Source of the DNA: Promethearchaeota archaeon
Lineage (GTDB): Archaea; Asgardarchaeota; Thorarchaeia; Thorarchaeales; Thorarchaeaceae
Direction of reading: 5' to 3'
DNA length: 64,000 nucleotides
Assembly: GCA_014728035.1 (NCBI GenBank)
Contig: WJMJ01000059.1
Span: forward strand, 64,001-128,000
Under the pieces are notes generated by a model that saw only the letters and a program-made list of their open reading frames with translations, had not been told where the DNA came from and did no database searches. The translations under genes were made by a program, and so were the position numbers. Numbering within the stretch: position 1 is the first letter of the stretch; every line of letters starts with the position of its first letter. Positions 1-64,000 of the stretch are shown piece after piece.

Positions 1-192
1 ACAACCTGCATACACTCTCTCACCAGGCCACCCCTCTGCATATCGGTCTCTAAAGTCACTCACAATAGCGGACCGTACAGCCGGTGACGAGATGTTTTCT
101 GAGGCAATGAGATTTATCGTCTTACTCATCCAATTATCATGTTTTTCCAACAGGTCAAAAACCTGATCGTAAAGCTTCTTGTGATCGCTCAA
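1..192 (-). CDS. glyA: Serine hydroxymethyltransferase, N-terminal part (runs off window start)
   Basis: Manual translation from TTG at 192: [70 protein letters not shown] and YAEG.PG.R.Y.GC are SHMT signatures. Not in the ORF track. Confidence 0.93.
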
Positions 193-380
193 TGTCGCAC
201 TTCCTATGCTGGATGTCTGATGTCAGCTATAGTGACCTTCGTTATATCATTTCCGTCATGAATATAATATCAGAAAGATTAGTAGTATGGATTGTTTTTT
301 GAATAACTTTCATCGTAGTATTACCACAATCTCTATAAACACAAAATGAGTCCACACGTTTTGACTACTATGTCTTCATT

Positions 381-514
381 GGGCTAGTGGCTAAGCCAGG
401 CATAGCGACAGGCTCTTATTCCACTCAGCGTCCGTTGAGGTGCAGAGAGACTTGTTGGTCGTGGGTTCAAACGCTATGAGATTTCCTCGGGCGGAACGTA
501 TCCCACCTAGCCCG
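381..514 (+). tRNA. tRNA-Lys(CTT) with two introns (37/38 at 419-449; T-loop at ~471-499)
   Basis: Acceptor GGGCTAG/CTAGCCC, anticodon stem ACAGG/CTTGT with CT-CTT-A, T stem GTGGG/CCCAC. Both inserts form bulge-helix-bulge motifs (CTCT/AGAG; GTTC/GAAC). Confidence 0.9.
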
Positions 515-676
515 CCTTTCATACTTGTTTTTGGAACTGTAGTCAAGATGCTGATTCTGAAATCATCATGATGGTATAAAATCGGCAAGTACCGAAATTA
601 TGTTCGTTACCAAATGAAAGTATATATTGTGCGCTTCCACACCATATGAAAATATCAATGAGAACTTTGAGGTGAC

Positions 677-2311
677 ATGATGAGTACTATTATTACAAGT
701 AACAAATACTTTGTTTCAGTATTAATCATAACGATAATCTTTGCTGGTCTTACCTTTGGAAATCTTCCGAGTCCGGGAGTTTCAGCAGGAAGCCAAACAA
801 TTGATGGTGTTACATACAATTTTGCAGACTATGGCCAATTGAGCCATGAACAACTTGCTCTATTCAATTACTTGGATACTATTGTCAGTTCAAAGTACCA
901 AGGTTATGGAGAATGGGATGGATGGAATGCTGAAGATTTCCATGGTCTACACCACTATGTCATTGCCTTCATGAGTTATGCTGTTGCATCTATGTTCGAA
1001 ACGACTCCAGGATATCGTACATCATACTATCAGAATTTTGCGTATGACTTGGTCAAGAAGATGAATACCACAATTGACGATTGGGGCAATTCTTCAATCG
1101 AATATAAAGAGTGGGCTCATCCCGACTTTGATTTTACAGAGTATTACTATCCCAACGTCACCAATCCTGATGGAGATGACATCTATACAGGTGGATTTCG
1201 TGGTCCTGCAAACATTATGTGGACTGGTCATTATGCCTTGATGGAAACCTTGTATGAACGAAACTTCAACACTGGAGAGTTTGTTGATGAGATATCTTGG
1301 TTCATAAATGACTGGAATATCTCTCTTCTAACTGATGGGTTCGGTAATCCAAAAGAAGGTGGTATCTGGGGGGTTGGAATTATCCCTTGTGAACCCTACA
1401 TTGTCTTTTCACAATGCAATTCTATACCGATGGTTGCAACTGGGTTGTATGATAATCTCTATGCGACTGACTATCTACCAATGTGGGATTATGGCCTCAA
1501 CTTCATAAACACAGTGATGCAAGATGAGAACGATCTATATACTGATGGATATTTCATTCAAGAGCCTTTAGGATTCGTCTATGCTTCAACTGGAACCCCA
1601 CAAGAGTTTCCTGGACCTTCACTTGATCCATCTGCTGGATTACCTAAGGTGTCTTCATATGGAATTTCATGGGCATTAGCTTTCTTGGATTATTTCCAAC
1701 CAGAAGTTACTATAAATGAGTATCCTATCTTTTTAGAGAAATTCGGGCAAGAGATCTCTGGCAATCTGATGTATATGATGGACTCGTATCATCATCCCAC
1801 TGATTTTGGCACATACGAGCTTCTTGGTTCACTTTTCACAATGCTTCTGGCAAATCAGGTTCAAGATTATTCCACTCGTAACAGACTGATGAATTTCCTA
1901 TATGACTTGTACAATAAGATATGGTCTCCCGATGGTAGAACAATGTACTTTGACACAAGCTCACTTGAACCATTTCTCCAGTCGGTATTGGCTTTTGGAT
2001 ACATCTGGGCAAATAATGAGGTTTCCATCAGAGATTTGGTGGATTCCAGACAAAACGAGTTTTGGGACTACCCGTATATTAGCGAAGCGGATGACTCTCA
2101 TATTTGGGTCTATCAGGCTGAATGGGATGAATCCAAATCTGGCTTCATACTAAATCTTCGTGTAGACCAAACAGCGACATTGACTTTTGCCAATTTCGAC
2201 CATGCTCCTCATGCTTTCTTGGGTGGTAATATATTTTCAGAGCTTTCAGCCACATCCCAAGGGTACGAGCTAACATTGAATCCCGGATTATATAATCTGG
2301 TGATAGTATAG
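677..2311 (+). CDS. Secreted or membrane-anchored linalool dehydratase/isomerase-family protein
   Basis: N-terminal hydrophobic signal/anchor. Motifs NIMWTGH and GIIPCEPYIVFSQCNS match the recalled LinD motifs NIMYKGH and GIVCEPDNYFVQCNS. Extra C-terminal beta-rich domain. Confidence 0.75.
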   Translation: MMSTIITSNKYFVSVLIITIIFAGLTFGNLPSPGVSAGSQTIDGVTYNFADYGQLSHEQLALFNYLDTIVSSKYQGYGEWDGWNAEDFHGLHHYVIAFMSYAVASMFETTPGYRTSYYQNFAYDLVKKMNTTIDDWGNSSIEYKEWAHPDFDFTEYYYPNVTNPDGDDIYTGGFRGPANIMWTGHYALMETLYERNFNTGEFVDEISWFINDWNISLLTDGFGNPKEGGIWGVGIIPCEPYIVFSQCNSIPMVATGLYDNLYATDYLPMWDYGLNFINTVMQDENDLYTDGYFIQEPLGFVYASTGTPQEFPGPSLDPSAGLPKVSSYGISWALAFLDYFQPEVTINEYPIFLEKFGQEISGNLMYMMDSYHHPTDFGTYELLGSLFTMLLANQVQDYSTRNRLMNFLYDLYNKIWSPDGRTMYFDTSSLEPFLQSVLAFGYIWANNEVSIRDLVDSRQNEFWDYPYISEADDSHIWVYQAEWDESKSGFILNLRVDQTATLTFANFDHAPHAFLGGNIFSELSATSQGYELTLNPGLYNLVIV

Positions 2312-2322
2312 GCGGTGTAACT

Positions 2323-2940
2323 ATGTCTGAAACTCAAACAAAACAAAATGAAGAAACTAGTGATTCACCTTTCATTGAACGTTTTCACATAGAAAGTATT
2401 GAGATGCTTTCATTGACTATCTTATTTGGTCTGATTGGCTCGATATTGGTGTTTCTCTTAACATTGATTCCTTTCCCATATCAGACGATTTCTCTGTTCA
2501 AATTGGGTTTTGTATTTTCCTTGGCACTTATTGCGGTGATTGGTTCAATAAGAGGTCCTATCGCGGGTTTTCTATCTGGATATTTGGGTTTGATTCTCAA
2601 CGATTTCTTCATTGCTGGCACAATAGTCGGTCTGACCCTCCCAGCTGCATCTTATGGAGTTCTCGGATTTATTGTTGGGTTGGGAGTCTATGACTTCGAA
2701 AAAGGAAAATCGCTTGCAAAATTATCCATCATGTCTGCAATTGGTTTGGTATTTACTCTTTTGCTGATACTTCTTCTTGCATTGAGTTTACAGAGTTATT
2801 CTCTATTAGCTGCAATTGGATTTGTGATATTACCAATCGTAACTACTGGATTCCCTTCTGTAATTCTATTACCTCCGATTCTGGCAAGATTATGGCTTCT
2901 ATTCATGAATCGTTTCCTGCCTGATTTTGCGCCTGACTAA
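2323..2940 (+). CDS. ECF transporter S component (substrate unknown)
   Basis: About 5-6 TM helices with GPIAGFLSGYLG..LND motif typical of S components. 11 bp after the LinD-like gene. Confidence 0.7.
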   Translation: MSETQTKQNEETSDSPFIERFHIESIEMLSLTILFGLIGSILVFLLTLIPFPYQTISLFKLGFVFSLALIAVIGSIRGPIAGFLSGYLGLILNDFFIAGTIVGLTLPAASYGVLGFIVGLGVYDFEKGKSLAKLSIMSAIGLVFTLLLILLLALSLQSYSLLAAIGFVILPIVTTGFPSVILLPPILARLWLLFMNRFLPDFAPD

Positions 2941-2945
2941 TATTA

Positions 2946-2972
2946 GAGGGCCTTTTGGTCCTCACTTTTTTT
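2946..2972 (+). terminator. Hairpin plus T-tract terminator
   Basis: GAGGGCC-TTTT-GGTCCTC followed by a T run just after the S-component stop. Confidence 0.6.
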
Positions 2973-3121
2973 GAATTTTAATCCAAAACAAAAGATTAAT
3001 TAACAATAGTTACTAGAAGTACGTTGAGATTGAGGTGTCATCGCAAATTTTGATGAATCTTATAGAATCTCAGACAATTATGAAATGATGCAGTTGCATC
3101 AGATGTAGAGGAGTCATAGAA

Positions 3122-3772
3122 ATGGAAACAGTAGAGGAACATAAACGAATGCTTCTGATTGGAGAACAGGTCCCCGATTTTGAAACCAATACCACCCATG
3201 GCCACATCAAATTCTCAGAGTGGGCCAAGGATAGCTGGGTGATTCTTTTCTCCCATCCTGCTGATTTTACTCCGGTTTGTACTACTGAGTTTATTGGATT
3301 CAGTGAGATTCATCCGGAACTGAAAAAACGAAACGTCAAACTCATTGGATTAAGTATAGATAGTGTATATTCACATATTGCTTGGGTTCGAACAATTAAA
3401 GAAAAAATGGGTGTAGATATACCCTTCCCAATAATTGAAGATTTGAGCATGGATGTTGCAAAGAAATACGGAATGCTTCATCCCGCACAGAGCTCAACTT
3501 CTGCTGTGCGTGCAGTCTTCTTTATTGACCCCGAGTTTAAACTTCGTGCACTGATCTATTATCCTTTGAGTAATGGTAGAAGTATGAGTGAAATTCTAAG
3601 AATCATTGATGCTTTTCAAACTTCTGACAAGCATGGCGTTGCGACGCCCGCAAATTGGGAACCTGGAAAAGAAGTAATAGTACCTCCTCCAAAAACCCAA
3701 GAAGCAGCGGAAAAACGCTTGGCAGAAGGATATGATTGCAAAGACTGGTTCTTTTGCAAGAAGAAACTATAA
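3122..3772 (+). CDS. Peroxiredoxin (Prx6/archaeal AhpC type)
   Basis: FSHPADFTPVCTTE peroxidatic motif; C-terminal CKDWFFC. Confidence 0.95.
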   Translation: METVEEHKRMLLIGEQVPDFETNTTHGHIKFSEWAKDSWVILFSHPADFTPVCTTEFIGFSEIHPELKKRNVKLIGLSIDSVYSHIAWVRTIKEKMGVDIPFPIIEDLSMDVAKKYGMLHPAQSSTSAVRAVFFIDPEFKLRALIYYPLSNGRSMSEILRIIDAFQTSDKHGVATPANWEPGKEVIVPPPKTQEAAEKRLAEGYDCKDWFFCKKKL

Positions 3773-3887
3773 TCAAATAGGGGCGCAATGCCCACTTTCT
3801 TTTTTTATGAATCAATTATCTGAAAAGTAGCCAGACTTATAGGTAGCAATTTATCAGATTATTCCAATAGTCTTGGAGTGTCTTAGA

Positions 3888-4691
3888 ATGATATTCAATC
3901 CATTGGGTTCTGATCTTCAGATATTATGGGATTTTATTGCAACTTTTCTGTCCTTCTTGCTTGTACTTATTGTTGTTCAAATCAATGGTGCAATTCAGAA
4001 GAGCGGGAAATTATCAGCTGATATAACTCGAAAAATTGTACATATCTTTGCAGCACCTGTGTATCTAGTTAGCTGGATGCTATTCTCCGGTGGCTCCTTG
4101 AGTAGGTTCTTTGCAATGATTGTGCCTTTGCTATTCGTTATTCTTTTCGTTTCTATTGGTACTGGAAAGGTAGTAAATGAGGCATTTGTAGGTTCGATGT
4201 CTCGTTCTGGAAACCCTCGAGAGTTACTTGGTGGTACTCTCTATTACGCACTGATGCTTGTAATCGTAACTGTTCTTTGGTTCTATGTTCCATCTGATGC
4301 CCTTGGTAATCCAACTCCAATAGCTTTCATTGTCTTTGGATGCGTAGCTGGCGGCGATGGGTTGGCTGATGTTATAGGACGAAAATATGGTGGTGAGAAG
4401 AAATTTGGAATTGGTGGAGCTGAACGTACAGTAATCGGATCAATTGCCATGTTTATTGGATCTTTTCTATTCAGTTTCCTCTTAATTGCAATATTTTCAC
4501 TAGAGGTTGGATTTTCTATTACACTCATGATTCTTCCCGTTCTTATTCTTAGTATCGTTGCTACGATTACTGAGGCTCTGTCTCCAAAGGGGCTGGATAA
4601 TTGGACAGTACCAATTGTATTGGTTATTGTGATTGTAATTATGGGCTTATTCCTACCTACACTCTGGCCATATCCACTATTAACTATCTAA
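3888..4691 (+). CDS. CTP-dependent prenol kinase family (phytol/farnesol/dolichol kinase-like) membrane protein
   Basis: RKIVHI, GTLYY, GDGLADVIGRKYG, RTVIGS and DNWTVP motifs; multi-TM. ATG at 3888 preferred over TTG 3873. Confidence 0.82.
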   Translation: MIFNPLGSDLQILWDFIATFLSFLLVLIVVQINGAIQKSGKLSADITRKIVHIFAAPVYLVSWMLFSGGSLSRFFAMIVPLLFVILFVSIGTGKVVNEAFVGSMSRSGNPRELLGGTLYYALMLVIVTVLWFYVPSDALGNPTPIAFIVFGCVAGGDGLADVIGRKYGGEKKFGIGGAERTVIGSIAMFIGSFLFSFLLIAIFSLEVGFSITLMILPVLILSIVATITEALSPKGLDNWTVPIVLVIVIVIMGLFLPTLWPYPLLTI

Positions 4692-4706
4692 TGAGGTTCC
4701 AACTTC

Positions 4707-5525
4707 ATGAGCTCTCACTTGACTGTCTTGAAACTTGGTGGCTCTTTGCTTACCGATAAATCCCATCCATATGTAGTCCGAGAAGACATCATTGCTTCAG
4801 TATCCAAAGAAATCAGGGAATGTATGGATTCAGGACTCATTCAGTTTCTTGTATTAGTTCATGGAGTTGGCTCCTATGGACACCCTCCTGTTCTTGAACA
4901 TAAACTGCACAAGGGATTTCTCGGAACTGAACAATTACTTCCGATTTCAAAGACTCAAGCGATAGTTGGCGAATTTCGAGCCCTGCTTGTGAAACATCTT
5001 CAAGAAGCAGAGATTCCCGTTTGCCTGATGTATCCTTCGTCTATGATAATTGCTGAGAAGATGAAGATAATTGATTTCTATCTAGAGCCCCTCAAAGCTT
5101 GGTTGAAGATGGGTACGGTTCCCCTTTTAGGCGGAGATATGCTTGTTGATACTGCTATGGGCTGGTCTGTAGGTAGTGGTGACCAAATGGCAGTAATCTT
5201 GAGTAAAGAATTGTGTGCCAAACGTCTTATCTTCGCGTCGGATGTTTCAGGAATCTATGAATCAGAACCAAAAGAAAACCCAGATGCTCAAATCATCCAT
5301 GAAATAAATTTGAATGAAGTTGACTCTATACTTGAGAGACTCAGCAAATCGGGTACAAAAGATGCAAGTGGTGCAATGAAAGGAAAACTACATTCAATAC
5401 TTCCTGCAAAAGACTTGATTGAGAATGGGCTTGATGTTACCATAATGTCGATGATGAAATATGGCACTCTAACAAAACTACTAGAAAATGAAGAAGATAT
5501 TGGTACGAAAATTGTTTCCAAGTAG
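4707..5525 (+). CDS. ipk: Isopentenyl phosphate kinase
   Basis: Amino-acid-kinase fold KLGGSLLTDK, HGVGSYGH (IPK-specific His), SGD, D.SGAMKGK. Confidence 0.85.
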   Translation: MSSHLTVLKLGGSLLTDKSHPYVVREDIIASVSKEIRECMDSGLIQFLVLVHGVGSYGHPPVLEHKLHKGFLGTEQLLPISKTQAIVGEFRALLVKHLQEAEIPVCLMYPSSMIIAEKMKIIDFYLEPLKAWLKMGTVPLLGGDMLVDTAMGWSVGSGDQMAVILSKELCAKRLIFASDVSGIYESEPKENPDAQIIHEINLNEVDSILERLSKSGTKDASGAMKGKLHSILPAKDLIENGLDVTIMSMMKYGTLTKLLENEEDIGTKIVSK

Positions 5526-5566
5526 TAAAAATAATCTGTTCTTGCTTATCTTCTCTCATTGAGGAG

Positions 5567-6640
5567 TTGTATTTGTCTGTACCAACACGATCTCAGCAAA
5601 ATTATCGAGACCGTGATATATTTAGAGACGCGAAAGATCGAATCTATGTCACACTTGGTCATATTCAACCAAAAGACGGAATCATCTCAACTTTGAAGTA
5701 TGTACCTGATAGGAAAGGGAAATGGCAGTCACAGGGAATCCGTTATCGAAGGGTATTTTCAAATAATGTGGAAAGTGTTACGGGTGGTCAAGGGATTTTG
5801 CCAGATGACTATTATGATGATAGCCATTTTGGTATTCCATTACTAAAGTTTCCAAAACATGAGGTCACTCAATATTACTCTCCTGAGAAACGTCTAGAAT
5901 CTCTTCTAGAAACTGGATGTAATGATCCGTTAGAACAGACTGCTGTTGAATTATCGCAAATTCTTCATGATAATTTGGATATTCCCTTCAATCATTTGGG
6001 TGTAACTGGTAGTATTGCATGGCATGCTCACAATCCCGGCTTCTCAGATATCAACTTAAACATTCATGGATATGAGTGGAGTTGGATATTAGAACAAGGC
6101 TATTCTGAACTGGTTGAGGAAAATACTGAATTACAGATGAAAAAAGGAAATCTTTGGGATGACTCAATAGCACGTGCCGCTAAACGGATTCCTGTTCTTC
6201 GTTCTAGTGCATTAAAGAGGCTTTTCACTCGACGTACGCAACTAATGTATAATGGACATGGAGTTACTATTATGCCAGTCCTGTACTCTTCCGAATCTCC
6301 AATTAGATATGGTTCTGAGAAGTATTATACTCTTGATTTAGTCATATCTGATTTTAAAATCAAATCTTCAAGGTATGGTATTTTCTTCCCTGCAATCTAT
6401 GATGTCACTGGAGAAGTCCAATATGAAACACAAATTCTGTCAATTAATCGGCTCTTAATCTATGATGGTACCTTTCGAGGCTTATTTCATCCAGAAGACC
6501 AAATTCAAGTATGTGGCACTCTTCAAAGAGTGGAATCATCTGAACAAAAATCACCTTTTCATCAGATTATGATTGGCACTAAATCTGGTAGCGGCAGAGA
6601 ATTCATCAAATTAACTAGACCATCACAGTCATATCTGTAA
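5567..6640 (+). CDS. Archaeal predicted nucleotidyltransferase (COG1665-like)
   Basis: GVTGS...SDI Pol-beta-type motif; LKYVP; C-terminal OB-like region. Confidence 0.6.
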   Translation: MYLSVPTRSQQNYRDRDIFRDAKDRIYVTLGHIQPKDGIISTLKYVPDRKGKWQSQGIRYRRVFSNNVESVTGGQGILPDDYYDDSHFGIPLLKFPKHEVTQYYSPEKRLESLLETGCNDPLEQTAVELSQILHDNLDIPFNHLGVTGSIAWHAHNPGFSDINLNIHGYEWSWILEQGYSELVEENTELQMKKGNLWDDSIARAAKRIPVLRSSALKRLFTRRTQLMYNGHGVTIMPVLYSSESPIRYGSEKYYTLDLVISDFKIKSSRYGIFFPAIYDVTGEVQYETQILSINRLLIYDGTFRGLFHPEDQIQVCGTLQRVESSEQKSPFHQIMIGTKSGSGREFIKLTRPSQSYL

Positions 6641-6685
6641 ATCTTGAGTTTGATATTAATTAATCAGAAAAGGACCTTGCTATAT

Positions 6686-7747
6686 ATGAGTTCGAAAAAG
6701 CCCTCCATATCTGTCCCTATTTCCTTTGGAGAGAACACTCGGAAGGCCCTTTTGGAAGCAGACCTTTTGGACATTTCATTTAAAATCCGTTCAGTGAATG
6801 GCACTTTGCTTCTTCCTTTGACCAAAGAACTTACCGAGAATGAATTATTTCGTTTACTTGGGCATGATGAGTTTCAAATAGAACATGAAGAATTCGAATC
6901 TATTCCCTCAAGTCCCCGAACTCTTGCAGAAGTAATGTCTGATGAGTTATCTCCTAGTGAACTAGAACTTTTACCTCGCGCATATGATTTGATTGGTGAT
7001 ATAGCTATTCTCGAGATTCCTGAAGAATTGATTCAGTATAAAGATAAAATTGGTGAAGCATTCCGATCTCTTCACAAGAACGTATCCGTTGTATTAGCAA
7101 AGCAGGGTGCAATTTCTGGAACTACACGAATACGTGATTATGATTTGATTGCTGGTGAGCATCGGACCAATACGACTCATATCGAGTATGGTTGTAGAAT
7201 TGCAGTTGATTTGGCAAAGGCATACTTCAGCCCTCGTTTGTTAGAGGAACATAATCGGATAGCAAAACAAGTCACTCCTGGTGAAACTATCATTGACATG
7301 TTCACTGGAGTAGGTCCTTTTCCACTGCACATAGCTAAAGAAACGGACGCGATAGTCTTTGCTATCGATATTAATCCTGATGCAATCTCACTCCTGAAAA
7401 AAAGTATGAAATTAAACAAATTTGTAGGTCGAATCACTCCAATTATTGCGGATGCGGAGTTATATGTGACAGAAAATTTCGACAGTAATGCTGACCGAGT
7501 GATAATGAATCATCCTTCTGGTGCTAGCTCATTTGTCAAAGCAGCATGTATAGCATTGAAACCCGACGGTATAATGCACTACTATGATTTCGTGGGTGGT
7601 GATGACCCTGAAGCATTAATGATTTCGCGTTTGAAAAGTTTAATCAAATCTGCTGGATATAGCATTGATCAAGTATTGCATGTTAGACGGGTTCGAGATA
7701 GTGCTCCGTATGAGTATCAGATGGCTGTAGATGTAGTTATTCAATAA
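6686..7747 (+). CDS. trm5: Trm5/Taw2-family tRNA methyltransferase (m1G37)
   Basis: YDLIGDIAI, YFSPRL..E..RI, DMFTGVGPF, DINP. ATG at 6686 likely. Confidence 0.85.
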   Translation: MSSKKPSISVPISFGENTRKALLEADLLDISFKIRSVNGTLLLPLTKELTENELFRLLGHDEFQIEHEEFESIPSSPRTLAEVMSDELSPSELELLPRAYDLIGDIAILEIPEELIQYKDKIGEAFRSLHKNVSVVLAKQGAISGTTRIRDYDLIAGEHRTNTTHIEYGCRIAVDLAKAYFSPRLLEEHNRIAKQVTPGETIIDMFTGVGPFPLHIAKETDAIVFAIDINPDAISLLKKSMKLNKFVGRITPIIADAELYVTENFDSNADRVIMNHPSGASSFVKAACIALKPDGIMHYYDFVGGDDPEALMISRLKSLIKSAGYSIDQVLHVRRVRDSAPYEYQMAVDVVIQ

Positions 7748-8162
7748 TGAATTCTAATGTACAATGAACTATCTGATTCGGATTTTTTGCTAATTCTACA
7801 AATTCTCTATCCAAGTCAATTGATGCTTTGTCTGCTTTTATCATCAGAGTTCTATCACATTCAAAATTGCTCTTACGTATCACCATACTAATTCCATTAG
7901 TATAAGTCAGTCCATTCCCCCCACTTCCTTTGATTACTTCGGATTTCCCTCCAATTTGCATTCGTAGAATTATTTTTGTGTCACTGTGCTTTGCTATTTG
8001 TTTTATTTCATCAGAAAGATCTCTTAGAGTAAGATTTGCTTTTGTTCCTATAATACAATTTCCACGTTTTGTTAGTGTTCTTTCTGAAGTCAATTCTAAT
8101 GTGCTTCTATGAGTAGCCATAACATTTTCATGACCATATACACTGAATTTTACATTAGTCAT
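7737..8162 (-). CDS. DUF371 family protein
   Basis: GHENV.ATH.STLE.T, LT.RG.CIIG, RKS.F...RTL.I.ADK motifs. Confidence 0.85.
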   Translation of the reverse strand: MTNVKFSVYGHENVMATHRSTLELTSERTLTKRGNCIIGTKANLTLRDLSDEIKQIAKHSDTKIILRMQIGGKSEVIKGSGGNGLTYTNGISMVIRKSNFECDRTLMIKADKASIDLDREFVELAKNPNQIVHCTLEFIIE

Positions 8163-8219
8163 ACAAAATCCATGTCATTAAGCCTTTAAGATTGCATATA
8201 TTTAGTATATCTGATTTCA

Positions 8220-8897
8220 ATGTCAACTGATGATTTGTTACAGAAGAAGGACTCTTTGATTGCTCGATTAAAAGCGAAAGGCTATTTGAAGAGTGAAACT
8301 GTAGAAAGGGCAGTTAGAAAAGTACCACGCGAAGAATTTGTTCCGACAAAAGTTCTCAATCAATCTTATGTTGACAGGCCTCTATCGATCCATCATGGAC
8401 AAACAATTTCCGCTCCGCATATGTGTGTGATAATGTGTGAGACAATGAAGTTAGAGGAGGGGCATTCTGTTCTTGAAATTGGTGCTGGTTCTGGGTATCA
8501 TGCTGCATTATGTGCTGAAATTGTAGCTCCTGAAAAATCATCAAATCCTGGGCATATTTACACTATTGAAATTGTTGAATCACTAATCAAATATGCAGAA
8601 AAAAATCTGGAGCGTTCAGGATACTCAGATAGAGTTACTCTGATTCATGGCGATGGCGGCAAGGGATATTCTGAGAGAGCACCGTATGATCGGGTCCTGG
8701 TGACTGCTGCAGCTCCAGAAATACCAAAGCCATTAATCGAACAATTGGCACCTAATGGTATTATGGCAATCCCTGTTGGATCCAGAGGATGGTACCAAGA
8801 ACTAAAAATTGTTCACAAAGACTCGGACGGAAAAATTAAGATTGACCGTTGGGGCGGTGTTGCTTTCGTTCCTCTTACTGGTGAGTTTGGTCATTAA
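8220..8897 (+). CDS. pcm: Protein-L-isoaspartate O-methyltransferase
   Basis: GQTISAPHM, VLEIGAGSGY, APYDR, VAFVPL. Confidence 0.95.
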   Translation: MSTDDLLQKKDSLIARLKAKGYLKSETVERAVRKVPREEFVPTKVLNQSYVDRPLSIHHGQTISAPHMCVIMCETMKLEEGHSVLEIGAGSGYHAALCAEIVAPEKSSNPGHIYTIEIVESLIKYAEKNLERSGYSDRVTLIHGDGGKGYSERAPYDRVLVTAAAPEIPKPLIEQLAPNGIMAIPVGSRGWYQELKIVHKDSDGKIKIDRWGGVAFVPLTGEFGH

Positions 8898-9574
8898 GTT
8901 CTCAAGTGTAAGGGGATTATTGAGAGCTTGACTTCGTCATGGTTGGCTATTTTCAATTCCTCTCTGATATTTACAGGTGCGATGATTTCCAATATATTTT
9001 GACTATGATGTGTTCTTTGTGCGATGACTATAGCAGCTTCAATTTTGTCATTAACTCTCACTCTGTAACAGATAACATCACCAAAGGTTCTACCATCATG
9101 ACTGAAACCTTGTACGATTAGTGGTGGAGTGTGTTTCATTCTACTGATTGCTTTCCTAGAAACTTCGTTGTTTATTTTTACATTAAGAGTGCCTGCATAT
9201 GGTTTAAAGCCTAGAACTTCTGTGAATTTCTCCGAATAGACTTCGACATAATATGCCCCTTCACCTATACCTTCAACAACCTCTCCTCGAATTACAATCT
9301 TATCACTAGGAGGTGCCATGGCAATTTCTAGATTGTTGTATACCCTATCGAGTTCCTTTAGTCCTCTCGGAGTAATTTTTAGAATCATTCCACTGGCTGT
9401 ATGCGCCCGTGTAACTAGACCTTCATCTACACAATCGGTTATTCTCCTTGAAGCAGTCTGCTGACTCAGTTCAAGTGCGTTACCCAACTCTCTTGTAGTC
9501 ATAGTCACATTTCGATGGATTGCACCTTTACAGGCCAATGTATACAATGTAAACCATGTATCTGGTGAAGTCAT
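8894..9574 (-). CDS. ribK: CTP-dependent riboflavin kinase with N-terminal winged HTH
   Basis: SQQTASR HTH; G.GEGAYY, PYAGTLN, LEIIAP. Confidence 0.9.
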   Translation of the reverse strand: MTSPDTWFTLYTLACKGAIHRNVTMTTRELGNALELSQQTASRRITDCVDEGLVTRAHTASGMILKITPRGLKELDRVYNNLEIAMAPPSDKIVIRGEVVEGIGEGAYYVEVYSEKFTEVLGFKPYAGTLNVKINNEVSRKAISRMKHTPPLIVQGFSHDGRTFGDVICYRVRVNDKIEAAIVIAQRTHHSQNILEIIAPVNIREELKIANHDEVKLSIIPLHLRT

Positions 9575-9635
9575 TGTGTTTCGAACTCGCTTTCATCTTA
9601 TGAATAATCGGATATGTGCGGCAGAAAACTCTTTC

Positions 9636-10265
9636 TTAATCTTGTAATTTTCTTTCAAAACGTTCTAGTTTGCTGATCAATCGTTCTTGTGTCACAGTAC
9701 TAGTAATGTCTCCTCTTGTTCGTTCAATAATTCCTCTTGCAATATCACATTTTCTTCGTAATTCTGGGATAAGTGCATTAGGAAAGTCAAGTGTGTGTAA
9801 CTCACTGAGGATTTCCTCCATCTGTTCTAAATACGATTCCGAATTTTCCAGCTTGTTTTTTCTAAGATTATCTAGAACCGCTCTACGTAATTCGCCCACT
9901 GTGTCGGCTAATCCTGTCATATATGGTCGGCCAGGAATATCGTAATCCTCTGGAAGAATAAATTCGCCTTTTGTAATCAATGAAAGAAAATTGGCAGCCT
10001 CCGAAAGTTCTTGATAAGCAGTATTTAGAATACGTGTTTTAGATAAAAACGCACTCTGTGAAATTTGTTTTTGAGCTTTCACTATGAGGCTATTTGCTTC
10101 ACTAAGAAACTGCTTTGCTTTCTCAAATTCTCCTCGATGCGTACTTTTTATTGATTGACTACATTTTCGAATTGCATCTCGTGTCAATGGAAGTGCCTTC
10201 TCTCGTATTATATCATCACTTTCGATTTCTTCCCTAATCGAATTGATGATTTTTGTAAGACTCAT
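9636..10265 (-). CDS. Translin/Trax family protein
   Basis: YQELSEA, GLADTVGELRR, LRRKCD motifs. Confidence 0.88.
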   Translation of the reverse strand: MSLTKIINSIREEIESDDIIREKALPLTRDAIRKCSQSIKSTHRGEFEKAKQFLSEANSLIVKAQKQISQSAFLSKTRILNTAYQELSEAANFLSLITKGEFILPEDYDIPGRPYMTGLADTVGELRRAVLDNLRKNKLENSESYLEQMEEILSELHTLDFPNALIPELRRKCDIARGIIERTRGDITSTVTQERLISKLERFERKLQD

Positions 10266-10270
10266 TTGAA

Positions 10271-11245
10271 TTACTCGCCACCTTTTAGTTTCTCTATCTT
10301 CTTCTTTCGTGATAATAATACAACTCTGCTTTCAATTTGTTCATCAAGAACATGATACCCAGTAAAATCCGCTAATTTTTCTGAAAAGCTTTGAATTGTT
10401 CTATGTGATGGAGCATTTCTATGGGATAGTCTATCTCTTGAGGCTCCTAAAAACATATACCCTTTTACTTCAACAAAATCCGGATTCCCCTTAAGAATCA
10501 TCTCTGCATAGGCCTTCGGATTGTGCATATTAAGACCTTCAACCATTGTCAGTCGATTTACTGTTCTTGTGTTAATTGTAGCCAGAATCTCTTGTGACTC
10601 ATTTAGCGAGTCCCATCCATGTCTTATTAGTGGTCTACATAATTTCCCGTATGTTTCTTCATCTGGTGCTGCTAAGGTGATATATAATTGAGTTGGCGGA
10701 GGGATTTCAGCAAGGACTTTTGGTTGAGTGCCATTACTGACAAGAAATGAAGTCATTCCCTTCTCTTTTATTCTTTCAATGAACTCTCCAAGAAACGGAT
10801 ATAATGTTGGTTCTCCTGAAAGTGAGATTGCAACATGACGGGGGTTTCTCGCCTCTTTGTATTTTTCCAGCTCCACTCTAGCTCCCGCCTCTGGATTATA
10901 CCCTCCCAATGATTGGAGATTAGCTCGGTAAACCAACTTGAGTAACTCTTCAGGTGGAAGCACATCCTCTTTTTTCAAATGTGTCTGATCCCAATTAGTT
11001 TTGATATCACTTGGAGTCACTCTCCAACAAAATCTACAATCTTGGGTGCATTTGTCAACAACGGGTGTCATCTGAAGACATCGATGTGATTGAATTCCAT
11101 AGAATCTCTGTTTATAACACGTATCTCCATCAAGAAGACTTCTTTTTTGCCACTGACAAGCTTTGAATGCACCTCTATTTCCAAGTAAGTGATATCCCTG
11201 TGTTTTGAGTTTATCTCGAAGTTGTGGAGGCATTTCAGAACTCAA
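10271..11245 (-). CDS. taw1: 4-demethylwyosine synthase (radical SAM, TYW1)
   Basis: CYKQRFYGI.SHRC.QMTP, CxxxCxxC (CTQDCRFC), SLSGEPTLY. Confidence 0.95.
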   Translation of the reverse strand: MSSEMPPQLRDKLKTQGYHLLGNRGAFKACQWQKRSLLDGDTCYKQRFYGIQSHRCLQMTPVVDKCTQDCRFCWRVTPSDIKTNWDQTHLKKEDVLPPEELLKLVYRANLQSLGGYNPEAGARVELEKYKEARNPRHVAISLSGEPTLYPFLGEFIERIKEKGMTSFLVSNGTQPKVLAEIPPPTQLYITLAAPDEETYGKLCRPLIRHGWDSLNESQEILATINTRTVNRLTMVEGLNMHNPKAYAEMILKGNPDFVEVKGYMFLGASRDRLSHRNAPSHRTIQSFSEKLADFTGYHVLDEQIESRVVLLSRKKKIEKLKGGE

Positions 11246-11279
11246 TGCTTATTCATTAAAATTCCTGACGAGTCTCTTA

Positions 11280-12545
11280 TCAGCCTTTAGCAATGTCCTT
11301 TCTACTTCGAGCTGCAAGGTCCATAGCAATTTTTTCTTGATTACCCCACGATCCAGTCACCATGCCTTTTCTCGCTAAGGTTCCAAGATGTCTGCGAGTA
11401 TCATCAGTAAGAATTCCTAGTGTTTCATTTTCATAGAAGCTACCTGGCAATGGCATGAATATGTGTGCATGAACCGATGCCCCCATCTCTATCAGTTCAT
11501 AACAGAGATCAATGGTTAGTTTTTGATCTTTTGGTGTTTCAGATGGGAATCCGAAAATCATGTCGATATTTGGTTTAAATCCACAATCCAATGCTATGAT
11601 TGCTGCTGAAATCCCCTCCTCGACCGAGTGGTGTCGATTTACCTCTTGAAGAATTCGATCGCTGCCGGACTGTATTCCGATTTGAAGGGTTTGATTTGCT
11701 ACATGTTGTCGAAGCATAGTGAGAGCCTGTCTATTGACAAACTCTGGTCTCACTTCTGAAGGGAATGATCCGAAATATATCTCATCTAACCCCTGAATCG
11801 AGGTGGCTTGCTGTAATAGATTTTCTAGTTTTGTCAATTCAGCTTTACGCCCTCTTCCTCCATATGATAATGCATTAGGCGACAAAAACCAAGCTCTATC
11901 GAATCCACTTTGTTGAACAGCTCGTTTTAGCCATTTGACAATACAATCCACTGACCTATGTCGAACAATACTTCCAGTAAGAAACGGGGTTGAGCAAAAT
12001 CTACAACTGAATGGGCACCCTCTTGTCACTTCAATAGGTCCTAGAATATTTCTTTCAAGGGCAAATGGAGCATAATCGTCAAGATTAACAATCTCAAACT
12101 CTTTTGGTTTTGGATACTCTTCTTGTTTGGTTGTGATTATCCCACCTAATTCAGATGGGTCTTTGTCATGCATGAGATAATGAAGCAGTTCAGTGAATTT
12201 TCTTTCGCCCTCTCCAATTACAACGTAATCGAATCCTGCATCAATTAATTCTCCAGGACGGATACTTGCATGTGGCCCGCCTCCTACTATTTTGACTTCG
12301 CTAAACTGATCTCGAATTTTCTTTACATTATTGTACACTCGTTTGGTTTGAGTACTCATAACTGAGTGTGCAACTAATACTTCACCCCTTCTAGCATAGC
12401 GTTCAATTAGATTCATTGAGGGACGAAACGGAGCTTCTATAATTAGGTCTGAAAGTCTTGAATCTGATTCAATTGCACCTAACAATGCAGCTAGACTATA
12501 TCTCGAAACGGAATGTGTTTGAAATATAAGAGCGTCTAACCCCAC
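11280..12545 (-). CDS. B12-binding domain radical SAM protein (TIGR04013-like)
   Basis: GGPHAS, GEGE, RGCPFSCRFC, GSFPSEVRPE. Confidence 0.85.
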   Translation of the reverse strand: MGLDALIFQTHSVSRYSLAALLGAIESDSRLSDLIIEAPFRPSMNLIERYARRGEVLVAHSVMSTQTKRVYNNVKKIRDQFSEVKIVGGGPHASIRPGELIDAGFDYVVIGEGERKFTELLHYLMHDKDPSELGGIITTKQEEYPKPKEFEIVNLDDYAPFALERNILGPIEVTRGCPFSCRFCSTPFLTGSIVRHRSVDCIVKWLKRAVQQSGFDRAWFLSPNALSYGGRGRKAELTKLENLLQQATSIQGLDEIYFGSFPSEVRPEFVNRQALTMLRQHVANQTLQIGIQSGSDRILQEVNRHHSVEEGISAAIIALDCGFKPNIDMIFGFPSETPKDQKLTIDLCYELIEMGASVHAHIFMPLPGSFYENETLGILTDDTRRHLGTLARKGMVTGSWGNQEKIAMDLAARSRKDIAKG

Positions 12546-12560
12546 TGGATTGCACTCGCA

Positions 12561-13154
12561 TTAGTTTTCATGAACTGATTCTGTCACACCGTCTTTGGTG
12601 ACTGTCATAACTCGGATTGGCCCACCTGATTGAACATCGCGAGCAATTCCTGTCTTTACAGCTTTAATTGCGATTTTCTCTGCTTCTTTTACAGTTAAAT
12701 CAGAATGGTATTCATTTTCAAGAACTCCATAGGCTGTCCTAACCCCAGTACCTGTTGCTGTGTAATCATCAGGAATAAGTGAACCTCCCATATCCAGTGA
12801 ATAGAGTGCAGGCCCATCAGAATCAACTCCGACAATTACTGTTTGAACGTATAATGGGGAAGCTCGTCGGTTGCGTAATGTACTAGCTAACATTTTTGTA
12901 ATAGCTTTGACCGACAATGGACGACCTTCATCAAGTTCAAATAATTTAATTCTAGCCTTAGTCAGATTTACCAGCATTTGATAATCCGATGTCAATCCTG
13001 CAGAGGCAAGTACAACATTCTCTTTTAATTTGAAAGCTTTTATTCCAGTTTCGCTGAGCACCATGGTGCCCCATGTAATCATCGAGTCAGTGGCAACCAC
13101 CGTTCCATCTTTGCATTTTATACCTACAACGGTAGCTCCTGTTGGTAGTGACAT
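12561..13154 (-). CDS. psmB: Proteasome beta subunit, predicted non-catalytic (Ala at Thr1)
   Basis: TG-ATVVGI, ATDS, RDVQSGG; Ntn-hydrolase beta pattern. Confidence 0.9.
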   Translation of the reverse strand: MSLPTGATVVGIKCKDGTVVATDSMITWGTMVLSETGIKAFKLKENVVLASAGLTSDYQMLVNLTKARIKLFELDEGRPLSVKAITKMLASTLRNRRASPLYVQTVIVGVDSDGPALYSLDMGGSLIPDDYTATGTGVRTAYGVLENEYHSDLTVKEAEKIAIKAVKTGIARDVQSGGPIRVMTVTKDGVTESVHEN

Positions 13155-13292
13155 TGATACTTTTGCCTCCTGTTATGAAGATATTTTCAATATGGTCAAT
13201 TGAGGTTCTTTATAAAACGTTTTTGAAGTGTTCTTTATGTGCCTATATGTGTAGCTTCAAAACACATTAGGTTGATGAAATGAGGAATACAA

Positions 13293-14369
13293 ATGCACAA
13301 ACTTAATCCTTACGCAAACATACCAACAATAATGACGGCAGAGGAGATTATCGAGTTTGCGCATATTCGTTCTACAAAAGCGGGTACAAAGAGCTCAAAA
13401 CGGATTCCAAAATTACAGCGTGTTAGACTACGAGAAATATCTAGGCTCAAAGAGTTTTCACGACAAGTGAAGACAAAATTGAAAGAAGCGGTAGAAAAAT
13501 ATCCAACTCTTGAAAAGCTTCATCCATTCTATCTTGAACTGACAGAAATTCTTGTGGGTATTGATAAACTCAAGCAAGCTCTTGGTGCGGTTTATAACTG
13601 CGTTCCTGTGATAAATCAAATAACGAATAACCATTTGGAAGCAATGAAGCTATCTGAAGACCACAGACAATTGAAACGATCCCGTAGTGCTGCTAAGGGT
13701 CGTATAGCGTCTTTGTTACGTTCTACGTCAGAAAATCTTGAATTCCTCATCGAAGCAAAGAGGACAATGTCAAAACTACCCGGGATAATTCCTAATTCTC
13801 CTACTATGGTGTGTGCTGGATTTCCAAATGTGGGAAAATCTACTCTCGTTAAGGTAGTATCTACAGCTGAGCCGGAAGTAGCATATTATCCTTTTACAAC
13901 ACGAAAAGTGATTGTTGGCCATCTAAAAATAGATAATCAAAGTGTTCAGATTGTTGATACTCCTGGAATTCTTGATCGTCCGATGTCTGAAAGAAATGAG
14001 ATTGAACAGGAGGCTATAGCTGCTCTCAAATATCTGGCTCATGTTATACTTTTTATGATGGACCCATCTGAAGCGTGTGGATGGCCTCTCGACGACCAGA
14101 TAAAACTCTATCAAGAAGTACGTCGTATGTTTCCCCTGAACCCCCTTTTAGTAATTTTAAACAAGGTTGACATAACACCACCAGAGTATCTACAAATTGC
14201 TCGAGAGAAAATGCCTAATGCCTATGAGATTGTAGCTATTGAAGGGACTGGTGTTGAGGAGTTGATGCATGAGGCAATGGATTATATAGACCTCGATTCG
14301 TTAGATGATTTGATTCGTGAATACGTCGGAGATTTATCACGACAAAGGGCCGATTCCATGGACTCGTAG
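13293..14369 (+). CDS. NOG1-family GTP-binding protein
   Basis: LHPFY.EL, GFPNVGKST, YPFTT, DTPGILDR, NKVD. Confidence 0.92.
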   Translation: MHKLNPYANIPTIMTAEEIIEFAHIRSTKAGTKSSKRIPKLQRVRLREISRLKEFSRQVKTKLKEAVEKYPTLEKLHPFYLELTEILVGIDKLKQALGAVYNCVPVINQITNNHLEAMKLSEDHRQLKRSRSAAKGRIASLLRSTSENLEFLIEAKRTMSKLPGIIPNSPTMVCAGFPNVGKSTLVKVVSTAEPEVAYYPFTTRKVIVGHLKIDNQSVQIVDTPGILDRPMSERNEIEQEAIAALKYLAHVILFMMDPSEACGWPLDDQIKLYQEVRRMFPLNPLLVILNKVDITPPEYLQIAREKMPNAYEIVAIEGTGVEELMHEAMDYIDLDSLDDLIREYVGDLSRQRADSMDS

Positions 14370-15398
14370 TTCTCCTGATTCTCCTATTTTCCCATCCAGC
14401 TCTATTTCAACACCTAAAATTCTTTGAGCAACCCAGATGTTTGTTTCAAGATGACTTGTAATTTCAGTGATGCCTACCTTACTTGTTCCTTCTGCGAGAG
14501 CTAGATATGGTACTAGCATATCAGCAAGATGTGAATCAACAGCTTTTCTGGTTGATAGTTCGGTAAGCAACTTATTGGCAGCTTCTTTACCTACTTTTTC
14601 AGCAGGTTTACCTTTAGCTCCCAGTGCATCTGCACCAATTCTACATTCTTTATCAGATTCCGCCCAAAGGACGATACCACTACCAGCACCTAAGTGTGGG
14701 TCTTGCCCCTTTTTATAACTTTCAATATTGATGGACACTTTGTCAAACCCCTCACTTAATAAAACCGATTTTGCTGATCTTGCTTGTCTCTCTGCCACAT
14801 GTGAGGGTAGTCTAACACAGTGAGAAATCCCTTTAATTTCAGTGATTTCTCCAAAATTTGCACATTCTATAGGGCTGATTGTTGATACTGGCCGAATTGT
14901 AGTTTTTACAACTCCCCCTCCTTTTGGATAGTGTCCTCTTTTATTCTGGTTGACAGAAATTTCTACTCCTAATTTTTCAATTATTGGAATGAATACATGT
15001 TGTATGTAGTTGATTGGAGGACTCCATGAAACATCTGTCCCTCCTCTTAAATCCAATTCTACTCGTTCTGGTGCTAAAATTGCTACTGGCAGTACAGCCT
15101 GTAGTAATAGAGAAATCGAACCAGCTGTCCCAATATCATAGCTAATAAGACCGCCTTTTCGTGTAGTGGGAACAAACTCAATCGTTTTACTACCAACTTT
15201 GAGCCCTTTTACTTCGGCATCGACCAATCTTGAGATTATTTCTATTCCCGCCATATGCTGTCGACGTAATCCGGGTTTTGAGCGTCCGCTACGTATGTTT
15301 GTTATTCTTACTGGATTCATTGTCAGTGATGCGAGTGCGACAGAAGAACGCAATATCTGTCCTCCTCCTTCCCCATAAGATCCATTTATCTCAATCAT
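14337..15398 (-). CDS. rtcA: RNA 3'-terminal phosphate cyclase
   Basis: GEGGGQILR, GGTDV.WSP, RGHYPKGGG, TSHLETN. Confidence 0.95.
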   Translation of the reverse strand: MIEINGSYGEGGGQILRSSVALASLTMNPVRITNIRSGRSKPGLRRQHMAGIEIISRLVDAEVKGLKVGSKTIEFVPTTRKGGLISYDIGTAGSISLLLQAVLPVAILAPERVELDLRGGTDVSWSPPINYIQHVFIPIIEKLGVEISVNQNKRGHYPKGGGVVKTTIRPVSTISPIECANFGEITEIKGISHCVRLPSHVAERQARSAKSVLLSEGFDKVSINIESYKKGQDPHLGAGSGIVLWAESDKECRIGADALGAKGKPAEKVGKEAANKLLTELSTRKAVDSHLADMLVPYLALAEGTSKVGITEITSHLETNIWVAQRILGVEIELDGKIGESGELRVHGIGPLS

Positions 15399-15503
15399 TT
15401 TTGTTAGCCTGTTCTATTGAATGGATTGGCCTGTTATGAATCTGGTTCTTGAAACAACACTCAATGCTTATCTATGATACAGCTTATTCCTTACAGGATA
15501 CAA

Positions 15504-16028
15504 ATGCGTTCTCTGTTTGTCGGGCGATTTCAGCCCGTTCATAAAGGACATATCTTTACAATAAAACAAATTCTTGAAACTGGTGAAGATTTAGTAATAG
15601 GTGTTGGAAGCGCTCAGTATTCACATACACCTGATAATCCACTTACTGGTGGAGAGCGTGTGATGCTTCTCAAACGTGCACTGCTTGCAGAGAATCTTCC
15701 TGTTGAGCGAATTGATATTATTCCAATCCCAGATATTCACATTCATCCGTTATGGGTTGCTCACGTTAAGTCACTGACTCCATATTTCGACAAAGCCTAT
15801 ACGCACAATCCTATTGTATCGAGTTTATTGTCTGATGCAGGAGTTCATGTTGACTCAACTGAATTGTTAGAACGTAGTCGTTATAGTGCAAGCCACATTC
15901 GAGATTTAATCCGTTGGAAAAATTCTGATTGGGAGGATTTAGTTCCCACTGCGGTTGCAAAGATGATTAAAGCATATAACATCGATAAACGCATTCAAGC
16001 GATAGGCGAAACAACCCTCAAAAAATAA
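15504..16028 (+). CDS. nadM: Nicotinamide-nucleotide adenylyltransferase
   Basis: GRFQPVHKGH, GSAQYSH, NP.T.GER. ATG at 15504 likely. Confidence 0.92.
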   Translation: MRSLFVGRFQPVHKGHIFTIKQILETGEDLVIGVGSAQYSHTPDNPLTGGERVMLLKRALLAENLPVERIDIIPIPDIHIHPLWVAHVKSLTPYFDKAYTHNPIVSSLLSDAGVHVDSTELLERSRYSASHIRDLIRWKNSDWEDLVPTAVAKMIKAYNIDKRIQAIGETTLKK

Positions 16029-16176
16029 CTCTTGTATGATAGAGTTTAAATGTCAACATCATAGACAAAACTGTGGTGAACGATATGCTAGGTGAATACG
16101 TTCCACACGAATAGTAGACTGCTTTTCTGTTCTAGCCAGTTCTCCGTTTTCAGTATTTACACGGAAGGAATACATC

Positions 16177-17661
16177 ATGAATAAGAGTGAAAAAAAGAGT
16201 GATAGCAAGCAGGCCATCTTCGATATTAGCAAGGAAGAAAACTTTCCTGATTGGTACACGGAAATCTGTAAGGTGGCTGAATTAGCAGACATACGATATG
16301 GTGTAAAAGGATTCACGCCTTTTCTGCCTTGGAGTGTCATGTCGATGGAAATCATGTTCGACTTTCTTGAAGAAGCACTTCATAGAAAGGGCCATCTCCC
16401 CATGATTTTTCCAACCGTGATTCCTGAAAGTAATCTCACCAAAGAGGCAGACCACGTTGATGGATTCACACCTCAAGTGTTCTGGATAAAGGATTATGGA
16501 GCAGATGGAGAGCTTGAGGAAAGATTAGCTTTGCGTCCCACTAGTGAAACCGCTTTATATCCTATGTATTCACTGTGGATTCGAAGTTGGCGCGACCTCC
16601 CCCTCAAAAGATATCAAAGAGCTTCAATCTTTCGCTCAGAAGTAAAGAGCACTCGTCCATTTTTGCGAGGACGTGAATTTCTCTGGATTGAAAGTCACAA
16701 TGTCTTTGCTTCTCATGATGAGGCAAAAGACCAAGTCATGGAAGACCTTGAAACCACAAAGGAAATTGTTACTGGTATCTATGGTGTGCCTGTTATGGTT
16801 TTTAAGAGAACACAATGGGATAAGTTTCCTGGGGGTCTTAATACGTACGCTGCTGACACTCTGATGCCTGATGGTAAGGTAATTCAATTACCATCTACTC
16901 ATGACCTTGGTGATAACTTCGCAAGAGCATTTGATATTCAATATCTTGATGAGAATAACGAAACTAGATATGCATATCAGACCTGTTATGGGCCGGCCAT
17001 CTCAAGAATCTATGGTGCGATGATCTCAGTACATGGTGATGATAAAGGGCTAAGATTACCATATACAGTTGCTCCATATCAGGTTATCATTGTTCCAATA
17101 TACAAATCAAAGAACGAAGCAGAAGTTATGGAATTTGCCAGAAAGATAGAATCTGAATTACATGAGGCTGGAATACGTGTCTATCTCGATGCACGAGATA
17201 CTACTCCAGGATGGAAGTATAATTTCTGGGAGATGAAAGGTGCACCAATTCGGGTTCATATTGGGCCCAGAGAAGTCCGAGATGACAAGGTTATGCTTTT
17301 CCGTCGTGATCTTATGAAACGCGAACCTGTTTCATCCACTGGCCTGATAGAAGAAATCAAGCAGCTTGGTGAAGCAATTGACAAGACCCTTCTTGAACAA
17401 GCCGAATCCAAGTTTGAAGGTCTTGTTGTAGATGCTGATTCAATTGGCACCATTATTGATGCATTGGACAAAGGTAAGATAGCTCGTGTAGAGTTCTGTT
17501 CGACCGATATGGATGGATATGATTGTGCTGGACGAATTGAAGAACGTACTAGTGGAGAAATTCGTGGTACAAGAATTGATACAGATGAATCACCCCAAGG
17601 CGTTTGTGTGATATGTGGGAAAGTTGCTAAAGAGATCGTATACATTGCTAGGTCGTACTAA
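16177..17661 (+). CDS. proS: Proline--tRNA ligase (archaeal/eukaryotic type)
   Basis: LRPTSET, RDLP, PFLRGREF, HGDDKGL; C-terminal Zn-binding CxxC. Confidence 0.96.
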   Translation: MNKSEKKSDSKQAIFDISKEENFPDWYTEICKVAELADIRYGVKGFTPFLPWSVMSMEIMFDFLEEALHRKGHLPMIFPTVIPESNLTKEADHVDGFTPQVFWIKDYGADGELEERLALRPTSETALYPMYSLWIRSWRDLPLKRYQRASIFRSEVKSTRPFLRGREFLWIESHNVFASHDEAKDQVMEDLETTKEIVTGIYGVPVMVFKRTQWDKFPGGLNTYAADTLMPDGKVIQLPSTHDLGDNFARAFDIQYLDENNETRYAYQTCYGPAISRIYGAMISVHGDDKGLRLPYTVAPYQVIIVPIYKSKNEAEVMEFARKIESELHEAGIRVYLDARDTTPGWKYNFWEMKGAPIRVHIGPREVRDDKVMLFRRDLMKREPVSSTGLIEEIKQLGEAIDKTLLEQAESKFEGLVVDADSIGTIIDALDKGKIARVEFCSTDMDGYDCAGRIEERTSGEIRGTRIDTDESPQGVCVICGKVAKEIVYIARSY

Positions 17662-17761
17662 ACTGAAAAAATCATGGTCATTGTACCATGATTTTGCTTT
17701 TTCTTTCAATCAGCTATCTTAAGTGCAGGAATGGTTGCATTATATGGTGGCGGTTATTGGA

Positions 17762-18748
17762 ATGATGAAAGTGTTAGTGCCATACGATGATGAAGAATTG
17801 CTTGAAATAATGCATGAAATTCTCGATGGGCACGCAGAAATCATCCAATCTTCTCGTGATATAGACTCTATGCTAGAAGCTGGAAGTGATGTAGAAATAG
17901 TAACTTCTGGTAGAGTTCATGGCGAATTCATTCGCAAGTCACCTCATCTAAGACTAATCCACTCTTTTGGTGCAGGAGTGAATAATATTGATGCAAGTGC
18001 GGTTTTAGAACAGGATGACCTTATCGTATGTAATTGCCATGTGAATGCAGTTGAGGTCGCAGAATATGCTATTATGCTCTTGCTTTCTGTTGCAAAGAAT
18101 ATCATTATCAACGATAGAACACTGCGTCGTGGTGATTGGACCTATGGGTGGGCAGGACCACGTCCAAATATCGAGATTAGAAACAAGGTCTGCCTAATCA
18201 TTGGGCTAGGAAACATTGGTTCTGAGATAGCCAAGAGATTGAGTTGTTTCAATTTGACATTAATTGGCGTCACACATAGTGGAAACAGCTCACATGACCA
18301 TCTGGTCAATCAAGTAGTATCAATTAACGACCTCTCTCCTCACTTAGAGGAAGCTGATTTTGTTATATTATCTCTCCCTCTTACTAAAGAAACTCGCAAT
18401 CTAGTTGATACGGACTTCATATCCAAGATGAAATCTTCAAGTATCTTGATTAATATTTCTCGGGGTGGGATTGTAGATGAATCAGCTCTCTATAAAGCTC
18501 TTGATAGTGGTGCCATATTTGGAGCTGGAATTGACGTCTGGTGGGAGTATCCATCAAAAAGAGGTGGCACTGCTTATCCTTCAAACACTCCATTTCACGA
18601 ATTAGATTCTGTAGTTATGTCTCCTCATCGAGCTGCTTATTCTGAAAATATTCAGGAAGACCAGATTCGATTTGTTGCTGAGAATGTTCTTCGTTTCATA
18701 AAAGGTGAATCACCTCATAATATCGTTGATATGACAAAAGGCTACTGA
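17762..18748 (+). CDS. D-isomer-specific 2-hydroxyacid dehydrogenase
   Basis: GAGVN, VAE, GLGNIG, INISRG, DVWW, SPH. Confidence 0.9.
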   Translation: MMKVLVPYDDEELLEIMHEILDGHAEIIQSSRDIDSMLEAGSDVEIVTSGRVHGEFIRKSPHLRLIHSFGAGVNNIDASAVLEQDDLIVCNCHVNAVEVAEYAIMLLLSVAKNIIINDRTLRRGDWTYGWAGPRPNIEIRNKVCLIIGLGNIGSEIAKRLSCFNLTLIGVTHSGNSSHDHLVNQVVSINDLSPHLEEADFVILSLPLTKETRNLVDTDFISKMKSSSILINISRGGIVDESALYKALDSGAIFGAGIDVWWEYPSKRGGTAYPSNTPFHELDSVVMSPHRAAYSENIQEDQIRFVAENVLRFIKGESPHNIVDMTKGY

Positions 18749-18900
18749 CTCGTAGTAAAACGCGCCAAGTTGCTAATGGAGATAGTAGTTTATGTATACA
18801 TTGCAACTAAATTGTTGATGCGGCGATAAAATGAAGTCTTTGAAATTGGCAGTGCAGACTCATTTTTCACGAGAGTCAACGTTTAAAGGCAGATTGTGAA

Positions 18901-21123
18901 GTGAGCAGCGAAAGCCGCGATTCAGAGGAATCGAGAGTGAGTATAACAAATCTTTCCGAAATTCCTGGTGTTGGAGATAAGATCCAACAACTACTGGTTG
19001 ACCACTTTGGTAGTGAAACAGTAGCATTGAAAGTAGTATTAGATTCAAGAGTAGATTTAGTTGCAGCAGCCCCCGGAATCGGGGATAAACAAGCTATCAA
19101 TATAGTTAAAGCTGCATATGAGTATCAGTTCGGAGTAACTTCGAATCTGATTTTACGCAGCACAGATTCTCGGAAAATCTTTGAACAGACCCTAGATATT
19201 TTGCGTGGATATGCGAATACTCCATATGCAAAAGATAAGCTGATACTCTATTTCCCTCTACCTCCTGAGAAGATTGATGAGATTCACTCAAGGCAGGAGT
19301 ATTTCGCAGATGCTACTGAGATTGCTAGAAGTCTATCTGATGAACAGAGACATGTCATGAAGCAAAATCTTAGTCATATTCGTGGTCTATATCGACGCAT
19401 CAAACCCCGCCGCATCGAAGGAAGAGTCATTCTAACAAACGACGAGAATGTGTTTGACACACTGATTTCTGAAGGCATCGACAAGTGGTGTCCGGTTTAT
19501 GTTCTTAGTGAAGGTGAAAGAGCTATTGATTATGCACAAGGGTATGATTTGGTTATATTCATCTCTCCCTTAGGAATTTATGACGAATCAATAGATATGC
19601 TGGATAATGTCGAAGTGTTTGGAAAAGATTGGTCTCTTGGTGATGTATTGCCAGAGATGACTGTTGGTTTTTATGCACGTAACTATCGTGTGATTGATGC
19701 ATCCTGCAAACTTGCCGAAGTATTTTCAGAGCTAAAACTGAACAAATCTATGAAGACTTTTATTGACGGATTGGACTTTGAAAAGCTCTCTAGAGTTGGA
19801 GAAATTCTGGAGAATCTTAATGAGGATGGTGAAATTGCCCAAGGGGTTGATTCAACTCTTGACCGTTTTAGAAAAGCAGTAAAAGCATATCCAACCGCAA
19901 TTGCTGAGGTTGAAGCCTGGTTAAATGAGGAGATAACTACACGGATATCTCAGAGTCAGGTGACACTAGGTGGACAACAAATCATCACAATTCTTCAATC
20001 TGCAGATGCCGAAGGTGCTGAAACTGGGAGTCTTCGTAACATGCTGCCTGCTGATATTGTTGAAACCTTCAGTAGTACTGTTTCAGAAGCAGAAGATAAG
20101 CTAGTTCAGATGTTGGGATTAACACCACGAGAAGCCGACTGGGTTACAGGTATTATCAGCGAAGAGATAACCCTTCCCGTTAACTTGATTCCTCTTCAGA
20201 TGAATAATCTTGAAGATCGTCTAAGGCGTAAATTTGCAGATCGTCAATTTCTGTTGAGCAAAAAATTCGCTGGCGAATTGGAAGGTCTAAGAGATATCGT
20301 CACTGTTGCTGTTCAGACCTTGCTAGAATTCGACTTATTTCTATCTGTTGGCCTATTTGCAAGGGATTTCAATCTACAAAAACCTGATATTTCTCTTGAG
20401 TATCAGGGCATCGGAATCCAGAATGCGACAAATCTATTCCTCGCAGAAAGTATGATGAAGGGCAAACATGGGACAGTGCAACCCATTGATTATGCAATTG
20501 GTACAAGTCCTTTTATGCCCCAAGGCACCAATGGAGAGAATTGTGCTATCTTATCAGGTGCTAACAGTGGTGGTAAAACCACTACCATTCAGACCATTGC
20601 TCAGATAGTTACTCTAGCTCAAGCTGGATTTCCTGTTCCAGCTGAAGTCGCATATCTTCCCGTTTTTGAAGAGATTTATTTCTTCTATAAGAGTCGTGGA
20701 ATGGTAAGTGCAGGTGCATTTGAAACCACACTCAAACAGTTTGCAGAGATTGTGATATCTGATAAATCAAAATTAGCACTTTTTGACGAGATTGAGGCAA
20801 TAACTGAACCTGGTAGTGCAGCTAATGTTATTGCTGGGCTTATAGAAATACTACAGGAAGATCCCCGAAGTTCAACTATCCTCTGTAGTCATCTTGCACG
20901 AGAGATTCGTGAGGTGACAAAAGTACCTGTTCGTATAGATGGTATTGAAGCTAGAGGACTGGATGAGGACTTAGAGCTAATTGTTGACCGTACACCTCGT
21001 TTTGGTCATCTGGCAAGAAGTACCCCTGAACTTATTGTTGAAAGGTTGGCAAAGAAATCCCGCGGAAAGAAACAAGAAGTGTACATGAAAATCCTTGAAA
21101 ATTTAGGTGACTCCCGACATTAA
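18901..21123 (+). CDS. Archaeal MutS-family ATPase (MutS5-like) with N-terminal HhH
   Basis: IPGVG/PGIG HhH pair; GANSGGKTT Walker A, SAGAFE, LFDEIE, SHL. No mismatch-binding domain seen. Confidence 0.85.
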   Translation: MSSESRDSEESRVSITNLSEIPGVGDKIQQLLVDHFGSETVALKVVLDSRVDLVAAAPGIGDKQAINIVKAAYEYQFGVTSNLILRSTDSRKIFEQTLDILRGYANTPYAKDKLILYFPLPPEKIDEIHSRQEYFADATEIARSLSDEQRHVMKQNLSHIRGLYRRIKPRRIEGRVILTNDENVFDTLISEGIDKWCPVYVLSEGERAIDYAQGYDLVIFISPLGIYDESIDMLDNVEVFGKDWSLGDVLPEMTVGFYARNYRVIDASCKLAEVFSELKLNKSMKTFIDGLDFEKLSRVGEILENLNEDGEIAQGVDSTLDRFRKAVKAYPTAIAEVEAWLNEEITTRISQSQVTLGGQQIITILQSADAEGAETGSLRNMLPADIVETFSSTVSEAEDKLVQMLGLTPREADWVTGIISEEITLPVNLIPLQMNNLEDRLRRKFADRQFLLSKKFAGELEGLRDIVTVAVQTLLEFDLFLSVGLFARDFNLQKPDISLEYQGIGIQNATNLFLAESMMKGKHGTVQPIDYAIGTSPFMPQGTNGENCAILSGANSGGKTTTIQTIAQIVTLAQAGFPVPAEVAYLPVFEEIYFFYKSRGMVSAGAFETTLKQFAEIVISDKSKLALFDEIEAITEPGSAANVIAGLIEILQEDPRSSTILCSHLAREIREVTKVPVRIDGIEARGLDEDLELIVDRTPRFGHLARSTPELIVERLAKKSRGKKQEVYMKILENLGDSRH

Positions 21124-21152
21124 GGAAACATCTGTTAATAAGAGGGAAATAC

Positions 21153-21725
21153 ATGCAGCGAGTACTTGTATTTGGTGACACACACATCCCCACAAGAAAA
21201 AAATCTATCCCTCTCAAGTTCTATAGGCATATTGAGAAAACTGAATATGATATGGCATTAGTGACAGGTGATATTGTTAGAGAAAGTGACCTTCTCAAGG
21301 TCATTCCTCCATTGCCCCGTTCATACATTGTGAAAGGTAACATGGATTATGCTTATGGTCGAAATTTTCATGAAACGATACAGATTGACGAGTTCAAGTT
21401 CTTGTTACTCCATGGTACTCAATTAAGTCCTCGCGGAAACATCAAACAACTCAATGATATCTTGGATAATGTTGGTGGGGATATCGCAGTCCATGGACAT
21501 ACTCATATTGCTGCAATAGATCGATATCAAAATAAGTTGTTTTTGAATCCGGGTACTCTCTCAGGTGCTGCTGGTATATCCTCTGGAAAAACAGAAGCAA
21601 GTTTTTTAGAGCTAGAAGTTGAAAATTCACAACTCACGGTGATTTTACATCGAACTGATTCAGATTTACCAGAATTATCAAAACTACGGTTTTTTAAGGA
21701 GGACGGACAAATTGTTCCAGGATAG
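21153..21725 (+). CDS. Metallophosphoesterase, YfcE/Vps29 family
   Basis: GDTHIP, TGD, GNMD, HG, GHTH, NPGT. Confidence 0.88.
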   Translation: MQRVLVFGDTHIPTRKKSIPLKFYRHIEKTEYDMALVTGDIVRESDLLKVIPPLPRSYIVKGNMDYAYGRNFHETIQIDEFKFLLLHGTQLSPRGNIKQLNDILDNVGGDIAVHGHTHIAAIDRYQNKLFLNPGTLSGAAGISSGKTEASFLELEVENSQLTVILHRTDSDLPELSKLRFFKEDGQIVPG

Positions 21726-21726
21726 A

Positions 21727-22329
21727 TTATTTGGTTCCCCATGGGTCCGGGCTTAAGAGATACATGAGGAGTCTTTTCAAAACATTGTTACTTTTCTCCA
21801 ATGCTTTTTCTGCAAGTTCTTCTTTGTCGAATTTCTTAGTATCTTCCGATTTTTTAAACCTTCCAAGAAACCCTGATGCGTCCGAATCACTTTCAATATT
21901 TTTAGGCATCACTCTTTGAATCTCTTCTATTGGATAGATATCTCTGGTGAATTTGAGACTCTTGAAAAATGCGTAGACTGTTGATTTAATGATTTTTTCT
22001 TCCTGCGTGTCTGAAGACATCTTTTTGATTATACTGTACGATCTTTGTCTTAATGCTTCAGCAACAACTGATTGTACAGTTTCTGCGAGTGTTCTATTTT
22101 GACCACATGAAACTCCAATTTTAATCATTAACATTCTAATACGATCTAATATTACTCCTACTCTGATTCCGACAAACGGCTTTCCTCTCATCGATGCTCT
22201 CCAGTCATCATATGCATCGTTGATTCGATGGAGGTCTCCAAGATAGTTCTTTACTTGTTTGTAGTCAGCTGGAGGTATGAGTGGGCACCAAACATCCATT
22301 GGTATTTTGTCACCGTCCCGAGATGGCAT
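21727..22329 (-). CDS. Hypothetical protein
   Basis: 200-aa ORF with ATG start that fills the intergenic space; no family recognised. Confidence 0.6.
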   Translation of the reverse strand: MPSRDGDKIPMDVWCPLIPPADYKQVKNYLGDLHRINDAYDDWRASMRGKPFVGIRVGVILDRIRMLMIKIGVSCGQNRTLAETVQSVVAEALRQRSYSIIKKMSSDTQEEKIIKSTVYAFFKSLKFTRDIYPIEEIQRVMPKNIESDSDASGFLGRFKKSEDTKKFDKEELAEKALEKSNNVLKRLLMYLLSPDPWGTK

Positions 22330-22435
22330 AGTTGTTCTCTTGTGTCATCTTGTTTTGAGTATTATCAGTCTGTACCTCCCTTTGCTCTATTCGCTTGTTT
22401 TAAACATCTCTTTATCATATTCATATCTGATTAGT

Positions 22436-22702
22436 ATGACTTGGAAAGTAAAGATTGAAATTGTTGATATACTTGGTTCTGGAAAATGTTCTGTTAGACA
22501 ACAGGTTGGAGACGTGTTCTATTATCCCGAAGACCGGGGGAATATCTGTCCCAGTGCGTTTCACATCCTCTATCCTTGGATTTTGGTCATGCAGTCTGGA
22601 GGTAATCTCTATGTTGATGATGAAGATAGTATTTCCTTAGGCTGTGCAGATTTCAAACATCAAGTGGTATTCCGGCTGACTAGAACTCTTATTAATGACT
22701 GA
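22436..22702 (+). CDS. TIGR04076-like small Cys-rich protein
   Basis: GKC..GD.F, ICPSAF, C.D...V.FRL pattern. ATG at 22436. Confidence 0.7.
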   Translation: MTWKVKIEIVDILGSGKCSVRQQVGDVFYYPEDRGNICPSAFHILYPWILVMQSGGNLYVDDEDSISLGCADFKHQVVFRLTRTLIND

Positions 22703-22969
22703 TTCTGTAAAAGTTGACTATTTGAACACGTGTTCCAACAATCAGTCTATTCTAACAGGATTTTTTATTCCTCAGTGTGAATTACATGTCATAGGAAATG
22801 AAATCAGCAGTTTGATTCCTCTTGGTATTCATTCTTTTGTTGTAATTCTTGTCTTAGCGAAATATGGTCTTACTTTCTTGGAGATGAAAGAAAAGATATC
22901 CCCATCCTCAACTCTCTAAGTTCCAATCGCAATGTTAATATTGCTATCGTACCGCACCCTCGTTACAGT

Positions 22970-23100
22970 GCCATCGTGGCTCAGTCGGTAGATGTTGTTC
23001 TGAGAACAACAACCGAAAGCGACAGCCTGTTATCTTTCGATCGGCTGGTCGAGAGCCAGACAGTTGTTGGTCGGAGGTTCGAGCCCTCCCGATGGCGCCA
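22970..23100 (+). tRNA. tRNA-Asn(GTT) with two introns (D-arm 22992-23017; 37/38 at 23033-23061), encoded CCA
   Basis: Acceptor GCCATCG/CGATGGC, spliced D arm GCTCAGTCGGTAGAGC, anticodon GTT at 23029-31, T arm GGAGG-TTCGAGC-CCTCC; BHB CGGT/ACCG. Confidence 0.9.
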
Positions 23101-23150
23101 CTACTTATCAAGTATTTTATATTGCTTATACCAGGTGCGGTTGAATGCGA

Positions 23151-24161
23151 TTAAGAATCCACTCTGTTTCCTTGTGATATTTGTGTGATAATACAATCTA
23201 CTACATCAAATGTTAGCTCCGGATAGTCCTTACAAAATGTTTTGCTAAAGACGGTATTAGAGGTCATTACTTTCCTATGACTCTTTTCAACTAAGCTGGC
23301 TAACAATTCTTCACCCCCATCTCTAATTGGGGTGACATGAAGCACAACAAAACCTACGTCAACCGCTCCTTGATCTTTCAGCATCTTCCCTGCTCTAAGG
23401 AGAGTTGTTCCACTCTTTGTTAGATCGTCAATGACAATGACATTTTTTCCTCTTACATCTAGGTTTCCGCACATCTCGATAGTGAACGAGTCTGATCTAC
23501 GTTTACTAAGCCCCGGAACTCCAAATCGTTTCTGTGCTCCTTCATCTGGTGCAGTCAATACATACTCATCGAACCCAAATACTTGGGCTGCTTTTTCTAC
23601 AATCTCTGAGGTGAATGTGATGATTTTGTATTTACCGTGTTTTGCTAACCTATCGACCCAGTCTATACCTTTGTTCACTACGGGTTCTACAACCCAAAGC
23701 TTGTTGCATCTCTCTGCTATTCCGTACATTGCTGATTTACTTGAAATTGCTTCTCCCGTACTAAATGCTTTATCTTGTAGAGCGAAAGGCTGGAATGTTA
23801 ATACAACTTCAATACTCTTTGGAGGTGTAATTGGATTAGTCTTGTATTGTTTATGTCCGATTTTCTCGACTTTAGTGGGTTGTTTCAGCATATCCAGAAT
23901 AAGGATGAGTTCTTGTAGTCTATCTGCCGTAGAAAAGAATTCTTTTTCTGCTGGAGATGAACCTGTTCCGTTCTGTATCACTATGACTCGTTTATCCGAA
24001 AGTTTCTCTACCTGTGAAACTTTAACATAGAGGTCTGAATTTGGGAAGAATCTCTTCCCATCAAAATTTGGTTCTAAGCAGAAGACCGGAATGCCTTTGG
24101 AATCGAATTGTTCTGTAAGATGTTCAGCTCCACTAGCTAAAATTACTTTGAAGTCATCCAT
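23151..24161 (-). CDS. Divergent ribose-phosphate pyrophosphokinase-like PRTase
   Basis: FFPNSDLYVKV, QDKAF..GEAIS, APDEGA, VIDDLTKSGTT PRPP loop. Confidence 0.72.
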   Translation of the reverse strand: MDDFKVILASGAEHLTEQFDSKGIPVFCLEPNFDGKRFFPNSDLYVKVSQVEKLSDKRVIVIQNGTGSSPAEKEFFSTADRLQELILILDMLKQPTKVEKIGHKQYKTNPITPPKSIEVVLTFQPFALQDKAFSTGEAISSKSAMYGIAERCNKLWVVEPVVNKGIDWVDRLAKHGKYKIITFTSEIVEKAAQVFGFDEYVLTAPDEGAQKRFGVPGLSKRRSDSFTIEMCGNLDVRGKNVIVIDDLTKSGTTLLRAGKMLKDQGAVDVGFVVLHVTPIRDGGEELLASLVEKSHRKVMTSNTVFSKTFCKDYPELTFDVVDCIITQISQGNRVDS

Positions 24162-24270
24162 GATACTCGTATGTCTGTTCTTCTACAATTCTTATCTCTG
24201 TTCTGGTTTCTTTTCTCCTCTAGGAAAAGATACTTTTAGAAATATAGAACGATACCCATGGAGATACACA

Positions 24271-24777
24271 TTGAATACCAGAGAATCTAGCTTTTCCTGG
24301 AAGGGGTTTGCAGTCCTTGTTTTTATCTTGCTTATTGTGAGTGTAGTTGCCTTCATCATCTCGAGTATTGAAGGTTTCATAACAGGGGTGATTGCAGTAT
24401 TCATCGGATTTCTTCTCAGTTTCTTTAGGGATGATATCAAACGATTAGTGGGTATTTCCAATGATTCCTCTTCCGAGGTAGATGAGAGTCGTCCACTCGA
24501 ACCAAGTGAAATCAAACACCTTGCTCAACTTGAGAAGTATGTAGCAAAAGGACGCGTAAAACTCGAAAAAAGCATCTCAAAATTCGAATCCAAAGAAAAA
24601 CCCAAGAAGCGCCGGAAACTTGCTCGGGAAATTGTTGAAGGAGCTACTTCTTTAATCAGTCTAATAGATCAAATCAAATCCCGTGCAATTCTCCTCCATC
24701 GACCAAAAGTAGCTGAGCACTATTCTCATATTGCGGAAGAGATCGAGTCTATCCGAAAGAAATATTCACAGATTTAA
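24271..24777 (+). CDS. Hypothetical membrane protein (2 TM plus helical cytoplasmic domain)
   Basis: Two hydrophobic helices then a charged helical tail. TTG 24271 chosen to avoid overlap; start uncertain. Confidence 0.55.
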   Translation: MNTRESSFSWKGFAVLVFILLIVSVVAFIISSIEGFITGVIAVFIGFLLSFFRDDIKRLVGISNDSSSEVDESRPLEPSEIKHLAQLEKYVAKGRVKLEKSISKFESKEKPKKRRKLAREIVEGATSLISLIDQIKSRAILLHRPKVAEHYSHIAEEIESIRKKYSQI

Positions 24778-24823
24778 CGAATCATATGCTGTTACATAGT
24801 TATCATATTATAATCATTTCAAG

Positions 24824-25150
24824 ATGGAGTTTCTAGTTATGAGTAAGCGGATAAAGCGTCTTCGTCTAATGGCAGAATACAAGTCTACTGGAATTTTTGT
24901 AGAATCGCCTCGACCTCTTATTGGGGAAATATCTCACGACCATCTTAATATCAGTCCAGAATTATCTGAAGCTATATTCAGGTGGATTGACGAGTTTGAT
25001 AGTTGGCTAAATTGGGATGATCCTATGAATTCACCTTCAGTTCCTGAGAAAGAAATTAACCGATTCAATAAACAAGGTGAAGAATTGATGAAACAACTAC
25101 AGAAGGAATTAGGTCCAAGCATAAAAGTTCGATATGTTCCAACAAAGTAA
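24824..25150 (+). CDS. Small hypothetical protein, possible toxin-immunity type
   Basis: LRLMAEY...LS.EL...I..W...F...LNWDDP...F...G..L...LQ.ELG pattern resembles a widespread small-protein family (recalled, unverified). Confidence 0.5.
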   Translation: MEFLVMSKRIKRLRLMAEYKSTGIFVESPRPLIGEISHDHLNISPELSEAIFRWIDEFDSWLNWDDPMNSPSVPEKEINRFNKQGEELMKQLQKELGPSIKVRYVPTK

Positions 25151-25167
25151 CTTCTTTTTGAAAAAGA

Positions 25168-25241
25168 TGGGCCCGAGGGGACTTGAACCCCTGACCGGCA
25201 GGTTATGAGCCTGACGCTCTACCAAGCTGAGCTACGGGCCC
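25168..25241 (-). tRNA. tRNA with CAT anticodon, Ile2 type (agmatidine-dependent)
   Basis: GGGCCCGTAGCTCAGCTTGGTAGAGCGTCAGGCTCATAACCTGCCGGTCAGGGGTTCAAGTCCCCTCGGGCCCA. The GGGCCCG acceptor is typical of archaeal Ile rather than Met. Confidence 0.85.
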
Positions 25242-25384
25242 TTGATCACTTCTTAGGCAATCAAAGGCTATTCTATCTTGATATTAAGCTTACGACTTCA
25301 CCGTAAAGCCTCTATTAACTGCTTGTGAAGTATCTATAAAATCTATCCGGGTTTATATTGAATGATACAAACTATTGAAGGACT

Positions 25385-25744
25385 GTGGTGATCATCATAA
25401 TTCTCTTATTCACATCCACCCATTGTACTTGGTGTGAAGTAGTTCGAGGGATGATTGAAGAGCAACTAAGTGAATTGAATCTAAATATAGTACTTTATGA
25501 AATCAATATTGATGAGAATATGAATATTGCACAAGTATATGGAATACTTGAAGTTCCCACCGTTATCTCTAGAACAAAACGACTTTCCGGGCTTCCTAGT
25601 TTTGCTGACCTTCGGTCTTTGCTATTTCAGTCAATTATGGGAAGAATACAAGAACATAACTTCAGTATTATTTTGAGTCAGCCGAAATCATCAGATCGTT
25701 CTCCCGAGTCAAAAGAATCTGTGCTTGAACACATTCCAACTTAG
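25385..25744 (+). CDS. Thioredoxin-fold protein
   Basis: FTS.HCTWC, YGI..VPT cis-Pro motif. Confidence 0.75.
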   Translation: MVIIIILLFTSTHCTWCEVVRGMIEEQLSELNLNIVLYEINIDENMNIAQVYGILEVPTVISRTKRLSGLPSFADLRSLLFQSIMGRIQEHNFSIILSQPKSSDRSPESKESVLEHIPT

Positions 25745-25925
25745 CCTTGAAGAGCATTCCTTCTAATACTGTTTTGAATTCCAAGTTATATTGATATTCT
25801 ATCTCCTCATTACCGAACAATTGTCTTAGCTCTCTTAGTCTATCTTCAGTTTGCTGTATTGCATTCTCTAAAAAACTAACAAGTTTATCGGTTCCATCTT
25901 CTTGTCTATCTTTCATTGATTTCAC
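25668..25925 (-). CDS. Hypothetical helical protein
   Basis: Amphipathic helical ORF; overlaps the thioredoxin 3' end. Confidence 0.35.
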   Translation of the reverse strand: MKSMKDRQEDGTDKLVSFLENAIQQTEDRLRELRQLFGNEEIEYQYNLEFKTVLEGMLFKAKLECVQAQILLTRENDLMISADSK

Positions 25926-26126
25926 AGAGCTTTGTCATGTCCTAAATAAAAAAGGACCACACTTTTTTAAAAAACCTGAGAATGTATAAATTAATGTAAA
26001 CATATTCTTTGTTCAATAGTAGAAATCAGTAGTCGATACATAACTTTAATAACAGAATATTCTTGCCAGCCAATACACTCACTCTTGTTGGCTCTTCATT
26101 AAAGTCATCAGGATTATCAACTAATA

Positions 26127-26234
26127 GCCCCGGTAGTGTAGCCCGGCCCAGCATCCCGGATTTTCGAATCCGGAGACTTGCGCTCAGGGTAAAACCATCC
26201 GGCGACCCGGGTTCGAATCCCGGCCGGGGCACCA
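26127..26234 (+). tRNA. tRNA-Glu(TTC) with 37/38 intron (26167-26196), encoded CCA
   Basis: Acceptor GCCCCGG/CCGGGGC, anticodon stem CCGGA/TCCGG, T arm CCGGG-TTCGAAT-CCCGG; BHB TTTT/AAAA. Confidence 0.92.
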
Positions 26235-26311
26235 TCTCAATCTTTTTGCTTTTCTATCTTAGTGAAATGAATCTCTTTCGATTAGTTTGCTCGTCTGAAG
26301 AAAACCATATC

Positions 26312-26830
26312 TTAGACCCATGGAGTAACATGAAAATATAGAAGAATAGGTGCAAACATGAGGGATCTTACTATCAGCGACTGACCACGCGATTTCAAAT
26401 CATCTGAGGAGGGGGTGAAATATAGAATTGCTCCTGTAAGACAACAGATTGCAGCAATTATGTCCCCGAATACTACGAGTATGTAGAAAAGCTCACTATC
26501 GGACATACCAAGTACTCGTAACCATTCTAGTTTAGCAACCTCCATGGATATCATCTCAAATCCTGCAGCTTGAGCAAAGAGGTTAGCAATGAATGGGCCA
26601 ACAATGTATAGGAAAATACCCGTGATTACAAGGAATTTACCAAATCCATCGGACAGACCTGTCACATATACCATGAATCCAATAATAACCAGTATTAGAT
26701 AGCCCCGAACAGCAAGGGCGAAAAGTACTCGTAATGCAATTTCCAGCGAGTCGAAAAAGGGAGGGTATTGGAGGTCAACAGGAATTTGCAATAAGATTTG
26801 TATAATGAATGGGGATATCACCTTACTCAC
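26312..26830 (-). CDS. Hypothetical membrane protein (two helical-hairpin repeats)
   Basis: Four or more TM segments arranged as two similar hairpins. Confidence 0.6.
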   Translation of the reverse strand: MSKVISPFIIQILLQIPVDLQYPPFFDSLEIALRVLFALAVRGYLILVIIGFMVYVTGLSDGFGKFLVITGIFLYIVGPFIANLFAQAAGFEMISMEVAKLEWLRVLGMSDSELFYILVVFGDIIAAICCLTGAILYFTPSSDDLKSRGQSLIVRSLMFAPILLYFHVTPWV

Positions 26831-26862
26831 AAATTGGAGTCCGTATCAGGCAATATAATCAC

Positions 26863-27417
26863 CTAGATATTCAATTCAGTTTTAAGAATGGCAAAATCTG
26901 CCATCATAATGTCTCGAAATTTAGGGAATCGTAATGCAGCTGCTGGATGATAAGTCATGAAATATTTCTGTCCTTTTCCCTCGTAAAACTTGCCATGAGC
27001 TTCAGATAGTTTCCACGGGCCTATGATTGAAGAGATGGCCACACCTCCTAGAAGAACAATTATTTCAGGTTTTATCAGGTTAATTTGGCGTTCAAGAAAA
27101 GGAAAACATGCCTCGATTTCGCTCTTCTTTGGACTTCTATTTTTTGGAGGTCTCGATTTCAAAATTGATGTTATGTATACATCTTCACGGCTTAATCCAA
27201 TATTTTCTAGAAGCGAAACAAGTAATTTCCCAGAACGCCCTACAAAAGGCAGTCCAGTTCGATCTTCTGTGGCACCTGGAGCTTCACCGACAAACATTAG
27301 CCTTGCATTATCTGGTCCTTCACCAGGGACCGCGTTTTTTCGAGTCTTATGAAGGGGACACTTTGTACACTTTTGAATCTCGCTAACAATTTTTGAGAGG
27401 GAATCATTATCACTCAT
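26863..27417 (-). CDS. udg: Uracil-DNA glycosylase family 4
   Basis: CTKCPL, VGEAPG..ED..G.PFVG, RPP.NR, YHPAA. Confidence 0.95.
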   Translation of the reverse strand: MSDNDSLSKIVSEIQKCTKCPLHKTRKNAVPGEGPDNARLMFVGEAPGATEDRTGLPFVGRSGKLLVSLLENIGLSREDVYITSILKSRPPKNRSPKKSEIEACFPFLERQINLIKPEIIVLLGGVAISSIIGPWKLSEAHGKFYEGKGQKYFMTYHPAAALRFPKFRDIMMADFAILKTELNI

Positions 27418-27455
27418 TATTTTATCATACCTTGCGAGGCGTCATAAAGACATTG

Positions 27456-29258
27456 CTAAATTTCGGGTGTGATGAAGCCAGCCTCTGTAAGCTCATTGAA
27501 CAGAGATTGAAATTCCCGTTCCATTTTAGTTTCAATTTTATCCATTGTGGATTCATACGAGTCCCAAGGTGCTATTTTCATTCTTGCAATGTTATCCAAA
27601 ACACTGAATTCAAGAATTCTTCGTACATTAACACCAAGTTTTACAGCTTGAGCCATCTTACGAGTAAATCGAATGATGATTCTGAGCATTCGATAGGTCT
27701 TCCCAATGGGGCAGAAAGTATCTATTTCATGCAAAGCGCTCTGTGTTAGGAAATCCTCTTTAATCATTCGCGCAGCTTCAAGTATAGCACGTTCTGATTC
27801 TGGCAGTGCATCCGGACCAACAAGTTGTACAATTTCTCGTAGTTCTTGATCTTTTTGAAGTAATGCCATTGCCTCAGTAACTAGGTCAGGCCAATCCTCT
27901 CCAAGATGCTCACGATGCCACTTCTCTAATGTATTATGGTAGAGAGAGTAGCTTGTAAGAGTGTTGATTGCAGGAAAGAACCTACGGGCTGCCAAGTCTT
28001 TATCTAGCGCCCAGAAGACCTTGACGATTCGTAATGTGGCTTGGGTAACTGGTTCGGAGAAATCACCCCCTGGTGGTGATACCGCACCACATAGGGTAAT
28101 TGATCCAATACGGTCTTCAGAACCTAGTGCAATTACTCTTCCACCACGTTCATAGAATTGAGCTAGTCTTGAACCAAGATATGCAGGATATCCCTCTTCA
28201 GAAGGAAGTTGTCCAAGTCTGCCAGAAATCTCTCGTAGTGCCTCAGCCCACCGAGATGTGGAATCAGCCATCAATGCAACATCGAGACCTTGGTCTCGAA
28301 AGTACTCTGCAAGTGTGACTGCAACGTAAATTGAAGCCTCTCTTGCTGCAACTGGCATATTTGAAGTGTTGGCAATCAGAACGGTACGTTCCATGAGAGG
28401 TCGTCCGGACTGTGGGTCTTTCAGACTTGGCCATTCTTCAAGTGCTTCAGTCATCTCATTCCCACGTTCTCCACATCCTACATATACAACAACTTGTGCA
28501 TCGGCCCATTTTGCAAATTGGTGTAACGTCACAGTTTTTCCAGTTCCAAATCCCCCTGGAATTGCACCCGTTCCTCCTTTCGCTTGAGGCATGAAGGTAT
28601 CAATTACACGTTGCCCAGTAATCAAGGGCGTATTCATTGATACTCGCTCCTTGAAGGGCCGTCCTGTTCGCACGGGTGTACGTTGCATCATTATAACATC
28701 ATGAATGTCGCCGTAAGAATCCTTTACTTTGCAGATTGTTTCAATAACCGTGTATTCACCCTTCGATGCAATTTCGACAATTTCTCCTTTTACACCAAGA
28801 GGTATCATTATTTTTGATGTGATAATTCCAGTTTCTGGAACTTCTCCAATGATTGTCCCAGGCTCAACAGAGTCCCCTTTTTTCAACATAGGAATAAATG
28901 TCCATTTCTTCTCTTTATCAAGTCCTTCAACAGTTAGACCACGTGAAATGAAATCACCAGACATCTCTTTTAGTTCTGGAAGGGGTCTCTGAATTCCATC
29001 ATATATAGATCCAATTAACCCTGGACCAAGTTCAACTGAGAGCGCATCTCCTGTTGCAACAACAGGTTCGCCAGGAGCCAGTCCAGAAGTTTCTTCATAA
29101 CATTGGACCGTACAGATTTCATCTCCCACCTCTATTACTTCACCAATGAGTTGTTCATTGCCAACTCGAACGACTTCATACATTCTTACACTATCTAAAC
29201 CTCTTGCTTTAACAACTGGTCCAGAAATGCTTTCAATTTGTCCGGTCTCGTGTGTCAT
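27456..29258 (-). CDS. atpA: A/V-type ATP synthase subunit A
   Basis: [37 protein letters not shown]. Confidence 0.97.
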
Positions 29259-29279
29259 TTCTAATCGCTCCTGAAAGAG

Positions 29280-29615
29280 CTATACATGAATTTCAATACC
29301 TACTGCCCGACGAATGAGCTCCTTTAGAACAGACTCATATGCACCTGTTGCACCTTGTCGGTCAGGAATTAAGAGAATTACAGGAATTGGGGCCTCTGAG
29401 AGCTCAAGGATGGTATCCTCTACCTCCACGGCAAGAGGCTCGGTGATAATAATTAGACCCATTCTGGGATCTCTAAAGTAGTGAATCAAACTATTGCGGG
29501 TTTCCTCAGGATTCTTTGGTGTGCTGATATCTGTAACTCCAGCCATCTGGAATCCAGTAACTGTATCTCTATCACCAATAACCGCAATTTTATCACTGGA
29601 CATGAAGCATCCCAC
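29280..29615 (-). CDS. atpF: A/V-type ATP synthase subunit F
   Basis: IAVIGDRDTVTGF..AG, IRRAVG. Confidence 0.93.
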   Translation of the reverse strand: MGCFMSSDKIAVIGDRDTVTGFQMAGVTDISTPKNPEETRNSLIHYFRDPRMGLIIITEPLAVEVEDTILELSEAPIPVILLIPDRQGATGAYESVLKELIRRAVGIEIHV

Positions 29616-29675
29616 AATAGGTAGACGGGCAAGATTCTAGTATTATGCTAAAAACTGTTTCCAAAGCGTCCAATG

Positions 29676-30158
29676 CTAGTCAACAATTTGGGCAACAATA
29701 TCTTCTTCTTCAATATGATTCCAACAATATAGACATTTCAATCGAATGGGTCGCTGTGACACAACCTGATACTTTGCGTGAATTGGTTCACGTTCTTTAT
29801 TGGTCACACATCGACTATTAGGACAACGGACAACATCGGTAATTGTGCTAGGTAACTGAACGCGAGTCTTTTTCACAACCTTATATTCTTCAATAACATT
29901 GATTGTGGCATCAGGAGCAACCAATGCAATTCTTGCTACTTCCTCGTCCTCAAGGATTCTGTCTTCGACTTTGACAATGTCCTTCCGTTCTATTCGTGAG
30001 CTACTGATATTCATTGCAATAGTGAGAACATTGCCTTCTTTTCCAGTAAGTCCTATTATTCCTAGCACTTCTAGTGCATGTCCCGCACTGATATGGTCGA
30101 TAACAGTACCATCTTTGATTTTTACAATGCGAATCTTGCTGGCATCTTTCACACTCAT
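29676..30158 (-). CDS. pyrI: Aspartate carbamoyltransferase regulatory chain
   Basis: IKDGTVIDHI, KDIVKVE, CPNSRC, CLYC. True start likely ATG 30158. Confidence 0.93.
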   Translation of the reverse strand: MSVKDASKIRIVKIKDGTVIDHISAGHALEVLGIIGLTGKEGNVLTIAMNISSSRIERKDIVKVEDRILEDEEVARIALVAPDATINVIEEYKVVKKTRVQLPSTITDVVRCPNSRCVTNKEREPIHAKYQVVSQRPIRLKCLYCWNHIEEEDIVAQIVD

Positions 30159-30259
30159 ATCACTCACTGTTATTTCAAGTAGCAATCCTGTTTTATTCCT
30201 TGTCGTTGTAATATTCGTAAAACCGAAGGTTGATATGGATTCACAAAAGAACCATCTAA

Positions 30260-31615
30260 TTGGTGAAGCAAGTGGTACTAGAAGGTCTTGGTAAATCTCT
30301 AAATTCCGCATTGAAAAAACTCTTCGGAGCTAGTGTAATTGATGAAACGCTAGTAAAAGAACTAGTAAAAGATCTTCAGAGAGCATTGCTTGTTGCTGAT
30401 GTTGATGTCGGTCTTGTTATGGCAATTACCGAGCGGGTTGAAAAGCAAGCGTTAGATGAGAACCTGCCAAGAGGGATTTCTCGTCGGGAGCACATCATAA
30501 AAGTGGTATGGGATACACTCGCATACTTTTTAGGTGAAAAAACGGTTCCATTGAAAATTCAACCTGGAAAGCAGAATCTTGTCATGATGATTGGCATCCA
30601 AGGCTCCGGTAAAACAACTACAATTGGCAAACTTGCCAGATATTATCAAAAAAGAGGAATTAAGACTGGCGTAATCTGTGCGGACAACTTCAGGCCAGGA
30701 GCATTTAGTCAGCTAAAACAATTAGCAGAACGTTCTGGTGTCCCATTTTATGGGGATGAGAAAGAAAAAGATGCGGTAAAGCTTGCAAAACGTGGCTTCA
30801 AAGAGATGAAAGATAGGGGAATAGAATTAATTCTTCTCGACACTTCTGGCCGTCACAGAGAGGAATCTGGCTTGCTTAAGGAAATGAAAGATATAGCAAA
30901 GTCAGTAAAACCACAAGAAATAGTTCTCGTCATTGATGGAACTCTTGGACAACAAGCAGGAGTACAAGCAGCTGCATTTAGAGAAGCAACTGATGTTGGT
31001 TCAATTATTATTACAAAGTTAGATGGTAGTGCAAAAGGAGGAGGTGCCCTATCAGCAGTAGCAGCTACACAAGCACCAATAAAATTCATTGGTACGGGTG
31101 AATCGATGGATGCAATAGAGCCATTTAACCCAACTAAGTTTGCCGGCCGATTGCTAGGAATGTCCGACATTAAGGGCCTTGTGGAAAAGGTTCGGGAAGC
31201 CCAAATCGATCTGGACGAAGACGCGGCAATGAGAATGATGAAAGGGCAATTCTCACTGACCGATATGATGAATCAACTACGACAGCTGAAGAAAATGGGA
31301 CCTATTGGAAAAGTTATGGAGATGCTTGGTCTGAAGTATAAACTCCCTGAAGATATCGCAGAAGTCCAAGAGGAGAATATGCATCGTTGGGAAGTTATTA
31401 TGAATTCGATGACACGCGATGAACTTGATGAGCCAAAGATACTCAAGTCTTCCCGAATAAAAAGGATTGCAAAAGGTTCTGGCACAAGTACCGCAGAGGT
31501 TCGTGCTCTACTGAAACAATATGAACAAATGAAGAAGATGATGAAGAAGTTTGGAAAAACAAGAAGGGGAAGACGTGGTGGAGTGCCAGGAATTCCCGGA
31601 TTGCCAGGAATGTGA
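30260..31615 (+). CDS. srp54: Signal recognition particle protein SRP54
   Basis: GIQGSGKTT, DTSGR, TKLDGSAKGGGA, Met-rich M domain. Confidence 0.97.
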   Translation: MVKQVVLEGLGKSLNSALKKLFGASVIDETLVKELVKDLQRALLVADVDVGLVMAITERVEKQALDENLPRGISRREHIIKVVWDTLAYFLGEKTVPLKIQPGKQNLVMMIGIQGSGKTTTIGKLARYYQKRGIKTGVICADNFRPGAFSQLKQLAERSGVPFYGDEKEKDAVKLAKRGFKEMKDRGIELILLDTSGRHREESGLLKEMKDIAKSVKPQEIVLVIDGTLGQQAGVQAAAFREATDVGSIIITKLDGSAKGGGALSAVAATQAPIKFIGTGESMDAIEPFNPTKFAGRLLGMSDIKGLVEKVREAQIDLDEDAAMRMMKGQFSLTDMMNQLRQLKKMGPIGKVMEMLGLKYKLPEDIAEVQEENMHRWEVIMNSMTRDELDEPKILKSSRIKRIAKGSGTSTAEVRALLKQYEQMKKMMKKFGKTRRGRRGGVPGIPGLPGM

Positions 31616-31628
31616 AATCCAGTTGGAT

Positions 31629-32204
31629 ATGTCAAAAACAACTGATATTAGTAGACATTTCATGGTATTCTTTGACAACTTTCCAATCAGCAAAAGCACA
31701 GTTCGAACAGGGAATAATTCTTCTGAGGTAGTTACTGCATGCAGATCAATCAATGTGGGATTGTTTCTATCTGGAAACCTACGAAGAAACACTTCTGTTA
31801 GTATCGCATACCCGTGTGAGGAAAATATTGCGTGTATCACCTTTCCAGGAAATACACTACGAAGAGTATCTCCTGATGAAAGGTCCATCTCCTTCTTTCT
31901 ACTCAAAGCGCAAAAAAGTTTAGGCGATTTCAAAGACGGTTATAGAATCATGGACAATGGTATAATCCTGATGCACTCTCCATTTGATGTCGTGTTAAAT
32001 TTGATGGCCATCGAGAACGTACATATTGCAGAACAAAAATATGAGCCAAATCCAAACTACCGTGTATCTGATAAAGGAATTTTTGTTTATCTTATGAGCG
32101 AAGACTTGAAAAGAATAACAGACAATTTCAGTTCAATTCCACATCCACCAACACCGGAAAGACTCATCCTGGATTTGAATATGTATTTTGACAGTATGCC
32201 TTGA
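31629..32204 (+). CDS. tRNA (pseudouridine54-N1)-methyltransferase-like SPOUT protein, divergent
   Basis: FLS..LRRN, LRRVSPDERS; located directly after srp54. Confidence 0.65.
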   Translation: MSKTTDISRHFMVFFDNFPISKSTVRTGNNSSEVVTACRSINVGLFLSGNLRRNTSVSIAYPCEENIACITFPGNTLRRVSPDERSISFFLLKAQKSLGDFKDGYRIMDNGIILMHSPFDVVLNLMAIENVHIAEQKYEPNPNYRVSDKGIFVYLMSEDLKRITDNFSSIPHPPTPERLILDLNMYFDSMP

Positions 32205-32255
32205 AGAAAATTTCAAATCCCCTATGACAAATATTCAGAACGATAAAACAGGTGA

Positions 32256-33437
32256 ATGATAGTGCCTACAAATGTATCTCCCGAGTTTGATAAGCAAAGA
32301 CAAATCTATGAAGATACAAATGATCTTGCACAACGAATAGTCGAACTTGAGAAGCTTCTTTCTCTCGCACCAAGGCATAAGGGTGCTGAGAGGATGATTG
32401 GGGATTACAGAAAAAAGCTAGCTCAACTACGCGCAGATTTGGAGAAGAAGCGAGAGCAAGAACGGCAGAGAAGAAGTGGAGCAAGCGATGAGGGAGTAAT
32501 TCGAAAAGAAGGAGCTGGTCAAGTCTGCCTTATTGGAATTCCAAATGCTGGCAAATCGGCATTGATTAATGCAGTAACAAATGCAGACCTAACTGTTGCA
32601 GACTATCCCTTTGCAACACCAATTCCCACTCCTGCAATGATGCTTCTTGAGGATATCAATATCCAATTGGTTGAGATTCCAAGCATCTTCGAGGGGGCAT
32701 ATGACACAGGAATTGGGCGTCAGTCATTATCAGTTGCAAGAAATACTGATTGTATTGCAATAATAGTTGACTTGTCACAAGATATCGACTTTCAGATGAA
32801 TACAATACTTGGTGAGTTAGACCGAGCCAGAATTCGTCTGAATAGAGAGAAATCCGCTGTGCGAGTAGAACGAGTTGGAATGGGTGGTATCATGGTCTAT
32901 GGAATTCATCATTACGAAGGAACCAAGGACGAGGTAGTCGAATTTCTGAAAAAGAAGAAGATTACAAATCTAATTGTTCGATTTCAGAAGGAGGCAACTT
33001 TCCAAAATCTACTTGATGCAATGGACTCAAGTGTCGCATTCGTTCGGGCGCTGATAGTTGCGACAAAAGGAGACGCAGCTGGTTCAAAAGAACGCTTTCA
33101 AGAACTCAAAGAGAAATATGGGCAGAGGTTTGAAATCGTTGCAATATCTGCTGAAAAAGAAGAGAATCTGGAAGCAATGCGATGGGCACTTTATGAACAT
33201 CTTGACATCCTTCGAGTTTACACAAAAATACCTGGAAAGAAACGAGAGGACAAACCAATTGTACTTCCGGAGGGGTCTGTTGTAGAAGACGCAGCAGAAA
33301 AGGTACACAAAGAGCTGTTTGTAGAACGATTTAGAGCTGCAGTGATTTTACGTGACAAAGCAAAGATTAAACGACGTCAGGTTGGACTTGGCTATCCCCT
33401 CAAAGATGGTGATGTTATACAGTTGATGTCTAGATGA
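32256..33437 (+). CDS. DRG/OBG-family GTPase with TGS domain
   Basis: HKGAE, GIPNAGKS, DYPFAT, RVYTK..GK, C-terminal TGS. Confidence 0.9.
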   Translation: MIVPTNVSPEFDKQRQIYEDTNDLAQRIVELEKLLSLAPRHKGAERMIGDYRKKLAQLRADLEKKREQERQRRSGASDEGVIRKEGAGQVCLIGIPNAGKSALINAVTNADLTVADYPFATPIPTPAMMLLEDINIQLVEIPSIFEGAYDTGIGRQSLSVARNTDCIAIIVDLSQDIDFQMNTILGELDRARIRLNREKSAVRVERVGMGGIMVYGIHHYEGTKDEVVEFLKKKKITNLIVRFQKEATFQNLLDAMDSSVAFVRALIVATKGDAAGSKERFQELKEKYGQRFEIVAISAEKEENLEAMRWALYEHLDILRVYTKIPGKKREDKPIVLPEGSVVEDAAEKVHKELFVERFRAAVILRDKAKIKRRQVGLGYPLKDGDVIQLMSR

Positions 33438-33458
33438 TTTGATTCAGGAGATTACTTT

Positions 33459-34199
33459 TTGACCGAACTTGCCAATATTTCCATAATCCTAGTTGAACCT
33501 GAAACCCCTGGAAATGTAGGGTTTGCATCACGGGTTCTTGCAAATTTTGGTGTCAGTGACCTACGAATTGTTGGGGACGATCCCCGTCAAGAACAAGATG
33601 CACAGATATTCTCAGTCCATGCATTAGAACTTCTCGAGTCTGCTTCAATCTTCGAATATATTGAAGATGCACTTGAAGGAATTGATAATGTCTGGGCTTC
33701 TACTGCACGAATTGGTAGGAATCACAGTGTGACCCGAGCAGCTGTTCCACTTCCCCATCTTCCAAATCCTACCACATTGGATGGACGTGTAGGAATTCTA
33801 TTTGGTAGAGAGAGTATTGGCCTCATGAATGAAGAGATAGACCTATCTGATATTGTATTTACAATCCCGGTTTCTCCAGAATACCCAAGCCTCAATCTCA
33901 GTCATGCCATTGCAGTCGTTCTCTACGAGCTGTTCCACAAGTATGCTCCAGAGGCTGAGCCACGTAAAAATGACCCAAAACCAGCCACCATGAAAGAGAA
34001 GAATCAGGTCAGTATCTTCTTTGATGAAGTTGTCGATATCATCCCAATCCGAGACTACAAAAAACCAATTGCAAAACAAGTATTCAGAAATCTTCTAGGC
34101 CGGGCATTCATGACGGGACGGGAAGTGGCTACTCTCACTGGCACAATTCGAAGAATGAGAAATTATATCCTTGATCCTGACAAGTACAAAAATGAATGA
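33459..34199 (+). CDS. trmJ: TrmJ-family RNA methyltransferase
   Basis: LVEPETPGNVG, FGRESIGL, YPSLNLSHA. Confidence 0.88.
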   Translation: MTELANISIILVEPETPGNVGFASRVLANFGVSDLRIVGDDPRQEQDAQIFSVHALELLESASIFEYIEDALEGIDNVWASTARIGRNHSVTRAAVPLPHLPNPTTLDGRVGILFGRESIGLMNEEIDLSDIVFTIPVSPEYPSLNLSHAIAVVLYELFHKYAPEAEPRKNDPKPATMKEKNQVSIFFDEVVDIIPIRDYKKPIAKQVFRNLLGRAFMTGREVATLTGTIRRMRNYILDPDKYKNE

Positions 34200-34202
34200 T
34201 TC

Positions 34203-34222
34203 GTCAAGGGAGTTCCCTTGAC
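34203..34222. terminator. Inverted repeat between convergent genes
   Basis: GTCAAGGGA-GT-TCCCTTGAC between the trmJ and rpl10e stops. Confidence 0.5.
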
Positions 34223-34225
34223 AAA

Positions 34226-34768
34226 CTATGCTAATCCATACCCAAGCTTTCTTCTCAGCTCGGGATCTATCTGATCAAACTCGATCTTACATGGAGTTGG
34301 CAACTTTGCTGCAGCTTTTTTAAGGGCTGTTCTGGCAACATCGATGTGTTGTCGGTCAATCCTAACCGTGACCAACGCCTGATTTCGATCGACTCGTGCT
34401 GCGACTCCTATCACTTTTCCGAAAGCCTTTCTCATTCCATCTTGAACACGGTCTGCACCAGCTCCAGATATCATCTTGTTCTCACGAAGATAATGGTAGG
34501 GTTTCACTCGAATTCGTAAATGGTAATTACGACGACCTGCTTTTCGGGTCATATGCCGATTGCATGTGACTCGTGCTGCTTCAAGTGCCTGATGTCTTAT
34601 CTGACATCGCTCAAGACCAATCAGGGATATTACTACTTCAAAATTACCAGATGTGTTCCCCATATCAAAACTCACTATTCGACTCGCTGGCTGTCTGTGA
34701 ATATACCGTTTCCGTACGTATGGAGGACGATCTGCCGTACGATAACATTGTCCTGGTCTCTTTCCCAT
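34226..34768 (-). CDS. rpl10e: 50S ribosomal protein uL16 (L10e)
   Basis: LEAAR, LRENKM..GAGADR.QDGMR.AFGK. Confidence 0.96.
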   Translation of the reverse strand: MGKRPGQCYRTADRPPYVRKRYIHRQPASRIVSFDMGNTSGNFEVVISLIGLERCQIRHQALEAARVTCNRHMTRKAGRRNYHLRIRVKPYHYLRENKMISGAGADRVQDGMRKAFGKVIGVAARVDRNQALVTVRIDRQHIDVARTALKKAAAKLPTPCKIEFDQIDPELRRKLGYGLA

Positions 34769-34861
34769 TTTTTAATCACCTGTAATTTGGTCTTCGGTCT
34801 TGATGCCGTAAGGTGACCCCACGAAGTTCGAATAAAAGGATTTTGGCATAGGACTGTTGCA

Positions 34862-35590
34862 TCACTTATGAACTTCAACAAACAGATAACGAAAGAGGCA
34901 GTTATGAGAATCACAAGGTTTTGAGAAATCATGCCAAGTCAGATTATATTGGCCATGTAATTTTACCGTGGCATTATCGCGATGTTCCTTGACACTGGAA
35001 GTCCAGCTATGAATTGGTTGGGTCAGAAGACCCTCATGAATTTGGAAGTCATTGTTTGGAGTATCTTTTTGGTCTTCGGGCGGTGTCCAATACTCAATTG
35101 TATTAGTAAGGAAAATAACATAACCTACAGCCCCATCATGATTACGAACGATTTTTTCAATATGCGCTAGAGAATTGAAGAATTTGAATCTGCCAATCTC
35201 TAGTATGTTCTTCTTCTGTTTGTAGGTAACTCCGTTGATTTGTATGGGCTTTTCATCCAAGTAGTAACTGAGGTCGAAAACCGCTACGAGATTGTCATTA
35301 TTATCCTCAAGACAAATCTCCATCTTGTCGCGATCAGGCAATTCGGGTAGAGGGCACTGCATTGCCATGAAGAATGATGGATATTGTCTGTATATTTCTC
35401 GACCTAAAGAAACTCGAAAGTCTGTCACGTCTACAAATGCTTGTTGTCGTTTCGATAGGTTACGCATGATTAAATTGACGTCAATTCCTTGCATATCTTG
35501 GGTCCCCTTTTCGATAGCTAGTAGGGCTTTCCCGAGAATTGAATATGACCTTAGCTTGTCTGTGTACGGAAGTGCACTTTCTGATAGCAA
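34862..35590 (-). CDS. Hypothetical protein, degenerate PD-(D/E)XK-like
   Basis: GYVIFLTN..YW and Y.L.W..FS.....FRYL resemble a restriction-endonuclease-like family; the catalytic ExK appears as DLS. Confidence 0.4.
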   Translation of the reverse strand: MLSESALPYTDKLRSYSILGKALLAIEKGTQDMQGIDVNLIMRNLSKRQQAFVDVTDFRVSLGREIYRQYPSFFMAMQCPLPELPDRDKMEICLEDNNDNLVAVFDLSYYLDEKPIQINGVTYKQKKNILEIGRFKFFNSLAHIEKIVRNHDGAVGYVIFLTNTIEYWTPPEDQKDTPNNDFQIHEGLLTQPIHSWTSSVKEHRDNATVKLHGQYNLTWHDFSKPCDSHNCLFRYLFVEVHK

Positions 35591-35607
35591 ATTTGATCGA
35601 TTTCGCG

Positions 35608-36546
35608 CTATTCTGTGTTTAGTGCAGCGACTATCAAGAGCGGGAACATAATCGTGGCATCACCTATGACGGTTTCAAAATTTGCTTTTGTTTGCACTTT
35701 TTGCCAAGAAACGCCCTCTTGAAGTGGTGCACCTCCAAGACTACCTCCCTCGGGACGGTCCAATGTGATTTGCACAGCTAAGTCAAGACCGCCACGGAGG
35801 ATGGTACTGCCCATTGTGAAATGTTTTGTAAGCCCACCACCCAACATTATTGCACCTGTTTTTTTAGCACCCTGAACCAACTCTCCAAGGATTCGCAAGT
35901 CCTTGATAAAATCTAGTTGGATGTTCTGCATAGTGCTGTAGGTATACAGATGAAATCCCAGCATGGAATCCATAAGTCCTGGACAAAAGATTGGCACATT
36001 GTGGAGACTCGCTTGATGAATAATTGAGGTATTATCGGATATGTTTGAACCAAGATGAGATAAGAATTCGCTTGGTGAGAGATTAGCTAAATCTTCATTT
36101 GAGATGTAATCAAAAAAGGAGTACATCTCTTTTTCAAATGTTTCAAAGTCCTCTTCTTTTACAAAGATGTCAGCTATCCTACCCATTCCAGCTATTCGTA
36201 GATCCTCATCAGATTTTCCAATTGGAACACGATAATGAGCACCACCATATGCTTCGACTAGATCATGAACAATATTAGCACCACTTGAAACAATGACATC
36301 AATTTTTTGTAAACAAAGAAGGTGACTAATGATGTTACGCAGACCACCAGGCACCATTGGTCCGGAGAGTGATAAATATGTACAACAATCAGAATCTTCA
36401 AACATTCTTCGGATGATTGATACAGCACGTCCAACTCGACCTGCGCCTAAAACTCCCACTTGTGAATATGCCTCTACTAATTCGCTTACGGAACTGATTT
36501 TTTTAAGATCGATGAACTTAACTCTATGCAATAGACTCACTATCAA
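35608..36546 (-). CDS. dys: Deoxyhypusine synthase
   Basis: GANIVHD, LGGGLTKH, GSLGGAP..EGVSW.K, DATIMFP. Confidence 0.92.
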   Translation of the reverse strand: MIVSLLHRVKFIDLKKISSVSELVEAYSQVGVLGAGRVGRAVSIIRRMFEDSDCCTYLSLSGPMVPGGLRNIISHLLCLQKIDVIVSSGANIVHDLVEAYGGAHYRVPIGKSDEDLRIAGMGRIADIFVKEEDFETFEKEMYSFFDYISNEDLANLSPSEFLSHLGSNISDNTSIIHQASLHNVPIFCPGLMDSMLGFHLYTYSTMQNIQLDFIKDLRILGELVQGAKKTGAIMLGGGLTKHFTMGSTILRGGLDLAVQITLDRPEGGSLGGAPLQEGVSWQKVQTKANFETVIGDATIMFPLLIVAALNTE

Positions 36547-36792
36547 AAACCAACTATTGAAGGAGATAAGTTATTCGATAGAAAATGGGCACGAGTTCAG
36601 GGTATTTCCGGGAGGGCATAACCCGAACTCGTGTAAGTCCAAAAATGTTCAAGCAAGTCATTCATTCTTTCAAACAGAATCAGGTTTTTGGTATGTTTTT
36701 GTGGTTTCAAATAGACATTGAGATACTGGAGGGCACGCCGAAAGTATTCCTAGTTCAGTATCTTTAAACGATTTCAGCATATTTACAAATTC

Positions 36793-37416
36793 ATGCAGAC
36801 CAGTCTCGATATATTGGTATTAGAGGTCATTGGAATTGGAGTCATCTTTCAAATCATATGGCTGTTTATCACACGATTTGGAAGAGACCAGTATCTATCT
36901 GATTTGACACGCTTTTCCAAACCAAACAGTAGATTATCTAAATTCTATTCGTGGAGAATGGAAAGTACAAACAATGCATTGAAGGAGGGAATAGCCGTCA
37001 TTTCAATAGTGTTGATTATTACCGTTTCACTTTCTATCACACAGCAAGGCATCGAGTCTCTTTTGTTTCTTCTACCCTATCTTTTGTTCGTCATTGCACT
37101 GGTTGTTCTTAGTGTAATTCAGGTTATTGTTCGGGTTCATAGGTTGTCTAAGCGAGAAGATGAATTGCTTGCCAAAATGAAGAATAAAGAAGATAAAATA
37201 AATGAAGCACAACAGATAGTTGACTGGTTATACTCACAAGGAAAAGATGGTGATGGGCGACTGTGGTTTATTTTATATAGAGCTGCACAATTACCGAATC
37301 CCATTGGATATGCAATAAGAGATGCACTTTTTGAGAAAAGGAAAGAGATAGAAAAAGGAATTGAACCAGAAGGTGTATCGAGTGAAACTGAAGACAGTGG
37401 AATAGGTATAGAATAA
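36793..37416 (+). CDS. Hypothetical membrane protein
   Basis: Three TM segments plus a charged C-terminal domain. Confidence 0.6.
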   Translation: MQTSLDILVLEVIGIGVIFQIIWLFITRFGRDQYLSDLTRFSKPNSRLSKFYSWRMESTNNALKEGIAVISIVLIITVSLSITQQGIESLLFLLPYLLFVIALVVLSVIQVIVRVHRLSKREDELLAKMKNKEDKINEAQQIVDWLYSQGKDGDGRLWFILYRAAQLPNPIGYAIRDALFEKRKEIEKGIEPEGVSSETEDSGIGIE

Positions 37417-37497
37417 GAAAGATAAACCGTCTATTCAGTAAGTCTTATATCCACTTTAGAAGGCGTGAACCAGAATCCCCCAAGAGAGGAACCCACA

Positions 37498-37782
37498 ATG
37501 TCAGAAAGTAAGGTGTTGAAAGGCCGTAGAGGCGTAGTTGTTAGCTATCGAAGAGGTAAACATCTCCAACATACAAATCAGGTCATTTTGAAATTCGATA
37601 ATATTGAATCAAGAAACGAAGCTGCAAGTCTGATAGGTCAGAAAATTAAATGGACTTCATCTGTGGGAAAAGAGACCTTGGGAAAAGTACTCAATGTTCA
37701 CGGAAACAGTGGTGCAGTTCGAGCCAAATTTAGAACCAATCTCCCAGGACAAGCTATTGGAACCCCAGTACACATTATTTAG
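37498..37782 (+). CDS. rpl35ae: 50S ribosomal protein L35Ae (eL33)
   Basis: SYRRG..Q, HGNSGAVRAKF..NLPGQAIG. Confidence 0.93.
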   Translation: MSESKVLKGRRGVVVSYRRGKHLQHTNQVILKFDNIESRNEAASLIGQKIKWTSSVGKETLGKVLNVHGNSGAVRAKFRTNLPGQAIGTPVHII

Positions 37783-37825
37783 ACATTCATTAACCTTTAT
37801 CACGGGAGATAACTAAAGAGAAATC

Positions 37826-37896
37826 ACTCCGATGATGACTTTTGGCTATCTGAGGGCCCAAGGGTCCTAGGATGTATCATAGTTAGTCTGAGGAGT
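37826..37896 (+). ncRNA. Box C/D guide sRNA
   Basis: Terminal stem ACTCC/GGAGT, C box ATGATGA (37832-38), D' CTGA (37850-53), D CTGA (37888-91). Guides TTTGGCTA and TCATAGTTA are complementary to conserved LSU rRNA motifs. Confidence 0.85.
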
Positions 37897-37933
37897 ACTT
37901 TATTGAATAAAACGCAACTGGAAGTATAACATA

Positions 37934-38473
37934 TTGCTTGAGTGGATACTACTTTATTCGTTCTATCTACTAGCTGGTTTCACTTTGAAGTTAGGAGATG
38001 ATTTTCTCGATGAGCTTGACAGACCCAACTTGTCTTGGATTTTCTTATCTTTGTCCGGTGCTTTTTTTGCGTATATAATTACTAACTCAGAATACGATAT
38101 GGTTCTGCTGACTTCCATAATTATTGGTGTGGTCATTTCTGGAAAAGTGAACAGGCCCCAATTTTCTATGGGTTTCATCCTAATTGCAGTAGGATTTTTG
38201 ATACGAGGGATCCCAGTTGTGACAGATTGGCTTGAATGGTTAGCTATTCTACTAATCCTCTTGCTAGCAGCGGTTTTGGACGAGAAAGGAAATGATTGGA
38301 CTGTTAGAAGTGCAAATCCAACAGCATCAATATTCTTCAATTACAGATTTTCATTGAAAGTTACCGTTCTGGCAATCTCCTTGGTCTGGCAACTATTCAT
38401 TTTTACCGCAGTTGGTCTATGGATTTTTGATTTGGGATACGAGTTGGCAGGAAAAATCAATCAGAAGATATAG
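37934..38473 (+). CDS. Hypothetical archaeal membrane protein
   Basis: Multi-TM; K.GDD..DE, GKV, LDE.GND motifs. Confidence 0.65.
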   Translation: MLEWILLYSFYLLAGFTLKLGDDFLDELDRPNLSWIFLSLSGAFFAYIITNSEYDMVLLTSIIIGVVISGKVNRPQFSMGFILIAVGFLIRGIPVVTDWLEWLAILLILLLAAVLDEKGNDWTVRSANPTASIFFNYRFSLKVTVLAISLVWQLFIFTAVGLWIFDLGYELAGKINQKI

Positions 38474-39515
38474 TTTGGTATGAAAGACTGCAACAAATAT
38501 CTTTGAAATTTGGCTTCAAACCGACCTCTCTTGCAAAATCCACCCCCTCCTGACTGATATATGCTATCCCATTTACTCCAGCACGAATTGCATATCTATC
38601 GGATTTAACCTTGTGATGTCCAATTGGTCTGGCACATCCTAGAAGAAGAGGTGTCTTTGGAAATCCCAGACGTGCAATCGTCAAGATTCGTCCGGTCACA
38701 CTCGGAGATGGTGGTGTTACATTTGCCATGGGCGTTCCACGAACCGGGTTCAGAATTATAATAACAATTCCCGCGGGATAGAATTCTGATATCATAGTTA
38801 GTGCATCCAGTTCTCCATTGATCTTCCCATAGTCGAGACCAATCAACACATGAGGAACAGATGGAACCTTGTATTCGTCAAGTAGACGCAAAGATTCACG
38901 AATTCGTTTTGGGCCATCTGTAAGATGGTAAACACGGTGCGAAACATCAGGATTAGCAATCACATCAAGCATAACCGCATCAACCCCTACATCGGCTAAC
39001 ATTGAAACTGAAGACTCTTTTAGAATACCTGTATGAACAACTACTTTGAGACCAAGCTGAGTTTTTACAAAACGAATTGCATCACCAAATCGATCTAATG
39101 GAACACTTCCCTGACTATCAGCACCGCCACTTATGAGAACTCCCTCTCCATTATACTTCTTGACCTCTATGCAGCGTTTAATCAATTCATCTGGAGAGAG
39201 AGTTGGAATCATGCCATTGAGTAGTTTTTTCTGACAGTGATCGCAATTCAAAGAGCATGCTAATCCTGTAACACTTAAAGAAAGGAAATTTCGGGAGTTG
39301 TTAATATGATGGTCATCAATTTGGTATTGGTAAGATGTGGGGCTATAACAGTATAGGGTGTTCCCAAAATTAGAACGGCGTGTGTTGAAAGCAGTTTCTA
39401 AATAGGACTCAAACTCCCTGTCTGATGCAACCAGTACTGAGCTACCTTCAGTCGAAATATCTATGCTCAAAGTAACCACACGGGAAAAATACATCAAGGC
39501 TTTTAGAACTTTCAT
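38457..39515 (-). CDS. Radical SAM protein (biotin-synthase-related, COG1856-like)
   Basis: SVTG.ACSLNCDHC, LISGG, VPHV.IGL, LGCARP. Start probably downstream of 39515. Confidence 0.82.
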   Translation of the reverse strand: MKVLKALMYFSRVVTLSIDISTEGSSVLVASDREFESYLETAFNTRRSNFGNTLYCYSPTSYQYQIDDHHINNSRNFLSLSVTGLACSLNCDHCQKKLLNGMIPTLSPDELIKRCIEVKKYNGEGVLISGGADSQGSVPLDRFGDAIRFVKTQLGLKVVVHTGILKESSVSMLADVGVDAVMLDVIANPDVSHRVYHLTDGPKRIRESLRLLDEYKVPSVPHVLIGLDYGKINGELDALTMISEFYPAGIVIIILNPVRGTPMANVTPPSPSVTGRILTIARLGFPKTPLLLGCARPIGHHKVKSDRYAIRAGVNGIAYISQEGVDFAREVGLKPNFKDICCSLSYQTISSD

Positions 39516-39592
39516 TCAGTACCAAATGATAAGCTACAAGTACTCTTTGCTAATTGGAAAACATACACGGAAAATCTCCGGAGGATATCTAG

Positions 39593-41023
39593 TTGTCGTG
39601 TGAACAAAAGGCTGACCTTGACCTCTTCTTCAAAGCTAAAAGTGTGGCAATATATGGGGCATCCGCAACACCAAATAGTGTGGGACAAGCTATTATCCAG
39701 AACTTCATCAAACCCCAATATACTGGGAAAGTATTTGCAGTTAATCCAAAATACGAGTCTGTTTTAGGGGTAAAGTGTTATCCTACTTTAGTAGACATAC
39801 CCGATCCGATTGATATGGTTGTTTGTGCTGTACCAGCACGGCTCACACCACGGGTTTTCGAAGATATTGCAGAAAAAGGAGTTAAAGCCGCAATTGTGAT
39901 ATCTGGAGGATTTTCAGAAACTGGTCCAAAAGGTGCAATCCTTGAAGATGAGATGTGTATTATAGGCCATGAAAATGATATCAGAATAATAGGTCCAAAT
40001 TGTGTAGGGATAATTGACACACATACACATGTTGATACATTTTTCTTACCCGAGTATAGGTGTGGAAGACCGAAATCAAGCAATGTAGCCAACATATCCT
40101 TGGTTTCGCAATCTGGAGCATTCGCAGCTGCAATTGCGGACTGGACATCTGAACTAGGACTCGGAATCAGCAAAATAATCAGTTTGGGGAATAAATGTGA
40201 TGTTGATGATGACGATTTGTTATGCTATTTGGGTGACGATGATTCAACACAAGTGATCTGTTATTATACTGAAGGATATGACGCGGATAAAGGACGAGTG
40301 TTCTTTGAAACTGCACAACATATTACAAAAAACAAACCTGTTCTTGTTGTGAAGTCGGGGCGCGGGCAGAGGGCAAAAGCTGCTGCCAGTTCGCACACAG
40401 GCTCTCTGGCTGGCTCAGATAGAATTGCTGATGCTGCTTATAGACAGGCAGGTATAATTCGGGCAAACAATTTTGAACAAATGTTCGATATGGCGAAAGC
40501 ACTTGCTATGCAACCTCCAGCAAAAGGTGATCGAGTCCTAATGATTACCAATGGTGGTGGTCTTGGTGTTATGACAACGGATGCTCTAGAATCTGAGGGC
40601 CTTGGAATTCCATCTCCGTCACAAGAGCTTGAAGCGCGATTTGAAGACCGTTTGCCATCATATTGTGCGTGGGGAAATCCTATTGATGTTGTGGGAGATA
40701 CTGATTCTAACCGTTATGATGCCGTTTTTGACGAGGCGATTGCAAGTGGCGAATACGATATTTTTGTTGTTGGAATGCTTTTGCAAACACCAAGTTTAGG
40801 TATGGAAATCACTAATACGATTGCAAATCATCAAAGGAGATCTGGATTGCCTTTTGTGGTTGTATCGATGGGTGGTGGATTTACCACTAAAGCAGGTCAA
40901 ATTATGGAGCTTATGGGCGTACCAACTTATGCGACTGGTGAAAAAGCAGCATTAGCTGCACGGGCTCTTGTTAGATACGGTGAAATAAAATATGGGAATG
41001 CATTCAAAAAGACTGTTGTCTGA
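39593..41023 (+). CDS. acdA: ADP-forming acyl-CoA synthetase alpha subunit
   Basis: GAS, IIGPNC.G, SQSGA, SHTGSLAG phospho-His, TNGGG. Confidence 0.92.
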   Translation: MSCEQKADLDLFFKAKSVAIYGASATPNSVGQAIIQNFIKPQYTGKVFAVNPKYESVLGVKCYPTLVDIPDPIDMVVCAVPARLTPRVFEDIAEKGVKAAIVISGGFSETGPKGAILEDEMCIIGHENDIRIIGPNCVGIIDTHTHVDTFFLPEYRCGRPKSSNVANISLVSQSGAFAAAIADWTSELGLGISKIISLGNKCDVDDDDLLCYLGDDDSTQVICYYTEGYDADKGRVFFETAQHITKNKPVLVVKSGRGQRAKAAASSHTGSLAGSDRIADAAYRQAGIIRANNFEQMFDMAKALAMQPPAKGDRVLMITNGGGLGVMTTDALESEGLGIPSPSQELEARFEDRLPSYCAWGNPIDVVGDTDSNRYDAVFDEAIASGEYDIFVVGMLLQTPSLGMEITNTIANHQRRSGLPFVVVSMGGGFTTKAGQIMELMGVPTYATGEKAALAARALVRYGEIKYGNAFKKTVV

Positions 41024-41078
41024 GAAACCATAAAAGGATATGATGTTCAGCCAAGAGTGAGCAGAGGACTGAGATAAA

Positions 41079-41813
41079 ATGACGAAAGCCAAGAAGATAT
41101 TTGAAACCGCAAAGAAAGAGGGGCGAACGTTCGTCCTTGAACATGAAGCCAAGGACATAATGAAAGAGTATGATATTCCGATTCCACCATATGATACTGC
41201 ATCAACTGCAGATGAAGCTGTAGAAAAGTCTGAGAAAATTGGATTTCCTGTAGTATTGAAGATTTTATCAAAAGATATTCTTCACAAGTCAGACGCTGGT
41301 GGAGTAAAAATAAATCTCAAAAACGAAGAAGATGTAAGAACTGCTTTTGAAGAAATTATGGAAAGCGCTAAGGAATATGGCAAAGAGAAGGGTATCGATG
41401 TGGATCTCAGTAGAGGAGTATTCATTTCCAGTTTCGCTGAGATGGGGACAGAGGTTATTGTTGGTGTTACAAAGGATCCCCAGTTTGGTCATGCTTTGAT
41501 GTTTGGTCTGGGTGGTATATTTGTAGAGGTTCTGAAAGATGTCACTTTTCGATTAATACCTTTGACAAAAGTTGATGCTATGGAAATGGTCGGTGAAATT
41601 AAAGCCGCTAAGATTCTTGAAGGTGTTAGAGGTCAAGACCCAAGAGATATTGATGCACTTGTAGAAATCATTTTGAAAGTTTCAAAGATGGTCGAAGAAA
41701 ATCCACAAATCAATGAGCTTGACTGCAATCCCACTTTTGTATATTCCAAAGGAAAGGGTGCTCTGGTAGTAGATGCTAGAATCTTGATTGGAGATTCTAA
41801 ATCAGATCATTGA
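41079..41813 (+). CDS. acdB: ADP-forming acyl-CoA synthetase beta subunit
   Basis: GFPVVLK, HKSDAGGV, DPQFG, ELDCNP, VDARI. Confidence 0.93.
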   Translation: MTKAKKIFETAKKEGRTFVLEHEAKDIMKEYDIPIPPYDTASTADEAVEKSEKIGFPVVLKILSKDILHKSDAGGVKINLKNEEDVRTAFEEIMESAKEYGKEKGIDVDLSRGVFISSFAEMGTEVIVGVTKDPQFGHALMFGLGGIFVEVLKDVTFRLIPLTKVDAMEMVGEIKAAKILEGVRGQDPRDIDALVEIILKVSKMVEENPQINELDCNPTFVYSKGKGALVVDARILIGDSKSDH

Positions 41814-42999
41814 TTAATCTGTGAAGAAGAATCAAACCCCTTTTCAGGTCTTTGTATCTAAGCCCCTCTTCATCGGGGGGCATAGTCCCACTAGCGACAA
41901 GCAGCAGAAGGGATACCATTCTAGGAACCAGTCTTGAATATTGAAGTAGAAATTCCCTATTTCCCGTTGAATCTACAATCAAGCCTTCCAATCGTCGAGA
42001 TAGTAGTGATAGACGTTCTTCCAGTCCCTCTCTAGGCTTTAGTCTTTTAAATAATGAAACCACATCCGAATCATTCTGAAAAAGTGTAGTAGAAACGCCG
42101 ATGGAATCCAATAACTCTAAAGACTGAAGAATAAACGATCCATAGTGTTCCTCTTCTATTCGTGCATATCCCATATCTACTGATTTTAGCTGACAAAGCA
42201 GTTTCAAGGAGTTTGTGAGAATAGCACGTGTTGCACTTGTAGGAGAAATAGCTTGTTGGGTTAGAAATTCCGCATGTTTATTCTCCAGTCCCGCAGCTCT
42301 CGATGAATCCAGCTGTTTTTCAAATCCTGGGGAGAACGTGATGACAGCTGCTTGATGTAATTTAGAACTCGTTCCGAGCTTTCGAGTAGCTGTCAATGAA
42401 ATGAAGTCATCATATGGTGTGTAAAAAAGAAGAATTCTTAGAACATCATACGCTATTTCGAAGTCCTCTTCAACAGTTGCAGACCGTCCTTTATTCCTAG
42501 CTGCAAATCCGCTTAGTAGGATCCAGATAGAAACAATACTTTCACATAATTGGTAGGTTTCCTTGTTATCTCCAAGGTCATGTTCACTCAAAAAACGAGA
42601 TAGTCGCTCTGATGCATTATCGATTCGGTTTAGAGTGCTAGATCCCATGTCTACTGCAATTAGAGAAGTTATGAATTCTCTAGGGTCATGAGATGGTGGG
42701 CGGATAACAAATCGTGGCCTTTTTCTGGTAAGACTCCACCATTTAGATGTTGAAGCAAAGATATCCAATGTATCAATTGCAATAGTCAAGTCTGCCATTC
42801 TTGTTTTCTTACGGGTGTCTAGAACTGCAGATAGCTTAGCAAAGACTACGAGAAATTTTGTCAAATGTTCTGAGAGTTTCTGCCCTGAATATATGTGATG
42901 GGAGTATCTTTCAAGAACTCGGCTCATTGCTCCCATTGAATCTCTATCAACTTCAGTTCGTAAAAGATTCTTGTAGACCTCTATCGGCTTTCGCGCCAA
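41797..42999 (-). CDS. Hypothetical protein with four internal helical repeats
   Basis: Repeats of ~100 aa each ending in a helix-turn-(T/I)xxD-helix; no P-loop. Confidence 0.6.
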   Translation of the reverse strand: MARKPIEVYKNLLRTEVDRDSMGAMSRVLERYSHHIYSGQKLSEHLTKFLVVFAKLSAVLDTRKKTRMADLTIAIDTLDIFASTSKWWSLTRKRPRFVIRPPSHDPREFITSLIAVDMGSSTLNRIDNASERLSRFLSEHDLGDNKETYQLCESIVSIWILLSGFAARNKGRSATVEEDFEIAYDVLRILLFYTPYDDFISLTATRKLGTSSKLHQAAVITFSPGFEKQLDSSRAAGLENKHAEFLTQQAISPTSATRAILTNSLKLLCQLKSVDMGYARIEEEHYGSFILQSLELLDSIGVSTTLFQNDSDVVSLFKRLKPREGLEERLSLLSRRLEGLIVDSTGNREFLLQYSRLVPRMVSLLLLVASGTMPPDEEGLRYKDLKRGLILLHRLINDLI

Positions 43000-43099
43000 A
43001 TCTGCTTGTACTCCTTTTTGGTTTTATCTTATCAGGACTGGTTTTCTGAGTTTCAAGCTGAGTTGGGTATGTCTCATATAAAAGACTGTGTCACACAAT

Positions 43100-43867
43100 C
43101 TATTTGCCATAGCGTCTTTGTCTCTGCTCGTAAGAACGCAGAGCTCGCCAAATGTCAATTCGGCGAACTGCGGGCCAATAAATCTGTGCAAAATAAAGTT
43201 CTGAATACGCCGATTGCCAAAGAAGAAAACCGGATAGTCTTTCTTCGCCCGATGTTCTGATAATTAGATCTGGATCTGGAGTGCCTTCAGTGTATAGATG
43301 CTGCTCTATCATAGCCTCATCAATATCGGAAGGGGTTATATTGCCCTCCTGAATCTTCTCACTGATTGCTTTAACTGCATCAACGAGTTCAGCTCGTCCC
43401 GAATAGCCAATTGCTACATTGAGGATATGTTTATCATAATGAGCTGTTTCCTGTTCAGCTATAGTAATAGCTTGTTGTACATCCTCGGGGAGCAAATCAA
43501 CACGTCCAATAGCTTTGATTCGAACTTGATGACGATGTACATCTGGATTACCTACCACCTCGCCGAATTTTTCCTTAGCAATTTCCATTATTTCACTAAC
43601 TTCATCTTCATTTCTTTGAAAATTTTCCATAGAAAAAGTATAGAGTGTACATACTGAAACACCTGCTTCCCAAAGGATTTTGAGCACTTGCATAACCTTC
43701 TGAGCACCAAGACGATGGCCAAACCAAGGAGCATCTGCACCGTGTTCTCTTGCATATCGACGATTTCCATCTAGAATAATCCCAACATGTCTAGGTGCAT
43801 TTTCTTTTCGTAATTGACGAAAAAGCCAATATTCGTAGAGACGATAAACTGGACCTGCTATATTCAA
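43100..43867 (-). CDS. uppS: cis-prenyltransferase (polyprenyl diphosphate synthase)
   Basis: ILDGNRR, FSMENF.R, PDLIIRTSGEERLSGF, RRYG. Confidence 0.95.
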   Translation of the reverse strand: MNIAGPVYRLYEYWLFRQLRKENAPRHVGIILDGNRRYAREHGADAPWFGHRLGAQKVMQVLKILWEAGVSVCTLYTFSMENFQRNEDEVSEIMEIAKEKFGEVVGNPDVHRHQVRIKAIGRVDLLPEDVQQAITIAEQETAHYDKHILNVAIGYSGRAELVDAVKAISEKIQEGNITPSDIDEAMIEQHLYTEGTPDPDLIIRTSGEERLSGFLLWQSAYSELYFAQIYWPAVRRIDIWRALRSYEQRQRRYGK

Positions 43868-43938
43868 TTGGAATTTACACTCTCATAAGTATCTGAAAGA
43901 TGTGCATCTATGAGTTTTGTGTTGATACTACAAATGTA

Positions 43939-44310
43939 TCAAATCATTGTTGCAATCTTTTCTGCCGCTCGTTTCATCTCAAGAAAAATGATTCCCAGTT
44001 TAGCATTTGCTGTTGTAGAAACAGTTAGACAAGCATTCATTCCCGCTTGAACAACAAGGAGCCAACCATCTATTCCTTTGATGTTTACCTGCTCAAGATC
44101 TCCTTTTCCAAGTTCGATTGATGCTTTCTCTCCAAGGGTTAACATAGCAGCTGTCATGGCTGCAACCTTTGCCTCATCTACATCGGTGGGCAAAGCAGAT
44201 ACGATAGGAAGTCCCTCAACGCTAACAATAGCACACGCTTCAATCTCAGGAATACTTCCCTGTAATTCGTTTAGTACGCTTTCAAGTGTATCTCCACGGG
44301 ATTCTGACAT
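43939..44310 (-). CDS. Roadblock/LC7 domain protein
   Basis: IVSVEGLPIVS, VAAMTAAM..LG, LG.I. Confidence 0.92.
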   Translation of the reverse strand: MSESRGDTLESVLNELQGSIPEIEACAIVSVEGLPIVSALPTDVDEAKVAAMTAAMLTLGEKASIELGKGDLEQVNIKGIDGWLLVVQAGMNACLTVSTTANAKLGIIFLEMKRAAEKIATMI

Positions 44311-44467
44311 TTGGCCTCACCTTAGTATCATCTAGGAAGTCAATATTCCATAGGTCACATTTCGTTCACTGTGAAAGAACATATAAGCTCTTCTGGGGTC
44401 ACTCCGTGAATTGCGCAATGTGATATATTCCATGGTACATATTTCTAAATCGAATGAATAAATTTGT

Positions 44468-45043
44468 CTATTTGTACATTCGTTTTAGAATTACTTCACG
44501 AGCAATCGCTTGGAAAGCTCTTTTAACGCCTACACCTTGGATTGCAATCGTTTCATAGATTGGAACATTGCCACCTAAGCCTAAGAGATCAAGCATCTCA
44601 TCACGGGACATCCGATTGGGAAGGTCTCGCTTGTTCAACATGACTACAATAGGAATCTCACGACCAAGTGCATCGCCCAAAAAAAGTTTGAGCTCTTCAA
44701 AGCTCTCCACATTTTCGTCGCGTTGGTCCGGAGATGAGTCAGCTACAAAAAGTAGACCATCAGTTCCCTGAAGTACAACCTTTCTTTGATGTCTATGTCT
44801 TTTCTGTCCTGCAACTGTGAAGACATCAAATAGTACTCTTCCACCAGCACTCATAGGCACATAGTCAAAGAATAGAGTCCTATTGGTTTCATCTTCAATA
44901 GCAGTGAACTCTCCCTTTTGTAACCCTTCGACTTTTCCATAAAGCCAACGAAGAGCTGTTGTTTTGCCTCCTAGGCTAGGGCCGTAGAATACTAATTTCA
45001 GATGGATTCTGCCACGATCGTCCTTTCTCATTGGTGGGTTCAC
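44468..45043 (-). CDS. MglA-type small GTPase
   Basis: KLVFYGPSLGGKTT, RTLFFD (intrinsic Arg finger), TVAGQ, FVADS, NKRDL. Confidence 0.9.
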   Translation of the reverse strand: MNPPMRKDDRGRIHLKLVFYGPSLGGKTTALRWLYGKVEGLQKGEFTAIEDETNRTLFFDYVPMSAGGRVLFDVFTVAGQKRHRHQRKVVLQGTDGLLFVADSSPDQRDENVESFEELKLFLGDALGREIPIVVMLNKRDLPNRMSRDEMLDLLGLGGNVPIYETIAIQGVGVKRAFQAIAREVILKRMYK

Positions 45044-45300
45044 CTCATGTTACAGATACAGATTACACGAGTTTTGTACCGACAAGTCGGTACATTTCGG
45101 TTGAGAGGGATTATTGCTCAGCACAGATATGTACTGAATCCCGTCTTTAGTCCCGCATTAGGCGGTTAATTGTTTTAGAAATGTTGTCTCATAAAAGCCT
45201 ATTGAGTTTAGTCTCAACAAATGATTCCAGAAAAAGGAATATATTCAGAATGTGCATAGTACACTCTAAGCTGAAAGAGGAACACACCCTGAATTTTCCT

Positions 45301-45768
45301 TTAGACTCGTTCTAATTCAGCTAATGCTGACTTCAAATCTTCTTCGTCTAGCTCCCGATCTTTAGCAGGAGTAGATGGTTCAACTGCAAGGAATTTGTCA
45401 AGCTCTTCAGCAAGTTGGACACCTTGTTTCTTCATAAGAAGACGAATAAGTCCAATATTGACTTCGGCTTCGGAAACAACACATAGAACACCTTTACCAC
45501 AGGCTGAGGCAAAGATTTTCCCTTCTGAGAATTCAGACGTCACAATTTCTAACTCGCCAATCTGGAGGTTCTTACCTTGTTCCTCGCTGGCACAGAACAC
45601 TGCACTAGCAATAGCGCCTATACTATCCACATCAACAGGATAGTAACTCAGCTTACTTACATTTGCAATAGTTAAACCAGTCTTGTCAACAAGAATGACT
45701 TTTCGAATTCCTTTTTCTTGGCGAATAATGTCAGTGAGAATCTTATCGAATACTTTCGGTTCGCTCAT
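45301..45768 (-). CDS. Roadblock/LC7 (MglB-like) protein with acidic C-terminal helix
   Basis: LVDKTGLTIA, GAIASAVF, NIGLIRL. Confidence 0.88.
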   Translation of the reverse strand: MSEPKVFDKILTDIIRQEKGIRKVILVDKTGLTIANVSKLSYYPVDVDSIGAIASAVFCASEEQGKNLQIGELEIVTSEFSEGKIFASACGKGVLCVVSEAEVNIGLIRLLMKKQGVQLAEELDKFLAVEPSTPAKDRELDEEDLKSALAELERV

Positions 45769-45790
45769 TGGATAACCCCTCTTTCAGCCT

Positions 45791-46081
45791 TTATTTCAGG
45801 ACTACTAATATGAGCCCTTCACTAGGTTCAGGTGCGATATTAATCTGACCCTGGGAGGTATCCAGTGTCAGAAATGATAAACTTCCCTCCCGTAATTCAC
45901 GAACAGCATCTAATGCTTTTCCTACGAGAGAGGTGATGATTGCAGCGACAGTTTCAGTGGTTTCAGGATCCAAATCGCTACTTAATGGAAGTCCTTCCAT
46001 GGTAGTGACTACTACGCCACGAACGCCATCTTGACCCTTAATCTTCTTGATTATCGCTTGTAATTTCTCTTGACTTATCAC
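45791..46081 (-). CDS. Roadblock/LC7 domain protein
   Basis: GVVVTTMEGLPL.S, AAIITSL. Confidence 0.9.
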   Translation of the reverse strand: MISQEKLQAIIKKIKGQDGVRGVVVTTMEGLPLSSDLDPETTETVAAIITSLVGKALDAVRELREGSLSFLTLDTSQGQINIAPEPSEGLILVVLK

Positions 46082-46245
46082 TTAGAGAATCTCCAAATCA
46101 GTTAATCGTGCAATCAGCAATCTATACCCTGCGATTGACTATTTTAGACTTGTGGAGGTGTGTTCCTGAAAATACATCTCTTTTGCGCAATTCGCTCCAT
46201 TTTGAAAGAAAAATGACTGCGCCTCGAATGGCACAGTCCAATACT

Positions 46246-47871
46246 TCATTCCTCCTCATCTTCCTCAAACATCTCTCTTGAACTTCTACGCATTTGGGCA
46301 AGACTTTCTGTGAATGCCTCATCAGAAACTTCAGAGGGAGCTGAAGCTGAAGCAGCTTTGAGCTTCTTTTCTTGATGCTCAATTTCTGCTTCCTCTTTTT
46401 CAAGAGCACGTTCAATTTTGTCAAAAGCTTTCTTGATTTTCTTTGGTGCTTTCATTTCTCGCTTCTTTAGTGCTGATCTGAAAGATGCAATACGTTCTCT
46501 GCCAGATGCTCTATCTCCTCTAAATGACTCTTCTCCTGCTTTTTGAGTGACAAAAGTAGCACCAACAGTTGGATCAAGTGTATCAATGATTTCTTCTTCT
46601 TTATCTGCTACCTTTAATCTAGTAGTTACTGACCGTAATCTTCTCGCACCAGTTTCATCTGTATAGGCTACTTGGACTTGAATAGGAATTTCCTCCTGTT
46701 CGATCTCATCTTCTGGCTCTACCTCGACATATAGTTCATGTTCGTTACCTACAACAGCAATCTTGCTTTCACTTTTCTTCTTCAAATCTTCAATAACAGC
46801 ATGAGATATCCCAGATGCGTCTTTCAATTTTACTCCCGCAGGCGTAATCAGTCGTACTTCAACATCTCGTCCAAGAAGAGAAGCTCCTGCAAGGCGCGAA
46901 AGACTGCGGTCCAGTTCATTTGGTGTGACATAATACATCTGTCCATTTGTTGCTTCAGGCATGAGACCAAGTGTTTTGAGTTCCATTCCTGCACCAGATG
47001 CAATACCAACAACATCAATTGCAGTTCCAAGCTCACTAAACATTGAACCAATTGATTCGTAAAACTTAGATGCTGGGGTTACTTGATATCCTTCAAGAGC
47101 GCCAATTCCTTCGTTCGCAAGACCATCAGTAAGAATTACAACACGACCGACATTACGATGTTTTGCAATAACATATGCCATTGCAACTGCTGGGCCAAGG
47201 GCTGTTCCGCCCATATCTCGTAAAGCTTGAACATGTTGTTTCACTTTTTCGGAATTCTTTCCAATATGGACAAGATTGAATTTGTCAAGCAAACTTTTGG
47301 TGCTCTCTACAATACTATCTAGACTTGCATAAGTTTCACGGGGTAATACTATTGGCTCTCCAGTTTGAAGATTACGAAAAACAACCGAACTTTCGAATTC
47401 GATAAGACCGAACATCGTATCTGGTGAGTTTGCTGCAAGACTCTCAATAGATGTACTAAGACTTCTCTTTACAGCTGATAGATTCACTCCGGACATAGAA
47501 CCAGATACATCGATTAATGCAATGAATGATTTACCCCCGACCGGGACAGCATCAGTCACTGTATCAGTTTGCTCTGGGGCTGGAGAAATCACAAAGTCTG
47601 ACTCATTTCCAGCAAAGACTACTTCTCCCTCTATGACATTCAAAGTACTACAGAAAGGACATATGAAATGCTTACCAATCTTGGGATTTTCTTTGATTTG
47701 ATCTACACTAATTAGAAACCCATTACATTTGTGACAAGCAATAGGTTTACCGACAATCTTAGTCACATCACGTGCAAGATCCCTGAACTCCACGCGAAGA
47801 ACATAAGGTATGTCTTTCAAAACTTTCTTTGAGGCGGGAAACGCCTCAGAACTGGTTCTCAACATAGGCAT
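46246..47871 (-). CDS. Sec23/Sec24-like protein (Zn finger + vWA trunk + beta-sandwich + helical)
   Basis: CHKC...FICPFCSTLN Zn finger; IDVSGSM MIDAS, GGTALGPA, LTDGLANEG.G; RRLRS.T. ATG 47871 likely. Confidence 0.82.
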   Translation of the reverse strand: MPMLRTSSEAFPASKKVLKDIPYVLRVEFRDLARDVTKIVGKPIACHKCNGFLISVDQIKENPKIGKHFICPFCSTLNVIEGEVVFAGNESDFVISPAPEQTDTVTDAVPVGGKSFIALIDVSGSMSGVNLSAVKRSLSTSIESLAANSPDTMFGLIEFESSVVFRNLQTGEPIVLPRETYASLDSIVESTKSLLDKFNLVHIGKNSEKVKQHVQALRDMGGTALGPAVAMAYVIAKHRNVGRVVILTDGLANEGIGALEGYQVTPASKFYESIGSMFSELGTAIDVVGIASGAGMELKTLGLMPEATNGQMYYVTPNELDRSLSRLAGASLLGRDVEVRLITPAGVKLKDASGISHAVIEDLKKKSESKIAVVGNEHELYVEVEPEDEIEQEEIPIQVQVAYTDETGARRLRSVTTRLKVADKEEEIIDTLDPTVGATFVTQKAGEESFRGDRASGRERIASFRSALKKREMKAPKKIKKAFDKIERALEKEEAEIEHQEKKLKAASASAPSEVSDEAFTESLAQMRRSSREMFEEDEEE

Positions 47872-48050
47872 TTGAGATTCGACTCCAAAACAATTGAGTG
47901 TGATTACTCCGAAATCTATTAAATTCATCGACGCGCTACTTGTTAATAGCAGGTAGAAGCAAAAATTAGACTATCGCCACATAAAATATAAACGCAGTTA
48001 ATAACATGCACATTATGTAAATACATGACCTCCGCGGAGTAAGAATAGAC

Positions 48051-48419
48051 ATGGTAGTTAGCAAAACGAAAATAGAAGAAATTGTTGCTGAAACTATGGC
48101 CAATAATCCAGAAATTGAAGGTATGATTGTTTGTAATGCAGAAGGAGAAGTCCTTTTTGGCCATACTCTAAGTGCAACTATTATGCATAAAGAGGTAGCA
48201 GAATTTGTTGTGAAGATTTCAACTAACTCATCCCAGCTTGTTAACGGACTGGACCAAGGAGGTCTCAAGGAGATTGACATCTCGGCCGAAACTGGTTTTG
48301 TGATGATATTTGGAGATGTTAAACTAATATTGGCAGCTTTTGCAGGTGAAACCGCTCGGGAATCTTTGGGTTTGGTTCGAATGACATTGCGGCGTGCGTT
48401 GATGAGTATGATAGGCTAA
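48051..48419 (+). CDS. Roadblock/LC7-like protein, divergent
   Basis: IEGMIVCNAEG, SLGLVRMTL. Confidence 0.7.
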   Translation: MVVSKTKIEEIVAETMANNPEIEGMIVCNAEGEVLFGHTLSATIMHKEVAEFVVKISTNSSQLVNGLDQGGLKEIDISAETGFVMIFGDVKLILAAFAGETARESLGLVRMTLRRALMSMIG

Positions 48420-48613
48420 TATGGCAAGCAGAGTTAGCTTTTTTAGCTATATTATAATATCCTCGTAATACCAATATACATATCCGTGGATAATGCGGGT
48501 ATTACTTGGGTATTACCAAGTATAATAGATAGAATCTTGTATCATTCCCCTGATACACGAGAGGAGACACGCCAAATTTAGTCTAATAGAGATTAACGGG
48601 AAGGGAATATGTC

Positions 48614-51600
48614 TTGGTCCATATTGAAAAAATAGTTGTTAAAGGATTCAAATCATTTGGCCGAGACTCCGTTACCATCAAAATAAATCCCGGATTCACT
48701 TGTGTAGTAGGTCCAAATGGCTCAGGAAAGTCTAATGTGATTGACGCTATCCTTTTTGTGCTTGGTCAACTAAGTGCAAAAACACTTCGTGCTAATGTTT
48801 TTTCAGATCTATTATATTCCCCGCCAAAAGCAGGGATGCCACCTAAAGCTAAATCCGCTTCGGTATCTATTCATTTCAATAATAAAGACAGAAAACTACA
48901 AGTCGATGCAGACAAGGTTGTTGTAGAACGCGAGCTAGATGAAACCGGAAAATCAACATGCAGAGTAAATGGGAAAGTCGTAACACGTTCAGCTGTATTA
49001 GATTTACTTGGTAGTATTGGTGTGGATCCTAACGGATACAATCTTGTTTTACAAGGCGAAATAGCTCAGATGGTCAAAGTTAGTCCGAACGATCGTAGAA
49101 AACTAATCGAAGAGATTGCGGGAATATCCGCTTATGATGAACAGAAGAACAAGGCACTAAAAAAACTGGCTGAAAGTGAACAAAATCTTGGTAAGGTTGA
49201 AACACAGCTCCAAGAAAGACGTAGGCAGCTTGAAAGACTGGAAGAAGAAAGGTCTGATGCTCTTCGATACACCGAATTGAAAGAAAAAATTCGGGACGTT
49301 CGAGTGAATAGATTAGCTTGGACTATACTAAAATCAGATATTCGTATAGACACTATCAAGGAAACCCTCACTGAACGTGCAGCAGATGCTGAAAAACTCG
49401 AAAGAGAGTTTCATGAAACCGAAGAAAAAATCGCTGAAACCGAAGTAAAAATTGAAGAAATAGACTCGCTGATTGACCAAATCACTGGTGGGGACTCGGC
49501 AAGAATCTCAGAGCGATTTGGGGTGGTTTCAGCAGCTGTTAACCATGTTAAAAGTGACCTTTCAAGAGCAGAAAACGAACTTGATAAATCTAAACGTGAA
49601 CAGGATGATATTAAGGCAAGATTAGATTCAATTCAAGATCAAATAGAATACTCGGAAGGTAAGGTTAAGGAAAAAGATAGAGTTCTTGCTGCTTTGGATG
49701 AAGAGATTGCAAAATGTAAGAACGATATTGCAGCTATGGAAGAAACCTTAGCTAGAGAGCAGTCTGACTATTATGAAACACAACAACGACTCCAAGACCT
49801 CAACAACCAGATGATTGCACTCGATGAGGGCGTTTCAGAAATACGTTCAGCCATCAAATCTGACAATCGTGAACTTGGGTTAGCCTATGAAGAGCTTACT
49901 GACAGCCAAGAAAGTCTCCGACGGACTGAGGAAGAGCTGACCCAGTTACATACCACATTCCCCTCAAGAAAGTCTGCTTATGAAAAAATGCTTGAAGAAG
50001 AAAAAAGACTACAAACAGAACTAAACGAAGTCATAGAGCGAGAGAAGACAACGGATTCAGAAGTAGCAGAGTCTGCAAGATTAGTCAATTCTACCCGTGA
50101 AGAACTAATACGTCTTCAAGCTCGACAGGATGCACTCAAAGAAGCGGAAGATGCATTTCTAAAGAAACAAAGAGCTCTTGCAAGAGTATTAGAAATGCGG
50201 GACACAGGAGAGATTGAAGGCATATACGGGACAATAGCTGAGTTAGGAACCATTGACCCTGATTATAGCACAGCTCTAGAAGTTGCAGGAGGCGGAAGAC
50301 TCACACATATTGTGGTGGAAGATGACTTCGTAGCATCTGAATGCGTACGGGCACTAAAAAGAGAACGTATAGGTAGAGCATCGTTTATCCCACTTAACAA
50401 AATCAGAAGTAGACCCCCTGGAGAACTTCCAGATAAAGAGGGAGTAATTGGATTCGCTTTAGATTTGGTAGATTTCGACCCAAAATTGCAACCAGCGTTT
50501 GAATATGCATTCACAGATACTGTTGTGACAGAAGATTTCGAAACCGCCAAAATCCTCGGTTTTAGTAGATGGCGAGCAGTTTCATTGGAGGGCGATCTTG
50601 TAGAGAAATCTGGTCTCATCACTGGTGGACACTATCAAAAGAGAGGCGCAGGAATCTCATTTCAAGTAGAAGATAGAAGCTACGAAATAGAAGAAAAACT
50701 TAGAGGTCTCGAGAAGATTCTATCGGAAATTCGTGATAAACAAGAGAGCTTACATCAGAAAAGAAGGATATTGCAAAAGGAGATTGAAACGATATCAAAG
50801 AAAAGTTATCGTGAAGGTGTAGAAATAGAACGTCTACAACAATCAATTGATGAAAAAGAAGCAAAGCAAGCAAACCTTCGTGAGAAAATCTCTATTCTAG
50901 AACTCAGGATTAAGGAGCTTGAAAACCAAATTAATGAGCTTTCTATAAGAGATAAAGAGCTATCCGAGCAGAGGGAGCGAGTTCGTGAACGTCGGGACCA
51001 ATGCAATGAGCTGCTTGCGAAATCTGATGCGGCAAAGATAAATCAAGATATTAAAGATTTGAAAGAAATCCTTGAACATCACCGAAGACAACGAGAAGAT
51101 CTCCAAAGTGATATAACCTCTTTGAGAGTGAGTCTTGAAGAAAGATTAGGGCCAAAATCTGTTGAATTGGAGCATCGCATACAATCGCTTAACGCAGTAA
51201 TTCCCAACCTAGAAGAAGAGGTCCGTGTGCTAGCAGAGAGTCTTGAGGATAAAGAAAAAGAACTTGAGGAACTGAAGACAGAGAGAGCAAAGATTGATGA
51301 CGCTGTTAAAGATAAGCGTGTTGATCAGATTCGAATGAAAGAAGACCTTCGCAATCTCAGGTTTAGACTGGAGGAGATTCGTGATGAGATGACTTCAAAC
51401 GAAAAGGCGGTTTACAGACTTCAAACTGAGCAATCTCGGTTGGAGTCAGATATTGTTGCGCTGCATGCAGAATTAAAATTGATAGCTGATATCGATCACG
51501 AGATAGCAATAAGAAAAGACCTTCCAGAACTTACCTATAGAGAAATTGAGGAACTTGAGGAGAAAATTAGAGAATTAGAGAGAGAGCTTGATGAGATGGG

Positions 51601-52204
51601 CCCCGTAAATCTCAAATCTCTTACAGATTACGATATAGAACGTCAGAAATATGATGAAATAGTCGAGAAAAAGGTCCAGCTTGAAGAAGAACATAAAGAA
51701 ATCATTGCGTTCATGGAAGAGTTAGAACGGGAAAAAACCCAGAAGTTCTTACATGTTTATAATGAGATAGCTGACAATTTCTCAAAGGTGTTTGCAAAAC
51801 TTTCTCCGGGTGGAGAAGCTAACCTGATGCTTGAGAATCCTGAACATCCGCTCATGGGTGGGATTACAGTACGTTCCAAACCTCGCGGGAAGGATGTTGT
51901 GACATTGGATGCAATGAGTGGCGGTGAAAAGACTATCACTGGACTGGCATTAATATTTGCAATCCAGATGTTCAGCCCAGCTTCATTCTATGTGTTTGAT
52001 GAGATAGATGCAGCTCTGGATAGTGTTAACGCACACAATGTAGCTCTACTAATCTCGGAGATGTCAAAATCATCACAATTCATTGTCGTGTCGTTGCGTG
52101 AACCAACTGTTCGTAAAGCAGATCTTTTGATTGGTGTTTCAAATCAAGATGGTATCTCACGTATTGTTTCAGTTGATTTAGAGGAGGTTGCATCCACAGC
52201 ATGA
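48614..52204 (+). CDS. smc: Chromosome segregation protein SMC
   Basis: GFKSF, GPNGSGKSN, long coiled coils, hinge G.YG.I.ELG, MSGGEK, FDEIDAALD. Confidence 0.98.
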   Translation: MVHIEKIVVKGFKSFGRDSVTIKINPGFTCVVGPNGSGKSNVIDAILFVLGQLSAKTLRANVFSDLLYSPPKAGMPPKAKSASVSIHFNNKDRKLQVDADKVVVERELDETGKSTCRVNGKVVTRSAVLDLLGSIGVDPNGYNLVLQGEIAQMVKVSPNDRRKLIEEIAGISAYDEQKNKALKKLAESEQNLGKVETQLQERRRQLERLEEERSDALRYTELKEKIRDVRVNRLAWTILKSDIRIDTIKETLTERAADAEKLEREFHETEEKIAETEVKIEEIDSLIDQITGGDSARISERFGVVSAAVNHVKSDLSRAENELDKSKREQDDIKARLDSIQDQIEYSEGKVKEKDRVLAALDEEIAKCKNDIAAMEETLAREQSDYYETQQRLQDLNNQMIALDEGVSEIRSAIKSDNRELGLAYEELTDSQESLRRTEEELTQLHTTFPSRKSAYEKMLEEEKRLQTELNEVIEREKTTDSEVAESARLVNSTREELIRLQARQDALKEAEDAFLKKQRALARVLEMRDTGEIEGIYGTIAELGTIDPDYSTALEVAGGGRLTHIVVEDDFVASECVRALKRERIGRASFIPLNKIRSRPPGELPDKEGVIGFALDLVDFDPKLQPAFEYAFTDTVVTEDFETAKILGFSRWRAVSLEGDLVEKSGLITGGHYQKRGAGISFQVEDRSYEIEEKLRGLEKILSEIRDKQESLHQKRRILQKEIETISKKSYREGVEIERLQQSIDEKEAKQANLREKISILELRIKELENQINELSIRDKELSEQRERVRERRDQCNELLAKSDAAKINQDIKDLKEILEHHRRQREDLQSDITSLRVSLEERLGPKSVELEHRIQSLNAVIPNLEEEVRVLAESLEDKEKELEELKTERAKIDDAVKDKRVDQIRMKEDLRNLRFRLEEIRDEMTSNEKAVYRLQTEQSRLESDIVALHAELKLIADIDHEIAIRKDLPELTYREIEELEEKIRELERELDEMGPVNLKSLTDYDIERQKYDEIVEKKVQLEEEHKEIIAFMEELEREKTQKFLHVYNEIADNFSKVFAKLSPGGEANLMLENPEHPLMGGITVRSKPRGKDVVTLDAMSGGEKTITGLALIFAIQMFSPASFYVFDEIDAALDSVNAHNVALLISEMSKSSQFIVVSLREPTVRKADLLIGVSNQDGISRIVSVDLEEVASTA

Positions 52205-52932
52205 CTCCTGATCCAGACCTTCCATTCTGGGCTACTCCTCCATATATTCTTCTTACAGACATCCTGCAGCTTGATAAAGTTGAACCATGGAATGTAGATG
52301 TTGGAAAATTGGTTGCCAGCTTCCTTCTTGAAATGAAACGAATGGGTGATATTGATTTCAGAGTTTCAGGTAATGCTCTATATTCAGCTTCAGTAATCTT
52401 CATGAAGAAGACAAGAGAACTTGTTGAGCTAGGGTTACTTCCTCCCGAGGAATCTGAGGATGATGACGAAGAGATAGAAATTCCACTAATCCGTCCACCA
52501 TTTAGACTCACAAATAGACGTGTAACTCTACAAGAACTGCTTGTTGCTATGGATAAGGTATTATCAAAGGGCGTTAGAAGAAGGTCAATTCCTTCACGAA
52601 GTCGAAGCCATAAATCAAAGATAGATCCGGTTAGTTTCACAATGGAAGTGAACAAATCCGATGTTGAAGAAACAATTTCTGAGATTTATGAAGATGTAAC
52701 TCGAATCGTGCAAGAGGGTGAAACTCTAAAATTTACAGACATTCTAATGAATTATACACGAAAAGAGGTAGTCCGGGCGTTCATTGCAATTCTTCATCTT
52801 TTTGCGAGAGCGTTTGTTGACATCTGGATGGATGAAGATGGAATAATCTGGATAAAGATGCTCCCACCACCTGCGGACGACCCAAGACTTACAGAGGAAG
52901 ATATCCAAGCTGAACTCGTAGTCAGTAGGTGA
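52201..52932 (+). CDS. scpA: Segregation/condensation protein A (kleisin)
   Basis: PWNVDV, SGNAL.SA, F.AILHL; overlaps the smc stop. Confidence 0.9.
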   Translation: MTPDPDLPFWATPPYILLTDILQLDKVEPWNVDVGKLVASFLLEMKRMGDIDFRVSGNALYSASVIFMKKTRELVELGLLPPEESEDDDEEIEIPLIRPPFRLTNRRVTLQELLVAMDKVLSKGVRRRSIPSRSRSHKSKIDPVSFTMEVNKSDVEETISEIYEDVTRIVQEGETLKFTDILMNYTRKEVVRAFIAILHLFARAFVDIWMDEDGIIWIKMLPPPADDPRLTEEDIQAELVVSR

Positions 52933-53492
52933 TACCACTGGTTGATGATAAAATTATTCTAGAAGCAGCGTTATATGTTGCTGGACGTCCACTAACCCTA
53001 GAAGAATTATCCGAAATTATCGGAAAAGCACAATCCACCACACAAAAGCTGCTTGAAGATTTGATTTTTTCATATCATAAGAAAGAAGGTGCATTAGAAG
53101 TTATTGCATTGCCACGAGACCGGTACGTAATGCAACTAAAACCTGAACTAACTCCATCTGTAGGAAGACTCATACCTGGTGGACTTCTTTCATTTTCCAC
53201 CCTTCAGACTCTGGTATTCATTGCACTTAAACAGCCCTTGCTACAGTCCGATCTTGTTAACTTCAGAGGAACTCATGTGTATGAGCACGTAAAGGAACTG
53301 GAAGATAAGAAATTCATCGATGCAGCTCCAGAAGGACGATCAAAACTGCTCAAAACTACCCCCTTGTTTGCAGATTATTTTGGCCTTGATCACGACCCTG
53401 TAAGACTCAAGGCACAACTAAAACACAAGATGAAGAAAATTCTTGAAGAGCAGAAGAGAGCTGAGGAAGAACAAGCTTCTGCCTTTGATTAA
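52929..53492 (+). CDS. scpB: Segregation/condensation protein B
   Basis: LEAALY, TL..IA.KQP, TT..FADYFGL. Confidence 0.93.
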   Translation: MIPLVDDKIILEAALYVAGRPLTLEELSEIIGKAQSTTQKLLEDLIFSYHKKEGALEVIALPRDRYVMQLKPELTPSVGRLIPGGLLSFSTLQTLVFIALKQPLLQSDLVNFRGTHVYEHVKELEDKKFIDAAPEGRSKLLKTTPLFADYFGLDHDPVRLKAQLKHKMKKILEEQKRAEEEQASAFD

Positions 53493-54502
53493 CATACTCT
53501 CGGAACTGGTTCGCCATAAGGAACCTGGATGATTTTTCTTCCTCCAATGGATGTTCTCATAATTACTCTTGGCGTATCTTTCTTGGCGATACCGATCACG
53601 CATGCATCTCTTGTCGAATTATGTTTCCGAAGTGTTGCAAGAATCGCATCGGTCTTGGTAGGATCTACTGCCATTACGACTGTTCCTTCACAACTCATGT
53701 GAAGTGGATTGAGACCAAGAACTTCACAAAGTGATTTCACGGCAGGACGTATGGGAATCTGCTTTTCTAGTAATTCTAGCTCCACTTTTGATTTTGATGC
53801 AATTTCATTAAGAGCAACTGCTGCACCACCTCGTGTAGGGTCTTTCATTGCATGAACACCACCAATATCAAGACAATCACGAATGGGTAGCCAAAGAGGA
53901 GCGACATCACTTTTCAAATCGGTTTCGAACTCAAGACCCTCTCGATGAGCTAGTAAGGTCGTACCATGATCACCAATTGGGCCAGTCACCACTATATCAT
54001 CGCCAACTTTTGCTCCTGCATCGGTAACTGGTTTATCTCCATAAACAGTTCCAATTCCTGTTGTTGACATTACAAGTTTATCAAGAGTTCCATGGGGCAT
54101 CACTTTCGTGTCCCCTGCAATCATTGCCACATCTAATGGCTCGATGATGCTGTCGATATATCTCAATAGCTCACCTAGGGTTTCAATCTCAAAGCCCTCC
54201 TCAACTATGACAGTATTAGTCATAGCTATTGGACGAGCACCCATTACTGCCACATCATTAATCGTTCCACATGCTGTAAGCGTACCTATATTTCCACCAG
54301 GGAAGAATAATGGTTGGACTGTATGTGCGTCTGTACAGACGATTAGATCAGTTCTATCTACATTAAGTGTGGCACCATCATCCATCTCATCTAGTCCTAG
54401 CTCACCAATTTTTCTCCGTTTGAAAGATGGAATAATAACATCTTCGAGAAGACGTTGCATGATTTTGCCGCCAGCCCCATGAGCAGTTTCAATTTTTGTC
54501 AA
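53489..54502 (-). CDS. hypE: Hydrogenase maturation protein HypE
   Basis: HGAGG, PLFFPGG, GDTKV, KDPTRGG, C-terminal PRVC. Confidence 0.96.
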   Translation of the reverse strand: MTKIETAHGAGGKIMQRLLEDVIIPSFKRRKIGELGLDEMDDGATLNVDRTDLIVCTDAHTVQPLFFPGGNIGTLTACGTINDVAVMGARPIAMTNTVIVEEGFEIETLGELLRYIDSIIEPLDVAMIAGDTKVMPHGTLDKLVMSTTGIGTVYGDKPVTDAGAKVGDDIVVTGPIGDHGTTLLAHREGLEFETDLKSDVAPLWLPIRDCLDIGGVHAMKDPTRGGAAVALNEIASKSKVELELLEKQIPIRPAVKSLCEVLGLNPLHMSCEGTVVMAVDPTKTDAILATLRKHNSTRDACVIGIAKKDTPRVIMRTSIGGRKIIQVPYGEPVPRVC

Positions 54503-54664
54503 TGCGGGGACCTCGATATCTTTTCAGACAGGTCTTCTATTTGAACACCTCTATGTGGACCTATAGTAATTGTCACTGAGTAAAGCTTTTTAACATCAAC
54601 AAAAGACTCTCGTCTTACCAGCTAATATTCATTAATAGTTGGAATAAAGAAAGAGGCATCCACT

Positions 54665-55027
54665 ATGGGTATTTGGCATAGACGCTCAGGCCGTACAAAG
54701 ACAGGCGCTCGAATTAAGAAGTTTCGAAGTAAAAGAAAATATGAACTTGGCAGAACGGCCACCGAAACTCAAATGGGCGAAACACATCGTATCGATATGG
54801 ATGATAAGCAACCACTCCTCAAGGCCAAATTTGTCAATGTCTATGACCCCAAGAAGAATGAGACCTATCGCGTAGAGATCAAAGATGTTGAGAAAAATCC
54901 TGCTAATATGGACTATCAACGCAGGAAAGTCATTACACGCGGTACTATCATAAAAACCGAAAAGGGGAAGGCACGTGTAACCTCTCGCCCAGGTCAAACT
55001 GGCATTATGAATGCAGTCTTAATTTAG
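54665..55027 (+). CDS. rps8e: 30S ribosomal protein S8e
   Basis: KRKYELGR, NPAN, ITRG.II, VTSRPGQ.G. Confidence 0.96.
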   Translation: MGIWHRRSGRTKTGARIKKFRSKRKYELGRTATETQMGETHRIDMDDKQPLLKAKFVNVYDPKKNETYRVEIKDVEKNPANMDYQRRKVITRGTIIKTEKGKARVTSRPGQTGIMNAVLI

Positions 55028-55163
55028 AGCACAACTATCATTATCTCTCTAACATTCATATCCAATACTGTCTTTCATAAAACAATAGTATAGGATATAT
55101 CAAAAACAGACAACTAAATTGATTATTCCACTAGTATAGTCTTCTGTATTACTCAATATAAAC

Positions 55164-55345
55164 ATGTCAAGAAAAGGGTGTTTCATTACTCTTTCTTGAA
55201 GGAAATTGGGCATTTTATTGATAATTATTGACTCCTACTTTTCATCGGATTTTGCTAATTTGTGCAAGCACTAGTATTCAGTTGACAAATTATAGGAGAA
55301 CGACAAATGAATCCAATGACTCCCCCACCAGATGGCCCTTGGTAA
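55164..55345 (+). pseudogene. Possible decayed small membrane protein gene
   Basis: Reads MSRKGCFITLS*RKLGILLIII / LLLFIGFC*FVQALVFS*QIIGERQMNPMTPPPDGPW with in-frame stops and one frameshift. Confidence 0.3.
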
Positions 55346-55363
55346 AATACCTGCAAACATTTC

Positions 55364-55395
55364 AAAGTAGATATTTGTTTTCAGATATCTACTTT
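55364..55395. terminator. Long AT-rich hairpin
   Basis: AAAGTAGATATTTG-TTTT-CAGATATCTACTTT, 40 bp beyond the POP stop. Confidence 0.5.
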
Positions 55396-55435
55396 CTTAT
55401 TTTATTCTGAAGCCAATTTATCAGGGACATTCTAC

Positions 55436-57520
55436 TTAATCAGTAGGGGAATAATTTGCATTTCTACCCGAATTTGCCAGATGGAATTTTAGCTCTAATG
55501 ACCAATAATCAATCCAACCTAAAATTGGCATCCCTCCTTCGTGACCAGATTCCTTTTGAATCCATAACAAATGAGGATTATGCAGATCTGGGCTGAGATT
55601 CTGAAGTTTTGCAGTCATCTTCATTGCATGCATGTGATCGACACGTGTATCGTTTTCAGCAAGGTATAGCAATGTGGATGGATAATTTCGTTTGTGAAGA
55701 TTATGATATGGGCTATATTCTATCAACCATTTGAAATCATCTCCATTTTTTGGGTTACCATATTCAGGATACCAATATTCGGATAATGGTTGAATCACAA
55801 AGCGAACCATATCTGTAAGAGGTGATCCAGCAAATACCGAAGAAAAAAGATTTGGTTTCTGTGTCATTGCAGAAAGAACAATCAGACCTCCATTACTGCT
55901 CCCTCTTATTCCCACTTTATTGCTGAAAGCAATGCGTTCTTTAATAAACCATGATGACGCACTAATCAAATCACTAATAGTATTTAGTTTCTTTTCTTTT
56001 ATTCCATTGAAGTGCCAATCGTGTCCGAATTCTCCACCTCCTCTTACATTCACAACAACATAAATTCCATCAAGTTCATTCCAGACAACATGTAATGGAG
56101 AGTATGTGGGAGTTAATGACTCCCCAAAACCTCCATAGCAATAAAGAAGAACGGGATGTGCTTTTTCTAAGTCTAGATTTCTTCTATGTAAAACAAACAT
56201 AGGAATTTTTGTTCCATCATGGGAATCAATCCAGATTTGTCTAACTTGAAACTTTTTAGACTGGAGTGATAACGTCGGTGACCAAAAAAGCGAAACTCCG
56301 CTACACGGATGATAGAAGTAGTGTTCCATAGGATAATGAAATGAGTTCTTGACAAAAGTTGCGAAATCAATTCCGTTATATGATGATAATGACGAAATCT
56401 TCAATATTTCATCGGTTCCAAGTATTGATGATACGATTTCCGACTCCAAATCAAAGTTATACAATACTGATTTCGCATCGACAGACTCGATAAATAAGAG
56501 ATGATTATCTAAAGGAGCAATATCCTCAATGGTATTATTGCGTTCGGAAATGATTATTTTGTGCTTTATAAATTGAATATCTTTACATGATGATAAATCA
56601 AAAAGTAATACTTCACCTTTTGGTGCTTTTTTTTGAGATAATATGTATAATAGGTTATTCCGATAACACGCAATAATTTTTGGAGATTCTTCTAAGAGTG
56701 AAACCAATAACGGTTGTGCTGAATCGCGATGGCTCAGAGATAATAGCATACAATCAGATGATGTTGCTCTTGTTCGTGTAAATATCAAATATTGGCTATT
56801 GAAAATCCCAATCAATGTAATCATTTCAAGAGGTCGTTTATTTGGTGAAAATATACAGGAGTCTTCAGCACTGGAATATAGCTCATGATAGAAGATACTT
56901 CCACTCTGAATATCATCATCTACTTTTTGAAATGCATTGAATGTATAGTAAAAGCCGCGTGAATTATCAAGCCAAATTATAGATGGCATAACATGTCGGA
57001 TGAATTCATCCGATAGGAACTTTTTAGTAGAAACATCAATTATCCTTAGTTCAATTTTATCAGTTCCACCTTTGGAAAATCCGCATACCACGAAACAGCC
57101 ATCGGGAGATGGAAAATAGCAATTTATTTTTGTTGTGCCACTGGAATCAATATCTATGGGATTAACTAGTTCAATTCGGCACCCGTCTACATTATCTTGA
57201 TAATACAATCTCATCTGAGGGTCATGCTGTTCGCGATATAGATAGAAAAATCGAAAGCCATCTGCCAGCTCTCTTACAATAGCAGATTTTGAAGACATTG
57301 AATCGAACAATGATATCTCCTTTAATCTCTCCCTAATCGGTTCCTGGTTTCCAAAGCTCTCAAAGATTTTCTTAGAGAGTTTCATCTGCTGTTCAATCCA
57401 GCTCTTGACTTCTGGATTATCTTTATCTTCTAGCCATCTATATGGGTCTCGAACTTCTACTCCGTGTATGGTTTCAACGATATCCTCCGTTCGAGTTTCT
57501 GGATACTCAATCCCTTCCAT
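55436..57520 (-). CDS. Prolyl oligopeptidase (S9A)
   Basis: DPYRWLE, YGGF, NVRGGGEFG, GSSNGG (Ser), NDTRV (Asp), SGH (His). Confidence 0.93.
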   Translation of the reverse strand: MEGIEYPETRTEDIVETIHGVEVRDPYRWLEDKDNPEVKSWIEQQMKLSKKIFESFGNQEPIRERLKEISLFDSMSSKSAIVRELADGFRFFYLYREQHDPQMRLYYQDNVDGCRIELVNPIDIDSSGTTKINCYFPSPDGCFVVCGFSKGGTDKIELRIIDVSTKKFLSDEFIRHVMPSIIWLDNSRGFYYTFNAFQKVDDDIQSGSIFYHELYSSAEDSCIFSPNKRPLEMITLIGIFNSQYLIFTRTRATSSDCMLLSLSHRDSAQPLLVSLLEESPKIIACYRNNLLYILSQKKAPKGEVLLFDLSSCKDIQFIKHKIIISERNNTIEDIAPLDNHLLFIESVDAKSVLYNFDLESEIVSSILGTDEILKISSLSSYNGIDFATFVKNSFHYPMEHYFYHPCSGVSLFWSPTLSLQSKKFQVRQIWIDSHDGTKIPMFVLHRRNLDLEKAHPVLLYCYGGFGESLTPTYSPLHVVWNELDGIYVVVNVRGGGEFGHDWHFNGIKEKKLNTISDLISASSWFIKERIAFSNKVGIRGSSNGGLIVLSAMTQKPNLFSSVFAGSPLTDMVRFVIQPLSEYWYPEYGNPKNGDDFKWLIEYSPYHNLHKRNYPSTLLYLAENDTRVDHMHAMKMTAKLQNLSPDLHNPHLLWIQKESGHEGGMPILGWIDYWSLELKFHLANSGRNANYSPTD

Positions 57521-57605
57521 TGTTGTAATCCTACCAACTCACGAATGGTATGATACATCTAACTAGTTTGCTTAAAAACAGTCCGAAGTTACTCATAGAT
57601 AGAAT

Positions 57606-57989
57606 CTATGTTTCGACCTCTGCTTCGATGTTGGTGATAACAAACTCCTTGCCTCCAGTAATCATTGTTGCACTACTCTTGCATTTTGGACATTTCATAG
57701 GTGCGAACATAGCAATCTGTTCTGGAATCTCGGGATCCGGTTCAACTTCCCCTTCATATCCACAATCTGTACACTCAAGACGTCCCTTCACTGGATTGAT
57801 ACGAAGTTCTGCCCCTTCGACGATAGTATTTTGACTTGCAATTTCGAAATTGAATGCTAGCTGCTCAGGAATAAGAAAAGTAAACTCGCCAAGGTCGATA
57901 TTGACAGCTGTGACTTTTGTTATATCATGTCCTTTGGCACCCTCGACTGCTGCTTCTACAATGGAACAGGCTGCTGAGAATTCGTGCAA
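57606..57989 (-). CDS. hypA: Hydrogenase nickel incorporation protein HypA
   Basis: MHE.S start, CTDC and CPKC, G.EF.I. Confidence 0.95.
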   Translation of the reverse strand: MHEFSAACSIVEAAVEGAKGHDITKVTAVNIDLGEFTFLIPEQLAFNFEIASQNTIVEGAELRINPVKGRLECTDCGYEGEVEPDPEIPEQIAMFAPMKCPKCKSSATMITGGKEFVITNIEAEVET

Positions 57990-58139
57990 ATCGATTCATC
58001 CTCACAGTTGAGGGTTAAATATTAAGTAAAGACATTTTGCTTGTTGGCATAATGGTTTAAGACAGATAGAGTAATTTGGTCTTGTGCAAATCTGTTTTAC
58101 AAGACCTCTCTATGTGTTACACAATTTGGAGGATTCAGA

Positions 58140-58784
58140 TTGACTAAGAAAGCAAGTACGAAACAGAATGAGCCGGACTTGAGTGAAATCTCGGGGATTG
58201 GACCAAAACTGCAAGAAAGTCTACGTGAGGCAGGATTTGGTTCTGTAAAACAACTTGCTGAAGCAAATCCGGATACATTAGCGAAGGAAGTTGACGGTGT
58301 CGGACAAGCCACCGCTAAGAAGATCATAAAGGCAGCAAAGAAACTTTCCAAAGGAAAGACGGCTACTGGAAAGTCTAAATCCAAGAGAAAGAAGACAAAA
58401 AAACCTGCAAAGAAATCAATTAAAGAACAAATCATTGATGAACTCATTATCGAACTTCAAAGCGCTGACCAGCAGATTGCATTAGGGGCGGTTGACCAGC
58501 TTGCAAGAATAGAGGGGCCCCTCGCAACAGAATGTCTGGTAGATTGTCTTGAGGACAAACGATATATGGTTCGTTTGCAAGCTGCAATGAAACTTGGCGA
58601 GCGTGGCGACAAGAGTGCTGTTGATGGGTTGATAAAATCTCTCTCTGATGAATCCCTTTTTGTGAGGCAAACATCTGCTGGTGCATTAGATACAATTGGT
58701 GGAGCTAAAGCAACAAAGGCAATCCGGAAAGCAGAGGAAGATGGACTACTTATGGGAGACCTTCCAAAAGGAAAGAAATTGTAG
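58140..58784 (+). CDS. Helix-hairpin-helix + Lys-rich linker + HEAT-repeat protein
   Basis: ISGIGPK and DGVGQATA HhH; VR..AA..LG and VRQ.SA.AL..IG HEAT repeats. Confidence 0.75.
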   Translation: MTKKASTKQNEPDLSEISGIGPKLQESLREAGFGSVKQLAEANPDTLAKEVDGVGQATAKKIIKAAKKLSKGKTATGKSKSKRKKTKKPAKKSIKEQIIDELIIELQSADQQIALGAVDQLARIEGPLATECLVDCLEDKRYMVRLQAAMKLGERGDKSAVDGLIKSLSDESLFVRQTSAGALDTIGGAKATKAIRKAEEDGLLMGDLPKGKKL

Positions 58785-58934
58785 GTTTTGAATTGCGATA
58801 TAGATTAACAATCAAGCACAATCGGTAAGCAACTTGCACAATAATATAGTGAGGCAAGAATTCTCGACATGCCGTTCTGCTTATATCCCTATAATACTTA
58901 CATTCTCCATTATAATACTGGAGACTTGAGGAAA

Positions 58935-59471
58935 ATGGGTGATTTGGATTTAGCTGAAATAAAAAGAATTCAGGCAGCTATTCAGGATTTAGATTTGGAC
59001 TATATGAGAGGTTTGGTTGACGAAGAGGAGTACAATACCAAATTAGAGGTTTTGAAGAAAAAATTAGAAGAAGCTGGAGGAGCCACGACCAAGGTTTCCG
59101 CAATCGGAGATACTGAAGAACCCGCTGCTATTACCAGTACTTCACCAACAAAACAAGCAATGACTGACCCTGTCACTGCTGTGAAACAGACCATTCAGAA
59201 AATGAGACGACTTCCTATTGAAAAAATTGCCCAAGAGGCAGGTGTGAGTGCTCTGAATGTAAGCCGTATCTTAAGTGATTTGATCGATGGGCGCGACCTT
59301 TCGGGACGTATAGACCGTGATGCGGGAGACTTCATTTTGGGAACCGGCACGGGTCCTGCACCAAAATCAATAGCTGTATGCCCTTATTGTAAGAAAGACC
59401 TCAAACGTATTGCAGTCAAGGGTGAAACGATAACCTGCGCGACCTGCAGAGAGTCATTCATTGTATCTTAG
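58935..59471 (+). CDS. SHOCT-like + PCI-type winged helix + Zn-ribbon protein
   Basis: GLVDEEEY..K; I..IA...GVS...V..IL..LI....LSGRID; CPYC...CATC. Confidence 0.65.
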   Translation: MGDLDLAEIKRIQAAIQDLDLDYMRGLVDEEEYNTKLEVLKKKLEEAGGATTKVSAIGDTEEPAAITSTSPTKQAMTDPVTAVKQTIQKMRRLPIEKIAQEAGVSALNVSRILSDLIDGRDLSGRIDRDAGDFILGTGTGPAPKSIAVCPYCKKDLKRIAVKGETITCATCRESFIVS

Positions 59472-59556
59472 ACAGAATTGAGTGGACCATTCCTATGAAA
59501 GAACGAATTTGGGGATGTTCAGTTTTCAGCATATTGATATCCATCGGTGATAAATC

Positions 59557-60822
59557 ATGAGCCTCTTTCAAACAATCATCAAGTGTGATGAATCAAAATC
59601 TGCCAAGATTGCTAGTGAGATGATAGAGAGAGGCCGTCCGATAGCACTTTGGATAGTTATGATGCATGCTGCAGCATGGCATGAACAACGTACATACGAT
59701 ACACCGCATTCAACTATTGCCACATACGCGACTCATAGAATGGTAGAAGAGCTAGGCCCTAATGCAGACATCCTTTCCGAAGAATCCGACAGGGCATCTA
59801 TCAATGTTCCAGAGGAACTAAGAATTACTCTTCAAAAAGCACTTGTTGAACGAAATGCTCTTCATTTGGCAGCGATTGACCACTGGAAAAATGAACATGG
59901 GCCTAGGTATACCGTCGATGCTAGAAGAGATAGCCCTAACAATCTTATTCACAGCTATACTCAGTCGATTAGAGAAAAAAGCCTGATGGGCTCCTTGAGA
60001 GCTGCTTTTAGTCTTACCACATACGGTGAAACTCTTCGATTTACTCGTCGAGCTCTCACTCTTGCAGCAGAAAAACCTGACTCACTTGGACATGGATTCA
60101 TTATGCCTTTTTCTTTGCTTTCCGAACTTCCAGAGGCAAAGTTCTCACTTCCACACAAAGCAATACTATGGCACCTCTCAGAGTATATGGTTCGAAAAGT
60201 GCCTAATAAACAGCCAGAGGATTTCCAATCTGAAGGGGTTGATAAGAAACTCGCAGCCCGCTCCGATTTATCAAATCATACTAAATTGGTTACAAATGCA
60301 ATTGTAAATTATGGCATTTTGGGGCACAACGGAATATTTGCTCATCGTATAGATGAAGCAGCCAGAAAAGGACTAGTAGATCAAAAGGTAATGACTTGGT
60401 TGATTGATAGACTTAAACAGAATGTGGGAGAAACAAAGGAACTCGACAAACTTGAACCCTCACTGTTGATTCAAAAAACTCAAGGGGCTACATGGGAGAA
60501 GACACCAAGTTTTATTGAGGTGCCTCACGCACAAACAGTACGAAAATGGTTTGAAAACAATTATGCGGATTATTGGACTGCACTATTTGATGCCAAATCA
60601 ATTACTTTTGAAGAATTGATACAAGATATCAAAGGAAACGACTGGGATTTAATACGCGCTGCTCAATTTGCAATGTGTTCGCTAAATGGAAGCCCCAATG
60701 CATCACATGTTGTCATCTTCACTCAAGCTGTTTGGAATCTAGTGGACAAGAAGTTAGTATCAAATAAATTGGCAGCTTTGCAGGTTCACAGAATGCTTAG
60801 AGAGTACTTGAAAGGGCGATAA
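59557..60822 (+). CDS. Hypothetical all-alpha protein with repeated His motifs
   Basis: PHSTI, GHGFI, GHNGI, SHVVI at regular spacing. Confidence 0.55.
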   Translation: MSLFQTIIKCDESKSAKIASEMIERGRPIALWIVMMHAAAWHEQRTYDTPHSTIATYATHRMVEELGPNADILSEESDRASINVPEELRITLQKALVERNALHLAAIDHWKNEHGPRYTVDARRDSPNNLIHSYTQSIREKSLMGSLRAAFSLTTYGETLRFTRRALTLAAEKPDSLGHGFIMPFSLLSELPEAKFSLPHKAILWHLSEYMVRKVPNKQPEDFQSEGVDKKLAARSDLSNHTKLVTNAIVNYGILGHNGIFAHRIDEAARKGLVDQKVMTWLIDRLKQNVGETKELDKLEPSLLIQKTQGATWEKTPSFIEVPHAQTVRKWFENNYADYWTALFDAKSITFEELIQDIKGNDWDLIRAAQFAMCSLNGSPNASHVVIFTQAVWNLVDKKLVSNKLAALQVHRMLREYLKGR

Positions 60823-61034
60823 GTCCTAGTTTGATATATGACAGGATATTTCCATTCTCTACCTAGAGGACTGATTTATCTTCTAGGATAATGTGTATAC
60901 AGTCTTCGATTGGAACGGGATCAATAAGAACGTGGTATTTACCATCGTTTTTGATCATTCATTCTAGTTCTAGCAGCAATAGGGGGAATGAAAACAAAAT
61001 AGAAAAAAGAGAGGATAAAACCTCTCTTCATCAA

Positions 61035-62603
61035 TTACTCCTTCTCGTCGCCTAGCTTGTATGATTCGGCTAGCAAATCAGGGATGTAACGTGTCTTTAT
61101 CTCAGTACCTTTCAAAATGTCCTTAATCTGAATAGTACAGAATGGACACTCTGTTGTGATCATATCAGCACCAGTATCTTCGATATAGCCCTTCTTTGTA
61201 GTGGCTATCTTCATAGATAACTCACGCTGGCCAGCACGGACTCCTCCACCAGCACCACAGCAACGATTCTTGTATGGGTCTTCAACATATTCAACACCCG
61301 GAATCAACTTGAGAAGTTCGATTGGTTGATCAATAACGCCCTGACCTCTACCGAGATGACAAGGTTCGTGATAGGTAATCTTCATCTTAATCTCACCTTT
61401 GGGTTTGACAATGTTTTCCTTACCAATCACATCAAGCATGTATTCTGCCATGTCATAGACTTTGAACTTTGGTGCTTCGCCTCTTTCATCCTCGATAAAT
61501 GGACGGTGGTCCTCACGAAGTGTCTTTCCACAGCCTGCACATGCCACAACAACCGTATCAAGATTGTACTTTTCAGATATTTTCTCAAAAATTTCTGTGA
61601 CTCGTCTAGCAGCATCTTGAGCTGTGTGTAAGTCACCAGTTCTAAATGCGGGACTAGCACAACACCATTGCTCTTTTGGTACAATGACATCAATGCCATT
61701 TCTGTTCAAGACATCAATGAGTGCTTTTCCAGTACTCTGCATTCTGTAGTCTATAAGACATCCAGTAAAGAATGCCACCCGACCACGAGGATTTTTGACG
61801 AGAAACTCTTCGGTATCAATCTCTTTCAGTAAGGGTATATCCTTTTCAGGCACAGCTCTACCCGTTTGTTTGATTTGATCAATGAATCCTTGTTGTCCCG
61901 ATGCTAATGGATATCCGGCCTCAACAGCCTTAGCTCGCAAAAGCTCAACTGCAAGAGCGGGAATATCTATACTTTTTGGACAGATATCAGTACACATCTT
62001 ACATGTTGTACAGCTATAAACCGACTCGTTCATTGACATGGCGATTCGGTCCTCAACATCACGTGGGTCAAGCTCCAATCTTGCAAGCTGTCGGATAATC
62101 ATTGGGCCTGGATAGTCCCATGTTTCAGCTACAATTGGACAGTTAGACAGACATGCGCTACATTCGATACACTTTCGAATCTCACGAAGTTTTTCGATAG
62201 AGTCAGAATGCATGATTTCTGGATATTGTTCAGGTAGTTTATCACGGGCAACATAAGGTCGAATTCTACGAATTCTATATGTTACTTGAGAGATATCGTT
62301 CACAAGGTCTTTTATGATGGGGAGTTTCTCCAAAGGTTCTAGAACAAGTTTTTCTTCTGGATTTACCTTTGTTCTGCAAGCAATTCTTGCAGTACCATTT
62401 ACTCTAACAGCACAGGATCCACATTGACCACCACGGCACTCCCACCGGAATGCAAGACTTGAATCGAACTTATCCTGAATAAAGAGAAGAGCATCCAAGA
62501 CAGTCATTCCAGGCTCATATTCCACATCAAAATCCTGAAAGTATGGTTCATCATCGAGGTCCGGATTGTATCGCTGAACGCTAGTCTTAATTGTTTTAGT
62601 CAT
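61035..62603 (-). CDS. tfrB: Thiol:fumarate reductase subunit B (FrdB-like Fe-S domain + CCG domains)
   Basis: CRGGQCGSC, CIECSAC, CTTCKMC; CCAS, ACAGC, YHEPCHL, CCGAGGG, CPFC. Confidence 0.9.
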   Translation of the reverse strand: MTKTIKTSVQRYNPDLDDEPYFQDFDVEYEPGMTVLDALLFIQDKFDSSLAFRWECRGGQCGSCAVRVNGTARIACRTKVNPEEKLVLEPLEKLPIIKDLVNDISQVTYRIRRIRPYVARDKLPEQYPEIMHSDSIEKLREIRKCIECSACLSNCPIVAETWDYPGPMIIRQLARLELDPRDVEDRIAMSMNESVYSCTTCKMCTDICPKSIDIPALAVELLRAKAVEAGYPLASGQQGFIDQIKQTGRAVPEKDIPLLKEIDTEEFLVKNPRGRVAFFTGCLIDYRMQSTGKALIDVLNRNGIDVIVPKEQWCCASPAFRTGDLHTAQDAARRVTEIFEKISEKYNLDTVVVACAGCGKTLREDHRPFIEDERGEAPKFKVYDMAEYMLDVIGKENIVKPKGEIKMKITYHEPCHLGRGQGVIDQPIELLKLIPGVEYVEDPYKNRCCGAGGGVRAGQRELSMKIATTKKGYIEDTGADMITTECPFCTIQIKDILKGTEIKTRYIPDLLAESYKLGDEKE

Positions 62604-62614
62604 TTTTTTACCTC

Positions 62615-64000
62615 CTACGGGGGTGTGATCTTGGTGATCACTAAATCCTCCTTCTTCAGTTCCATCTTGCCATTCTTACCCTTTCGAATCACTATGTTAT
62701 AGTAACCCGTTTCGTTAGGATCAGCATCAACTCGATAATGTGCTCCACGATTGCCTTTTCTCATGAGGGCAGCTTCTGCAACCATTCTAGCTGTTGTAAC
62801 CATATGGACAAATTCCATTGCTTGATGCCAGCCAGGATTGAATCTCTTTACTGGCACATCGACTTTAATCTTGGGTACTACTTCTTTTTCAATCCGACGT
62901 AGTTCTTTTACTGCCTCAGCCATATCTTCTTCATTTCTGAATATTTGTACCTTTGACCACATTAGGTCTGTGAGTTCATCACGAGCATCAGCAGGAGAGA
63001 TACCATCTTTCCGCTGAAGCATAGCTTCAAGGCGTTCAAATTCTTTGATAGCAGTATCTCTGTCTACTCCAAGATGCTTGTTCTCTTTTGCATACTTGGC
63101 TGCACTCTCACCCGATAATGCTCCAAAGACTTGAGTGTCTGCTAGTGCATTTCCACCAAGGCGATTGCCACCATGGACTCCTCCTGTGCATTCACCTGAG
63201 GCAAATAAACCAGGAATATTCGTTCCTGCTTTTTCATTAATTTTTAGTCCACCCATAAAGTGATGTGCGGTTGGTGAAACCTGCATTGGTTCTTCACGGA
63301 TATCTACACCAGCATCTTCAAACTGTTCAATCATACTTTCAAGTCTAAACTCTACAATCCTCTTTGGAAGGTGTGCAATTGAAAGATAGGCTCCACCATC
63401 CGGTGAACCTCTTCCTTCGAGTACCTCAGTCATAATCGACCTGGCAACCTGGTCTCTTCCTGCAAGCTCCATTACATCAGGATAGTACCGTTTCATGAAA
63501 CGTTCGCCTTCACTATTGAGAAGAATTCCTCCCTCTCCACGAACTGCTTCTGTGACCAATCGGCCTTTAGCAGATTCGGGTTTGACCATTCCTGTTGGAT
63601 GAAATTGCACCATTTCCATGTCGATCATTTCACAGCCTGCTTCATAGGCCATTCCATATCCATCACCGACATCGAGTTGAGCATTAGAGGTGACTTTGTA
63701 AATTCGACCAGCTCCACCAGTAGCCATTACAACAGATTTGGCTCTAAAGACGAGATAATCACCATACTTCAAGTCAACCGCACATACACCTGCGATTTTA
63801 CCATCAGTAACAAGAAGCTTGGTTGCAAAGACCTCATCAAAAACACGGACTGAAGTCTTTCTAATAGCTTCTGTAAGAGTGACCATAATCTCAGAACCCG
63901 TTCGATCTGAGGCATAAGCAGTTCTTCGCCAGGACTGTTTACCAAAGGGACGTTGAGCGATTTTTCCCTCTGGGGTTCTGTCAAAAACAGCACCCATATC
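62615..64000 (-). CDS. tfrA: Fumarate reductase/succinate dehydrogenase flavoprotein (TfrA), N-terminus beyond window
   Basis: QFHPT, TEAVRGEGG, HHFMGG, HGGNRLGGNAL, RGAHYR. Confidence 0.92.
   Translation of the reverse strand, partial: DMGAVFDRTPEGKIAQRPFGKQSWRRTAYASDRTGSEIMVTLTEAIRKTSVRVFDEVFATKLLVTDGKIAGVCAVDLKYGDYLVFRAKSVVMATGGAGRIYKVTSNAQLDVGDGYGMAYEAGCEMIDMEMVQFHPTGMVKPESAKGRLVTEAVRGEGGILLNSEGERFMKRYYPDVMELAGRDQVARSIMTEVLEGRGSPDGGAYLSIAHLPKRIVEFRLESMIEQFEDAGVDIREEPMQVSPTAHHFMGGLKINEKAGTNIPGLFASGECTGGVHGGNRLGGNALADTQVFGALSGESAAKYAKENKHLGVDRDTAIKEFERLEAMLQRKDGISPADARDELTDLMWSKVQIFRNEEDMAEAVKELRRIEKEVVPKIKVDVPVKRFNPGWHQAMEFVHMVTTARMVAEAALMRKGNRGAHYRVDADPNETGYYNIVIRKGKNGKMELKKEDLVITKITPP

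Follow-up and report, generated by a model that had tools for sequence, protein, structure and literature searches.

The window, i.e., the whole stretch of 64,000 nucleotides that was analysed (positions 64,001 to 128,000 of contig WJMJ01000059.1, assembly GCA_014728035.1), contains near its beginning five genes that raise the following question: do four of them form one route for the recovery of isoprenoid alcohols? According to the original prediction, an exported enzyme related to linalool dehydratase-isomerase LinD (Ldi-like) makes primary allylic alcohols from terpenes or tertiary alcohols of the environment, an ECF-type S-component imports them, a prenol-type membrane kinase (PK) gives the monophosphate and a paralogue of isopentenyl phosphate kinase (IPK2) gives the diphosphate. 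The results lead to another picture: the region is made of two independent, tightly coupled pairs on a syntenic backbone conserved in Thorarchaeia.

Organization of the locus

All five co-oriented genes are found on the + strand, as had been predicted. The Ldi-like protein (677-2311, 544 aa) and the S-component-like membrane protein (2323-2940, 205 aa), whose genes are separated by 11 bp, constitute module A; this unit is ended by a terminator-like hairpin followed by a T-run, as read in the sequence (2946-2963, + strand). The next gene (3122-3772) encodes a peroxiredoxin, identified by NF009668 (313.6 bits) as well as by PF00578 and PF10417, and has its own terminator-like hairpin at 3781-3793. 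Module B consists of PK, a polytopic membrane protein of 267 aa when read from ATG 3888 (3888-4691; the open reading frame opens at TTG 3873), and of IPK2 (4707-5525, 272 aa), 3' of which a third terminator-like hairpin is located (5550-5566, + strand). The gap between PK and IPK2 is 15 bp at this locus and 18-45 bp over Thorarchaeia, on the same strand. The tight couplings within each pair are thus real, and the hairpins after the S-component, peroxiredoxin and IPK2 genes agree with the three or so transcription units initially proposed. The peroxiredoxin gene lies between the two modules in some relatives and is missing in others; it is a bystander that belongs to neither module.

The Ldi-like enzyme

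The Ldi-like protein scores 53.5 bits against PF18566 (cut-off 26.1), a profile carried by 120/120 homologues among the matches listed, and is aligned with LinD (PDB 5g1u) with an E-value of 6e-10 by sequence. Its model (pLDDT 90) has LinD structures as best Foldseek matches (E 5e-15, TM by target 0.77-0.79); LinD chains occupy the first 27 positions and the next fold appears at E 7e-5. The architecture comprises a hydrophobic helix at the N-terminus, either a signal or an anchor, a LinD-family (alpha,alpha)6 barrel and an extra C-terminal beta-sandwich (about residues 455-544). C238, C247, H185 and M181 do not vary among 29 homologues and correspond to C171, C180, H129 and M125 of LinD, in which the role of the (reduced) catalytic Cys pair has been described (PMC6600392). 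The protein contains only two cysteines, i.e., this invariant pair. The profile, the predicted fold and the invariant Cys-Cys/His/Met set all speak for membership of the LinD family, as first suggested.

When compared with LinD (Ldi) of Castellaniella defragrans (PDB 5g1u, 5hlr, 5i3t), the protein shares the Pfam family, the predicted fold and, probably, export; E172 is conserved in addition to the four residues above. On the contrary, the identity is about 20%, the protein is archaeal, its N-terminal anchor or signal is of a different type, the beta-sandwich of about 90 aa is absent from LinD and the gene is always paired with that of an S-component. D39/Y45 and the C48-C101 disulfide of LinD are not conserved among the 29 homologues: the D67 column contains D (14), N (8) or another residue (7), the Y45 region is gapped in the alignment and there are no cysteines beyond the catalytic pair. 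Since D39/Y45 of the neighbouring protomer and the capping disulfide are lacking, the Ldi-like protein may assemble in a manner unlike that of LinD.

A related member, carried by a probably bacterial contig, is found amid acyl-CoA dehydrogenase, enoyl-CoA hydratase, aldehyde dehydrogenase and alcohol dehydrogenase genes, a setting that resembles terpene catabolism.

The S-component and its pairing with the Ldi-like gene

In this copy the S-component scores 21.5 bits against PF07155, below the cut-off of 26.7; the profile is matched by 12 of 16 orthologues with an E-value of 0.01 or better (best 3.8e-8). Its Atlas model resembles ECF S-component clusters (TM 0.72-0.73 over 168-176 residues), both sides of the comparison being predicted models. 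The gene is immediately downstream of the Ldi-like gene in 17/17 loci readable on that side (one further locus, ending at a contig edge, is outside this count), and the distant Ldi members P0254 and P0247 likewise precede an S-component gene with a confident PF07155 match. These data suggest an ECF-type S-component dedicated to the Ldi-like enzyme. No EcfA or EcfT genes are present near the S-component gene; three CbiQ/EcfT genes located elsewhere in the genome are a possible energising module. RibU and other PF07155 S-components are likewise small membrane proteins of about 200 aa with a similar predicted fold. The S-component described here differs from them by its strong divergence and by its genetic tie, which is to an exported enzyme and not to a vitamin pathway.

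Known S-components bind vitamins. This fact, the loss of D39, Y45 and the disulfide, the extra beta-sandwich and the nature of the more distant fold matches (glycoside hydrolases GH105, GH76 and GH127) would fit a surface (alpha,alpha)6-barrel enzyme acting on some other, non-terpenoid, unsaturated or glycosidic substrate, next to an S-component importing an unrelated micronutrient. Such a reading is unlikely: the E-values of LinD chains are ten orders of magnitude better than those of any other fold, the sole two cysteines are the catalytic ones, His and Met are invariant too, and a related member lies amid the terpene-catabolism-like genes mentioned above.

The putative membrane kinase PK

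PK has no Pfam or NCBIfam match, even at E 10; CdsA is a weak match (E 0.49). Thus, among the five family assignments initially made, four are supported by HMM scores (for the S-component, those of its orthologues) while that of the membrane kinase rests on fold and motifs. The PK model (pLDDT 84) was compared in the Atlas with predicted models only; it matches a Streptophyta cluster of "putative phytol kinase" (TM 0.84, 244 residues, rmsd 2.2) and a polyprenol kinase family cluster (TM 0.82/0.93), the predicted eight-helix fold being common to plant phytol kinases. In the PDB, its C-terminal half matches CarS (5guf, Z 7.5) and CdsA (4q2e, Z 5.9). Two motifs are invariant in 26 homologues: RKxxH (R48-K49-x-x-H52) and GDGxAD, which reads GDGLAD in PK (G155-G-D-G-x-A-D161). 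A GDG loop is typical of the CTP-dependent prenol kinase family, of which no member is known to be C5-specific, the characterised ones using C15-C20 substrates or dolichol. The charged clamp R-K-x-x-H has been described for PfPolK (PMC10849223). Homologues of PK are named dolichol kinase, phytol kinase or polyprenol kinase in the sources. On the basis of the predicted fold, the motifs and these database names, PK is probably a CTP-dependent prenol kinase of the kind of VTE5, FOLK and dolichol kinase.

A role of PK as CDP-archaeol synthase was considered and rejected; a separate CarS (PF01864, 152.7 bits) is encoded at C25:45963-46508. A universal PK paralogue of the housekeeping type is located on contig C94.

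IPK2 and the mevalonate pathway

IPK2 reaches 176.3 bits against the NF040647 equivalog (cut-off 120), to be compared with 176.6 bits for the second paralogue, IPK1, and matches IPKs of the PDB with E-values of 1e-33 to 5e-28. Its catalytic residues (K9, G11-G12, H59, D144, S157-x-D159) are kept, with few or no exceptions, by 19 orthologues, which leaves its membership of the IPK family as predicted. IPK1, found when a second IPK was searched for, is encoded at C9:185200; this housekeeping paralogue shares 24% identity with IPK2 and occurs in nearly every genome of the family. In three genomes (G044, a single contig, G047 and G066) no protein other than IPK2 exceeds the cut-off of the IPK model; either paralogue can be the sole IPK of a relative. 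Since IPK2 holds this position in some relatives, it is probably a genuine isopentenyl phosphate (IP) kinase, able to supply the mevalonate pathway with IPP. MVK and AcnX are present in genome G000, therefore IP is the last pathway intermediate.

The pocket residues R1-R4 of IPK2 are L/I, T, I/M and V, i.e., within the range of characterised C5 IPKs (PMC8500459). Their ordinary C5-type size gives no indication of the C20 substrates initially envisaged. Like the IPKs of M. jannaschii, T. acidophilum, Ca. M. alvus and T. paralvinellae, IPK2 exceeds the equivalog cut-off and keeps the catalytic residues; it differs from them as a paralogue standing beside a second IPK and by Gly142, which is particular to its clade, this position being aromatic or His in other IPKs. 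Together with Val at R4, Gly142 could enlarge the pocket.

Conservation of the PK-IPK2 pair in Asgard archaea

PK is directly upstream of, and adjoins, IPK2 in 61 of the 64 Thorarchaeia genomes that carry PK; the three others are accounted for by an insertion of 3.3 kb, by a loss and by the end of a contig. A full IPK2 is missing from the 23 Thorarchaeia genomes without PK, the exceptions to a complete absence being a divergent IPK2-like protein (G014) and a contig-end fragment (G087). Both genes are also adjacent in the Asgard families f9 (12 genomes), f23, f12, f2 and f6, in reversed order in f6. Even where the identity of IPK2 falls to 36%, the two genes strictly occur together, are lost together and stay adjacent. 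PK-IPK2 is thus an operon conserved in at least six Asgard families.

Such conservation could reflect co-expression without any shared substrate. PK would then be a second dolichol/polyprenol kinase recycling the glycan carrier lipid, IPK2 would be a mevalonate isozyme, and the operon would coordinate isoprenoid supply with carrier-lipid recycling. This is in line with the genomes in which IPK2 is the sole IPK, with its C5-type pocket, with the long chains used by known members of the PK family (PMC9782597, PMC10849223) and with the name dolichol kinase given to many PK homologues at JGI. However, housekeeping is already covered by the universal C94-type paralogue and by a DUF92/VTE6-like gene, and a co-occurrence so strict, maintained even where the gene order is flipped, exceeds the usual loose co-regulation. 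Co-expression alone is thus regarded as doubtful.

Are the two modules linked?

Across 87 Thorarchaeia genomes, both modules are present in 36, Ldi only in 10, PK only in 28 and neither in 13; their presence is not associated (odds ratio 1.67, p 0.34). Five other Asgard families that bear PK-IPK2 gave no Ldi: f9 (0/92), f12 (0/14), f23 (0/9), f2 and f6. Conversely, 10 Thorarchaeia genomes and family f13 have Ldi and the S-component but no PK-IPK2. A distance of 130-230 kb separates the modules in those f22 genomes that possess both. The co-conservation expected from a single four-gene route therefore fails for the set of four, and separate transcription units, as judged from the terminator-like hairpins, also argue against it. 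In its favour, the modules are adjacent (2.2 kb or less) in 19 of the 36 Thorarchaeia genomes having both, distributed over six genera, and one contig has Ldi directly before PK-IPK2. The chemistry is moreover coherent, LinD also interconverting C5 alcohols with isoprene. It should be noted that the synteny of Ldi and the S-component with PK-IPK2 is no tighter than that with an unrelated gene, orf6, so that the adjacency of the modules in Thorarchaeia looks like inherited synteny. The single route is thus quite improbable: neither the 87 Thorarchaeia genomes nor the other Asgard families provide evidence that module A feeds module B, though a facultative functional link may exist within Thorarchaeia.

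Proposed functions and comparison with known systems

The best explanation overall, held to be moderately probable, is that of separate modules, in which module B phosphorylates an isoprenoid alcohol twice and module A associates an exported enzyme with an uptake protein. In module B, PK would act at the membrane as the kinase of a free isoprenoid alcohol, probably a short one (C5-C10), and IPK2 would add a second phosphate to the product of PK; alcohols would thereby return to the diphosphate pool and IP kinase capacity would be gained. In module A, the exported Ldi-like enzyme would act extracellularly on an unsaturated compound, probably a terpenoid, by hydration, dehydration or isomerisation; what it forms would be bound or imported by the ECF-type S-component.

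Like the plant and cyanobacterial salvage by VTE5 or FOLK plus VTE6, the double phosphorylation would take the alcohol first to the monophosphate and then to the diphosphate, and PK has the predicted fold and motifs of VTE5/FOLK (PMC9782597, PMC10849223). The second enzyme is however different: the partner of VTE5, i.e., VTE6, is a DUF92 phytyl-phosphate kinase, whereas the operon partner of PK is an IPK of the amino-acid-kinase fold, and the chain length handled is probably shorter.

The VTE6-like DUF92 gene of this genome is unlinked (C37:70168). Its product could be what actually carries out the second phosphorylation on long-chain prenyl phosphates, an observation that runs against the double-phosphorylation reading, as does the fact that no prenol kinase is known to be C5-specific.

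An alcohol kinase followed by an IPK is also the exact design of the engineered isopentenol utilisation pathway, in which the first kinase is a choline kinase; the PK-IPK2 pairing is natural and conserved, and its first kinase is predicted to be a membrane enzyme of the CTP type. No paper describing either the Ldi/S-component or the PK-IPK2 pair was found. This natural, conserved pairing of a putative CTP-type prenol kinase with an IPK can be put to the test as a candidate route by which isoprenoid alcohols become diphosphates.

A broader reading is put forward tentatively: PK-IPK2 would be an Asgard-wide natural route from alcohol to diphosphate, in which the partner of the VTE5/FOLK-type kinase is of the IPK family and not VTE6/DUF92, and to which Thorarchaeia might add a LinD-like feed. 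If this is true, the IPK family would supply the prenyl-phosphate kinase that has long been sought as the partner of a VTE5/FOLK-type prenol kinase, and PK-IPK2 would be the equivalent, in nature, of the engineered isopentenol utilisation pathway.

Gene content and order

Five co-oriented genes occupy positions 677-5525: an exported LinD-family gene (Ldi, 677-2311; PF18566, 53.5 bits), an S-component-like gene (2323-2940; weak match to PF07155, 21.5 bits, under the 26.7 cut-off), a peroxiredoxin gene (Prx, 3122-3772), a prenol-type membrane kinase gene (PK, 3873-4691; no match in Pfam or NCBIfam) and an isopentenyl phosphate kinase gene (IPK2, 4707-5525; 176 bits against the NCBIfam archaeal isopentenyl phosphate kinase equivalog, cut-off 120). 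Only 11 bp separate Ldi from the S-component gene and 15 bp PK from IPK2. T-run terminator-like hairpins are found 3' of the S-component, peroxiredoxin and IPK2 genes. The anatomy first described for this region (open reading frames, tight gaps, terminators) is thus correct. ARAGORN and an Rfam scan found no tRNA gene in 300-680 (site 381-514 checked).

Downstream lies orf6 (5567-6640, 357 aa, no match in Pfam, NCBIfam or PDB), and a Trm5b-like tRNA methyltransferase gene starts 3 bp after it (6644-7747). This coupling to Trm5 hints at a role of orf6 in tRNA modification. Among the 87 Thorarchaeia genomes, 76 have orf6, and its position beside the Ldi or IPK2 genes is maintained. Further on, a minus-strand gene for a CTP-dependent riboflavin kinase with an N-terminal winged-helix domain (8894-9574; NF010762-like, 185.8 bits, under the cut-off of 279) shares a syntenic block with PCMT and DUF371.

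Two gene pairs on a syntenic backbone

The original prediction joined Ldi, the S-component, PK and IPK2 in a single scavenging route. The four genes are not co-conserved as a set, an outcome that had been named beforehand as refuting that route: among the 87 Thorarchaeia genomes, 36 have both pairs and 13 have neither; Ldi occurs without PK in 10 and PK without Ldi in 28 (odds ratio 1.67, p 0.34). Ldi was also searched for in other Asgard families, and was found neither in f9 (0/92) nor in f12, f23, f2 or f6, all of which bear PK-IPK2. The two pairs are neighbours in 19 of the 36 Thorarchaeia genomes that have both; where they co-occur in f22, 130-230 kb separate them. Moreover, orf6 is equally syntenic: it follows Ldi and the S-component gene in 16 genomes where PK-IPK2 is absent or elsewhere, and lies 1.3-2.2 kb after IPK2 in at least 31 genomes. 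Since orf6, which is unrelated and Trm5-coupled, behaves like PK-IPK2, the adjacency of the two pairs is that of a syntenic backbone, i.e., Ldi, S-component, (Prx), [PK-IPK2], orf6, Trm5.

The PK-IPK2 pair

PK orthologues are present in 64 of the 87 Thorarchaeia genomes, with IPK2 directly downstream in 61 of them; it must be noted that PK stands without a neighbouring IPK2 in genome G082. Across a sample of 301 Asgard genomes, PK and IPK2 are also neighbours in families f9, f23, f12, f2 and f6; in f6 their order is reversed and the identity of IPK2 drops to 36-38%. The pair is read as a functional two-gene unit because (i) the two genes are adjacent, (ii) they are co-lost, (iii) the pair survives a flip of gene order and (iv) housekeeping paralogues of both exist. 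The prediction of a PK and IPK2 complex (score 0.01) weighs neither way.

The PK model (pLDDT 84) was compared with predicted structures, and resembles plant phytol kinases (TM 0.84) and the polyprenol kinase family (TM 0.82). PK carries a GDGxAD loop and an invariant R-K-x-x-H clamp; the latter is known from the Plasmodium prenol kinase (PMC10849223). Foldseek gave no significant match of PK to PDB folds, VIA-align gave middling Z values (CarS 7.5, CdsA 5.9) and the sole match in the PDB profile search was CdsA (E 0.49). The assignment of PK as the CDP-archaeol synthase CarS was rejected, since a separate CarS gene exists in the same genome. It is located on the contig of the window (C25:45963-46508), as are the genes for mevalonate kinase (MVK) and for the large subunit of the phosphomevalonate dehydratase, AcnX (C25:24660-28073), 18-40 kb upstream; neither IPK gene is adjacent to them.

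The presence of MVK and AcnX means that the archaeal mevalonate route ending at isopentenyl phosphate (IP) is in place. A second IPK gene was also looked for and found: IPK1 (C9:185200-185967; locus L004 8192-9001, minus strand), with a ribosomal protein S10 gene adjoining it in divergent orientation. IPK1 and IPK2 share 24% identity and score equally against the IPK model. In the Thorarchaeia, nearly all genomes have the IPK1 type and about three quarters have IPK2. About 23 genomes have IPK1 without IPK2; in G044 (assembled as one contig), G047 and G066, no IPK-family gene other than IPK2 scores above the cut-off. Since either paralogue can be the sole IPK, IPK2 is probably a genuine IP kinase. 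A quick tree separates the IPK1 and IPK2 clades but does not resolve the deep branching.

The pocket positions R1-R4 were taken from PMC8500459 and from mutant PDB sequences. IPK2 has L/I, T, I/M and V at these positions (with Val instead of Ile at R4), IPK1 has I/V, I, V and I, and both sets lie within the range of C5 enzymes. On these residues a wide-open IPK2 pocket for C15-C20 substrates was rejected, with Gly142 left unaccounted for. This glycine, two residues before the catalytic Asp144, is specific to the IPK2 clade (18/19); at this position His is found in IPK1, and F, Y or W in other Asgard IPKs. IPK1 has L, A and H in place of the canonical H52, S56 and aromatic residue at 142. The IPK2 pocket as predicted from sequence suggests a short-chain substrate. 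A DUF92/VTE6-like gene elsewhere in the genome could serve long-chain prenyl phosphates.

The main rival reading is that PK is a carrier-lipid kinase merely co-expressed with IPK2, the latter being an isozyme of the mevalonate pathway. The most economical mechanism we infer for PK-IPK2 is two successive phosphorylations: an isoprenoid alcohol would be phosphorylated twice in sequence by the pair.

The Ldi and S-component pair

The catalytic segment of the Ldi-like protein can be aligned with Castellaniella LinD (PDB 5g1u), and the counterparts of LinD C171, C180, H129 and M125 are invariant across 29 homologues. The catalytic cysteine pair constitutes its only cysteines; LinD requires both in the reduced state (PMC6600392). 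In the AlphaFold model (pLDDT 90), LinD chains are the best match (E 5e-15; next-best fold, E 7e-5). D39 and Y45, supplied in LinD by the neighbouring protomer, and the C48-C101 disulfide of LinD are not conserved in the Ldi-like family. The model has an additional helix at the N-terminus and a beta-sandwich at the C-terminus. With 145 clusters among 1.84 billion representatives, the family is rare.

The S-component assignment is supported at the family level: 12 of 16 orthologues match PF07155, and the predicted structure reaches TM 0.72-0.73 against S-component clusters. Three EcfT genes are located elsewhere in the genome. No fusion of the S-component to longer proteins was found in a search for them, which is weak evidence.

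Ldi and the S-component gene are neighbours in every locus of the neighbourhood survey, and the adjacency recurs in two distant relatives, where the partners are confident PF07155 members. The pair is best read as one of extracellular conversion and capture: the Ldi-like enzyme would transform its substrate outside the cell and the S-component would then capture the product.

The only Ldi seen without an S-component partner is at locus L101 115-3689 (a contig of GCA_048885165.1), where it precedes PK-IPK2 by about 300 bp; the PK homologue of that assembly is labelled 'Candidatus Odinarchaeota' by NCBI. Two tandem Ldi-like genes lie upstream of PK-IPK2 in some Thorarchaeia, namely G079 (C16:214668-219949) and G088 (C361:7845-11883). 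The Ldi matches of G082 and G084 are partial only (residues ~195-543).

Significance

Literature searches found no paper on PK-IPK2 or on the Ldi and S-component pair. Reviews speak of a 'missing pathway' for the second kinase step in the salvage of farnesol and geranylgeraniol outside photosynthetic organisms (PMC9782597, PMC10849223). A deeply conserved operon of a prenol-type kinase and an IPK offers a clonable gene pair for probing it, and a possible source of natural parts for alcohol-fed isoprenoid production. Many Asgard archaea have two IPK isozymes, either of which may be the single copy, and this is relevant to the reconstruction of the mevalonate pathway. The LinD family was formerly regarded as nearly confined to two bacteria (PMC6600392); a conserved exported archaeal branch with an S-component partner hints at a novel extracellular transformation of terpenes or unsaturated lipids by sediment archaea.

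What the first reader, a model, noticed from the sequence alone, without database searches (positions are those of the whole stretch)
43939..48419. MglA-type GTPase flanked by four roadblock proteins and a Sec23/24-like protein
Seen: on the minus strand, Sec23/24-like, roadblock, roadblock, MglA, roadblock, with a fourth divergent roadblock. Established: MglB roadblock dimers regulate MglA, Ragulator is a hetero-oligomer of roadblocks, and Sec23 is the effector/GAP of Sar1 in COPII. Inference: a hetero-roadblock regulator, GTPase and proto-coat module, possibly an ancestral membrane-remodelling or polarity switch. The individual parts are known in Asgards; their physical linkage is the notable point.
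Basis: partly seen in the sequence, partly recalled or inferred. Interest (0 to 1): 0.75.

Follow-up and report, generated by a model that had tools for sequence, protein, structure and literature searches.

The report
Asgard MglA switch with four roadblocks
A Thorarchaeota genome carries an ancient Asgard gene cluster for a small GTPase switch and four different roadblock partner proteins, and the coat-protein-like (Sec23/24-like) gene beside it is a later, Thor-only insertion and not a conserved partner.

Summary
Observation confirmed. All six genes lie at the stated coordinates: three clear roadblock (RB) proteins, one divergent RB, a Group-1-type MglA GTPase and a zinc-finger/vWA/beta-sandwich Sec23/24-like protein (Sec23L).

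Interpretation partly supported. The conserved unit is RBD | RBC-RBB-MglA-RBA, usually beside SMC and a cis-prenyltransferase. The four RBs are separate ancient paralogues (tree support 96-100).
- Of 26 loci outside the Thor family, 6 have the full cluster, 3 have it without RBD in view, and 2 have the four RBs without MglA.
- 3 are partial and 12 are dispersed (the Loki- and Heimdall-labelled families).
- Sec23L is in 0 of these 26 loci.

Sec23L lies between RBD and RBC only in the Thor family. MglA is 1.1-4.9 kb downstream in 59 of 78 such genomes. One Thor genome has Sec23L unlinked and another has deleted it down to its last 30 codons. In 31 non-Thor Sec23L loci, 0 contain the MglA/RB orthologues. 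Several families have the cluster and no Sec23L at all.

A looser Sec23L-GTPase link therefore stays open.

The scan had noted this stretch before only as first-reader notes on this same DNA.

The parts
43939..44310 (-). RBA: roadblock protein (123 aa) just downstream of MglA; no C-terminal extension
   Evidence: Robl_LC7 5e-16. Orthologue profile hits solved Asgard-type RB 7f8m at 1e-31 and 9jue at 2.5e-28. Forms its own clade, support 96/91. Found next to MglA or RBB in 14 of 26 non-Thor loci.
44468..45043 (-). MglA-type small GTPase (191 aa)
   Evidence: Solved MglA structures at 5e-38 against Arf at 2.5e-12. P-loop GxxxxGKT, switch-I Arg55, Thr76-x-x-Gly79-Gln80 and NKxD are conserved in 17 Asgard homologues. 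Present in 346 of 400 sampled phylum genomes at E<=1e-30, at 91-99% identity within the Thor family.
45044..45300 (-). RBB-MglA spacer (257 bp): T5 run 66 nt after the RBB stop and an 18-bp perfect palindrome at 45076-45093
   Evidence: In other Thor genomes this spacer ranges from 111 bp to 3.9 kb and holds unrelated inserted ORFs. In non-Thor clusters the spacer computed from the coordinates is about 22-100 bp.
45301..45768 (-). RBB: MglB-like roadblock (155 aa) with a conserved C-terminal extension, upstream of MglA
   Evidence: Robl_LC7 4.9e-10; MAPKK1_Int (LAMTOR3) 31 bits against cut-off 25; NCBIfam MglB 3.8e-5, far below its cut-off. Profile hits M. xanthus MglB at 2.7e-6 and LAMTOR2 at about 1e-3. 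69% mean column identity across classes, with an invariant C-terminal L..A...LE. Present in 333 of 400 genomes.
45791..46081 (-). RBC: short roadblock (96 aa, no C-terminal helix) of the dynein-light-chain LC7 type
   Evidence: Robl_LC7 4e-15. Profile hits 7f8f at 2e-39 and eukaryotic dynein light chain roadblock at 2.4e-24. The single sequence hits 7f8f at 3.9e-26 and human DYNLRB1 at about 1e-11.
46246..47928 (-). Sec23/24-like protein: zinc ribbon, vWA with full MIDAS, beta-sandwich, charged helical tail; no gelsolin domain. Probable true start at 47871.
   Evidence: Pfam results. Profile hits Sec24 at 1.6e-19 and ArnB (8S05) at 4.2e-10. C65, C68, C90, C93, D140, S142, S144, T242 and D268 are invariant in 15 homologues. 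Single copy in this genome. Present in 148 of 400 phylum genomes.
47929..48050 (.). Divergent spacer between Sec23L and RBD (122 bp)
   Evidence: In clusters without Sec23L, RBD and RBC face away from each other across about 140-375 bp (coordinates). Sec23L therefore sits in what is elsewhere the RBD/RBC divergent spacer.
48051..48419 (+). RBD: divergent roadblock (122 aa), co-directional with and upstream of SMC
   Evidence: Pfam is weak (0.036). Orthologue profile hits 9jq8 at 1.4e-23 and 7f8m at 2e-12. Own clade, support 99/93. RBD directly precedes SMC in the Thor, f2, f14 and f16 loci.
48614..52204 (+). SMC (1196 aa): conserved neighbour, not shown to be part of the module
   Evidence: phmmer E = 0 to 1e-157 in the loci.
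43100..43867 (-). cis-prenyltransferase-like gene ('UPPS', my label from reading the translation, no family scan) downstream of RBA: conserved neighbour
   Evidence: Follows RBA in the Thor loci and in L141, L142, L143, L145, L149 and L173. It lies 2 kb away in L139.

Best explanation
The window holds the Thorarchaeal version of an ancient Asgard locus for a small-GTPase switch.

The GTPase and its likely regulators:
- MglA is of the bacterial Group-1 type, with its own arginine finger and catalytic glutamine.
- It sits between RBB, an MglB-like roadblock with a conserved C-terminal extension, and RBA, a plain roadblock.
- By analogy with bacterial MglB, which binds one MglA as an asymmetric dimer, RBB and RBA most likely form the dimeric platform that sets MglA's GTP hydrolysis and nucleotide exchange. 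This is inferred.
- RBC (short, dynein-LC7-type) and RBD form a second roadblock pair. It would scaffold or modulate the first, as MglC does for MglB, or as LAMTOR4/5 does for LAMTOR2/3. This is also inferred.

What is shown:
- The four roadblocks are separate ancient paralogues.
- They stay together across Asgard families, in two families even with MglA encoded elsewhere.

The Sec23/24-like gene:
- It was inserted into the RBD/RBC divergent spacer in the ancestor of one family (Thorarchaeota records, GTDB family code f1) and has mostly stayed there.
- It is not an obligate part of the module. It is unlinked everywhere else, absent from several lineages that keep the cluster, and deleted in one Thor genome.
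- It is a zinc-ribbon/vWA(MIDAS)/beta-sandwich/helical protein of the Sec23/24-ArnB kind without the GAP-bearing gelsolin domain. It is more likely a metal-dependent binding scaffold than a Sar1-type GAP.

T-runs after Sec23L, RBB and RBD suggest separate transcripts: [Sec23L], [RBC-RBB], [MglA-RBA] and [RBD]. This too is inferred.
For: - Gene identities.
- MglA motifs.
- Four RB orthogroups, each one side of a branch with support 96-100.
- Cluster without Sec23L in 26 non-f1 loci: full in 6 (L139, L141, L142, L143, L149, L150); without RBD in view in 3 (L145, L146, L157); four RBs without MglA in 2 (L172, L173).
- Thor linkage: coordinates put MglA 1.1-4.9 kb downstream of Sec23L, on the same contig and strand, in 59 of 78 f1 genomes with a Sec23L match.
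- Gene order SMC<-RBD | Sec23L-RBC-RBB-MglA-RBA-UPPS-orf400 is seen in the Thor loci.
- Exceptions inside Thor: G315 has the cluster without Sec23L, which lies on another contig (L144 and L040). G392 is 96% complete and keeps only the last 30 codons of Sec23L between RBD and RBC.
- Sister family f2 (G311): cluster on contig C57, Sec23L on C61.
- Phyletic mismatch: Sec23L scored 0/3 in f4, 0/4 in f6, 0/5 in f15, 0/3 in f28 and 0/4 in f29, yet sampled genomes of all five carry the cluster.
- T-runs.
- Literature (passages read): PMC13408092 reports an AlphaFold3 model of a dimer of MglB homologues on the GTPase of a Thorarchaeota pair. PMC11914678 reports that Asgard Sec23-like proteins lack gelsolin and bound an Asgard Arf weakly and independently of nucleotide state.
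Against: - Sec23L is co-directional with RBC-RBB and retained over family-level divergence (Sec23L identity falls to 51-53% in genus g2 while the order holds). That is also what recruitment into a module looks like.
- By my rough estimate, a randomly moved gene would land within 1.3 kb of any RB or GTPase gene only about 4% of the time in this genome.
- Other RB or Ras-like genes lie within 1.3 kb of Sec23L in 8 of 31 non-Thor loci. These are L047 and L048 (roadblock) and L051, L052, L095, L100, L102, L105 (Ras-family GTPase, two genes away). These loci are partly kin and the cut-off was chosen after looking.
- Eukaryotes have fusions of a Ras-like domain with a zinc finger and a Sec23-trunk-type vWA domain (PMC2430557, passages). 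The protein-atlas feature search lists such proteins among the near neighbours at 0.95, which is a lead only.
- No heterodimer, GAP or GEF activity, or transcript structure was tested.
- PMC13408092 says Ct-helix binding was not predicted for its Thorarchaeota pair. This weakens the MglB-style role I give the RBB tail.
Confidence: 0.68

Rival explanations
1. One reading: Sec23L was recruited as an effector or cargo-like partner of the MglA/roadblock switch. The six genes then form one functional module, a GTPase-controlled membrane or scaffold assembly.
For: - Same strand and directly upstream of RBC-RBB.
- Linked in 59 of 78 f1 genomes plus this one.
- Insertion exactly in this cluster has a low chance expectation, about 4% for any RB or GTPase neighbour.
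- Other RB or Ras-like genes lie near Sec23L in 8 of 31 non-Thor loci.
- Eukaryotic cpRAS-ZnF-vWA fusions exist.
- Sec23 is a GTPase effector in COPII (established knowledge; passages of PMC11914678).
Against: - The linkage is absent in every non-Thor lineage sampled: 0 of 31 and 0 of 26 loci.
- The G392 deletion and the unlinked G315 copy leave the rest intact.
- The whole orf400-to-SMC block is syntenic in Thor, so retention needs no selection.
- T5 run and 164-bp gap after Sec23L.
- No gelsolin domain.
Confidence: 0.3
2. The cluster is a spatial regulator tied to chromosome or cell-division organisation. RBD is co-directional with SMC, and the MglA/RB switch would mark poles or mid-cell. 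The models are MglA/MglB in Myxococcus and the unrelated ArcoA GTPase oscillator in Haloferax.
For: - RBD lies directly upstream of SMC in Thor, f2, f14 and f16. SMC-like hits lie within 3-4 kb in f28 and f29.
- MglA controls polarity in bacteria (abstracts listed).
- An archaeal Ras-superfamily GTPase oscillator positions division (bioRxiv 10.64898/2026.07.23.738820, passages).
Against: - The evidence is adjacency only.
- T6 run and 194-bp gap between RBD and SMC.
- SMC is not seen beside RBD in L149 and L150.
- The cluster is dispersed in the Loki- and Heimdall-labelled families, which keep SMC.
Confidence: 0.15
3. The four roadblocks do not act together. Each forms a homodimer serving a different GTPase or process, and the clustering is a frozen remnant of tandem duplication.
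For: - Solved Asgard RB and RBLC7 proteins crystallised as homodimers (PMC10933270, passages).
- The genes are dispersed singly in 12 of 26 non-Thor loci without obvious loss.
- PMC10933270 states that MK-D1 GTPase genes are generally not in operons with RB genes.
Against: - The paralogues are old (long stem branches), yet order and orientation are kept in at least 9 family-level lineages.
- They stay together even where MglA has left (L172, L173).
- RBB and MglA are unusually conserved (69% mean column identity; 91-99% within Thor).
Confidence: 0.2

Closest known systems
Bacterial MglA/MglB polarity switch (Myxococcus xanthus, Thermus thermophilus; PDB 6izw, 3t1q)
   Same: - The GTPase aligns end to end with M. 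xanthus MglA at 5e-38, with no gap between G1 and G2.
- It has the T-x-x-G-Q G3 motif and the switch-I arginine.
- An MglB-like roadblock with a C-terminal extension is encoded just upstream, as in mglBA.
   Different: - Four distinct roadblock paralogues, not one MglB. Wuichet and Sogaard-Andersen note at most two coupled MglB genes in the passages read.
- One of them is a short dynein-LC7-type RB.
- No RomR/RomX/Frz context was looked for.
- The host is an archaeon.
Eukaryotic Sec23/Sec24 (COPII inner coat)
   Same: Zinc finger, vWA trunk and beta-sandwich in the same order. The profile aligns to Sec24 residues 96-550 at 1.6e-19. Sec23_trunk is above the Pfam cut-off.
   Different: - No gelsolin domain, hence no GAP arginine.
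- The MIDAS motif is complete here. In the Sec24 alignment the LTDG aspartate is not matched.
- About 540 aa against about 770-930 aa.
- The neighbouring GTPase is MglA, not Sar1/Arf.
ArnB of Sulfolobus acidocaldarius (PDB 8S05) with ArnA zinc finger
   Same: vWA plus beta-sandwich plus C-terminal helical domain. The profile hit is 4.2e-10 over positions 209-523. PMC12852372 (passages) itself notes that Sec23/24 share this arrangement and include a zinc finger like ArnA's.
   Different: - Here the zinc ribbon is fused to the vWA protein.
- The sequence is closer to Sec24 than to ArnB.
- No FHA partner or kinase was looked for.
- ArnAB regulate the archaellum.
Ragulator (LAMTOR2/3 + LAMTOR4/5) with Rag GTPases
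   Same: Several different roadblock proteins, long and short forms, around a small GTPase. RBB passes the Pfam LAMTOR3 model (31 against 25 bits) and hits LAMTOR2 at about 1e-3.
   Different: - The GTPase is MglA, not a Rag with its own roadblock domain.
- RBC and RBD score below the LAMTOR5 cut-off.
- No LAMTOR1-like anchor was sought.
- Heterodimers are untested.
Dynein light chain Roadblock/LC7 (DYNLRB1/2) and the solved short Asgard roadblock 7f8f
   Same: RBC is 96 aa without the C-terminal helix. Its profile hits 7f8f at 2e-39 and DYNLRB at 2.4e-24.
   Different: No dynein is expected in archaea (my knowledge, not searched here). RBC sits in a GTPase/roadblock cluster. That 7f8f is the Odin-RBLC7 of PMC10933270 is my guess, since that paper's data statement lists other codes.
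Eukaryotic cpRAS-ZnF-vWA proteins (Elias and Novotny 2008, PMC2430557)
   Same: A Ras-like GTPase combined with a four-cysteine zinc finger and a Sec23-trunk-type vWA domain (passages). They are near neighbours of Sec23L in the atlas feature search at 0.95.
   Different: It is a fusion in one chain, with a circularly permuted Ras domain. Homology to the Asgard protein was not tested by alignment here.

Membership tests
MglA family, Group 1 / MglA1 type | Best similarity to characterised MglA over other Ras-superfamily groups | tested here: met
   MglA structures at 5e-38 against the best Arf at 2.5e-12.
MglA family, Group 1 / MglA1 type | G3 motif without the usual Asp (T-x-x-G-Q), plus an intrinsic switch-I arginine and a catalytic Gln | tested here: met
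   T76, G79, Q80 and R55 are conserved in 17 Asgard homologues; one row (L150) has F in place of R55. They align with the corresponding M. xanthus residues. The motif definition comes from passages of PMC4316618 and from my own knowledge.
MglA family, Group 1 / MglA1 type | Insertion between G1 and G2 said to be typical of bacterial MglA | tested here: met
   Ungapped alignment to M. xanthus MglA across G1-G2. The criterion comes from PMC4316618.
MglA family, Group 1 / MglA1 type | Coupled to an MglB-family gene within four genes | tested here: met
   RBB lies 257 bp upstream and RBA 157 bp downstream.
Roadblock/LC7 (MglB) superfamily | Match to Robl_LC7 above the curated cut-off | tested here: met
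   RBA 58.7, RBB 39.5 and RBC 55.8 bits against cut-off 23. RBD scores 14.2, which is not met by Pfam, but its orthologue profile hits a solved roadblock protein at 1.4e-23.
MglB proper (GAP/GEF of MglA) | Dimer binding one MglA; a C-terminal helix that contacts MglA; GAP activity | not testable with these tools
   RBB has a conserved C-terminal extension, and MglB is its best solved hit at 2.7e-6. PMC13408092 says Ct-helix binding was not predicted for its Thorarchaeota pair.
Sec23/Sec24 | Zinc finger, trunk (vWA) and beta-sandwich in order | tested here: met
   Trunk is above the cut-off. Beta-sandwich (30.4 against 33.5) and zinc finger (16.6 against 25) are below it. All three are covered by the profile alignment to Sec24 at 1.6e-19, and the four Cys are invariant.
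Sec23/Sec24 | Helical domain followed by a gelsolin-like domain (which carries the Sec23 GAP arginine) | tested here: not met
   No Sec23_helical or Gelsolin hit at E<=0.1. The protein ends about 90 residues after the aligned region. PMC11914678 reports the same for all Asgard Sec23-like proteins.
Sec23/Sec24 | Works with a Sar1/Arf-type GTPase and Sec13/31 | not tested
   The neighbouring GTPase is MglA. No search for Sar1, Sec13 or Sec31 was made.
ArnB-type vWA regulators | vWA plus beta-sandwich plus C-terminal helical domain; partner ArnA (zinc finger plus FHA); phosphorylation switch | tested here: inconclusive
   Profile hit to 8S05 at 4.2e-10 over the last three-fifths of the protein. 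Partners and phosphorylation were not examined.
Ragulator (LAMTOR) | Two roadblock heterodimers on a LAMTOR1 anchor that bind Rag GTPase heterodimers | tested here: not met
   The GTPase is MglA, not Rag. Only RBB passes a LAMTOR model. Heterodimers and an anchor are untested. It may work like Ragulator but is not a member.
Dynein light chain Roadblock/LC7 | About 96-aa roadblock without the C-terminal helix, close in sequence to DYNLRB | tested here: met
   RBC profile at 2.4e-24 to DYNLRB. Binding to a dynein intermediate chain does not apply in archaea.

The most novel reading that the evidence does not exclude
The four-roadblock plus MglA locus is an ancestral Asgard hetero-oligomeric roadblock platform. 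It would consist of two different dimers, one long (RBB/RBA) and one containing the LC7-type short form (RBC/RBD), and would control a GTPase. That would make it the prokaryotic forerunner of eukaryotic multi-roadblock scaffolds such as Ragulator, and the source of the dynein Roadblock light chain. In Thorarchaeota this platform would additionally have captured a Sec23/24-like zinc-finger/vWA protein as an effector, giving a GTPase-regulator-proto-coat trio encoded side by side.
Probability: 0.15. Interest if true: 0.85.

Novelty: new variant of a known kind. Interest (0 to 1): 0.55.

Why it matters
Roadblock and longin platforms with small GTPases organise eukaryotic membranes and signalling. 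It is not known which of them existed as assembled systems in the archaeal ancestor.

- Published work that I could read treats Asgard roadblocks, MglA-like GTPases and Sec23-like proteins one at a time. It states that Asgard GTPase genes are mostly not in operons with their regulators (PMC10933270; bioRxiv 10.1101/2020.10.19.343400).
- A five-gene locus kept across many Asgard families names a concrete set of proteins to co-express. The question would be whether they form a Ragulator-like hetero-complex on MglA.
- One member is the closest archaeal relative of the dynein Roadblock light chain.
- The result also corrects an attractive over-reading. The Sec23/24-like gene is a Thor-specific lodger in this locus, so the locus should not be cited as a conserved GTPase-coat pairing.
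- The recurrent proximity of Sec23L to other GTPase and roadblock genes still deserves a direct binding test.

Tried and rejected
No fold search or interface modelling was therefore possible.
- RNA evidence: the look-up of sequencing runs listed no run and no RNA holder. This says nothing about expression.
- The sigma-70 promoter and terminator scanner was not used, because the host is an archaeon. I only looked for T-runs and TATA-like words by eye and regex. No convincing TATA box at the expected distance was found for any gene.
- My MglA-trained GTPase HMM missed the Ras-family GTPases near Loki Sec23L genes. They surfaced only through neighbour clustering and Pfam. My first impression of 'no GTPase near Sec23L outside Thor' was therefore wrong and is corrected above.
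- My ORF caller missed RBB in L166. tblastn found it as a lone gene.
- A Ragulator identity for the RBs was considered and rejected as membership. Only RBB passes a LAMTOR model, and the GTPase is not Rag.
- A search for a conserved partner of Sec23L across Asgards found none. Neighbours are lineage-specific housekeeping genes: rRNA dimethylase, NurA, DUF655, Rce1-like protease, Fe-ADH, acyl-CoA dehydrogenase and PhoU-like.
- Distribution outside Asgard archaea was not tested. That scan returned only weak vWA-only bacterial matches at 23-32% identity.
- Family names: handles are anonymous. G094 = a Hermodarchaeota record was matched by the position of the hit in a short contig. Labels such as 'Loki-type' or 'Heimdall-labelled' for f22, f21 and f13 are inferences.
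- Not in print, as far as my searches go. Searches returned no paper describing the five-gene cluster or the Thor-specific position of Sec23L.
- Zaremba-Niedzwiedzka et al. 2017 is not held. The supplements of the Liu et al. preprint, PMC11914678 and PMC13408092 (its Supplementary Fig. 11) may show these gene contexts.
- Rows dropped before counts: six loci duplicate loci (L082, L086, L090, L096, L101, L108) and were removed. L062, L093 and L107 had no full Sec23L ORF. Bacterial loci L110-L138 were not analysed.
- The 59 of 78 count was made by hand from the coordinate tables.
- Of the other 19 genomes, 14 have the two genes on different contigs. The two of these that I fetched, G329 and G359, keep Sec23L-RBC-RBB together up to a contig end or an insert.
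- One of the 19, G315, is unlinked.
- Four of the 19 have only weak or partial Sec23L matches: G327, G332, G389 and G391. G332 is contig-cut but linked, and G389 is rearranged without Sec23L, RBD or SMC nearby.

Full report
WHAT IS THERE. The window is contig C25, 64001-128000, of a 4.33-Mb, 173-contig genome. Its closest named relatives are Thorarchaeota MAGs. Between 43939 and 48419 the ORF list gives, on the minus strand and in order of transcription:
- a 560-aa protein, 46246-47928;
- a 96-aa protein (RBC), 45791-46081;
- a 155-aa protein (RBB), 45301-45768;
- a 191-aa GTPase, 44468-45043;
- a 123-aa protein (RBA), 43939-44310.

A 122-aa protein (RBD, 48051-48419) is read divergently on the plus strand. 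SMC follows it at 48614-52204. A cis-prenyltransferase-like gene (43100-43867; my label from the translation, no family scan) and a 400-aa ORF with no Pfam hit follow RBA.

IDENTITIES, roadblocks and GTPase. Pfam puts RBA, RBB and RBC in Robl_LC7 above the cut-off, and RBD below it. Profiles of orthologues searched against solved structures sharpen this.
- RBA matches the solved roadblock proteins 7f8m (1e-31) and 9jue.
- RBB matches M. xanthus MglB best (2.7e-6), then LAMTOR2 at about 1e-3. It also passes the Pfam LAMTOR3 model.
- RBC matches 7f8f (2e-39) and eukaryotic dynein light chain Roadblock at 2.4e-24.
- RBD matches 9jq8 at 1.4e-23.
- The GTPase matches solved MglA at 5e-38 against 2.5e-12 for Arf. 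It aligns without gaps through the G1-G2 region.
- Its switch-I arginine, T-x-x-G-Q and NKxD motifs are conserved among 17 Asgard homologues. These are the marks of the Group-1 MglA type in the passages of PMC4316618 that I read.

IDENTITIES, the 560-aa protein. It is Sec23/24-like.
- The trunk is above the cut-off; beta-sandwich and zinc finger are just below.
- A 15-sequence profile aligns to yeast Sec24 residues 96-550 at 1.6e-19.
- The four zinc-ribbon cysteines and a complete MIDAS set (D140, S142, S144, T242, D268) are invariant.
- There is no gelsolin domain. This agrees with what PMC11914678 reports for all Asgard Sec23-like proteins (passages).
- The same profile also hits ArnB of Sulfolobus (8S05) at 4.2e-10. 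The paper on that structure notes that Sec23/24 share the ArnB domain arrangement and ArnA's zinc finger (PMC12852372, passages).

IS THE LINKAGE CONSERVED? Sec23L side. I searched 400 genomes of the phylum with Sec23L. 148 had a match, including 78 of 85 in the window's family f1. I then read the flanks.
- In the Thor-family loci the order is SMC<-RBD | Sec23L-RBC-RBB-(spacer)-MglA-RBA-UPPS-orf400.
- Comparing the coordinates, MglA lies 1.1-4.9 kb downstream on the same contig and strand in 59 of 78 f1 genomes. Most of the remainder are broken by contig ends (details under Tried and rejected).
- Outside f1 I examined 31 distinct Sec23L loci, from records labelled Hermod-, Frey-/Jord-, Heimdall-, Promethearchaeia and others. 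None contains an orthologue of MglA or of the four RBs.

IS THE LINKAGE CONSERVED? MglA and RBB side. I searched the phylum with MglA (346 of 400) and RBB (333 of 400), and fetched 26 non-f1 loci centred on them.
- Six carry RBD | RBC-RBB-MglA-RBA.
- Three carry RBC-RBB-MglA-RBA with RBD not seen in the stretch.
- Two (families f28 and f29) carry RBD | RBC-RBB-RBA with MglA elsewhere.
- Three are partial.
- Twelve hold a lone MglA or RBB (families f13, f18, f19, f21, f22, which include the Loki-type and some Heimdall-labelled records).
- None of the 26 holds Sec23L.
- SMC sits beside RBD in f2, f14 and f16 as well as in Thor. The prenyltransferase follows RBA in six of the non-Thor loci.

EXCEPTIONS AND PHYLETIC PATTERN.
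- The sister family f2 (G311) and one Thor genome (G315) have the cluster without Sec23L, which lies on another contig.
- Thor genome G392 (96% complete, no Sec23L match) keeps only the last 30 codons of Sec23L between RBD and RBC. This amounts to a natural knockout that left the other five genes intact.
- Families f4, f6, f15, f28 and f29 show no Sec23L at all (0/3, 0/4, 0/5, 0/3, 0/4), yet sampled members carry the cluster.
- A maximum-likelihood tree of 44 RB sequences puts each of RBA, RBB, RBC and RBD on one side of a branch with support 96-100. The four are therefore old paralogues, not recent duplicates.

READING. The conserved object is a four-roadblock plus MglA locus that predates the split of many Asgard families. 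Sec23L was inserted into the RBD/RBC divergent spacer in the Thor family. That spacer is about 140-375 bp in clusters without Sec23L.

Mechanistically I take RBB as the MglB counterpart. It lies upstream of MglA, MglB is its best solved hit, and it has a conserved C-terminal tail with invariant L..A...LE. RBA would be its partner in an asymmetric dimer. This is the natural two-gene version of the asymmetric MglB homodimer described for Myxococcus (title and abstract of PMC11016934, listing). RBC and RBD would form a second dimer. All of this is inference. One published note reports an AlphaFold3 model of a dimer of MglB homologues on a Thorarchaeota GTPase, without predicted Ct-helix binding (PMC13408092, passages).

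T-runs 20-66 nt after the stops of Sec23L, RBB and RBD suggest several transcripts. So does a Thor RBB-MglA spacer that varies from 111 bp to 3.9 kb with unrelated inserts.

- The insertion is co-directional and long retained.
- From 14 Robl_LC7 and 38 Ras-type matches in 4.33 Mb, only about 4% of this genome lies within 1.3 kb of such a gene.
- The same rough figure is 4-8.5% for five other Asgard genomes.
- Yet 8 of the 31 non-Thor Sec23L loci have a different roadblock gene or a Ras-family GTPase within 1.3 kb.
  - The roadblock genes are L047, 210 bp upstream on the same strand, and L048, a 500-aa RB-domain protein.
  - The Ras-family GTPase appears in six related Loki-type loci, two genes upstream beyond a small redoxin gene.
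- With Thor, that makes about four lineages out of ten. The loci are partly kin, the distance was chosen after looking, and one case rests on a single genome. I count it as a hint, not a test.
- Eukaryotic cpRAS proteins fuse a Ras-like domain to a zinc finger and a Sec23-trunk-type vWA domain (PMC2430557, passages). They appear among the atlas feature neighbours of Sec23L (0.95).
- I therefore keep a 0.3 chance that Sec23L works with the MglA module in Thor. The chance that this protein family works with small GTPases in general is somewhat higher.

COMPARISON WITH WHAT IS KNOWN. The following are in print:
- MglA/MglB coupling (PMC4316618);
- Asgard MglA groups (bioRxiv 10.1101/2024.02.28.582541, passages);
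- Asgard RB and short RBLC7 structures (PMC10933270, passages);
- Asgard Sec23-like proteins (PMC11914678).

I found no description of the five-gene locus or of the Thor-only position of Sec23L in seven full-text searches. The Liu et al. preprint says most Asgard eukaryote-like genes lack conserved neighbourhoods and names other operons (passages). Supplements and the 2017 Nature paper could not be read. I therefore class this as a new variant of a known kind: an MglA/MglB-type switch with four roadblock paralogues. It is not a new kind.

VERDICT. Observation confirmed; interpretation partly supported. The interesting part moves from 'GTPase plus proto-coat' to 'ancient four-roadblock GTPase platform, with a lineage-specific Sec23/24-like tenant'. 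Interest 0.55. It is a clear, testable lead for people who study Asgard cell biology. It rests on synteny and profiles only, with no interaction, structure or expression data.

Noticed in passing
L100:7238-7873 and L095:7321-7854 (Loki-type loci, between a Ras-family GTPase gene and Sec23L): A thioredoxin-fold redoxin gene is interrupted by one in-frame TGA exactly where the first Cys of a W-C-x-x-C motif would be. Read through, it gives W-[TGA]-T/S-H-C in both genomes. It is a candidate selenocysteine redoxin or a shared pseudogene.
   Followed up: partly
L160:5350-6040 (Thor genome G392): Natural deletion of Sec23L. Only its last 30 codons remain between RBD and RBC, and all other cluster genes are intact.
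   Followed up: yes
window 45076-45093: An 18-bp perfect palindrome lies 33 bp upstream of the MglA start, in the 257-bp RBB-MglA spacer. It could be an operator or a hairpin. Its conservation was not checked.
   Followed up: no
RBB-MglA spacer in Thor loci, e.g. L056:3503-7427, L061:10608-12173, L080:10595-11607: This junction is an insertion hot spot, ranging from 111 bp to 3.9 kb. Contents differ between genomes: a 600-aa ORF on the opposite strand in G320, a 392-aa ORF in L061, and a fragment with a GTPase P-loop in L080.
   Followed up: partly
own genome, contig C44 about 107600-117700 (L155 covers 109500-122000): This may be a second MglA-type locus. An MglA paralogue (51% identity, 282 aa with an N-terminal extension of about 95 aa) has a roadblock gene 1.3 kb away on the opposite strand. 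The genome's best Robl_LC7 match lies about 7.5 kb upstream. A third paralogue on C9 sits about 1 kb from a 315-aa RB-domain protein.
   Followed up: partly
window 41797-42999 (-): The 400-aa ORF downstream of the prenyltransferase has no Pfam family at E<=0.01. It is nevertheless conserved in position in the Thor loci.
   Followed up: partly
window 43100-43867 (-) and non-Thor loci L141, L142, L143, L145, L149, L173: A cis-prenyltransferase-like gene follows RBA across distant Asgard families. SMC follows RBD in several of them. Whether these neighbours are functionally tied to the switch is unknown.
   Followed up: partly
L100:5945-6580 (Loki-type loci): An Rce1-like CAAX prenyl endopeptidase gene lies directly upstream of the Ras-family GTPase near Sec23L. 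This hints at processing of a prenylated GTPase tail. The GTPase C-terminus was not inspected for a CAAX box.
   Followed up: no
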